From: Schizochytrium sp. TIO01 | Taxonomy: Eukaryota > Protista > Bigyra: Labyrinthulomycetes | Length of the DNA: 64,000 bases | Direction of reading: 5' to 3' | Assembly: GCA_004764695.1 (NCBI GenBank) | Contig: SMSO01000031.1 | Location: forward strand, 720,436 to 784,435 | In this document: positions 1-64,000 of the stretch, piece after piece | Layout: each line of letters starts with the position of its first letter | Position numbering within the stretch: the first letter of the stretch is position 1 | Notes under the pieces: generated by a model | Told to the model about the DNA's origin: nothing | Database searches by the model: none | The model's input: only the letters and a program-made list of their open reading frames with translations | Made by a program: the position numbers and the translations under genes

Positions 1-1112
1 CTTCTTGGCTACAGAGCTAAGTGGCCTGATACATGCCGTTAGGGAACAACCTTGCGAAAAGGACTGAGATATTGCATGCTTCCATATAAGCAGCCAGCAT
101 ACTCAGACTATTCTCATAAATGTCAGCGTAAAGCGAAGAGGAGCAGAAGCATCCCCAACAAAAGAGTTGGATAGTTAAGAATCTAAATGTTTTACAAATC
201 AGATTAGATATATATTTAAGTTTGAAATGTAGTCGAGGTGCTTCCAAAGTGTCCCGTGGCTAATGCATTTCAGAACCTTTGTAGCGCTGTCAACACATGA
301 TCTCATGTCTTCGGTAAGGAGTTGTCTCCAGAATTCTCACAAACATATTTGGTCTCATGGGTGGGAATTTATCCTCAAAAGCTTGAAGGAACCGCCACTA
401 TATTTAAAGACTCTCACATTGATTTCAAACCTGGAGGGAATTATTCGATTGATCTATTCTCAGAATTTTCTCAGAGCCCGTCAATCAGTAAGAAAAAAAA
501 AACTTTGTACTTTGCAACGCCTCATTTCCTGATCCCTGAAGACACGAAATGAAACAGAAAACAGTGAAATGCCTCTGGCCAGATTGTGAATCTCCAGCAC
601 CAGAAAATGCCAAATCATTTTTTGGCTCTCCTGCATACATTGTCTAAAGGGGCATTCGATAGAAACTTAATATTTGACATATGCTCAGGACCGAAAAAAA
701 AAAAATGGTAACTATACAGCGCTAATATTTATAACTACACGTGTAGGGTCCAATACACCTCAAACTTCATGAATAATTATTTCACTAAAATCAAGGCTCG
801 TCCAAAGTTTTCACAAATTCTCTGCATCGATTTCAGATTATCCTTACTAGCCTCTGGCTTATCTGCACATTCTATCGTAGGATACTCATTGCTATCACAA
901 AACACAAGATCTTAGATGCTGCTGCTCTCTGCTGATTTTGCTTACACATAACGTCTATCTTTTATTGAAAAAGGGTGGGCAGGAGAGAAAATGAGAATCT
1001 TGTTACTAGATGAAGCAAAATGAATGATGATGATGATAAGAAGTAGGGAGAAGAGTGGATGCCAACAAAAGCGTCAAGTCTATTCTCCTTAAAGAAAGAT
1101 AGGAAAAAAGAG

Positions 1113-4100
1113 TTAAAAACCTTGCGATGATGGCGGCTGTTGCTGCTGTGACGACGCTGATGTCGGTTGTTGGTAACCTTGCGAATAGCCACCTTGTGAA
1201 GAATAACCTTGACCTCCTTGTGGTGGTTGGCCTGCATACCCGGTCGCGCCAGGCGCTTGATACATACGGCGTTGATTCACCTGCAGTTGTTGCTGCGAAA
1301 GCTGTTGGGTGTTGGGCCCTGGAGCTTGCTGGGGGTACATAGGACGGGGACCAGGTCTTGGGTAGCTTCCTTGCTGAGGATGGTGTCCATACTGCCCTTG
1401 GTTTTGCGCGTAAGGAGGTCTTGGGCCTTGTGGAGAGCTCGCTTGCGGGTGCATGCCTTGTTGATACCCAGTGGGAGGTGGCGGCGGACCTGTGCCAGCA
1501 CCGTGCGCAGGATAGTTTCCAGGGCCCCTAGAATCTCCATAGTACCCTGCAGGTTTGTTTGCCATGGGCGCCCCGCGTGGTGAGGGCCCAGGACCGCCAG
1601 GGTGACCACCTGCGGGCCCCCGAGGACCTGAATAGTTACCACCCATGGGAGGACGAGCACCTGCGACGCCGTGCATGGATTGGTAATCTACGGGCTGGGC
1701 ACCAAGGCGAGGGTGCGGCTGCCCAGGCTGTCCAGGCTGTCCAGGCATGCGCGGAATGGGCTGAGGACGTGCTGGACGGCGCATTTGAGGATTCATAGGT
1801 GGACGCAGTGACTCGGGTCCGAATCTATAATCCCAAACCTTGACCATCCAATCTTCACAGCCCGTAACGATACGGCCATCAGGAAGAGGCAGTACGCACA
1901 AGATCCAGTCTTCGTGCTTTTGCAGCTTCGTACACCATTTATCCTCCTCCAGGGACTGCAGACGGTCCAGCATGTGCTCGTCAGAGTCGATGCGACGGAC
2001 CTCCACATCGCCATCGCGAATTCCACACACCAAACTCGTAGGGTAACCTTTGACCACCCTCACAGCCAGCGACCAGCATACGCCGACAGGCCAGATAAAA
2101 GTTTCATTTAGCAACACGAGCTTTTCTGCATCCCAGACCCGAATATAACAATCCCAGGATGCGGAGAATACTCTGTTCTCGTGAGACGTGAGTGCCGTAA
2201 TGATACCAAAAGAACGCCGCTCGCGGTCAGACTCTGGTCGTTCCAACTGCTTCTCGTGCTTTAATGGGTCACTGGTAGACCACACCATGAGCTTGCTGTC
2301 GCGTCCACCACTAAACAAGTAAGAATTGCAAATTTCAAGGGCAGTGACCATATCTGTATGCTTATCAAATGTGGAAAGAAGTTCGTACGTGCTTGAGTTC
2401 CACACCTTGATCTTTTTATCTGCGCCACCAGTAAAGATTTTGTTGGCTCGTGCATGTACAGCGATAGCTTTCACAGCTCCTTCGTGAGCCTGAATCTTCT
2501 TATTCTCTCGTTGAGTGTCTTTAGAGTCCATGATCATGCGAATAATGAGATAACCGTCTTCGAGGCCAATAAACAGAACTTTCTCAAGAACAGTAAGAGC
2601 GGTCACTGCATTCGTGCGTTCGCTATCGTCCGTGACCCTACCGCCTTTTGGCTGTTTGCCCTGAGGAACCAAGCTTTGTTGTTGTGAAGGCTGGTTAGGC
2701 AACGGTGAAACGTTTACGGTTCGCTCACATGCCCAAGTACGGCTATTCCAGATTTTGATTTTGCCATCTGCAGACCCACTAAAGACAAAATGACTCACCT
2801 TGATAAGGACATTGATTGGCCCGATGTGTCCTTTTAAATCCTTTACGAGGGTCATTGCCTTCATTCTCCATTCCTTGGTTGATACTACCGCGTCCTTGCA
2901 TTTCTTCGATGCGATCGTTATGGCCATCATCGTTTCATAGTCACAGTATGGCGCGATGCGTACCATATGGTCCTCTATTGTTTGCCCCATACGCTTGCTC
3001 GCGCGGGCGTGGATCTTGGCTGCGTTCCCAGTCAATCCAGAGCTCGCTGCTCGCTTCATGCTGGCCCGGCCACTGTTGCTGCTACTACTGCTGGAGATCT
3101 CTGCCAGAGGTTGTGGCGTGGGCGCCGGTGACGGCGATGCAAATGAGTGCTGCTTATTGATCAGACCCGCAGGAGACGGTGGCACTGCAGCGCTTCCAGG
3201 CGTCGTAGGGCTCAGCAATGGTCCTCCAGTAGACCCCGGAGTTGCAGTTGGGTTTGCGGCACTAGGTGTTGAGGAATTCAAGCCTCCATCCGCAGCTGAG
3301 GATGACGACGACAAGTTGTTGTTCATATTATTGTTGTTGTTGACATTGTTGCCGCTGCTGTTCGGATTCGAGTTTTGCCTGCTGTTGTGAGGTCCTGCCT
3401 GATGATAGTTTGATGAACTTTGTGAGTCCTTCATCTCAACATCACCTTGGCCTTGAGAACCACCTGGGCCCGAGTTGGCTTGGGAGCTTGCATCGTTGCC
3501 TAAGGATGACGGTCCTGATGAGGTTGAGGACGTGCCCGCGCCCTGCTGCTGCTGTGGCGCGGAAGTGTTGTGACCTCCTGCCGCAGAGCCTGTCTGAGCG
3601 TTCGATCTAGGCCCAGACCCACCAGGCCCTCCTGACGCAACGGACGAAGCGTTTGCAGACTGATCAGGTGCGGCCACCGGAGCTCCAGGGTCTCCTCCAC
3701 CTGGACGGGAGGACCCCCCCGTGGAATTATTAGCGCTTGGACCATGGGGACCTGCAGAAGAGTTTGTGTTGTTTGTTGCGAGATGCCGATGGTTTTCGCC
3801 ATTACTGCCACCGTCAATGCCATTGTTGCCAGCACCATCTGCGGACGTCGAGGTGGATGAGCTGTTCAAATTGGCGGTATTGTTTTGATTATTGCCGTTC
3901 GAGGTTGATGAAGAGTTCATGTTGTTGCTGTTGTTGTTGCTGCCGGAGGAGCTTGGTCCGTCTAATGAGCCTGGGTCCAGATTGTCGGAACTGACCATTG
4001 GAATATCTCCAAAGTCCATCAAAGCTGAGCTCATTGACATTGTAGACGATGTACTATGCAACGGTGCAGGCGAAGCGGCTAAGGGTGAAGTCATATCATG

Positions 4101-4202
4101 ATTCAGATCACCGCTGCCCCCGAAATCATCTGTAGACATGCCGGGCCCGTCAAGAAGGTTTGAGTCTGTGAGGGCCGCGCCTTGATCACTACCGTCGGCC
4201 AT
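1113..4202 (-). CDS. WD40-repeat protein with a probable F-box and long low-complexity N-terminal (S/N/G) and C-terminal (P/Q/G/Y) tails
   Basis: 1029-aa ORF with GH...WD-type repeats (GHIGPINVL..SGSADGKIKIWN, AHEGAVKAI..TGGADKKIKVWN, SGGRDSKLMVWS, SASWDCYIRVWD, TGCEDWMVKVWD). An F-box-like segment IEDHMVRIAPYCDYETMMAITIASKKCKDAVVSTKEW (~2870-2985) lies just before the propeller. Confidence 0.85.
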   Translation of the reverse strand: MADGSDQGAALTDSNLLDGPGMSTDDFGGSGDLNHDMTSPLAASPAPLHSTSSTMSMSSALMDFGDIPMVSSDNLDPGSLDGPSSSGSNNNSNNMNSSSTSNGNNQNNTANLNSSSTSTSADGAGNNGIDGGSNGENHRHLATNNTNSSAGPHGPSANNSTGGSSRPGGGDPGAPVAAPDQSANASSVASGGPGGSGPRSNAQTGSAAGGHNTSAPQQQQGAGTSSTSSGPSSLGNDASSQANSGPGGSQGQGDVEMKDSQSSSNYHQAGPHNSRQNSNPNSSGNNVNNNNNMNNNLSSSSSAADGGLNSSTPSAANPTATPGSTGGPLLSPTTPGSAAVPPSPAGLINKQHSFASPSPAPTPQPLAEISSSSSSNSGRASMKRAASSGLTGNAAKIHARASKRMGQTIEDHMVRIAPYCDYETMMAITIASKKCKDAVVSTKEWRMKAMTLVKDLKGHIGPINVLIKVSHFVFSGSADGKIKIWNSRTWACERTVNVSPLPNQPSQQQSLVPQGKQPKGGRVTDDSERTNAVTALTVLEKVLFIGLEDGYLIIRMIMDSKDTQRENKKIQAHEGAVKAIAVHARANKIFTGGADKKIKVWNSSTYELLSTFDKHTDMVTALEICNSYLFSGGRDSKLMVWSTSDPLKHEKQLERPESDRERRSFGIITALTSHENRVFSASWDCYIRVWDAEKLVLLNETFIWPVGVCWSLAVRVVKGYPTSLVCGIRDGDVEVRRIDSDEHMLDRLQSLEEDKWCTKLQKHEDWILCVLPLPDGRIVTGCEDWMVKVWDYRFGPESLRPPMNPQMRRPARPQPIPRMPGQPGQPGQPHPRLGAQPVDYQSMHGVAGARPPMGGNYSGPRGPAGGHPGGPGPSPRGAPMANKPAGYYGDSRGPGNYPAHGAGTGPPPPPTGYQQGMHPQASSPQGPRPPYAQNQGQYGHHPQQGSYPRPGPRPMYPQQAPGPNTQQLSQQQLQVNQRRMYQAPGATGYAGQPPQGGQGYSSQGGYSQGYQQPTSASSQQQQPPSSQGF

Positions 4203-5340
4203 GTTTGCTTGCTTTTGCGTGTGCTTTTGCCTTTGCTTGAACTTTAGCGTATGCTTGAGCTTGCTCAGCGATTGATAGATTAATCGATAAATGGGTTTAA
4301 AGAGTCAGAATATCTCTGTTGAATCAAACAAATATAGGTCACAAACAGTTTTCGTTTCGCAAGTTTGCAAAGTTAGTTAGTGTGCGTTCAGCAAGATACG
4401 CTTCAGAGCCCTGGTCATGCATACATATCCCGTCTCCGCCGCCAAATTAATAAAACCGAAACACCCAAAGAAGAGCCTCTAAGCGTTGAAGTATTAAACA
4501 CAAACCAAAACTTAAAGAAATAAAAAGATACACGAAAATTCAATCTTGCTGTGTTGTCAAGATTCTTTCGATAGTTCAACAGTTCGTGCAAGAAACAAGC
4601 CCTGGCCTGAATTTGCGGCCTTCCTTCTACTCACCACCCCAGGTGCAAAGACCTGCCTCCAATCACTTCGCAATAGAACCCTGGTTTTATGAGGCAATTT
4701 CTTCGCTTTCTATATGAGCAATTTGAACACACAAATTGTGAAGGCAAAAAAATAGTACTACTTACCGATCAAAAAGGACGACAAGGATGCCTGCGAGCGG
4801 GCGCACGACGAGCTGCGACTGCAGGAAGATGTGACGTGAGTAGACCTTTCAGATATTAATCCGTGTCCGCGTCCGCCAGGTCAATGGCGCGAGCACAGCG
4901 CCACGCTCAGAAGCGGAGGCGCCAACGAATCGAAAAGGCCTCTGAAAAGGAGTAGCTTGAGGCGGATCTGTCCGCAGTCAGGCGCCCTCCGGGCTGCCTC
5001 GGGCCTCGCGGGAGCCCTTCACCAGTCCTTCTCAGTCTTTCCGCAAGCCCAAGTCCCCAAGAGCTGCGCGGGCGTGCCTGGGTACCGTCTGAACGGAGCT
5101 TGAGTAGATTAATATGGCCAAGCTGCGCGATGAACGAGCGAAGGCAAATCGAATGGAATGAACAATATGGACAACAGCCAACCCGAGGCGCGGGGCCGAC
5201 CGGCGGCGTCTAGGCGGCGCTCGCACGCTCCGAAGCGGCTCGGACTCGCAGCACCTCCTCCGCCTCCACCGCCGCGACGGGCTCTTCTCTATCTAGAGGC
5301 GCCGCCGAGCTCTCGTGCGCTCTGCTCTCTCTACCGACAG

Positions 5341-5405
5341 CAACAAAGAAACAAACAAACAAACAAACAAACAAACAAACAAAGAGATTAATTAATCAAC
5401 AAACA
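5341..5405. repeat. (AAAC)n microsatellite
   Basis: Run of acaaacaaac seen directly. Confidence 0.9.
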
Positions 5406-5751
5406 AAAGGGGCAAAGCAGAGAGAAACAGAGGGAAGACGGGAAACGCTATAGCCCACTTGTGCCTCCTATACCCCACTGTGCGCCCCCCTCTTGCAAGC
5501 GCCTTAAACTCCCTCCACACTAGAGTATTCCTCGCCGTAAGTGGAGTATAACCACGCGAGGGCGGATCGCCTCCTCGAAAGAGAGGGAGAAAAAAGGCGC
5601 GGCGGAGAACGGAACGCAGGCGGCCAATATGGGCGGGAAGAGAACGGCAGGCGGCAAAAGGGGCGAGCACCGGGAGATGGAATGGGCAAATTAGAGAATG
5701 CAAAGGAAAAGTAAATGGATACCTAAGAAAAGCAACTTCAACCTCAAAGAA

Positions 5752-5811
5752 GAAATGAAAATGAAAATGAAAATGAAACAAACAAACAAACAAACAAACA
5801 AACAAACAAAG

Positions 5812-5884
<73 letters not shown>

Positions 5885-5910
5885 GAGAGAGAGAGAGAGA
5901 GAGAGAGAAA
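5752..5910. repeat. Compound microsatellite (AAAATG)n-(AAAC)n-(AAAGAAAGAAAC)n-(AG)n
   Basis: Seen directly in the sequence. Confidence 0.9.
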
Positions 5911-7039
5911 ACTGGAGACCAAGACCTCGAGCACCACAACCGAGCAGCGGAGCAGACCCACGCAGCGGAGGGCGGGCCGCGGAGAGAGCAGGAAGGCCTC
6001 GAGCAGAGGCCTCCTTCGGCCTGGGCTGTGCCCTGGGGCGCCCCGCGGGCCGAGCGCGGGCGGCCTGTGAGCGCAGACGCGGCGGCTGTCTGATTGTCTG
6101 TCTCTTCTTCTCTCTCTTTCGCCCTTTCTTTCTCTTTAAAGTTATATGGAATTTTAGCAGAAAAAAGAATTGAAAATATGGTGAACGAATGATCTTTTTA
6201 ACCTTTCTTTGTCAAGAACAAAGAAAGAAATTAAGAGACGAGAAGATTTGTGAATGTAAAATAGATAGATATTCTGCTCGGGTGCCAATACCTGTGGAAA
6301 TACCCGCCCAAGCCGCCGCTCAAGCTCGCGCTGAGGCCAGAGGCTCTGGCCTTCACCAGGCTGCCTTCGGCCTCGATTTCGAGAGCATCGCGCGAGCTTG
6401 AGCTCGAAATCCACCCTCGAGAAGTGCCACGATTTGCATACATTCCTAGTCCTAATTTTTCTCTTTCGCTCATCTCATAACCGCGGGTGCTACAGTTTCC
6501 GCTGAGCGCACGCTAAGAGCGGGAAGAGGCGCTATTTTTTCCCTTCGCGCCTCCGCGCTAATAAACCCATAGCGACAGTTAGCGAAAAGGCGAACTCACT
6601 CATCCTCTTTAGTGTACTTTCTCTTCAGATTGATTTGCTTTCGAAGCTCTTTTGTTTATCATAGATAGCAGAAATGAGCAATTTAAATGAGCAATTTCGA
6701 GACTGATGGAGATAATAATATAACACTTTCTTCACTTATCTGTCTATCGAATGATGTTAATTGACGGCGACGACTCCGGAAAGAAATGTATTCCTTCGCT
6801 TTCTTCGATCGCAGAGCAGGCCAAGACGAGCCTGCGCGGGCCTCTGCTGCGGACGACGTGAGGGCGTGGCTGCGGCGCCTCCTCGATGGCCGCCAGGTCC
6901 TCCCTCGCGAGGGCCACGCAGCTCCAGAGCAGTGATTCGAGGAGAAGAAAGAAAGCACCTGCTGCTTCGGTTGGTTTTTTCCCAGCGATTTTGATTGACA
7001 GTTTTATTGATTGATCAGTCAATTGAAAAGGCCCAATCA

Positions 7040-7195
7040 TATCTATCTATTATCTCTATAGATTCATCTATCCATCGATCGATCTATGTATTTATCTATC
7101 TGTCTAATATACAGATATCATATGATCTATCTATCTATGTATCTATGTAACTATGTATCTATGTATCTATTCATCTAGCTATCTATCTGTCTATG
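7040..7195. repeat. Degenerate (TATC/TATG)n microsatellite
   Basis: Repeated ctat/tatc/tatg units. Confidence 0.8.
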
Positions 7196-9293
7196 GATGC
7201 TTCTAAGTATTCTCTTTCTATTCGTTTTCGCTTTTTAATTAGAATAAAAATAAAGGTATACCATCGTGGCGGTGTTTTAGAAATTAAGAGCGCCTAGATG
7301 AGCGCTGCCCGCCTGTGCTAGCAAAAACCTGGGCACTTGGAACACCTTGCGGCTCTATGAGCCCGGATCATGGACGACTGGAGTTCATGGTTTCGTGGAG
7401 TGTGTGTATTCGTCTCCTTTCGTGATGTGATCATATCGTTTGGGTGGTTTTATCGATCTACTTCTTTTGTTGATTTTATTTCTTTCTTCTCCGCGCCATA
7501 AAATGGGCTATTATTCCCGGTTAGGTTTGGGTGGCTGCTACCCATACTTTTGCTCTACCTATTTAAAGGTCTAAAAGTAGGCGGCCGTATCGCTGCGCAT
7601 CCGGTTAGGTTAGAAGCAAGGATTTTTTTTTTTTCGCCATTCTTTATCTTCTCTGCAGCATGCAATTTTGCAATTTGCAAGACAGGAAACAGGACAGCCA
7701 TCAATTGAAGTTGGAGACCATTTCAAAGGAGGACGATGCGCTGGGATAGGCTGAAAATTATAACGTTTCCTTGTATTGCCTTAAGGTATCTCAGCTGTGC
7801 ACCACTTCGGACAAAGTAAGGCTGGGAAGAGGAAAGTTTCTTTTCTTTTCTTTTCTTTATCAAAATAAAAAGCATATAGAATTTTTTTTTTTAAGTAGCG
7901 AAACGGTAAGTACTATGTCAAAAAAACTGACGAACAGAACTATGAACAGAAGTCGAAACTACTCGCTTGCTGTAGCAGGATGACCCTTGAGGTGAAACAA
8001 TCCTGATGCACTCCTGCACTTTTATAAAGCAAGCTGAACGCAGCAAGCGCAGCATGAGCATGTCTGTGGCAGCAGTTATCCTTGTTTTGTATTGTCTTTT
8101 TGTAAATCATAGAAGAAATGAAAATACATTAATTTATTTTTATTTTTTATCTCTTTCTGTTTTTTACTTCAAAGTTATATGATTCGTTCATAGGTAAGAG
8201 TGTGCACAAGTACATGTAATGAATTGCGCAAAGTGCAAAATACGACCCAGATTATTGTGTCAATGCAATATATAGTACATAGTACATTTGGAATTGGCTC
8301 TATGAACCACACAGTTCTTTTCTGAATTGCGTTTGCTTTGTATGGTTTTGCTTGCTTGCTTGTTTTATTCAAAATTTTGTTCATCGTTATGCCTATGCAA
8401 GTTGATTTGCCATTGTTTTTTTGTCTGACATGACGTCATCAAGTTACCGGTAATCTCGGATAATGTGGGGATCATCTCATGGAACTGGGTCGGATTTTTA
8501 AGTTGTAAGAACGTAAAATGCGGATTTGAAACTATGTCAATGTTCCACGAAGACTAGCGACTGAGCGTAGCGACTCTCCTCGAGATGCAAAATCATGGCT
8601 TCGCAATGGATAACAGCCTTATTTAGAACATCCAATCAGACTAAGCTCCAATTGGCAAAGAATTGAATTTGAGAAAATTTCTAACAATGGCATTTCTAGT
8701 TCTGTGAAGAAGCTTTCATTATTAAAAGTTTTATTTTACAAATAGCAGAACTTCATCTATGGCTGGCTGAAATAATCTACATTCGCGATGGCCATGACCA
8801 TTTTTATGTATATGCACCACCTTTATTCTGATATGGGACGTAGTAGACCAGGGCCTGTATTACATCAATGCACAAGCCTGCGCCAGAGCGAGGAGGTGAT
8901 TAATATGCACGCACAAAAACATGCATCTGCAGTAATAATGACAATAACCACGTCTGGCATAAGTACTACAACTCCAACATCGATAGTAACACCAACAAGA
9001 AGGAGATCATAAGGGAATGACAAGATAAAACAAAAGAGAGTTAGAACTGACCAAGAAATCATCAGTTTCATCAGTGGAATATCAAATCAATTTCAAGCAT
9101 GAGTATAACAGAAAAAATGGCGATAACTGCGTCGAAAGAACGCACACAAAGCTTAACACACAACAGCGCAAAAAGGAAGCGAGAGCAAAAAGGGAGGAGT
9201 AAGTGAAAGAGGCCCGCTAGGCCTGATGCAAATGTTCATCTGATATTATCTTTTCTTTTCTTTTTTCTTTTTTTCTCGTCATTTCTTGTTGTT

Positions 9294-10877
9294 TTATTCA
9301 TCGTCACCAGCATCGTCCCCAAGGTCCCTTGATGATGATGATGAGACAGCGCCGGCATCATCCTCAATCTCAAAGCCATAGCGCTTTGAATAGTACTCGC
9401 CTTCAGCCTTCATCTTCTTGTCGACCTTGCTTGCAAACACCTCCTCGTTGGTGAGGATGCGGTTGATGATCTCTTGCACAGAGAGGTCCGACTCAGAGTT
9501 AATGGTCTGAAGGATGCCAAGCTCTTTCGGGATCTTGTACGCGGACGAGGTCTCCACAACATCGTACGGGTGGTCGCTCACGGTGCCGCGGGCAACGACG
9601 TCAATGCGGAGCGAAGCGATCATCTCACGGGTAATGTGCCATGGGGCATCAATGAGCACATCACTGACGTAACGGCAACCAAGTACACTCAAGAGACGCT
9701 CATTGAGGTTCATGATCGGGTAGTTCTTGCCACGACGTTCGTTCACAACCTTGTCTCCGTGAACACCCACGATGAGGTAGTCACCAAGCTCCCGAGCCAT
9801 CTGCAGGGTCTTAACATGGCCCATGTGGAACATATCCCAGGCACCATCAATGTAGACAACCTTGGCGCCAGGAGGAGGGTCGCGGGTACCAGCAGAGAAG
9901 ATGCGTAGCATGCGAGAGGTAGTAAGAAAGCGGGAAGGGCGGAAAAATCCGCTGCTGTTTGAGGCGTCAGCCAGGGAACCCTCAGAGTGTACACTAGACA
10001 TGGAGTTGCTCCGCTTGCGTTCCCGAGAAACAAGATCCGGTCGCTCGGTGTGGCCCTTGTCGTGATGGTCACGCGAGGTGTACAGCATACGACCAACAAT
10101 ATCAGTGGTAGACACACCCTCCGTGCGCGGAATGCTACGGTAAATGCCGCGCTTTTTGGCATCCTCGTACACGTCCTTGCCATCCACAATGCACGGGTCG
10201 TCACCGTGAACAACGTAGTCAATCTGGTACTTTTCAATGACCATGTTCAGGTATTCTGGGGTCATGATGTAGGGTGCGCCGGGAACAATTTCGTCAACCC
10301 ACTTGCATCCAGCCACGGCAGCACTGCGCTCCTCATCGTTCATGACAGGTGCAGTACCCTTGCACTCCTTGATACTGGCGTCGCTGTTGATGCCAACCAC
10401 AAGATAGGTACCGAGGGAACGACCCTGGCGGAAAGCGTTCATATGACCGTAGTGCATCATATCAAAGGCGCCGTCCATCCAAACGCGAATCGGGCGCTCG
10501 TTCTCGTCAAATTCATCCTCAGAATCCAAATCATCGATTTGGCGCTCAAGTTCAGCCACCTTACGCTCCGCCTCAGCGAGCTTGGTGGCCAACACAGAGC
10601 GCTTGCGCTCGTGGCGCTTGCCAAAGAACACATAGTACAGTACCAGGGTGAGGATCATGATACTCACGGTGGCCAAGAGCTGCTCCTCAGAAGGGTACGG
10701 CTCCGCATAGCCTCCAGCACGCATGAGCCTGTGAAGGCCCACCTTGAAGGTTCTCATCGGTCCAGACTGCTTCACAGCCTCGTAAACAGGTTCCACGCTG
10801 CGAGTGTCTACAACATCCTTGATCAGCTCCTTGCCAGCTTTCACGGTCGCACCCACGCTTGCAGAAGCTCCCGCCAT
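9294..10877 (-). CDS. PCYT2: Ethanolamine-phosphate cytidylyltransferase (two cytidylyltransferase domains, N-terminal TM helix)
   Basis: VWMDGAFDMMHYGH and VYIDGAWDMFHMGH (HxGH motifs), RTEGVSTTDIVGRML, and YPIMNLNERLLSVLGCRYV. The likely start is MAGASAS at 10877; the ORF track extends to 10922. Confidence 0.93.
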   Translation of the reverse strand: MAGASASVGATVKAGKELIKDVVDTRSVEPVYEAVKQSGPMRTFKVGLHRLMRAGGYAEPYPSEEQLLATVSIMILTLVLYYVFFGKRHERKRSVLATKLAEAERKVAELERQIDDLDSEDEFDENERPIRVWMDGAFDMMHYGHMNAFRQGRSLGTYLVVGINSDASIKECKGTAPVMNDEERSAAVAGCKWVDEIVPGAPYIMTPEYLNMVIEKYQIDYVVHGDDPCIVDGKDVYEDAKKRGIYRSIPRTEGVSTTDIVGRMLYTSRDHHDKGHTERPDLVSRERKRSNSMSSVHSEGSLADASNSSGFFRPSRFLTTSRMLRIFSAGTRDPPPGAKVVYIDGAWDMFHMGHVKTLQMARELGDYLIVGVHGDKVVNERRGKNYPIMNLNERLLSVLGCRYVSDVLIDAPWHITREMIASLRIDVVARGTVSDHPYDVVETSSAYKIPKELGILQTINSESDLSVQEIINRILTNEEVFASKVDKKMKAEGEYYSKRYGFEIEDDAGAVSSSSSRDLGDDAGDDE

Positions 10878-12339
10878 TGTGCAGAACAAAATCTCAAATG
10901 AATCCAATCCAATGCAATGCAATGCAGTCTAATCCAGCTTTGTCTAATTTAAGAAATCCACAGAGCACAGCCAGTCCCGAAAGCAGTGTTTGCTGACTCC
11001 AAAGGTTGCACGTAGAGTCAGATCTCGTTTGGATATGATATTGTGAACGTATGTTTAGTGTCAATTAGACAGTGATGCCGCGATTCGCACGCCGATGCGC
11101 CGGCGAAGCAGGTGCTTGCGGGTAGTTAGCCGGGCCCTCAAGACGTCGGCCTAATCGTAGGCTCTCTCCCTCGCGCGGGGAAGCCTTCCCAGGCTCTCCG
11201 AAGCTCGCGCAGTCGCCTCCAGAGCGCGCAAACTAGGACTGCCGCGCAAGATCGCTGAGTCCATCCTCGTCCAAGAAGAAAGAAAAGAAGAATCATAAGA
11301 AAATAGCTGGCCTCTGGAGCATGCTAAAATCTGAGTACTAATACACATACCTCCTGGCACAGTAAGTATGTGTAAAAGTATGCTAAGTGGGCATTGTGTA
11401 CACCGGTCCGGTGCTGCCTCCTTGGGCGAGGCCTCAGTTTGCACAGGCGCTACCGGGGTGCTTGTGGGCCTCAAGGGAGTTTAATGGGAGGCCAGTGAGG
11501 GTTTTCGTGGAGCTTGTGCGAGTATTTTATGGCCGGAGAGGCACTTTTGGCGCAGGGCCACAAGTTTCTGAGAAAAGGATTCCAAGGCGACAGGGTTGGT
11601 GCGGATATTCAAGACCAGGAGCCATCCTTGGGAAAATGAAGAACGTCGCGAATTTTGTACCACAAGTTCTTCTTTTTCTTCAAGAAGAAGAAGGAAATCA
11701 AGAAAGCTGCTACTCCACCCTCCATCAGCGCCACGCTTCACAAATGAATCGGGTCGTGGGCGGCCGAAGCCTGGCACAGGAGATCCTAGCGTAGAACTTG
11801 AGAGACTACTTGCGAGCAGAAAGGCTTGTACCTACCTACCAGGTACCTGCGTGAACAAGAGCGGTTTTGGTGAAAGTCGGGTAGGTACAGCATCGCAGTA
11901 GTAGCTGGTTAGGAGTAACCCTATGGCAGATGCAAGGACGGCGACCTCGACTTGGACATTGATATGAAGAAGTACTGCGCCTTGTGGGTGAAATTACTGG
12001 CGGATAAGCTCAGGAATAAACTGAATTGAAGTCAGAAAGACTGTGACCCTGCCTTTGGATACGACCAGACAAAAACAAAACAAATTAAAAAAGACTAAGC
12101 GAAGAATTACACGGGCCGCGGCACGAAGAAGCCTAACGTCGAGTAGTGAAACCTCGTGAAAGGTTGGAAAGTCTCTGCCCAGCATGAGTTTTGCAAGCTA
12201 CGTGTGTTGTATAGATGGCGATACCTTAAAACTTTAATATTCTTGGTATGTAAACAGGTACCTAATGCCTTTGAGCGAGCTGAAGTGCACCACATCGTTA
12301 AGATTTTGAGCAAGATCGCTACGATTTGCAATTGAGAAG

Positions 12340-13000
12340 GGTTGTACTATTGTCTAAATCCCTTCTACGATTGGCAACACCAAATACAACACGAGTACAA
12401 GCACAGTATAGGCCAGCTGGCTGTTGAGTCTCTGGAATTGATCAGTCCTATCAAGAAGCTAAATGTAGATTGGAAAGGTGAAACGATCATAAAAATCTGG
12501 AAAACCTCAGGTCATTCCTTCTCATATCGCGAGCAACTAAAACAATTTAGGTGTCTGAAGAAATCTGCTAAACATCTAGAGCTCTTCAAGTATAGTGTCA
12601 CAATGCACGAAGGCATGGTAGCGGCGCTTCGGAGATTGCGATATTCTTGGCTAGCTATACAGTTTCATGGTCCAGGACTTGACGAGAAGAAGTCTTATGG
12701 TATTACGAGCAGTCTTCCGAAGTTTCTGTGCATGTGCCAGGCCTTCGTATAAAAACCGCTATTGCGAATACAACCGCTACTCAACAACAAGACGGGTCAA
12801 GCAAACATTGCGGACGCTACAGATCTTACACTCTGACGGAGCAATTTCTGCGCAATCTAGTGACACATTCGCCAACTTCGAAATTCCGCAGTGGTGTATA
12901 TATGAACATGAACATACATTACGCTTCGCAAAAAAAGCAGCTCTGTCATTCCTCCTTGTGAACTTGATATATTTAGCTAGTAGTTCAATGTTGCAAGAGT
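12340..13000 (+). pseudogene. Possible highly decayed Fanzor/TnpB-like nuclease remnant
   Basis: Broken frames give QHEYKHSIG, FSYREQLKQFRCLKK, FHGPG..PKF, CEYN and SSDTFANFEI. Their order loosely resembles the Fanzor/TnpB RuvC region, and the segment sits next to an IS607-type recombinase relic. Weak. Confidence 0.25.
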
Positions 13001-23846: not shown

Positions 23847-26800
23847 TTATTGTAGTTTTGCAAAAGCTTTCTGACAAATGCTCGATGACGGAAATCTTTG
23901 GTGTGCGTCCGAAACGCACTCGCGTGCACCCAACTTGATAAGAATTTGAAGCACTTGAGCATTCGACGATAAATTCAAAATTGTCGAACATGCTTGTTCT
24001 TGCACGTCTGCATTCGTTCGATGTGCGCGCATGGCGGTCACAATCTCTGCGCCCACATTCAAATGTTGTCCCAGGATCTCTTTGTTACTATCATTATTGT
24101 AGGCGAGATTCATCAATGCTCCACATGCACTCTTTTGCACGCCCGCATTCGTTCGATGGGCACGCATGGCGGCCACAATCTCTGCACCCACATCCAAATC
24201 TTGTACCAGGATCTCTTTGTTGCGATCATTGAAACCAAGACTGCACAATGCTCCACATGCTTGTTTTTGCACGTCTGAACTCCTTCGATGTACGCGCATG
24301 GCGGCCACAATCTCCACGCCCACATTCAAATTTTGTACCAGGATCTCTTCGTTGCGGTCATTTACAGCAAGATTTAACAATGCGCAACACGCTTGTTTTT
24401 GCACGTCTGCATTCGTCCGATGTGCGCGCATGGCGGCCACAATCTCTGCGCCCAAATTCAAATCTTGTCCCAGGATCTCTCTGTTGCGATAATTTAAAGC
24501 AAGATTCCACAATGCCCAACATGCTTGTTCTTGCACGTACGCATTCCTTCGATGTGCAATCATGGTAGCCACAATCTCTTCGCCCACTTTCAAATCGTGT
24601 ACCACGAGCCCTTTCTTGCGATCATTTACAGCAAGATTCCACAACGCCCCAAATGCTTGTCCTTGCACGTCTGCATTTGCTCGATGTTCGCGCATGGCAG
24701 CCACAATCTCTGCGCCAGCATTCACATCTTGTCCCAGGATCTCTTCGTAGCGATCATCTAAAGCAAGATTACGCAATGCCCCACTTGCATACTCTTGCAC
24801 CTTAGCATTCGTTCGATGTTCGCGCATGGCGGCCATAATCACTGTGGCCACATCCAAATCTTGTCCCAGGATCTCACAGTTGCGATCATTATCGTCAGTA
24901 AGATTCATCAATGCCCCACATGCTTGTTTTTGTACGTCTGCATTCGTTCGATGTTCGCGCATGGCGGCCACAATCTCTGTGCCCACATCCAAATCTTGTC
25001 CCAGGATCTCACAGTTGCGATCATTATCGTCAGTAAGATTCATCAATGCCCCACATGCACTCACCTGCACGTCTGCATTCGTTCGATGTTCGCGCATGGT
25101 AGCCACAATCTCTGCGCCCACATTCAAATCTTGTACCAGGATCTCACTGTTGCGACCATTGAAACCAAGACTCATCAGTGCCCAACATGCATCCTCCTGC
25201 ACGTCTGCATTCGTTCGATGTGTGCGCATGGTGGTCGCAATCTCTGCGCCTACATTCAAATCTTGCACCAGGATCTCACAGTTGCGGTCATTTTCCGCAA
25301 GATTCCTTAATGCCCCACATGCTTGTTTTTGTATGTCTGCATTCGTTCGATGTGCACGCATGGCGGCCACAATCTCTGCACCCACATCCAAATCTTGTAC
25401 CAGGATCTCACAGTTGCGATCATTATTGTAGGTAAGATTCATCAGTGCCAAACATGCATTCTTTTGCACGTCTGCATCGGTTCGATGTGCGCGCATGGCG
25501 GCAACAATCTCTGCGCACACATTCAAATCTTGTACCAGGATCTCACAGTTGCGATCATTATTGTAGCCAAGATTCCACAATGCCCTACATGCTTGTTCTT
25601 GCACGTCTGCATTCGTTTGATGTGCGCGCATGGCGGCCACAATCTCTGCGGCCACATTCAAATCTTGTACCAGGATCTCACAGTTGCGATCATTTGAAGC
25701 AAGATTCATCAGTGCCCAACATGCTTGTTCTTGCACGTCTGCATTGGTTTGATGTGCGCGCATGGCGGTCGCAATCTCTGCGCCCACATTCAAATCTTGT
25801 ACCAGGATCTCACAGTTGCGATCATTATTGTAGCCAAGATTCCACAATGCCCTACATGCTTGTTTTTGCACGTCTGCATTCGTTTGATGTGCGCGCATGG
25901 CGGCCACAATCTCTGCGCCCACATTCAAATCTTGTACCAGGATCTCACAGTTGCGATCATTATTGTAGCCAAGATTCCACAATGCCCTACATGCTTGTTT
26001 TTGCACGTACGCATTCCTTCGATGTGCGCGCATGACAGCCACAATCTCTGCGCCCACATTCAAATCGTGTACCACGAGCCCTTTCTTGCGATCATTTAAA
26101 GCAAGATTCCACAATGCCCCAAATGCTTGTCCTTGCACGTCTGCATTCGTTCGATGTTCGCGCATGGTAGCCACAATCTCTGCGCCAGAATTCAAATCTT
26201 GTCCCAGGATCTCTTCGTAGCGATCCTCTAAAGCAAGATTACGCAATGCCCCTACTTGCATACTTTTGCACCTCAGCATTCGTTCGATGTTCGCGCATGG
26301 CGGCCACAATCGCTGTGCCCACATCCAAATCTTGTCCCAGGATCTCACAGTTGCGATCATTATCGTCAGTAAGATTCATCAGTGCCGCACATGCTTGCTC
26401 TTGCACGTTTGCATTCGTTCGATGTTCGCGCATGGCGGCCACAATCTCTACGCCTACATTCAAATCTTGTACCAGGATCTCTCTGTTGCAATCATGAAAA
26501 GCAAGACAACGCAATGCCCCACTTGCTTGCTCTTGCACGTTTGCATTCGTTCGATGTTCGCGCATGGCGGCCACAATCTCTGCGCCCACATTCAGATCTT
26601 GTACCACGATCTCACTGTTGCGATCATTTACAGCAAGATTCCACAATGCCCCACATGCACTCCTTTGCACGTCTGCATTCGTTCGATGTTCGCGCATGGC
26701 GGCCACAATCTCTGCGCCCACATTCAGATCTTGTACCAGGATCTCACTGTTGCGATCATTTACAGCAAGATTCCACAATGCCCCACTTGCCTCCTCTTGC

Positions 26801-29101
26801 ACCTCAACATTGGTTCGATGTGCACGCATGGCGGCCACAATCTCTGCGCCCACATTCAGATCTTGTACCAGGATCTCACTGTTGCGATCATTTACAGCAA
26901 GATTCCACAATGCCCCACATGCACTCCTTTGCACGTCTGCATTCGTTCGATGTGCGCGCATGGCGGCCACAATCTCTGTGCCCACATTCAAATCTTGTCC
27001 CAGGAGCTCACAGTTGCGATCAGTGAAAGCAAGATTCCGCAATGCCCCACATGCTTGTTCTTGCACGTCTGCACTCGTTCGATGTACGCGCATGGCGGCC
27101 ACAATCTCTGTGCCCATATCCAAAGCTTGCGCTAGACTAAGTTGGTTCTTCATATTACTGAACGTGAGGGTCCTGATACAAGCACATGCTGCAGCCTGCA
27201 CTGCTGCTTCGCTTGCATGCTCTTGCATGATACTTAACAGTATAGGGCCGATACCATAGGTCGCCATTGCAGTTTCAGCATACTCGCCGGTAGCTTCACG
27301 ATGAAACGCGTAATGGAATATCCAAAGTGCTTCGGAAATCACCTCGGCATCGCGTTGCTCTTCCTTTAGGATTCTATGCAAATGAACAAGAATACCCCGC
27401 TCACGAACAACTCTCCTCAGCTCATCATCGCCACCTGCGGTCTCAGCAGCTTTGAATTCACCTTCCAGAGCACCATGCAAGATCTGTAGTGTTCGTAGCA
27501 GATCTGTTCGATCGCCTCGATCAGCCAGATCTCGAACTAGACCCCGCACCATTTCGACATTCACATTTCGTTTTGCAGATGCGCGATGGATTCTCTTTAT
27601 GAATCCACCAGCAAGCCCGCGAATGATGCGGCTCGATCGGCGTTCACCACCTCGAGACTCGAAACTCTTTAGAATATCCTTAGCAGTTGGTCTGTTAGCA
27701 GGCTCCTTGTCCCAACAAGACTTCATGATGCGGACTATCCAGAGTTTCACAGGTACTTCGTCAGAGATTTCAGGACGCTCACCTGCGAGAACCCTGCTTT
27801 CAAGCTCTCCTGGATGATACACGAGATGCTCGTATGGCATCTCCTCGTGGTACATCTCCCACATAATCAGGCCTAGAGAATATATGTCTGCCTTTGTTGT
27901 CCAACGAGCAGGAGCTTGAAGTACTTCTGGAGCCATGTACACCCGGGTCCCGGCCACCGAAATGGTGTCTGCAAAACTTGTATTTGGGCTCGTTCTGTCT
28001 GCAAGACCAAAGTCGGTAAGCTTTACCAGGCCCAGGTCTTGGCTGAGGAGCACATTGGCAGGTTCCAGATCACCATGAATCACGTTTTCACTATGCAGAT
28101 AGCGGAGCCCTCGTGTGACACCGCGCAAAATGGCCTCTTTATCATCTAGTCCAAGGGTAATGCTTGTGCCGCTCGGTTTGCTCTCATACAGTAATTAAAC
28201 TAGAGAGAAGTCGCACTTGTCCATAACCAAATGAAACCGGTTCTGAATGATGCATGTGCCGAGAAGGCAGACGATGTTTTTGTGATTCAACCCTTGCCAG
28301 CTTTGGGCCTCTTCAATCAATGCCTTTTGCTCAGAAAGCTGAAGGTGGCCACGGATTTGTCGAACTCTCTTGATAGCAACTGGTATATTTATTCCATCCT
28401 CTCCTTCGAGAACACCTGACAGGACTTGTCCAAAGCTGCCTTCACCAAGAATATGTTCGGGATAGTCTATGGTAACCTTTTCCCGTGGTATTGTAGCCAT
28501 CTCAGACTCTTGAGTTCCTCGCTCTGCACTAATAAGCTCTTGCAGCGCTCGTCGCTGTCTTCGCGTCCCAGCACGACCTGCTATGATATCTGTAAGGCTG
28601 ATGTCAGGATGGTCTTTGAGCAATAACAGTATGGCTTCAACTTGGTCGTGACCTTCGTCTTGGTATTGCTTGATCATGTTTTCAAGACGAAGGTGGTCTT
28701 CTTCGGCATCGTCGAGATCGATTTGCTCGATGGCTGCAGGCGGGGACGGGAAACTCGAAGCGGATTCGGCAAACTTGGATCAATGTTTGCAGACGCTGCT
28801 CTACATCTGCGAGCACTTGAGTAGCTCTCTTGATGTCCATGAGTTGTAAAATTATGGTGGATCTATCATCACTAGGATCGAAGAACTCGCGAAGTAGCGA
28901 GATGATGTTGCGTAGACTAGCCTCCACCTGAATGAAATCAATATCAGCATTTTGCTGGGGCTCTAAGAAACTGGCAAGCTTGGTGAAGACATTGTTGAGA
29001 TGTGCAGCTCTTCGGCGGCACGTGTGTGTATGCTCGAGAAGTGTCGCGGCCTCGCGGGCTAGCTGAAGCGAAGAAGTGAAGTTTGGCATAATGCTCGGCA
29101 T
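23847..29101 (-). pseudogene. Paralog 2: MLKL-like 4HB/brace + kinase (HGDLEPAN) + ~24 ARM repeats; +1 frameshifts at ~28750 and 26253 and an in-frame TAA at 28195-28197
   Basis: ORF pieces 28682-29101, 28195-28677, 26239-28128 and 23847-26360 tile collinearly onto paralog 1. Confidence 0.78.
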
Positions 29102-30578
29102 GTTATGTGGCCCCGCGTGGCCGTGCTGGAGAGCTCAAACAGTACTGGTTGCTCTGAGAAGATGGTCTGCCGATGCCATGTTTGAACATCGTTTTGCTCA
29201 CGAGTTAACTACAAACAACTATCTACTATATACCCCACGATATACGTGCTACCAGTTGGGTGCTATGGGCTACTAGGGGCACTCATAAGGAAGTTACCTT
29301 TTTTCTTAAAATAGTAGCCCACTGGTCTGAAGTTCGCCTTGGGTTTAAAAATGAAGGCAAAGATAGGTAACGCGTATGGAAGCCCAATGACTAAAAGAAT
29401 ACTTTATGAATTGAGAAATACTGGTAAAGTAGATAGGTATTGAGAGAGAGATAAGTACCTAGGTAGTAGATAGGGTATTGTTGAGACTCGGTACTTAGAA
29501 CACGCAATCAGCTTTTTAAAGAAAACATTCAGTTAAGCCACTCTTACTAGTCAAAGGGTATTTCTTAAAATCTTGGGGAGACTGCAGTCCAACCATTGTA
29601 TAGTAGGCCTTCTTGGCCTGAAGAAGGAGGATGAATAGGACCAGCCTTCAAGGGAAGAAACTCATTCAATAAGGCTTCGCATTGTTGGAGTATCTATTGA
29701 AGTATAATAACTTAGTGTGTAGATAGTTAGTTGTGTATATCTGAAAACATCCCAACTAAAACGTACACAATACCAAAGTCCTAGACTTTGACTGTAGACT
29801 TTGACAGCAGTTCCTGAATGCTAAGTCGAACCATGATTGTCCTTCATCTCTCTACCCACACTATTTGTTGCTGATTTCCCTCACGTTAACTTGCAATAGT
29901 TTTCTACCTACAGAAAGATTCTTCTCTTCATTTATTTCCCTAAGTAGCATAAGGTATTCATTAGCGCTCTTGAAATAAATAAACTATATTTTAAAAAGAA
30001 AGTACTCAAATAAAATAAAGTAGGTCACTTGAGAAAAATTATGATGTGCTTCGTCTAGTCTACTATCTACCATTAATACATTACCACTACGAGTTTTTTT
30101 TTAAAATGGGGAAAACTTAAATTAAAAAACGTTTCTTTTAAAAGCTAATTTTTAAAAATATCAAAACAATTATTGACTAACGCCGGTCTTTTTAGCTGTT
30201 GTCACACATGTTCGAACAAGCACGCAAACAAATATATCGCAATTCCAAGATAGATAACGGTCTAGCTCTTCGCAGGTCAACCATGATTGTTTTCATTTGC
30301 TGATCATCTACATGCGTTCTATACAAAGCAAAGGAGCTTGCCTTCTTCATCGAAACAATCTCAATATGCAACTTAAACTAGGTATACCATGACTTAATTA
30401 GCATTTCTCTAGATAGAAAAACGAGGGCAATGCCTAGGTATGACAACTTTAGTTTCAAGTCTTTTGGTCCTTTCTTTCTGTCCATGCGCTGGTAGCCGTA
30501 GGTACCTACCTACCTGCATGCAAAGGAGGTAGCCAGCTAGAAGCACAGAAGTATTCTATAGACATATATATTTATCAC

Positions 30579-33500
30579 TTATTGTAGTTTTGCAAAAGCT
30601 TTCTGACAAATGCTCGATGACGGAAATCTTTGGTGTGCGTCTGAAACGCATTCGCGTGCACCCAACTTGATAAGAATTTGAAGCACTTGAGCATTCGACG
30701 ATAAATTCAAAATTGTCGAACATGCTTGGTCTTGCACGTCTGCATTCGTTCGATGTGCAATCATGGCGTCAACAATGTCTTCGCCCACATTCAAATGTTG
30801 TACCAGGATAACTCTGTTGCGATCATTATTGCTGGCAAGATTGCACAATGCTCCGCATGCTCTTTCTTGCACGTCTGCATTCATTCGATGTGCGCGCATG
30901 GCGGCCACAATCTCTGCGCCAACATTCAAATCTTGTCCCAGGATCTCTTTGTTGCGATCGTCCTTGTAGGCAAGATTCATCAATGCGTCACATGCTTGTT
31001 CCTGCACGTCTACATTGCTTCGATTTGCGCGCATGGCGGCCACAATCTCTGCGCCCACATTCAAATCTTGTACCAGGACCTCTCTGTTGCGATCATCATT
31101 GTAGGCAAGATTACACACTGCCCAACATGCGTAGTTTTGCACGTCTGCATTCGTTCGATGTGCGCGCATGGAGGCCACAATCTCTGTGCCCACATTCAAA
31201 TCGTGTCCCAGGATCTCACAGTTGCGATCATTATGATAGGCGAGATTGCACAAGGCCGAGCAAGTGTATTTTTGTACGTCTGCATTCGTTCGATGTTCGC
31301 GCATGGCGGCCACAATCTCTGCGCCCACATCCAAATCTTGTCCCAGGATCTCTTTGTTGCGAGCATTGAAAGCAAGATTCCACAATGCCCAACACGCACT
31401 CTCTTGCACGTCTGCATTCATCTGATGTTCGCGCATAGCGGCCACAATCTCTGCGCCCACATTCAGATCTTGTCCCAGGGTCTCTTCGTTGCGAGCATTG
31501 CAAGAGAGATTGCTCAATGCTGAGCAAGCATTCCCTTGCACGTCTGCATTCGTTCGATGTGCACGCATGCCAGCCACAATCTCTGCGCCCACATTCAAAT
31601 CTTGTACCAGGATCTCACTGTTGCGATCATTCATATAAGCAAGATTAGATAATGCCCCACATGCACTCATTTGCACGTCTGCATTCGTTCGATGTGCGCG
31701 CATGGCGGCCACAATCTCTGTGCCCACATTCAAATCTTGTCCCAGGAGCTCACAGTTGCGATCAGTGAAAGCAAGATTCCACAATGCCCCACATGCTTGT
31801 TCTTGCACGTTCGCATTCGTTCGATGTGCGCGCATGGCGCCCACAATCTCTGCGCCCACATCCAAATCTTGTGCTAGACTAAGTTGGTTCTTCATATTAC
31901 TGAACGTGAGGGTCCTGATACAAGCACATGCTGCGGCCTGCACTGCTGCTTCGCTTGCATGCTCTTGCATGATACTTAACAGTATAGGGCCGATGCCATA
32001 GGTCGTCATTGCAGCTTCAGCATACTCGCCGGTAGCTTCACGATGAAACGCGTAATGGAATATCCAAAGTGCTTCGGAAATCACCTCGGCATCGCGTTGC
32101 TCTTCCTTTAGGATTCTATGCAAATGAACAAGAATACCCCGCTCACGAACAACTCTCCTCAGCGCATCATCGCCACCTGCGGTCTCAGCAGCTTTGAATT
32201 CGCCTTTCAGAGCATCATGCAAGATCTGTAGTGTTCGTAGCAGATCCGTTCGATCGCCTCGATCAGCCAGATCTCGAACTAGACCCCGCATCATTTCGAC
32301 ATTCACATTTCGTTTTGCAGATGTGCGATAAATTCTCTTTATGAATCCACCGGCAAGCCCGCGAATGATGCGGCTCGAGCGGCGTTCACCACCTCGAGAC
32401 TCGAAACTCTTTAGAGCATCCTTAGCAGTTGGTCTGTTAGCAGGCTCCTCGTCCCAACAAGATTTCATGATGCGGACTATCCAGTGTTTCACAGGTACTT
32501 CGTCAGAGATTTCAGGACGCTCACCTGCGAGAACCCTGCTTTCAAGCTCTCCTGGATGATACACAAGATGCTCGTATGGCGTCTCCTCGTGGTACATCTC
32601 CCACATAATCAGGCCTAGAGAATATATGTCTGCCTTTGTTGTCCAACGAGCAGGAGCTTGAAGTACTTCTGGAGCCATGTACACATGGGTTCCGGCCACC
32701 GAAATGGTGTCTGCAAAACTTGTATTTGGGCTCGTTCTGTCTGCAAGACCAAAGTCGGTAAGCTTTACCAGGCCCAGGTCTTGGCTGAGGAGCACATTGG
32801 CAGGTTCCAGATCACCATGAATCACGTTTTCACTATGCAGATAGCAGAGCCCTCGTATGACACCGCGCAAAATGGCCTCTTTATCATCTAGTCCAAGGGT
32901 AATGCGTGTGCCGCTCGGTTTGCTCTCATACAGTAATTAAACTAGAGAGAAGTCGCACTTGTCCATAACCAAATGAAACCGGTTCTGAATGATGCATGTG
33001 CCGAGAAGACAGACGATGTTTTTGTGATTCAACCCTTGCCAGCTTTGGGCCTCTTCAATCAATGCCTTTTGCTCAGAAAGCTGAAGGTGGCCACGGATTT
33101 GTCGAACTCTCTTGATAGCAACTGGTATATTTATTCCATCCTCTCCTTCGATAACACCTGACAGGACTTGTCCAAAGCTGCCTTCACCAAGAATATGTTC
33201 GGGATAGTCTATGGTAACCTTTTCCTGTGGTATTGTAGCCATCTCAGACTCTTGAGTTTCTCGCACTGCACTAATAAGCTCTTGCAGCGCTCGTCGCTGT
33301 CTTCGCGTCCCAGCACGACCTGCTATGATATCTGTAAGGCTGATGTCAGGATGGTCTTTGAGCAATAACAGTATGGCTTCAACTTGGTCGTGACCTTCGT
33401 CTCGGTATTGCTTGATCATGTTTTCAAGACGAAGGTGGTCTTCTTCGGCATCGTCGAGATCGATTTGCTCGATGGCTGCAGGCGGGGACGGAAACTCGAA

Positions 33501-33831
33501 GCGGATTCGGCAAACTTGGATCAATGTTTGCAGACGCTGCTCTACATCTGCGAGCACTTGAGTAGCTCTCTTGATGTAAAATTATGGTGGATCTATCATC
33601 ACTAGGATCGAAGAACTCGCGAAGTAGCGAGATGATGTTGCGTAGACTAGCCTCCACCTGAATGAAATCAATATCAGCATTTTGCTGGGGCTCTAAGAAA
33701 CTGGCAAGCTTGGTGAAGACATTGTTGAGATGTGCAGCTCTTCGGCGGCACGTGTGTGTATGCTCGAGAAGTGTCGCGGCCTCGCGGGCTAGCTGAAGCG
33801 AAGAAGTGAAGTTTGGCATAATATTCGCCAT
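30579..33831 (-). pseudogene. Paralog 3: MLKL-like 4HB/brace + kinase (HGDLEPAN) + ~9 ARM repeats; 11-nt deletion at ~33577 and an in-frame TAA at 32937-32939
   Basis: ORF pieces 33424-33831, 32937-33557 and 30579-32870. Same C-terminal cap as paralog 2 (GARECVSDAHQRFPSSSICQKAFAKLQ). Confidence 0.78.
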
Positions 33832-34992
33832 GTTATGTTGCCCTGCGTGACTCAGGCCGTGCTGAAGAGCTCAAACAGTACTGGTTGCTCTGAGAAGATG
33901 GTCTGCCGATGCATTAGCAGCCCATGTTTGAACATCGTTTTGCTCACGAGTTAACTACTACCAACTACCTACTGTATACCTTATGACATACTTGCTACCA
34001 GTTTGGAATCTAATGGTGCTATGGGCTACTAGGGGCACTCATAGAGCCGCGTAGGAAGTTTTCTTTTTTCTTTTTTAAAGATAATATTCAGTCATGCTAC
34101 TCTCACCGTCAAAGGTTTTCTTTCTCGAAATGTTGGGGACAACTAAAGTCAAAGCATTATATAATACTTCCTTTTGGGCTGGGATCAACAAATCAAGTTC
34201 CACCCATCTCACCAAGAAGACAAAGTGGCTCACTGCTAGTATATTCTAGTTTTCGAGAGACTTTCCAAAGCTAGTTTCTACAAAAGCCTTACTATGCTTC
34301 AATCTGATGTTTTAATCAGAAGGAGTATGGATAGGATCAGCCTTCGAGAGAAGAAACCCATTCAATAAGGCTTCCCATTGTTGGAGTATCCTACCGACTG
34401 AAAGATTCTTTGTTTATTTTATTTTATTTTATTTCCCTCAAGGGGCCTAATGTGAGCATTACCGCTCTTAAAATAAATAAATTCTACTTTTAGACGGTAC
34501 TAAAAAAAAAGTAGGTACACTTGGGAAAGATTATCATGTATATATGTTACACCTAGCCTAGCCTAGGGTAAGATAAGCACTATTTTTATTCACCGTGACT
34601 ACCAATAAACAATAAAACACAATTTTTTCTTCCTTTTTTTTCTCTAAACTTGTAAACATTAAAAAAAATTATAAGAATTGCTAACAATATGCTATATAGG
34701 ATAGGTAGCTAAAAGTCATACTAGTCTAGAAGGACGAGGTAGTACACACCTCTGGAACTTAGCTAGAGCGAATAGAGCTCGTGCTGAGACGCGCGGAAAA
34801 CAGCAGATGCAGCGAGAGAGGCTTGTTATAGCCACGAAAATAACGAAAAAGGTTTCACCGTGCATGTGATTGCTTCTCGCGTAAAGCCATCGTTTGCAGA
34901 TTTGGTTGAGCTTTAATTGGGATTTGTGTTTCATTGGAGAAGTGCAAACTGGTAAATTCTATGGCAGTGGAGGTATCAGGAGCACTTGGCAT

Positions 34993-37620
34993 ATGGATCT
35001 CCCGAGCTTTCGGAAAAGACACAGGCATCGGCAGGCTAAACGAAGGCCACAACTCAGCAATGATGAACTGGCAATGACAAGGCCACCAAGGCCAAGGGAG
35101 GTTCTTCAACCTCCTGAGGAAAATATTCTTACAAAGTTTGGTGTTGAAGTTCGAAGGCGGGGAGCGGAGATGCAACTGAGTGGTACCATTTTTGATTTTC
35201 GACAAAACGATGTGAACGATCTCTATCGCAGCGGAAAACTTGCAAAAGTCCTAAACAATCGTTGTCTTCGTTGCTCTACCGATATGGTTTTAGGTCAGAG
35301 AAAAAGCAACGGACGAATTCCTATTGAACGCACGTCGCGTGAAGACTGTGATGAATGTTGCCGCCTTCAACACGAAAACGAAGAAAGACAGCAACTTGCA
35401 GCTGCGCAACGTGAAGAAGAGAATCGTAAATTTGACTATGAAATTGCTCAGCGCCGCGCAAAGGAAAAACGTGAAGGCTTTGCGTCAATGTTCAAACCAA
35501 AATATAACCCTTTAAGAAGTCGGAGTTTGAATAGTCTGGTGGAAGATGACATTTCGGATGAGGATGATGATGATGACGACGACGACGGCGGCGACAATAA
35601 TATGGATGGCTTTGACGAAATTACTGCCAAGGAGCATGAAATCTTGTTGCCGCCACCAACTCAGTTGGATGCTCTTTTGCCTGTTCCAATGAGTTCCAAA
35701 CAAGAGTTTTTACGGACTTTAAAAGCTTACAAGAAAAGTCAAGCTGCCCTGGAGCTTGTGAGAGCCCAGCATAAGAAGCACGTGCGCGCCCGAGCTGAGC
35801 AACGTCGGAGACTTTTAGAAGATGAAAATTTGCGTGCTCGACATGAAATTCTTATCCGAAATGCATTAGAGAAAATGCAAATTCGGACGACTAGTTCAAC
35901 TTTTACAGAATGGCGAGAATTTGCGCAACTGCAAAAGAAGCGCAGGATGCTTGCCTGTTTTTCAAGTACATACTTGGTACAAGCAACCTTTGAAAAATGG
36001 CACCTATGGTTAGTCAACTGGAAAGTGGACCGCTTGGCAGGCGCAATTGTGCTACAATCTGCATGGCGACGAGCACTGGCACAAAAATTCACTGCAGGTC
36101 TCCGTCGTAAAAACAAAGCAGTTCATACGATTCAGGGGTTCGGCCGCACAATTCTTGCAAAAAAGGTATTAATATTAGCTCGTCGAAAAATCGTGAAGCA
36201 AGAGAAGCTTATTCGGCGTATGTTATTCAAGCTATCCTCAAACTTATCACTTCGTGTATTTGTTGAATGGAAACGTTATTATAACCTTATGAAACGTGTG
36301 CGTAATATGGCCTTTCGAGCAAACGGACACCAGTTGAAAGACTGCTGGGAAAACTGGTCCCGTAATGTTGCAATCCTGCGCAGGGAGCGTCATCGTCAAG
36401 CCATCGCAAACATCCAAAGAGTAGGAAGAGGATTTGTAGGTCGCCTTTGTGCTCGACAGAAACGTATCGAACGCAACGCGGCGATAGTGATACAGCAAAT
36501 GTGCCGCGCTCGCTTAGCTCGTAATATTTTAAGAACAAAACTCAGGCAACGTCGAGTTATCAAACGCAAATTAGGTAAGATTTTTGCTGAGCGTAAGAGC
36601 TCTCGATTTGCTTCATGGAAAACATACGTAGTTCAACGCAAGACCCTACGACGAATGATTTCAGGTAGTGATGCACGAACTTTAGAAGGTGCATTTGCAC
36701 GATGGTCGTCGCGCCACCGAGCAAGCTGGGATATTCAACGAGTTTACAGAGGTTATAAGGGGCGCCGCGAATTTCGACGTCGTCAGCAAGAGTACTTAAG
36801 GGATATGGCGGAAGGAGGATGTCGCACACTTGGTGAGCGTCAACGGATGAAACTTTTGTACGATGAGCGATATGAATCTGAACTTTTGCTTGAGTTGCGA
36901 GAGAAGCTTCTTCGTGTCAAGCGTCTTGCGCTTGTGTTTGAACGTAAAAAGAAAGCAGAAACTATACTTGATGCATACCATGCAAAACATGATAAGAAAG
37001 TTAGACTACCGTTATGGCAGCTTATGCATGGCCACACAAAATCTCTTGAGGAAGAGGAAGCAGAGGATCTCTTGGCAGGCTTCACTCAAGAGGAACTTGA
37101 GCACGATGGTGTTTTGGTGATGTGGATACACGGCACAGCTCAACGATTTCATATTGAGCAGCACGCGACATACCTTGAAGAAATGCTAATGCGTGATATT
37201 GAAAAGGAACTCTCTCGACTGCAACGAGCTCGAGACCAATCAGACGAGACTCTGCGCAGAGAAGAGGCGGAATGGAAAGAAACATTAGAACGATACCTTC
37301 ATCGTAAAATGCATCTCGTTGATATGTCAAATGTTCAAATTTATTATAATGCGGGTAAATCATTTACCTTAAGTTTCAGCACAGCGGAGCAGGTCCAAGA
37401 GACAGTTCTGTCATGGCTTGACATGCTCAAGAAAGATTTTATATCACGCTGGACCTTTTTAGCCTGGGTTGCGCATGGTATGATACTTCGCAAGGGTATC
37501 CGTGCTAAAGAGAGGCTCATGATCTGGGGAGTTCTAATGGAAGAACTTGAGCAGAGCCTCGTTGACGAACTTGCGGCACTTATGCTGCAAATTATTCAAG
37601 ACCAATCAAAAGCAAGATAA
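34993..37620 (+). CDS. IQ-motif / Sfi1-like repeat coiled-coil protein (putative calmodulin/centrin binding)
   Basis: IQ motifs LQSAWRRALAQK, IQGFGRTILAKK, IQRVGRGFVGRL, IQQMCRARLARN and IQRVYRGYKGRR, interleaved with Sfi1-like FxxW segments (FTEWREF, FEKWHL, FVEWKRY, FASWKTY, FARWSS). First ATG at 34993. Confidence 0.7.
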   Translation: MDLPSFRKRHRHRQAKRRPQLSNDELAMTRPPRPREVLQPPEENILTKFGVEVRRRGAEMQLSGTIFDFRQNDVNDLYRSGKLAKVLNNRCLRCSTDMVLGQRKSNGRIPIERTSREDCDECCRLQHENEERQQLAAAQREEENRKFDYEIAQRRAKEKREGFASMFKPKYNPLRSRSLNSLVEDDISDEDDDDDDDDGGDNNMDGFDEITAKEHEILLPPPTQLDALLPVPMSSKQEFLRTLKAYKKSQAALELVRAQHKKHVRARAEQRRRLLEDENLRARHEILIRNALEKMQIRTTSSTFTEWREFAQLQKKRRMLACFSSTYLVQATFEKWHLWLVNWKVDRLAGAIVLQSAWRRALAQKFTAGLRRKNKAVHTIQGFGRTILAKKVLILARRKIVKQEKLIRRMLFKLSSNLSLRVFVEWKRYYNLMKRVRNMAFRANGHQLKDCWENWSRNVAILRRERHRQAIANIQRVGRGFVGRLCARQKRIERNAAIVIQQMCRARLARNILRTKLRQRRVIKRKLGKIFAERKSSRFASWKTYVVQRKTLRRMISGSDARTLEGAFARWSSRHRASWDIQRVYRGYKGRREFRRRQQEYLRDMAEGGCRTLGERQRMKLLYDERYESELLLELREKLLRVKRLALVFERKKKAETILDAYHAKHDKKVRLPLWQLMHGHTKSLEEEEAEDLLAGFTQEELEHDGVLVMWIHGTAQRFHIEQHATYLEEMLMRDIEKELSRLQRARDQSDETLRREEAEWKETLERYLHRKMHLVDMSNVQIYYNAGKSFTLSFSTAEQVQETVLSWLDMLKKDFISRWTFLAWVAHGMILRKGIRAKERLMIWGVLMEELEQSLVDELAALMLQIIQDQSKAR

Positions 37621-39282
37621 CATATATTTCCATTTTTATATTATGATGATAATATGGAATTTAAATAGCTTCAGATGTGCTTCTTTCGGTTCAAACTTAA
37701 GCACAAAATCTATCCCTTGACAAATCTAACTGAACTTATATGGTGGAAGGTCACTGACAAGTCTAGTGACTTCCAGCTCTAGCTTCACAAAAAATTATTC
37801 GACCTCATGTCATGTTATCATGTCCCAAAATTAGCTTGACAAATTTTATATCAGTTAAAGGATGCTCTATAGGTTAATTTTGAGCCTTCAGAGTCACGTC
37901 TTTGTCGCATTGTCTTCAAGTTAATGGGAAGGAGTTGGTTTTGGCTCCTTCAAATTTAGTTCTAGAAATGACGATTGCACAGTGCTCCCTTCCTCGTCGT
38001 TTAGTGGTAATTACTTATCAGAGAATTTCTACATAGACAAATATTGGCATGACTTGGAGTTACAAGAAATACAAATCGCGAATGGAGATATGACAACCAG
38101 AGACGACAGAAGAAAAATTAAATTAAAGATCTCGAAACTACCTTCGAATATTTGCCTCTACACTCCACGAGTAGCACCATTAGAATTTGGGGAAAGAAGG
38201 TAGCATTACCATGCTCAGCCTAAATTCAGGTTGACAAAGATTATGCTCGTTTAGATGGAGTACACTCAAAGTAGACAGTAGTACCAGGGGACCTTTTAAT
38301 TTGGGAAACTGCTCTTCTTAGCGATTTTTATATTTCATTTTAAAATCAATTTTCAACATCTCAAAACAATTCGCTAATGCTGGCGTTTTCAGCTTTTGTT
38401 GCGTATATTCGAACAAGCACGTAGATATATCAGAGTTTGAAGGTGATTAGCGCTTCAGATCCAATCAGGTCATCATGATTATTTTGGCGTGCACGAATTC
38501 TTTACTTTGAAAACTGAAATTGAATAAAAGCGAACAAAAGTTGCCAAGAACCAAAGAAATCGAGCGGTGGGGAAAGGCGTGAGTCTTCTACCTACAGGAG
38601 CAAAACGTTAAATAATTCTCATATATATTCTTAGATTCTGCATTCAATTTGTCTTGTAACACGAATTAACCTTTGGTACTCACACCAACCTTTAGATTAG
38701 ACAATAGATTCGGTTATTTTATGGTTTGTATTACTTATCACTGTTGACTCGTTCGTTTCTAATCCGGGCACACTCCTTCATAGTGGAAACTACTAGTACT
38801 AGTTAGTTAATAACCACTACTACTAGTACTACATAAGATGGTGTTCTTTATAAGGAAATGAAACATGGATAAGAGATTCTAATAACTGTGCTAGGGTATA
38901 TTGAACATGCAAGTCAATAAGAGCTAGCTAAATACTCTTAACACCGTGATTTGGCTCGCTCGCGCGCTAGCGACATGACATGCAACGGCACTTAAGACAT
39001 AGCACAGCGAATTTGGAGCTCGTGGTGCTTGGGCTTGGCATACATTCCTCTCCTCATCAAAGACTAGCTGAAACGCCAAGATCAAGCCCAAGTCCAGGGA
39101 AGATTGCTTCTGCGTGATTGATCCTCGCGCAGTTTTGTATAAGAGATATCGGATTGGGCAGCATAACTCTTGTTGGAGTGATAGCGTAAACTTTCGGAAA
39201 GGTTTACAGGAGGACCGCCTTGATAGCACACGTTCTTTACACGACAGAAAACACGAGGTGATAAGTTATTCTTTCCTGGAAA

Positions 39283-42200
39283 ATGGAGGACGCTCTCCGT
39301 GTACGGCTTCAAAGGCTTGCAAAGTTTGCTGATACTACTGGATACCGAGATAGAACTGAAGTTGAAAGACCGGAGAGCCAAGACGCATCTCCCCAACAGG
39401 AACATGATCGAGACGATCACCTTGCAATTGGGGCTACATCAAATCAGAAAGAACTTCATGAATGCTTTGAGTTATTGCGAGACTATGATGGGGAATCTCG
39501 GATCGCCACAGAGCTGCTTGTTTTATGTGCGGAAACTGCACTCAAACACAATGCCCTCGAGGTTGCTGATCAAAGTGCTGAACTAAGCTTCATTCGAAGC
39601 CAGGTGCATGATCAATTTTTCTGTCGAGCAAAGTTTGTAAAAGCCCTCATTGAGCACAAACGTGGGGAACTTCAATCTGGGGCTGACTTACTAAAACACG
39701 CTTTGCGTGCTGTAGAGCATATCAATGCAGCTGTGCAGGTCTGTTTAGAGCCAAGCCGCATTAACAATTATGGCTTTCTTGTTTTCAACGCCTCTGTAGT
39801 GGCCTGGCAGGTCATGCGCCCGGTCATGCGCAAAGGCTGCCGAAAACATACTCTACAGGTTCTCACGAGATTGTGTGATGCTCTCAATGTCCTCGATGAT
39901 CCGCATAAAGCATGGCGAGCACGCCTCAGTCTTGCATTAGCATTAGCGCATCATGAGGAAGGTGCTGCAGCGCCAGCACTTTCTGAGGCAAAGCGAGCTT
40001 TGGAGCTAATTGTAGATGAAAGTCCAACCAGTGATATCGTTCGTGAGACCAATGCCTTTTATGTCCATATTCAACAGCAAGGCGCTGTCGCGGTGGCAAA
40101 GACAGCGCGCTCACAGGGAGACGTACAGCCTCTGTTGCAGTGCATTCGTTCGGGAATCATATCTGATAAAGCCTCTATTCAAATGGAGCTCCAAGAAGCC
40201 TTGAAAGTTACAGTGCCCAATTCTCAGGAAGATGCATCCGGTGAAAACAATAAGCAACATGCATCAACAAGCGTCATCAGCATTGGCCGTGCAGCGCTGC
40301 GCAGTCACCTCTATGCCCTTAGTGAAGAATGTATGGTTGCTGCAGCATCCATTCCCAGCCGGTTCTTAAGTGCTGTTGAAGAAGTTGACCTGGACCTATT
40401 CCGTGCTGAGTGGCTTGCTGAGTGCCCTGGCGCTTTGCCCGAGATTGCTTCCACAGGCACAAAACCTGCAGAGGACAACGTCAAGAATGTTTCTCAAACT
40501 AGCGAAAGAGCGATAAACCTCGCTAAAAGAATTCAAGCCATGCGCTTATTGGATCGATGCATTTCATTTTGCCTTCGTTTACATCAGCCTGCGCTTTTAG
40601 AGGAGGCGTGCCTGGTGACCTGGAACATCAGTCTTCCTCTGCTGCAGCCACATCTTCGCACCCATGTTCACAAAGCATTTCAAACTGCAGCAAATGCTCT
40701 GGAGGAAGTAGACTCTCCACTGCTGGAGTTACGCGCTCACCTTCACAGCGAAGTTTCGAAATGCGAGATGGCAGCTGACTTCCTCACCCGAGCGAATCAA
40801 CAGGTCGAAAAGGCCATGCGACTTCATCAAAGTAGCCAAGCAATGGGTGGGAATGTTATGCGAGAGGACCGCTCCCAAAACCCCGACTTATCGCGCTTTC
40901 TTAAACCTATGCATGAAAAGCTCAAGTTGAAGTCAAGTATATACAGTGAGCCCGACAGCCCATTAGAGCAGGCGATTCTTCAAGTTGAGCAAGCAAAGGA
41001 TGCCAATGAAAGGCATCTCAAAGCCTCACTTCTCACAAGAGCAGCTGAGTTTCTTGACATAGCAGCTGAGGATTTTCTTCTTCTTCAAGCGCATCAACAG
41101 CAGCAGCAGCAGCAGCAGCATCAACAAAAAGGACAACTCTCAGCTTCAGAAGGCGGGCAAAAGGATAAATTTCACCTACCATCCCAAATTATAGTCGACA
41201 GTGTCAACTTATGGGCAGAGATTGCTCAGCTCGCGAGTGAACAAAGGCTTCTAGACATTACAGAACGAGCAGCAAATCACGTTTTCGCATGTGAAAGCTT
41301 TCCAGAAGGCCAGGACGTAGATCGTAAGTCATGGTACTTGCAACGCGCGCGAACTCATTTTGTTTTTGCTGATGCTTTAGCGCGACGCATTCAGAAGATG
41401 CAAGTTCATGAGCAAGTTCCTTTAGTCACAAACATCCATGTACGGGCTCTTGGCATAATAGTGCCTGCCCCAATTGAATCAGCTGACTATGATGGAACCC
41501 TAGAATCTGAACTTACCAATGAGGATAGTCTCGGCAATCAATCTATCAAAAACATTACTTCAGCTTCCAAACTCACTTTTGAGTGGCCTTCTTGGGAGGC
41601 ACCCCCATTTCCTGATTTGTTGACAACCTATAAAGATGATGTCATAACGCATTTGATAAAGGCCTTACAGATTGGCTCCGAGCTGGGGGAGGGGTGGCTC
41701 ATCGAAAATGCAGCAACTTATCTTTGGAATTACCATCTACATATGTTCAATGGGCCATTACAGAGACTTCAATTTGTTACAGACGCCTTATTGGATGGTT
41801 TAAAAACTGCTCTTGAAGCTTTGCAGGACCTTGACACTAGCGAACGTAATGGTACATTGTTTTGTGCCCTTTCATGTGCTTTAGCGCAGGGGTTTGAAGG
41901 TCGAGCCATTCGAACAAAAGTCATTGGATCTTCTGATAGTCTTACAAAGCCTGAAGATGATTTGCAGTCTGCGGTTGAAATCTGTCAACAGGCTATGCAA
42001 GGTTATTCTCCACGAATCACAAAAGAAATCATTGCAACGCTTCAACGTGTCCAGCGGCGTCGTAAAGTTCCGCAAAATCTTCCTGAAGATCAGCTAGCTG
42101 CTGGATTTGCAGTTATTGAACTTCTGCGTTTGGAATTTGACCTTGTTCCTCAGGATGAGAAACTGAAATTGTTAGGAGCTTACTATGAGCGGATTAGAAA

Positions 42201-45200
42201 TATTACATCTCCCCTGGTTGAATTGGAGAATCCTGACAGACCTATTCATGTGGAAATCTGGTCACGCTTAGCTCGCCAAGCATTCCAGATCAATCAAACT
42301 GATATTGCCGAGAAGTGTTCTCAAGCAGTACTTGGATCACAAGATGGAAAAGGATCAACAACCGATACTCCACAAGAGTTGTGGCGCTGGTTTTCTATAT
42401 GCGAGACCGTTCGGGGGCAAGTTGCAGCCAAACGAGCTTTTGCCGTTACACATGACAAAACAACACAGGACGATCTTCGCAAAGAAAGCTTACGCCACCT
42501 AAGTACAGCAGCCGAGTATGGTGTACGAAGTAAAAATAGCATTCTTGTTCTTGATGCAGCAAAGGAGCTATGGAATGTTGCGACGGAGTTAGTAGGTTCC
42601 ACTGGAACGCGGAGTATTCTTTTTAGGCCATTGCGAGCAATGTTGCAATACTTACTTGCGGTTCGTGAAAAGTCAGATATGGCGTTACGTGTGAATATGT
42701 ATGCCGCCCTTTTTGAATGCTACAAGGACATGAAAGATTGGAAGGGTGGTCTTAAGGTCGTTGACGAAGCATTTAGTATTATTCCTCAGAGCCTTCAAAA
42801 GCGTTTATGGGCAGCTCGTGTCATATTCAATAGTAAACTGAACAAGGATGTCGCTGCAGGTCTTCATAAAATGAAAGAAGGCAATAATTCGCTTCAAGCC
42901 AAGGCGTGGATGACACTGGCTATGTCGTCTGCTAATCAGGAAGACCAACTCCAGGCATTTGTTCAGGCTCTTAATTTGTTAGAAGGCTCCTACGAGCGAG
43001 TTGATTACTTGATTGAGTTTGCAGAGTGGCTTCATGCAAACCACTTTTCGCGAGACGATGTTACACAATGTCTGGTTAGCGCTGCTGATCAAATTCTTGA
43101 CGTTGAGATCGCAGCAGAGAAGCGTGCTCAAGCGGCTGCGGAAACGCGGGCTAAAAATGCAATGTCGCCTAAGTCTCCAAGTTCCCAAATGTCTGCAATT
43201 ACTCGTCGTACAGCCCGTTCTGCAAGTCCAAAACGAAACCCTAAGGTACCTCGAGAGCTGGGAGACCCTTGTGGAGATGCTCCTCGCGATCTGAGGTTAG
43301 GGGACTATCTTAAACTGGTGCAGATCTTTGTAATGCTTGCTCGGTCAGTGCCACACTCCAAGATTCGAGCAGACATGGCGCTTGTAGCCCATGAACATCT
43401 TGCTACTGCTTGGACCCGATTCATTGCCCCTGGTCATGCGTGTGAGCTTAAGCAGCTCGTGAGTGAAAGTTCGAGAAAGAGCATTCCAATTGAAGTAGCA
43501 AGTACCATTGAGCGGCCTTCCTTAACTGTCCATTATCTACTAGAGCTTGGATTGCTCTTACAGGAGTGTGGACAACAGGCACTTTCGATTACTTGTTTTG
43601 TAGTGATGGAGTGTATCTGCGTCGATGTTTTGCAAGATAAGACCTTTGCGACACTTTCTGGTCTTAAAATGGTTCGCACTCTGTCCGTGATTAACTTGGG
43701 TGCTGTAGCACGTGAAAAGATGAACGGGATTAATATATCCCTCAATGAAGCAGATCGTGTACGCTTTGGAGTCGAGGTAGAACAGCTTCTAGAACGCCAG
43801 CACATTCTTGGCAATTCGAACTCCCAGCAATCCATGACTTCCGCTCATGATGTGGATCATGTGCCATCAAACATGCCAGTGGAAAAGGATGCTGCAAACG
43901 AGGTAATTACTAAGTCTGGCGTTCAACCTACACAACGGCGCGTACTTGGGCCTATGAAAATTCGTGAAGTTTGGGCACGACTTGCCTCAGAGTTAATAGA
44001 CCTAGGGTATATTTTCGAGGGTAAAGTTTTTCTTCATGAGGTTGGACTTCATAATCTTGCATATGACGATAAGGAAAATCGCTTTCGTGCAAAGGCTGTT
44101 GAGGCAAAGATTGCTCTTATTGAAGGAAAAGAGAGCTCAGCTCTGGCACGCGCTGTTGAGGCAATGGAAGCATTAAGTGAACACCGTGGTGGAAACGTTA
44201 CGGATTGGCTACACTGTATTCAAGAAGTAACTGCGTGTCTACAACACTCATCTCGAAACGCAGAAGCTCGCAAATTACTGCAGAAAGCTCTTGTCGTATA
44301 CAATGCGAAGCTAAAGAGCATGGGGACTTTGAAGGATCTTGATCTCGAGGTTGCAACTTCATATATTGAAACGCTAGTTGCAGAACATTTGTTCGGAGAA
44401 GTTCGCGAACGTGCGCAACAAGGTGCAGTCTGGCAAGATGAGTGGGTGCAATGCCAATTTCACTTGCGCAACGCTCAAGATAGAGTTTTAATTGCGACCA
44501 AACCCCAGTGTGCGTCCATCGCAACCATGGACATCCTGCTTCGACATTGTGGACTTTGGATGGAAGTGTACAAAACTCGAGCAATGAGGCAGGAACAAGT
44601 TGCGTTTGCAAACATTGTTGATGGACTATGTCGTGCAAGTCGAAGTGGAGAGGCAATGCTTCAAATGGTTCTTCCTACCTCGGAGATATTTTGCGCAGAT
44701 GTCAAAGGAGTCAATCTCCCTTTAGAGCGGTACGTAGGCCGGGTTCACTATATGCTTGGAAATATTGAGTTACTTCACGATGCTTACTGCAATCCTCTTC
44801 CTGCGGTATCATCAGCCGCACGTGAAGCAGAGCGCGTTGAGCAACTGAATCCTGCAGAACGGTGGCTTTTACAAACCGCTCCTGTGCCACCGCCAAGCCT
44901 AGCCGATCTACATCCAAGCGCTGTGCAACGGGCCTGCAGTCATTTTATGAGTGCTTACAAGCATCTTCAGCATATCCCTGTTCAAAGTGCAGCTGCTTTA
45001 GTTGCAGCTGGTCAAGGTTTGTGTCGGAACCAAGATCAACGAGGCGAAGAACTCCTTCAAAATGGTTGCCAGCTGGCACTCAAGCAACGTGACTATGATC
45101 TGGCAAAGGTTGCTGCGCACGAACTTGTTCTAGCATTTCATTCTTTTGATGCATTACTATTGTATCAAGCTTGTAGGTTTAGAACATGGATGTCTCAGCT

Positions 45201-46661
45201 GGTAGAGAGTGCTGCATTGGATTCAGAAGGAAAGTTGAGCCAATTTATTCGTTTGAGAACTCATATTCAAAAACACCTTTTTTCGCCAGATGAGCTGGGG
45301 ATACTCATCAAGAGGACAGTAAAGCAACCGAGCATAAGATTCATTGGCCATACGCAGAGATTCGCAAATATCTACAACAGTCTGTACAGCTAAACCGCCT
45401 CAGCTGCCACACAACCATTCCCAATATGATTAAAACATTACCCTCGGGCTTGGACTTCATCGTGATTTCTCTTTCTGAGAATGGGCGAATTATTTACACT
45501 ACACAATTTTCGAAGGAAGAGTATATCGATGGTGATGATACAAACAATGAAAAGGGTCATACTAAGCCAGAGGTTTTCCAATTCCCTCTTGAAGAATTTG
45601 ATGCACAAGATTTGCATGTGTTACTACAAGATATGACCACATGTCGCAAACGAATGAGCTCCCAACTTTTGAGTCGCACTCACGATCCTCAATTTGACGA
45701 AAACAGTTGTGAATTAGAGGATAAGGCTGCAGAAGATATTAGTGTGTTAATCCGCAGGATGAAAAAGTTGTTGCTGCCAGCATTACCATCCACCATTCGA
45801 GCATCTCGATTTGATGGAACGGAAGGTGCCTCAGACTTGCGAAAATCTGATTCGAGCAGCTCTAGCCAAGTTATGAGACGTTTGGTGGTACTTGCTGATC
45901 CTGAGTTAAGTCGCTTGCCGTTAGAGCTTCTCTTCCAGGACAAGTCGCAGTATTTGTCTGTATCTCGAGATCTTTCGCTCCATATGTTTCATCATCGTTT
46001 ACAAGCTGTTACGCCCGGTCTTACTGATGCAATGGCTGCAAGCCAAGTTATTGAACCAGCTGTCGCGCCTCGCTCAGCGTCAGTCCGCTATGTTATAGAC
46101 TCTCGCTCAGAAGAATCTCTTTTGACAGCTGATTTTAGTTCAGGCTCTGCGTGGGAGGGGTTTATGGGTCCTAAACAAGGCATGCCAAGTCGGGGGGATT
46201 GGCAAGTTTTGCTGGGAGGAAAACCAGCAGCTGCAGAGCAGGCACAATTTATCTTTTGCGGTTTGGGTGCATTTTTTGCACAAGTGCAGCCTGGCGCTCT
46301 AGCAGCTGTTGACATGCGAAAGCGAAGCACGGCAATTCTTTTAGATCGCGCGGTAAATGATGCATCATATCGATTCCAAAGTGAGCATGAAGCAAAGCTT
46401 ACATCAATTGAGTTGCAGCTAGAGCAACCAGTTGAAACAGCAGCATTGCTATCAATATGCGGTGTCAATTCAATTGTACAACATCAATGGGCGTGCTCAG
46501 TGCACCGTGCGCATCAGATGTTACAACGCATGAGTAACCTTTTAAAACAGGCCCCTAATTCCTCACAACTAATTGTCGACGCCCTGCACACCCCTGAGGA
46601 TAGTCAATTGAAGGAGCGCGTGCGAGCGAACGCAGTCTTCTACGGAGTACCACTAATGTAA
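39283..46661 (+). CDS. CFAP46: Cilia- and flagella-associated protein 46 (TTC40-like); one frameshift at the G-run 45297-45300 joins ORFs 39283-45393 and 45426-46661
   Basis: ELLVLCAETAL, QFFCRAKF, YGFLVFNASV, TPR-like helices, and C-terminal LPLELL..SRDLSLHMFHHRL. Adding one G gives an open frame GDTHQEDSK...TTIPNMIK into the second ORF. Confidence 0.75.
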
Positions 46662-47289
46662 GGTTACTATTTTGAGTCGAATGCTTCTTCGTTGAGTAAA
46701 GCTGGCACCCAACAAGGTAAACGTTGCATCAATTTTTATATATCCTCAAAGTTGAAAGTATTTCTTTAACCACCCGTTTATTCAATTTAAGAGCCTCGTT
46801 TCTTCTTATCTTTCGATTTCAAATAATATATAAACTAGCCAATAGGAATTATCTTTTTGACGTATGCCAGATTGCAAAAGATTGGCCCTTTCAACAGGCT
46901 ATGATATTTTCAGACATAGTTGATTTAGAAACCTTTAATTGACATCAAATACGCAGATGGCTTAGTCAAAGCTGCTCCGGGAATCAGCTGAAATTTAGGG
47001 AGGGGCTTTGAGGGATATCTACTTTGGGATTAAAGGACGCTGTTAATGTCTGAAGATCTAGCGATACTTATGGAGGCATGGAGAGAAGAAACATGATGTT
47101 CATCTCACAAATTTATGTATTCAAATAGTTGTAAATCCCAAACAGCGTATTAACTGAACATTTCTTGGTCTTTCAATGGTCTTTGCCGCAATATCAAATA
47201 AAAGAGAGTTGATTATACATACATATTAACATAACTAGTTCTATATTCTACTTTAGAAAGTTGAGAATAGCAACAAAAGCAAACATTCT

Positions 47290-48048
47290 TCATGCCGATT
47301 CGTCTGAAGGTGGGTAGAGCTTCTCGGCATAGTTTGCAGCAACGTATGCTGTACAACCAGATAAAATCCCACCCCCTAGACCCCAAGCGTAAGTCATAAT
47401 ATTCATCTGAATTCCTCTGGCGCCAGCAGACTGGAGAATTGAAAACATGCTATTCGGTGCTGTAAATGGGCTCTGTATCAAGGCAGCAATACTATTCGCT
47501 TGAATCCCTGCCTTTCCAAATCCAATCGCATTCATTGCACCAATTGGAATCGCACTACTTGAAAGAGCGTGAATACCGATGACAGTTGCTCCAATAACAA
47601 GTGTAATCTTAGCACATCGCCTCACTGAGTCGTCTTCAATATTCACAGTTTGAAGGACTTCCGTGCTAGCAATGGCACTCGCGGCAGCAGAGTAGCCTGA
47701 AGCGGCATATCCTCCAATTGCTCTTGCAGAAGCGGTTGTAGCATTCATAGCAGCCGCTCCAACCTGGATAACTCTCTCGTTGGCAGTGGCATTCACGGCA
47801 GCAGAGTAGCCTGAAGCGGCATATCCTCCTATGGTTCTTGCAGCAGCACTTGCAGCAACCCCAGTGTCATATAGGAGCTTCAGAGATGCATACCCATGGA
47901 GGGCTGGTGGTGAGTCGCTGCAAGTATTATCCGATTTTTGTTGCGGACTTGTTCCCATTTCTCCTGACCCAATTGTATGCCACGCTGCGCGTCTGCGGTT
48001 CTCAGCGTGCCTTTTCTGATCGTTGAAGGTTTGTAGAAGCTGGAGCAA
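47290..48048 (-). CDS. IFI6/IFI27 (Ifi-6-16, ISG12-motif) family membrane protein
   Basis: AIGFGKAGIQANSIAALIQS...NSMFSILQSAGARG matches the remembered ISG12 motif GFTxxGIAAxSxAA..S..GSLVAxLQSxGA, with flanking hydrophobic helices. First in-frame ATG is at 47958, so the true start is uncertain. Confidence 0.7.
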   Translation of the reverse strand: MLQLLQTFNDQKRHAENRRRAAWHTIGSGEMGTSPQQKSDNTCSDSPPALHGYASLKLLYDTGVAASAAARTIGGYAASGYSAAVNATANERVIQVGAAAMNATTASARAIGGYAASGYSAAASAIASTEVLQTVNIEDDSVRRCAKITLVIGATVIGIHALSSSAIPIGAMNAIGFGKAGIQANSIAALIQSPFTAPNSMFSILQSAGARGIQMNIMTYAWGLGGGILSGCTAYVAANYAEKLYPPSDESA

Positions 48049-48733
48049 AGGTCCAAGACCCTCTCTGATAACAAGTCTTTTTATCTTAGCTGGAGTTAGA
48101 TAGGTACTAAGGTCCTAATACTACTGCTAATTCTACCTACCCATAGACTGAAGGTTTGTTTTTAGTTATTATGTCCCCTATTATCATTCGCATTCTTCTT
48201 CTTCTTCTAATAATTAAAAACAAACAAAATAATAAATTAAAAAATTCTGATATATATATACTATTTTTTTTAACATATAGCTAGATAATCCATTGTTTAA
48301 AACTAAAATTAACAATGCAACTCTTCCTTCATATATATACTGTTGAAGATTTGTTTCCGTAGAGATTTTTCTCAGCAGAGAAGCGCTAAATAAGTATGCG
48401 CACTTCAGAAAAGTCATAGAAAGAAGAAATTAAACAAAGAGGTATTCAACGCTAACGCCATCGGTGTTTTCTGCGAAAATGGTTTTGCTCTCGGCCCAGA
48501 AGGCTTCTTGAGAAGCTCTCGCTCGTCATATCTCAGGTGTCTCCAAGTGCAGCCACGCGAGGCCTTACCCTCTGCGCAATTTAGAAACTCCGCAGCCCAT
48601 GCCACACCATGAGCTCTCTATACATACATATATATACATATCGAAGATGTTTTAGGGTCGCAGAGAGTCTTAGACGGGATGATAGGCGAAATAGTAGAGT
48701 TCCTGTAAGATGTAACAGAGCAGCGCCTGTGTA

Positions 48734-49424
48734 ATATCCCGGGAAAAGCAAGAGAGAAGTCGCATCGAGTGCCATTAAGCGCTTCGAGAGCACTTAAGGA
48801 CTCGGCGGACAGACCGCTATATACAGGAGGTGCCCAACTGCCTTCAAGTTGGCACCCAATGGATATCTGGGATCCGGAGCCAGTTTAATTTGGTACGCGC
48901 TTTCGAAGCGGGTAACGTTTCAAGGCATGCGATATCCCGGGAAATGGACTTCGACAACGACCAGCTTTCCTGGACTTGTCTTGTTTTCGCTCGAGGTTAT
49001 CGGCTCGACCAGATGTCTCGTCTCGTCTCGTCGAGGCAGATGGCTGCGCTCCAGGTACGCCATATCCCGGGAATCTGAGCTGGTTTGGCGTCGTCAAGGG
49101 AGGTTTCTGTAATCCCTCAGGTTCTGTAGCCCGGGGAAGTCTCCTTCCTAGCGGTGCTCGCGCGAGCTGGAGCGCAGGATCTTCTGGCGGCGATGCGCTT
49201 TGCCTTGGGTTCTGCGCGAGTAACGGGGTCGATAGGATCAGCCTGTGCCTTTAATATCCCGGGAATCTGAACGAAGTACTTGATAGTTTGAGGGGGGGCT
49301 TACTTACCGTGATTCCTTGCTTGCGTTTCTGGTCTTAGGGTCGACACAAAGGCAGTTCAGCCTGTTCAATGAGCGGCTTGGGAAGGTGCTCAGTCAGTCA
49401 CCTGATTGCATAATATCCCGGGAA
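48734..49424 (+). promoter_or_regulatory. Cluster of five same-orientation ATATCCCGGGAA motifs (48734, 48932, 49062, 49254, 49413)
   Basis: Exact 12-mer repeated five times in ~700 bp, with palindromic core TCCCGGGA, between two divergently transcribed genes. The regulatory role is inferred. Confidence 0.55.
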
Positions 49425-49948
49425 GTGCAGATCATGCCCACAATAAAAACAGTATTGATACTAGTATGTATTGCAGATTGGGAGGCGTGCAGAGGTAGTT
49501 TGACAAGGATGACGAACTCAGGAGAAAGAGAAAGAGGATGGTATATGAGCTATTGGGGTTTCGGGTATGATGTCAGTCCAATATACAGAAGGTATCGGAC
49601 AGAAGAGCTAGGTGAGGTTAGGTGAGGTTAGGCAGTAGCTGTATATAACTTCGATAGTATGTAAGAGGATCGAGCAAGCGCTTCTCATATTGATCAGATA
49701 TGTGACGGTTTCATGAACCATGAGGGGTTTGTGCAATGGTAGAAGGAATCTTTCATAGGTAGTTGTCGGATGGTAACATAGAATCCTACATAGTTTCCTA
49801 TTCACATGATTGGTTAGAATATTAAAGAAACTGCTTACTAGTAGCACTCAGGAAACGAAGACCGAAGACCAAAAACCAAAACCCAAACCCCAAAATCAAA
49901 ATTAAAACCCAGAACAAAACGAAATTGGGAAGTCTTTGTCTATAATTT

Positions 49949-52349
49949 ATGCAAGAATCTACAATGAAAGTAGAAAACTTTACTCCACTGATACAAGCAC
50001 TCAAGGCGCGCAATGGAGATGCATTAGAGGCAGAGCGAATCCTGCAACAACTTCTTGGTTCAAATGAAGATGACTTGTACTCCATCGTTTTGAGCGGTAC
50101 TCTTCCAAACCATCACCAGGCAGATTTGGTGGCAAAGCTGACTGGTCTTCCTTTAAACAATATTCAAATACACTCCATGCTGACTATACGCATTCGACGT
50201 CTCGAAGATACGCTTGAACATGTTATTGGATATGGTATAGAGTCAGTGGACCACTCGGAGGAAGGTTTAAAGAAGCACCGTGGGGTAAAATACGACGAAT
50301 ATGCTGAAGTCTATTGTGATGGAGAGACTACTTCGGGACAGTCTTTGAAACTAGACGAAATTTCCGAAGCAATCTCAAAGTTTCGCTCGAAAATAACTAC
50401 AACACAAGCCTCTCCAAAAGTATAGACTTAACGGTCTATCTTCGGGATACCTCATGTCTTAACATAGTTGTTCTACCACTCCAACGATTTCAGAGTCCAG
50501 ATTCGAGCGTGAAAAAACTTATGGAGTCAAAAAAGACAATTATTCTCAATCTGCTTATGGTACCTCAGGGGTGCTCCACGTCTATTCTGCAATCCTCAAC
50601 TAAATTTGAGAATGGAGGAGAGCGTACACTTACATGTTTCTTTGTTCCCGAAGACTCTAACGACCGCCAACCTCTTCTGGACAAAATCCGGGACTTCAAA
50701 AGAAACCTCAATCTCGGCGGTGAAATTAATATTCTCTTTGACGTGAAAGGTCAGGATGGCGCAAGCACTGGGCGAGGTGAAAGTCTAAACAAATGTGAAG
50801 ACTGGATTTTAGACGTGTTTGAATCATTGAAAATAGGCTACGAATCATTTGTTGAGCAGATTGTAGATCTTCACGAAAGGTTGCTATTAGGAAACCTTCA
50901 GAATCTTGTTGCGCAATCAGAGATATGTATATCTAGGCAGAAAGCCATCTTGAGTGAGTTAGCAGCTGCGCCCAAGACGGAATCTGAGCTTTACGAGAGT
51001 TTAAGAGACAGGCTTGACGAGAGTAGAACTATCCTTGCCAAATCACGACAAGGAGATTGTAGGTTTGCTATTCAAGAAATCAAAACAACACCTGACCGAT
51101 CACAGGAATTCGATTACAATTGGACGTCTTCTTATCAAATTAGAAATGCTGAAAAACGACGCACAGAATCCACGTCAGATACAACCCTGAAGTTCGCGTG
51201 GGGGTCTAGTCAAATCAATTCTAGAGAATACTCTGAGAAGGGATGGAAAGTGGTGGTCGAGATGATTTACCTAAAGCAGTACCGAGGAAACCTATCTGAG
51301 CTCGCCATCTTTGTCTGGATCACCCCTCCAGCATCGTGTGAATTAATCTCTCCAACTTCAGTCTCAATGACCCAGACAGCTACGGGCAAATATCAAACTA
51401 TGGCATTTCGTCAGCTAGTTAGTCGAGTGAGTGGCTCATCAAATTCATCAACGAGAGAAAGTTTATGGTTTCAGACATGCACGAGATCAAGCAATACGAT
51501 ACAAGATATATGTGTGACCATACCCATATCTGACATTCGTCAGGAACAAAGCTTTTTAAAATTCGCTTCGTCAATGGAGACTTTCCGTGAGTCCATCGAA
51601 GCTAAATTTTCTGAAAAACAGTTCTTCTCGTCTGCGATTTATAATGACTTGAAGATCTTACTATATGCGTGCCAAGAAACAAACGGGCAACCTCCTTTAT
51701 GGACAAGCAACAGGCACTGGCAATTTTTACATCCATTCCGAGCGGAGTTGTTTACTATGGGGCACGCATTTATTGAAAAAGTTGCCCAAGAAGCTTCAGA
51801 ATGGTTTTTAAGTGCATTGAAACCTCAGTTCCCATCCACCACAGGATCTGAAGTCTGTTTGAAATGGGTTGTTGATATGTTCTGTACAAGTGCACAGAAT
51901 GAAGCTAGGGATATACTTCTACAGGAAGAGACTATGATTCACCAGGGATTCTATCAGAACCAGTTGGCCAAATTTGTTGCACAGGATTTAAAGAACACCC
52001 CGAATAGGAATTTAGGTACATACACCAGTACTGAAAAAATGGGCTCAATGCGGAGATTCAAGAGCAGTGCATCAAGCTTCGCGCAACGTGGGTGGTCTTT
52101 GAGAGTGAGTACATTCAGCTGCTGCATAGGGTCGCTAGATTCAGCTTCTTCTCAGACAGAGCGGAGAACAATTTGATGAAGCACGCCTCTAAAAACCTAA
52201 AGCTAAGGGCAAGAGACATGCTTTGCCCTCGAGAGAGTATAAACGATATGGTCACCGCACTATCAGAAAATACGAAACTTCTGCAGCACGCAGTCCTCAA
52301 AGCTAATAAATTACTTGCTATTGAAAGCGGCGAGATGTTCGGCTTTTAG
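49949..52349 (+). CDS. Degenerate dynamin/Mx-like protein (G-motifs eroded); -1 frameshifts in A-runs at ~50416-50419 and 52034-52039
   Basis: SIVLSG..LTGLPL, IDLTVY..LNIVVLP, KKLMESKKTIILNLL and GERTLTCFFVPE parallel the dynamin G-domain scaffold (DLTLIDLPG, TIIL, DPxGERTxGVxTKPD). The C-terminal EIQEQCIKLRATWVVFESEYIQLL...LQHAVLKANKLL resembles a GED. Confidence 0.6.
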
Positions 52350-52868
52350 AAAAAAAAAAATCTTCTCAACTTCCTTGTCTTACCATTAGAAGCGCGAGTG
52401 TGTCAAAAGGCACGAGAGATTGCACTATTACCTCTATGTCAGCTCATTGTCATCAGCACCAATGAATTCGTATACCTTCTCAGAGCAATACTCTTCTTGT
52501 TTGAAAATAAATATATAAATAAATGAACAAATAAATTGACATATATATTCATATATGCACCGCTCGCGTGAAACTCTTTAAAATGATATCCCTAAGTTGG
52601 CATGACCTTGTCAAAAGCTACTTAGCTTCCACTGTGGGACTTCAACTGAAAGCAAGACTGAAGAGAACATTGTATTAATTCAAATGAATGTACCAGCAGG
52701 ACCTAGGATATTATAATTAAGCATCAATGAGATGCATATGTTACTGAAGTGCAGACTGCGTCTGTTCAGAGCAAGACATATAACAGAATTTTATTTCTTT
52801 GATTATGGATGAGTTGAATGAAATTTGAGTATGTCATTGGCTGCCAAAGTCATGCCAATATGATTTAT

Positions 52869-54038
52869 TTAGTTTACCTGCTTATTCCACCAGGAAGGGA
52901 ACTTGGGCACTTGAGCAGGCTGCCCTGCCACAGAGAACGCTCCGTCCTGGGTCCACTTGGTTTCTGCGTCGTCCTCGAGACGCATGAGTGCAAGTCCAAT
53001 GTTTGCGGCGGGCGAAAAGGCCACAAGTTTGCCCGGGGCACGGTTGCTGCCATTGTCCTCGATATTTCCACGCTCTAAATCAATCGGGAGTTCAAGCTCA
53101 AGACCTTGAGGCACTCCACCAATCTTAATTCCAGCCAGGAGGCCCCGCTCCTGAACTGTGTGCTCACCTACAGTCAGAGGTACAACCCGCTTGCGAACGA
53201 GGCCCTTAAAATGCGTGCGTGCCACTAATTCTTGGCCTGTGTAGCAACCCTTATGAAAGTTAACTCCATTGAGTTTCTCAAGATTATACTCCAGCGGGAT
53301 GCCTCCATCAACCTCCATACCTTCGGGCACTCCGCAAAGAAGTCTGAGTTGATCGTAAAAGTGCTTTGGCGCTTCCTTAAGTCCCAATTTCCCCAGAATT
53401 TTCCTGGTGGCATCTTCGTGCTTTGCCGAAGCCACAACCCTGAAACCAAGCGTTTCATCGCGGGGGTCCTTAACCACAGCTCCTGCCGGAATTTCGTGAA
53501 GGCCTTGTGACAACTTGTCATCGCCACCCATAACAGCCCACACGTTGTACCTTCCCGCGGCATCTTCGATGGTGACGTTAGCCCTGAGCTTAAAGAGTTT
53601 GAGCAGCTTCATCACCCTCTGTCGAACGCTCTCATGGACGTCAAGAAGATATGCATCTTCCGCGACACGGTGCACAATGGTCTCGGCGAGCATGCGGCCT
53701 TTGTTGGATAAGAACGCTGCGAATTGTGCTTCGTCCTCAGCTTGCAATTTCGTCAAGTCGTTCGTCACGAGGCCCTGCAAAAAATGAACAGCGTCGGGTC
53801 CGCTCACCTCCACGATGCTACGGTCCTTAAGCTTGCGGAATGCGAGGTCTTCCGAGGCTGCGGCTTTGACATCTTTGCTATCTTGGCCATCCTTGAGATC
53901 TTTGGCCTTTTGGGCCTCAGAGTCATCGACCTTGGCGCCGCTAGAGAACAATCGCGGTGCCCCGAGAGCATTGCATGAGGCACCTCGGATTAGGGATGGA
54001 GCCGCGGGCCGTGCCGCGAGCCTTGCAAATGCGAGCAT
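52869..54038 (-). CDS. IBA57: Mitochondrial Fe-S cluster assembly factor IBA57/CAF17 (YgfZ/GcvT family)
   Basis: VSGPDAVHFLQGLVTND and signature VNFHKGCYTGQELVARTH. Arg/Ala-rich targeting-like N-terminus from MLAFARL (54038). Confidence 0.92.
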   Translation of the reverse strand: MLAFARLAARPAAPSLIRGASCNALGAPRLFSSGAKVDDSEAQKAKDLKDGQDSKDVKAAASEDLAFRKLKDRSIVEVSGPDAVHFLQGLVTNDLTKLQAEDEAQFAAFLSNKGRMLAETIVHRVAEDAYLLDVHESVRQRVMKLLKLFKLRANVTIEDAAGRYNVWAVMGGDDKLSQGLHEIPAGAVVKDPRDETLGFRVVASAKHEDATRKILGKLGLKEAPKHFYDQLRLLCGVPEGMEVDGGIPLEYNLEKLNGVNFHKGCYTGQELVARTHFKGLVRKRVVPLTVGEHTVQERGLLAGIKIGGVPQGLELELPIDLERGNIEDNGSNRAPGKLVAFSPAANIGLALMRLEDDAETKWTQDGAFSVAGQPAQVPKFPSWWNKQVN

Positions 54039-54967
54039 GGTTTTCTGGGAGCGGATTTCGGATGGAGTCGTATAGAATGATGCCGATGGCTCGCCGAATC
54101 CGTGGCCGAAGGTTGGCAGGATATGCCGACGGGGGCCCACGAAGTTTGTGAAGACCCGCTTGGGGGTGTTTTGGAGCCTAGTCCCACGCTTTCACGCGGT
54201 AAATATACGAGAGACTGCTGCTCTGCGCCTCGCCAGGCAGTTCTTGGTCTGCTTCACGAGCTCACGCAGCAAGGAGTGCTGCAACTACCATATTAATCCC
54301 GTATTTAATTTTGAAAACCAAACTCGCGGGCATTGTTGATTCCCCAAAACATCCAAACCTTGTGCATCTTAATCATGCTGTAAACTACGTCAAACTCAAA
54401 ACAAACCTATGCAACAGAGTCCACAGATGACGGAAGTTCTATGACAATAAATGTGAGAGGTTTGCGGATATGACGAGTGAGTTATTGGGTGTTGAACGAT
54501 AGCTATATTCCGTTGAGGCCGCTTGAGGATGCCCTGAAGTCGCCCTGGGGTACTAGTATGCGTTTGCGCTCACTTTTTGAGAGACTAAATCGCATACGAG
54601 AATGGATAGAGAGAAAAGAAGAAGCTGAGGAAGAAGGAAAGAAAAGAGAAGCGAAGAAAGAAAAGAAGATGAATGAACGTACGAATAAATGATGACGAAT
54701 GAGAGAAGGAATGAAAGAAAATCGAACAAACGAAACTGGGAATCAGATTTGCGGTGAGGAAGAAATCGCCATTCAACCTGCAGACCCACCGAAGGGACTC
54801 GTTCAAGCCCTGCCAGTTACAATGTGCACAAATGCGATCAAAGAGATTCCATGCATTTTCATATACGCAGCGGCGTGACATTCACTCATCCATTTATTTA
54901 TTTATTTATTTTATTCATCCATCATCTGCTTTCCATCAATGGCGGAGCGTGCTTCAGGAACGAAGAG

Positions 54968-54995
54968 GAATGAATGAATGAATGAATGAATGAAT
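54968..54995. repeat. (GAAT)n microsatellite
   Basis: gaatgaatgaatgaatgaatgaat; an opposite-orientation (TTCA)n run lies at ~56499-56524. Confidence 0.85.
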
Positions 54996-56966
54996 AACGA
55001 AGAATCGCTTCTGCGATGGACTCAGTGCCTTTTTTTTCGAGCTGGCAAAAGCTTCTCGCCCACTGCAAGCAGCGCAACCTATCGAGCTAAAACAAACCCC
55101 TGCGCCTGTGGATTAAACCACAATCGAAACCGCAATCGTTTGCCATCACTCGACGTCATTTCTCATGCAACGACCAACACGATTGTGGAGCAGCTGAACA
55201 TCGTTGCATTCATCCACAGAAGATGCCATTACTACTGAGCTACTACTGTTTTGGGTAGAAGGCATCCTTTTTGAAGGAGTCACAGCTGAGTGATCAGGAC
55301 TAGATCGGAGACGACGGTGAGGCGCGTGCACGCTGAAGCCCATAAAAGATGTGGATGTGGCCTTGGAGGAATGGAATGCTTGTGCTTGGTAAGGACTGAG
55401 AGATTATAGTGGCGGGCTCGCAGTGGAGCTCCTTGGTGTCGAATGTCAGCTTCAACTTAGGTTGCTCGAAATTTTCCGACCTGAGACAAAACTATAGCCA
55501 GGGTCCGAGGCAGCCGATATCGTATACATATTTTCGTTGAGGTGGCTTAAACTAGAGGGATCTGAGAAACTGCTCCGTGAAGTCTGAGACAGCCTCAGTT
55601 GTGGAGACGTAATTGCGTGTAATAAAGTATTAGGCTGTAAAAAGCGTACGAGTTCTTCATCCTCTATAAGGTATTCATTTAAAATGTTTAAGGTGTACTT
55701 CGATTTTGCAATGCTACAGATAGCGGACTGAGCTTGGGTGGGATGCATCTATAGCTAAAACAGTCGCTGGCAGGCATTATTTAAGCCAAGCATTATGAAT
55801 TAATTAATTAATATGGTGCTTTTTGAGGCTTTACTTCAATTTCTTTTTGCTCCTTTTGATACAAACATACACTTATAAGACTGCAGTGCCGCTGCAGTGC
55901 TAGCAACCAAAATTTGCATATTTCTGGCTACACGTCAGTCAGTATCTCCCTCAATATTGCAATATGTTGCGCTGTGAGCGACGCTTGTTTCTCACGGCGT
56001 TTTTTCTTACCAGTGTCGCTACAAAATTAAACATTGTACGGGCCTTCCAAGCCCCTGACTCTCTCTAGCAATAATATCCCCAGCCCTCCCTGTCGCCTTT
56101 TGCCACACTCTCCAATGAACTCATTCGACTTTGACTCGGTTTTCACATGGCCACCTCGACAACAAATAACTGTCGCTCCTGGCTACCTATCCCTACTACA
56201 TACCTAGCCTTAACCATAACACCCCGTCCAAACTATCGCATACTATCTATCCTCTATTTCCAGTATCCAAAATAGAACGATGCCATTCTGCAGAACACCT
56301 CAAAGGAACGCTCTGTGGGTACCATAATAGGAGCACTTACTATAAACTGTAGCAGTGCGCGGAAGGGCACAAAGAGCGGTCGATTCCTAACGTCGGCCCG
56401 TAAGTACGCTATAAATGTTTGCACAGTAGAGTATTCAGAATTAAGCGACTTATAGGGAGCGCTGTAAGTGAGTTATACGTAATAGAAGAGAGCGCTTTGT
56501 TCATTCATTCATTCATTCATTCATCTTGAGCTAAGATGTTTTTTTTCTTTTGTTTTTTTGTTGTTTCGATCATCGCTAGCGTCGCGTTTTTGCCGTGCAG
56601 TCTACGACTGTCAGCGTCCGCAACGCGTAGCAGCGGTGCCCTTGGGGGTTAATCGAAGTGCGTGTCACGAGGTCCGTGTCTGGGCTGCTAGGTGACTGTC
56701 CCAGCACCCTCGTCTGTGCTCTGATCTCTAGCTCGACATTTCATCGGGCTGGCTGGCGGCGGCGGCGGCTCAACTTCTCGATACCTTTGGCGGAGTTCAC
56801 TTGACGGCTACGCCGCGTAGGACTTCTTGACCACGCTTGACGCGAGGTGGTGCAGGGCACTTTCGTTTAGGAGCAACGGATTCTCAGTGCTGACGTCCGG
56901 TGCATTTTCATAGCGAGATTGGACGTGTATTTGCGGTTAATTTGATTTGCTATCGACTAGGCTACC

Positions 56967-57980
56967 ATGGAACAGGCAAAACCTCTCGTGCGCAGTGTGC
57001 GTGATCCCAAGGTCGAGATTCTCGAGCTAAAGGAGGACTTTATCAAATTCATCTTGAGCGACACAGACGTCAGTGTGGCCAATGCTCTGCGTAGAGTGCT
57101 TATTGCAGAGACACCAACCGTGGCTATTGATCTTGTGACGATTCATGAGAACTCATCGGCTTTGCATGATGAGTTTATCGCTCACAGATTGGGCCTCATC
57201 CCGATTCGTATTACATCCCAGGAGGGCGTTACAGGCATGAACTACAAACAGGATTGCTTCTGTGATTCTATGTGTCCCCGGTGCTCCGTTAAGTTCACAT
57301 TGGATGTGAAGCATGACGATCCGGACGAGGCTGTCCGTCTTGTCACGAGTGCTGACCTCAAGTCAGATACTGCTGAAGCTGTACAGTATTCTTCGTTGGA
57401 TGAGGAGGAATTTGTGCGTGACTTAAGCCCAGACCGGCCCATGGGTATTACCATTGTCAAACTCGGATATGGTCAGCGCATCAAGTGCGAGTGCATTGCC
57501 GTGAAAGGTATCAGCAAGATCCATGCCAAATGGTCCCCTGTCAGTGTTGCTACCTTCGCCTATGACCCCGTCATCGAGCTCAATGATGCGCTCATGGATG
57601 AAGTTAGCGATGCGCAAAAGAAGGATTTTGTGGAGTCGTGCCCTGTTGAAGTCTTCTCTTTCGATTCGCAGACCGGCAAGGTTGCCGTGGACAAGCCCAG
57701 TGCATGCATGTTCTGTGATGAGTGTGTCAAGGTCGGTGAGGGCTGGAAAAAGAGTCACGAAGAGGACAATGTGGTGTCTGTCACTCAAGCTCCGAACCGA
57801 TACATTTTCAGTGTGGAGACCACGGGTGCGTTGAAGCCTGAAGATGCCGTGTTTTCAGCGCTTAAGGTATTGCAGGACAAACTCCAGCTCATCCAAAAGC
57901 ACTTGTCCAACATTAACTCGGATGAAGTGCCGCTCATGGAAGGCCAGGGTGGCTTTGTAGATACCGGTGGCTTCATCTAA
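56967..57980 (+). CDS. RPB3: DNA-directed RNA polymerase II subunit RPB3
   Basis: SVANALRRVLIAETPTVAID, LHDEFIAHRLGLIP, Zn motif CFC..CPRCSV, KGISKIHAKWSPV and FSVETTGAL. Confidence 0.95.
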   Translation: MEQAKPLVRSVRDPKVEILELKEDFIKFILSDTDVSVANALRRVLIAETPTVAIDLVTIHENSSALHDEFIAHRLGLIPIRITSQEGVTGMNYKQDCFCDSMCPRCSVKFTLDVKHDDPDEAVRLVTSADLKSDTAEAVQYSSLDEEEFVRDLSPDRPMGITIVKLGYGQRIKCECIAVKGISKIHAKWSPVSVATFAYDPVIELNDALMDEVSDAQKKDFVESCPVEVFSFDSQTGKVAVDKPSACMFCDECVKVGEGWKKSHEEDNVVSVTQAPNRYIFSVETTGALKPEDAVFSALKVLQDKLQLIQKHLSNINSDEVPLMEGQGGFVDTGGFI

Positions 57981-59780
57981 GATTTATGCAGCATACAATC
58001 ATACTTTTACTCCTTTAAAAACACCAGCGACAGAATCAACAACGACAATCTTGTCATTTCCATTAAACATCCTATATTCAGACCCTTTTATCAGACCCTT
58101 TCTCCTCCTGTCCAAGGTTTTTGACAGTCATAGTTGCACAATAAGTAGCATTATTAATAGTAGCAGAGGCAACACTATTTACGTAAACTGTTCAGCGAAA
58201 CTCGTTTCTCCCGCCAATGGCCGCAATTACTTCAAAGTTGGAACATATCTGAGCTTAGCTCTGCCAATATGATAGTTCAATTGCTATGGCAGCATGATCT
58301 GTAGCACGAAGTTGCAACGACGGTTTCTCGTTGTATTTGACAGCATTTCTGTTCAGCATCACCCATTAGCCCTCCCCCTTCTCCCCTTCGATAACATGCC
58401 AAAAATGTTGCATTTCTCTATCTCGCTCAACAGCTGAGTGCAAATGACGCATTGATTCAATATCCATTATTGATATTTTTACCTCTTCTCTTCTTACCTT
58501 TGCTGGTTTCTTGTGATGTCAAACTTCTGTCGAATCCTCTCAAACATGAGAAAGATGTGTAATGCTCTTGAAAAATATATATTAAGAATTCTGATTTTTA
58601 GAGTGTTTTAAGATGAGGTTTTAGCAAATCCTTCTGTTTCATAATTACTTGCTAGTCTCTAAGCTTTTAGTCCAAACGATTAAAAAACTAAAAGAGACTC
58701 TTTTGTTTCTTTGCTTGTTTTCACAGAACTGCACACCTTTTAATTAATATGAGGAGTCCGATGCTACGCAGTTTAGAATAAATGTGTTTCCATGGTGACA
58801 AATGTATATGTAAATTGTCTGCACAACATTGAAGCCCGTTATACTGATAATCTACTGTAACAAACAGTATCACCAATTTTACAAAAATATCTTGAACATT
58901 CTGTGAACAACTGATTATTGTTCGTGTGCATGCGAGTAAACGAGTTTTCACTAGCTTGAAACATCTGAACTACGAAATTTTAAAAATATCTTTGATAAAG
59001 ACTCATCAAAGTTGAGCTTACAAGTAGTAACTATTTGTATAGAAAGCCGAACAAACTTATGATGTCCGAATTTGTTTCATTCAAACTTTAAAAAGGTGCT
59101 TAGGGCAGCCTTACAATGAAATAATGTGAGGCCTAATATAAATCGAGTGGAACGGCTCCGAGATCGCTAGATACGCTGACAGCTGAGCTTTGCTCAAGGA
59201 CTCAATCTGGCAAAAGCAGATATTTATGTATCTGAGCTGCCTTTATTCTCACGCTTTCAACTATTACATACATCCCAAATCGCCTGATTACTGTGCAGAA
59301 CTAAAGGGTGTTATTCAAAGGATATTACATTATTCAGCTTTTGGTTAAGCTGTACGAATAGGTATTGAGGAGTTATAAGCAAAACGTTTAGATTCACGTG
59401 GGTACCATATTGGGTTGCGTGTCAAGGTTTCATTAGAATTGAGACTAAAGGGGAATCGATATTTCGTTTTGATTAAAATGCAGAATGATTTTAATAAAAG
59501 GAAAAGAAATAAGAATATAACAAGGCTGCCAGCTCATAACATGAGCTGCTGCCTGTGTGTCCAAACTGCAAAACTGGTAGGGGAAGCGTTTAATTACGGC
59601 CTCGGTAGCGCTATTGCAATTCTTGCTTCATTTAATGTGTATGTTGCTTTGCTTTGCTTACATTGTTGTTTGTTTCGGAATGAGGAATAATAAAACACCA
59701 ACGAGCAAAACGGGATGTGTACACCTTCTGTGCAATTTCAACTAAGCATAAAGGACACTTCAGCTTCTACCAATTTTAAT

Positions 59781-64000: not shown

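Follow-up and report, generated by a model that had tools for sequence, protein, structure and literature searches.

MLKL and the fungal NLRs are the described systems which come closest to the genes discussed here. MLKL, which is found in animals, in plants (e.g., AtMLKL3) and, as HELL-kinase, in fungi, joins a four-helix bundle and a brace with an acidic motif to a kinase fold whose catalytic residues have been lost. Fungal HELL-kinase fusions exist (PMC12881547), and a paper on MLKL evolution names, in its available text, animals, fungi and plants only (PMC11476962). In addition, homologues of the mammalian necroptosis regulators were absent from 67 surveyed protists according to the accessible part of that survey (PMC7539657), and little is said to be understood of protist antiviral defence beyond the choanoflagellates (PMC12911909). 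In fungal NLRs an effector and a central module are followed by an array of repeats which evolves in concert and carries positively selected sites on its concave binding surface; their class of high internal conservation is defined by repeats that share >85% identity over a stretch of at least 100 aa (PMC4986451). Their repeats include the WD40 of HET-E, HET-D as well as HET-R and the TPR and ANK of Podospora, and HeLo-type effectors are frequent among them; the word "armadillo" occurs 0 times in the available text of the same paper (PMC4986451). Armadillo (ARM) repeats form the three-helix solenoid of importin-alpha and of designed ARM proteins, and the libraries of designed ARM peptide binders randomise five positions, 26/29/30/33/36 (PMC11228518).

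The locus described here lies in a window of 64,000 nucleotides from Schizochytrium sp. TIO01 (contig SMSO01000031.1, positions 720,436 to 784,435 of the forward strand), and all coordinates below refer to this window. It contains genes which share a predicted bundle and acidic-motif brace and the kinase fold with MLKL but add a long, hypervariable C-terminal ARM array, in a host that is a marine, unicellular stramenopile and likely a thraustochytrid. Among the matches listed from the open-licence literature (main texts), no published description of this protein architecture was found.

Organization of the Locus

Three neighbouring paralogues, g1 (18051..22354), g2 in the middle and g3 (30579..33831), are arranged in tandem on the minus strand and have the same domain order, namely, from N to C terminus, MLKL-like four-helix bundle, brace, kinase and ARM array, the number of ARM units differing between them (17, more diverged, in g1; 24 in g2; 9 in g3). 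In g2 the bundle (28754..29101) begins at a likely start ATG and is followed by the brace with further pre-kinase helices (28480..28746), the protein kinase domain (27667..28479), a helical linker of degenerate ARM-like units (27115..27666) and the array itself (23919..27114), of which the last unit and the C-terminal cap with the stop occupy 23847..24053; the cap sequence is identical in g3. The initial annotation overlooked the 5' half of the gene, with the MLKL-like domain and the kinase, as well as a one-base insertion near 26253.

All three genes are broken as assembled and none is intact. In g2 there are one extra base in unit 7 (26253), an in-frame TAA in the kinase (28195..28197) and a second inserted base where the bundle gives way to the brace (28751), both insertions shifting the frame. 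The same TAA stands in g3 (32937-32939) together with an 11-base deletion at about 33577, and g1 has two one-base insertions in its 5' part, at about 22214 and 21834. The closest contigs of other sequencing runs give a different picture for g2: the insertion at 26253 is absent from those of runs X1, X2 and X7 (3 other letters, 1 gap), X2 and X7 at full depth, and X1 and X3 at part depth, have a sense codon at the TAA site, and X2, X3 and X7 omit a base at 28748 or 28751 at full depth, as X1 does at part depth. An intron was considered as an explanation of the TAA but rejected, since the reading frame runs on in step with that of g1 and the other runs show the sense codon. None of the 24 runs listed is recorded as RNA; run X7, which is only guessed to be RNA, covers the coding part and leaves the intergenic 29259-30650 uncovered, a weak hint.

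The ARM Array

The array consists of true armadillo repeats in a three-helix solenoid. Both Pfam Arm and ARM_LRRK2 score above cut-off in this region, and an AlphaFold model of units 16-24 of g2 with the cap (pLDDT 88), made from an alignment that is shallow because its rows are mostly self-overlapping, was matched by Foldseek to a designed ARM protein (E 8e-10, TM 0.83) and to importin-alpha (TM 0.77-0.82). Unlike these proteins, the window genes have natural units of 44/45 residues whose closest sequence match is the LRRK2 ARM domain, and they carry a bundle and a kinase fused to the repeats. The initial annotation had recognized ARM units of 132/135 nt with a constant scaffold and few variable columns, about 50 in all, and this description holds: g2 has spacings of 132 or 135 nt, plus one of 133, and the three paralogues together have 50 units.

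The unit statistics of g2 are based on 22 of its 24 units, the frameshifted unit 7 and the terminal unit 24 being excluded, and columns are numbered from G = 1, so that a unit runs through helix 2 (2-10), helix 3 (15-29) and helix 1 (33-42). Columns 4, 8, 11, 18, 21, 24, 25 and 28 are invariant, while entropy is highest at 30, 36, 26, 19, 23, 20 and 16. The variable sites share a single side of helix 3 (variability moment, p=0.0001), and by register comparison columns 16/19/20/23/26 are the library positions 26/29/30/33/36 of the designed binders, with which the Asn found at column 27 in 19/22 units is also in register. The helix-3 groove with this conserved Asn is predicted, from homology, to be a peptide-binding surface. 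That the variation lies at such a groove was proposed in the initial annotation and agrees with these data, but column 36, an additional variable site in helix 1, had escaped it; the array also differs from the designed proteins in varying further, at columns 30 and 36. The residue lists given there describe the variable columns properly but pool the 50 units of all three paralogues: MS, GN, NY and ER belong to the adjacent genes, outside 23847-27130. Mean entropy in g2 is 1.84 at the groove vs 0.64 at other sites taken as exposed, a comparison set picked by hand (e.g., columns 3, 9, 37, 41 and 42), and a groove excess of variation is also seen in the arrays P0002 and P0126 of Hondaea.

To call the repeats nearly identical at the DNA level, however, was an overstatement: pairwise identity among the 22 g2 units averages 83.6% (range 73.5-98.5%), with 4/231 pairs at 95% or above and 15/231 at 90% or above, and amounts to 60.4% in the variable codons vs 88.7% outside them. 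At the amino-acid level the mean is 71%, and the 85% of the fungal high-internal-conservation class is reached in 11/231 pairs, with units 9/10/12 at 87-96%. The repeats are duplicated and mosaic. The block of units 6-8 (26055..26454) was copied as units 17-19 (24585-24983), unit 6 being 94% identical in nucleotides to unit 17 and unit 8 95.5% to unit 19, and unit 7 being alignable to unit 18; units 2/4 and 9/10/12 are other recent copies (10 vs 12, 98.5%). A PHI-type test for mosaicism among repeats gave p=0.0095, and 39 distinct five-residue groove words occur in 43 units. As for other strains, short-read contigs of other runs end inside the repeat array, protein searches for near-identical strain counterparts gave no match above 67% identity, and an older family member shows 99% identity and equal repeat number between two samples.

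Selection on the Groove Positions

Residues of the predicted groove diversify faster than silent sites, under positive selection restricted to it, the surface itself being assigned by homology. The likelihood ratio of M2a vs M1a was 32 for the 22 g2 units and 91 for 43/50 units of the three paralogues, with omega2 of about 4.3, and the M0 likelihood of the codon-model code agreed with that of IQ-TREE. The first "groove" set of eight columns was named after the entropies had been seen; because it was chosen post hoc, the test was redone with the five documented library positions, and these external positions gave omega 3.3/3.2 (p=2.5e-7/6.7e-15) and the interleaved helix-3 core 0.21/0.27. None of 23 no-selection simulations, 15 of which included repeat mosaicism, reached the ratio of 32 (maximum 15.7), and groove omega in them was never above 1.13. 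Thus, the diversifying selection supposed in the initial annotation is borne out by the codon models beyond the mosaic null, and neither of the patterns named there as refuting it, an even spread with dN/dS of at most 1 or a placement in the core or on the convex face, was seen in entropy, codon models or homology-based placement.

Other results weigh against the receptor reading favoured below. By pairwise NG86, groove omega amounts to only 1.23 in g2 and 0.92 in g3, synonymous divergence at the groove is about twice that elsewhere, and in a model with a separate silent rate groove omega drops to 2.0-2.4 (p 0.004-0.017). Sites outside both core and groove are near neutral (omega 0.86-0.98), and these sites together with the kinase, where pN/pS is about 0.7 with few changes, resemble decaying copies.

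The N-Terminal Domain and the Kinase

The N-terminal domain and its brace are predicted to be MLKL-like from matches by profile, Foldseek and VIA which are concordant, each being weak alone. In the comparison of the family profile with the PDB, the best 6 of 16 matches were MLKL, spanning bundle and brace (E 0.002-0.019), and a basic cluster lines up with MLKL, as does the acidic motif DxxDAxED of the brace. The bundle was modelled on the relative P0008, which is 54% identical to the domain of the window; in this model helices 124-198 precede the kinase, helix 124-145 standing at the brace. Foldseek placed MLKL at ranks 1-9 (probability 0.91-1.00, E 0.013-0.28) with no match reaching E 0.001. 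By VIA the N-terminal domain of MLKL was the best match (126 residues aligned at rmsd 2.9 A, Z 10.9); mouse MLKL scored Z 9.0, plant MLKL3 scored Z 7.0, and designed helical bundles (Z 9.3-10.0) were level with MLKL. The Pfam MLKL_N cut-off was reached by no bundle of the window or the family (best E 0.015; 2/11 members). In addition, look-alikes in the Atlas are MCAfunc, MLKL_N, RPW8 and PUB10_N clusters with scores of 0.75-0.83, which serve as a lead only, and a four-copy complex prediction of the domain scored 0.00, which is evidence neither way.

The kinase domain was identified by Pfam Pkinase / PK_Tyr_Ser-Thr and a motif table. The kinases of g1, g2 and g3 retain the VAIK Lys, the catalytic Asp and DFG, and consequently they are called MLKL-like rather than MLKL proper, although the catalytic-loop Lys is replaced by Glu in g2 and g3. 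The DFG Asp is absent in 9/15 relatives, as in MLKL, and retained in 6/15; from this repeated loss of catalytic residues it is argued that catalysis is dispensable. No NACHT or NB-ARC was among the Pfam matches of the window ORFs, and the kinase sits in that position, so that the likeness to NLRs is one of logic only. The genes share with the fungal NLRs the effector-module-repeat layout and the selection at sites assigned by homology to the concave surface. High internal conservation, which belongs to the fungal parallel drawn in the initial annotation, reaches the fungal threshold in few unit pairs, and the NTPase and the repeat type differ; where HeLo-type effectors stand in fungi, an MLKL-like bundle is predicted here.

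Relatives in Other Organisms

Whole-length relatives occur in Hondaea and further assemblies. The window genes share their family with proteins of Hondaea fermentalgiana called "Protein kinase, putative" (e.g., P0002, P0006, P0122 and P0123), and in a quick tree the kinases of the window and of Hondaea form one clade (SH-aLRT 100). The domain order MLKL_N-kinase-ARM is also found in the algal proteins CAM9695898.1 of Phaeothamnion and KAG8462613.1 of Diacronema, the MLKL_N of the latter being below cut-off. However, in the quick tree the kinases of the algal proteins do not group with the family clade, and the family N-terminal profile gave no alignment with the Phaeothamnion protein (hhalign, P0155); the architecture may therefore have been assembled independently. 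The Hondaea and algal relatives bear automatic names only. Furthermore, the same type of ARM is joined to MLKL_N, TIR, caspase and ADP-ribosyltransferase domains in other proteins. P0124, a weak match in the relative search, was discarded as an unrelated repeat protein.

Proposed Function and Rival Explanations

The genes likely encode an immune receptor, a sensor and executor without NTPase which, by analogy, would evolve like the fungal HET/NLR repeat receptors. Specifically, we favour, at a probability of roughly 55%, all-in-one intracellular receptors in which an MLKL-like bundle, a kinase and a selected ARM groove are combined and the binding of non-self would trigger membrane damage and death. 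The conserved helix-3 Asn would hold the backbone of a peptide in extended form, with columns 16/19/20/23/26/30 reading the side chains, and unequal crossover and gene conversion would reshuffle the units into new specificities; the combinatorial recognition code proposed in the initial annotation is at present a hypothesis. In the resting state, brace and kinase may keep the bundle shut; a ligand, likely a viral or other foreign protein, would free it via a kinase or pseudokinase switch, and the freed bundle would then oligomerise and insert into the membrane. Gene copies are probably born and lost fast, which would explain the broken copies.

The same domains could also belong to signalling or trafficking kinases of variable specificity, in which the diversifying selection on the groove is real, the bundle serves for oligomerisation or as an adaptor, for which U-box/ARM and ARM-only proteins of plants are a precedent, and phosphorylation instead of death results. 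The DFG Asp kept in the window copies and in a minority of relatives, the nearness of the repeats to LRRK2 and the PUB10_N, DUF7792 and MCAfunc clusters among the Atlas neighbours of the bundle fit such kinases; nevertheless, we consider them unlikely, since it is to MLKL specifically that the motif of the brace and the basic cluster can be aligned, MLKL leads in all three comparisons and catalysis looks dispensable. More improbable still is that no recognition function follows at all and that young repeats in decaying genes simply evolve under relaxed surface selection, with omega inflated by gene conversion and multi-nucleotide changes. For paralogous repeats, both relaxed and positive selection are reported across life forms in the accessible part of PMC5120217, and all three genes are broken as assembled, with omega near 1 at other non-core sites and an NG86 omega of about 1.2. 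Against decay, the other sites of g2 that are taken as exposed are conserved, the mosaic simulations fall short of the signal, the closest contigs which other runs provide do not have the g2 frameshifts and the groove excess recurs in Hondaea.

If the death output is accepted, the ligand might instead be kin or self, in allorecognition at ectoplasmic-net contact or mating, like fungal het-e/het-d. Fungal HNWD/NLR repeats share the pattern and some control heterokaryon incompatibility, according to the parts available of PMC4986451 and PMC12881547, which lends this idea its appeal. We regard it as the least probable of these readings. To our knowledge, somatic fusion incompatibility is not known in thraustochytrids.

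Under the receptor reading favoured here, thraustochytrids, which are cultured, used in industry and carry persistent mirusviruses, might possess a necroptosis-like immunity built from single proteins and directed at giant virus or mirusvirus proteins, within a wider, so far undescribed protist class of ARM receptors with MLKL bundle, TIR, caspase or ADP-ribosyltransferase effectors; this extension is offered tentatively. Natural sequence diversity is present at exactly those pocket positions which protein engineers randomise, and the array would then be a natural counterpart of the modular ARM peptide-binder library. Moreover, if the favoured reading is true, ARM would join the repeat types that serve as hypervariable receptors, a kinase would be shown in place of the NLR NTPase, and the MLKL-type death module would reach the unicellular stramenopiles with a diversifying sensor of its own.

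Organization of the gene cluster

Three neighbouring minus-strand paralogues, g1 (18051-22354, 17 repeat units), g2 (23847-29101, 24 units) and g3 (30579-33831, 9 units), share 94-98% DNA identity in their 5' halves. The ARM array of g2 is a genuine feature, but the initial annotation under-described the gene, since a helical linker, a kinase and a 200-residue domain lie upstream of the repeats. The segment 22880-25134, consisting of the 3' end of g2 and downstream intergenic DNA, recurs with 89% identity across 2265 bases at 29622-31872, where it forms the end of g3, and marks the tandem duplication unit. About 13 kb away from the cluster is an ORF (47290-48114, minus strand) resembling the interferon-induced 6-16 family (PF06140, E 1.4e-6, narrowly below the cut-off). 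A CFAP46-like gene (39265-46661, plus strand) shifts frame at about 45294-45393; the cause is an intron or else a further indel of the assembly.

As assembled, g2 contains one extra base near 26253, another near 28751 and, at 28195-28197, a TAA; g1 has two insertions, and g3 has an 11-base deletion and the TAA common with g2. In the four sequencing runs compared (X1, X2, X3 and X7, of 20 containing the region), the 28751 base is absent at full depth from X2, X3 and X7 and at part depth from X1, and the 26253 base is absent from the contigs closest to unit 7 in X1, X2 and X7; at the g2 stop position X2 and X7 read a sense codon at full depth, X3 at 100/136 and X1 at 707/1448. Therefore, the g2 frameshifts are likely to be assembly errors or private to the sequenced strain, and the kinase TAA may be a real variant in some copies. 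No contig in these runs covers an entire gene. X7, which is guessed to be RNA, spans the coding part without the intergenic stretch, a weak hint at transcription.

ARM repeats and selection on the predicted groove

The g2 units are predicted as three-helix ARM repeats (pLDDT 88), and the model resembles a designed ARM protein and importin-alpha with a TM of about 0.8. Among 22 of the 24 units, excluding frameshifted unit 7 and the terminal unit, mean pairwise identity is 83.6% for DNA and 71% for protein, and only 4/231 pairs reach 95% DNA identity, so that the near-identity initially claimed was overstated. The few hypervariable positions are real, and the residues listed for them are right for all 50 units pooled. 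The variable columns, numbered within the unit, are 16, 19, 20, 23, 26, 30 and 36, and eight variable codons are 60% identical versus 89% for the remaining codons. Within helix 3, the variability is directed to a single face (permutation, p=0.0001), and columns 16/19/20/23/26 correspond to positions 26/29/30/33/36 in the designed-ARM consensus register, the exact set randomised in a designed-ARM peptide-pocket library according to PMC11228518. Because the register was set against that consensus, the variable columns are placed on the concave groove by homology rather than by coordinates. Column 27 is the conserved Asn, which would bind the peptide backbone.

Diversifying selection at these sites, proposed from the sequence pattern, was supported by codon models. 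Using codon-model code written for the analysis, whose M0 likelihood matches IQ-TREE, M2a versus M1a gave an LRT of 32 in g2 units and 91 in 43/50 pooled units (without g2 7 and 24, g3 9, and g1 8, 11, 12 and 17); omega2 is about 4.3, and the leading sites are 20, 23, 26, 30 and 36. Omega is 3.3/3.2 at the five library positions, 0.21/0.27 at the interleaved core and 0.98/0.86 at other sites. The units are mosaic (PHI-type p=0.0095). One of 23 no-selection simulations (8 clonal and 15 mosaic) gave a nominally significant LRT of 15.7, and a value of 32 was not attained in any. Against this weigh the pairwise NG86 omega at the groove, just 1.23 (0.92 in g3), and the doubled silent divergence there; with a separate silent rate omega drops to 2.0-2.4 (p 0.004-0.017). 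All these codon models are of single-nucleotide changes. Protein-level entropy is higher at the groove than in a hand-picked exposed set in 10/10 relatives with at least six units; the difference is clear for young arrays (P0002, 2.04 vs 0.94; P0126, 1.90 vs 0.90) and marginal for old ones (P0003, 2.19 vs 2.15).

N-terminal domain, kinase and related proteins

A Pfam search with the 200-residue N-terminal domain gave no match. Against the PDB, the best six of 16 profile matches are MLKL (E 0.002-0.019), spanning bundle and brace, and the alignment includes a basic cluster behind helix 1 and an acidic brace motif; brace-region mutations are reported to activate MLKL (PMC7305203; 10.1101/2021.07.08.451689). 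With the predicted model of relative P0008 (pLDDT 87.8), MLKL occupies ranks 1-9 in Foldseek, none with E below 0.001, and is the best match in VIA (Z 10.9, rmsd 2.9 Å, 126 aligned), on a par with one designed bundle (Z 10.0); Atlas neighbours, at lead-level scores, are MCAfunc, MLKL_N, RPW8 and PUB10_N clusters. These matches are individually weak and not fully independent, but they agree, and the domain is probably MLKL-like. Searched against 1.84 billion representatives, its profile found 12 proteins, of which 11 belong to the family, and therefore the family is narrow; eleven relatives align past the kinase, and those with a species name are all Hondaea fermentalgiana. Judged by these relatives, the host is likely a thraustochytrid. 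The core catalytic residues are kept in the g1, g2 and g3 kinases, and the DFG Asp is missing from 9/15 relatives. P0021, an Aurantiochytrium kinase of the same clade carrying SAM domains in place of ARM repeats, is possibly a partner or sister family.

Similar ARM arrays are joined to other effector-type domains among the 120 matches listed. A domain rescan of 15 hand-picked proteins from these found MLKL_N, kinase and ARM in P0155 of Phaeothamnion, and ARM with MLKL_N alone (P0147), TIR (P0148), caspase (P0149 and P0158), ADP-ribosyltransferase (P0171) or U-box (P0139); in Diacronema P0153 a below-threshold MLKL_N precedes the kinase. These proteins of other organisms may form a wider class of ARM receptors. 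In a quick tree of 69 rows, with shorter matches excluded, the thraustochytrid clade does not include the algal kinases, so the MLKL_N-kinase-ARM architecture may have more than one origin. P0127 and P0135 have a hydrophobic N-terminal stretch, then the ARM array and then the kinase; by eye, the P0135 units are highly self-similar and vary at the same helix-3 positions as those of g2.

Proposed function

The domain order reads, by analogy, as an effector, a switch and a variable sensor. Fungal all-in-one NLRs follow this logic (PMC4986451 and PMC12881547), with an NTPase where g1-g3 have the kinase; the g2 protein is neither an NLR nor MLKL proper. An MLKL-like all-in-one receptor with groove-triggered cell death is favoured at a probability of roughly 55%, and beyond the anatomy and the selection signal it is a proposal. 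The predicted groove would bind an extended non-self peptide, binding would free the bundle from brace and kinase restraint, and the freed bundle would oligomerise at a membrane and kill the cell. A kinase that signals without killing is a less probable alternative: the kept catalytic residues suit it, and the MLKL-like bundle and brace point rather to an executor. Relaxed repeats within decaying genes are unlikely, the disrupted reading frames and low pairwise omega being set against the conservation of a hand-picked exposed set and the simulations, and allorecognition, with an equal death output, is slightly less likely still.

In the proposed receptor, specificity would be renewed by reshuffling of units together with point selection, and gene copies would turn over through birth and death. 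No description of the architecture was found in a search of the main texts of the open-licence literature. Viral pressure is a plausible driver because thraustochytrids carry persistent mirusviruses, as reported in PMC12911909 and PMC12606086. For a protist protein, an MLKL-like executor module joined to a diversifying ARM array is a new combination.
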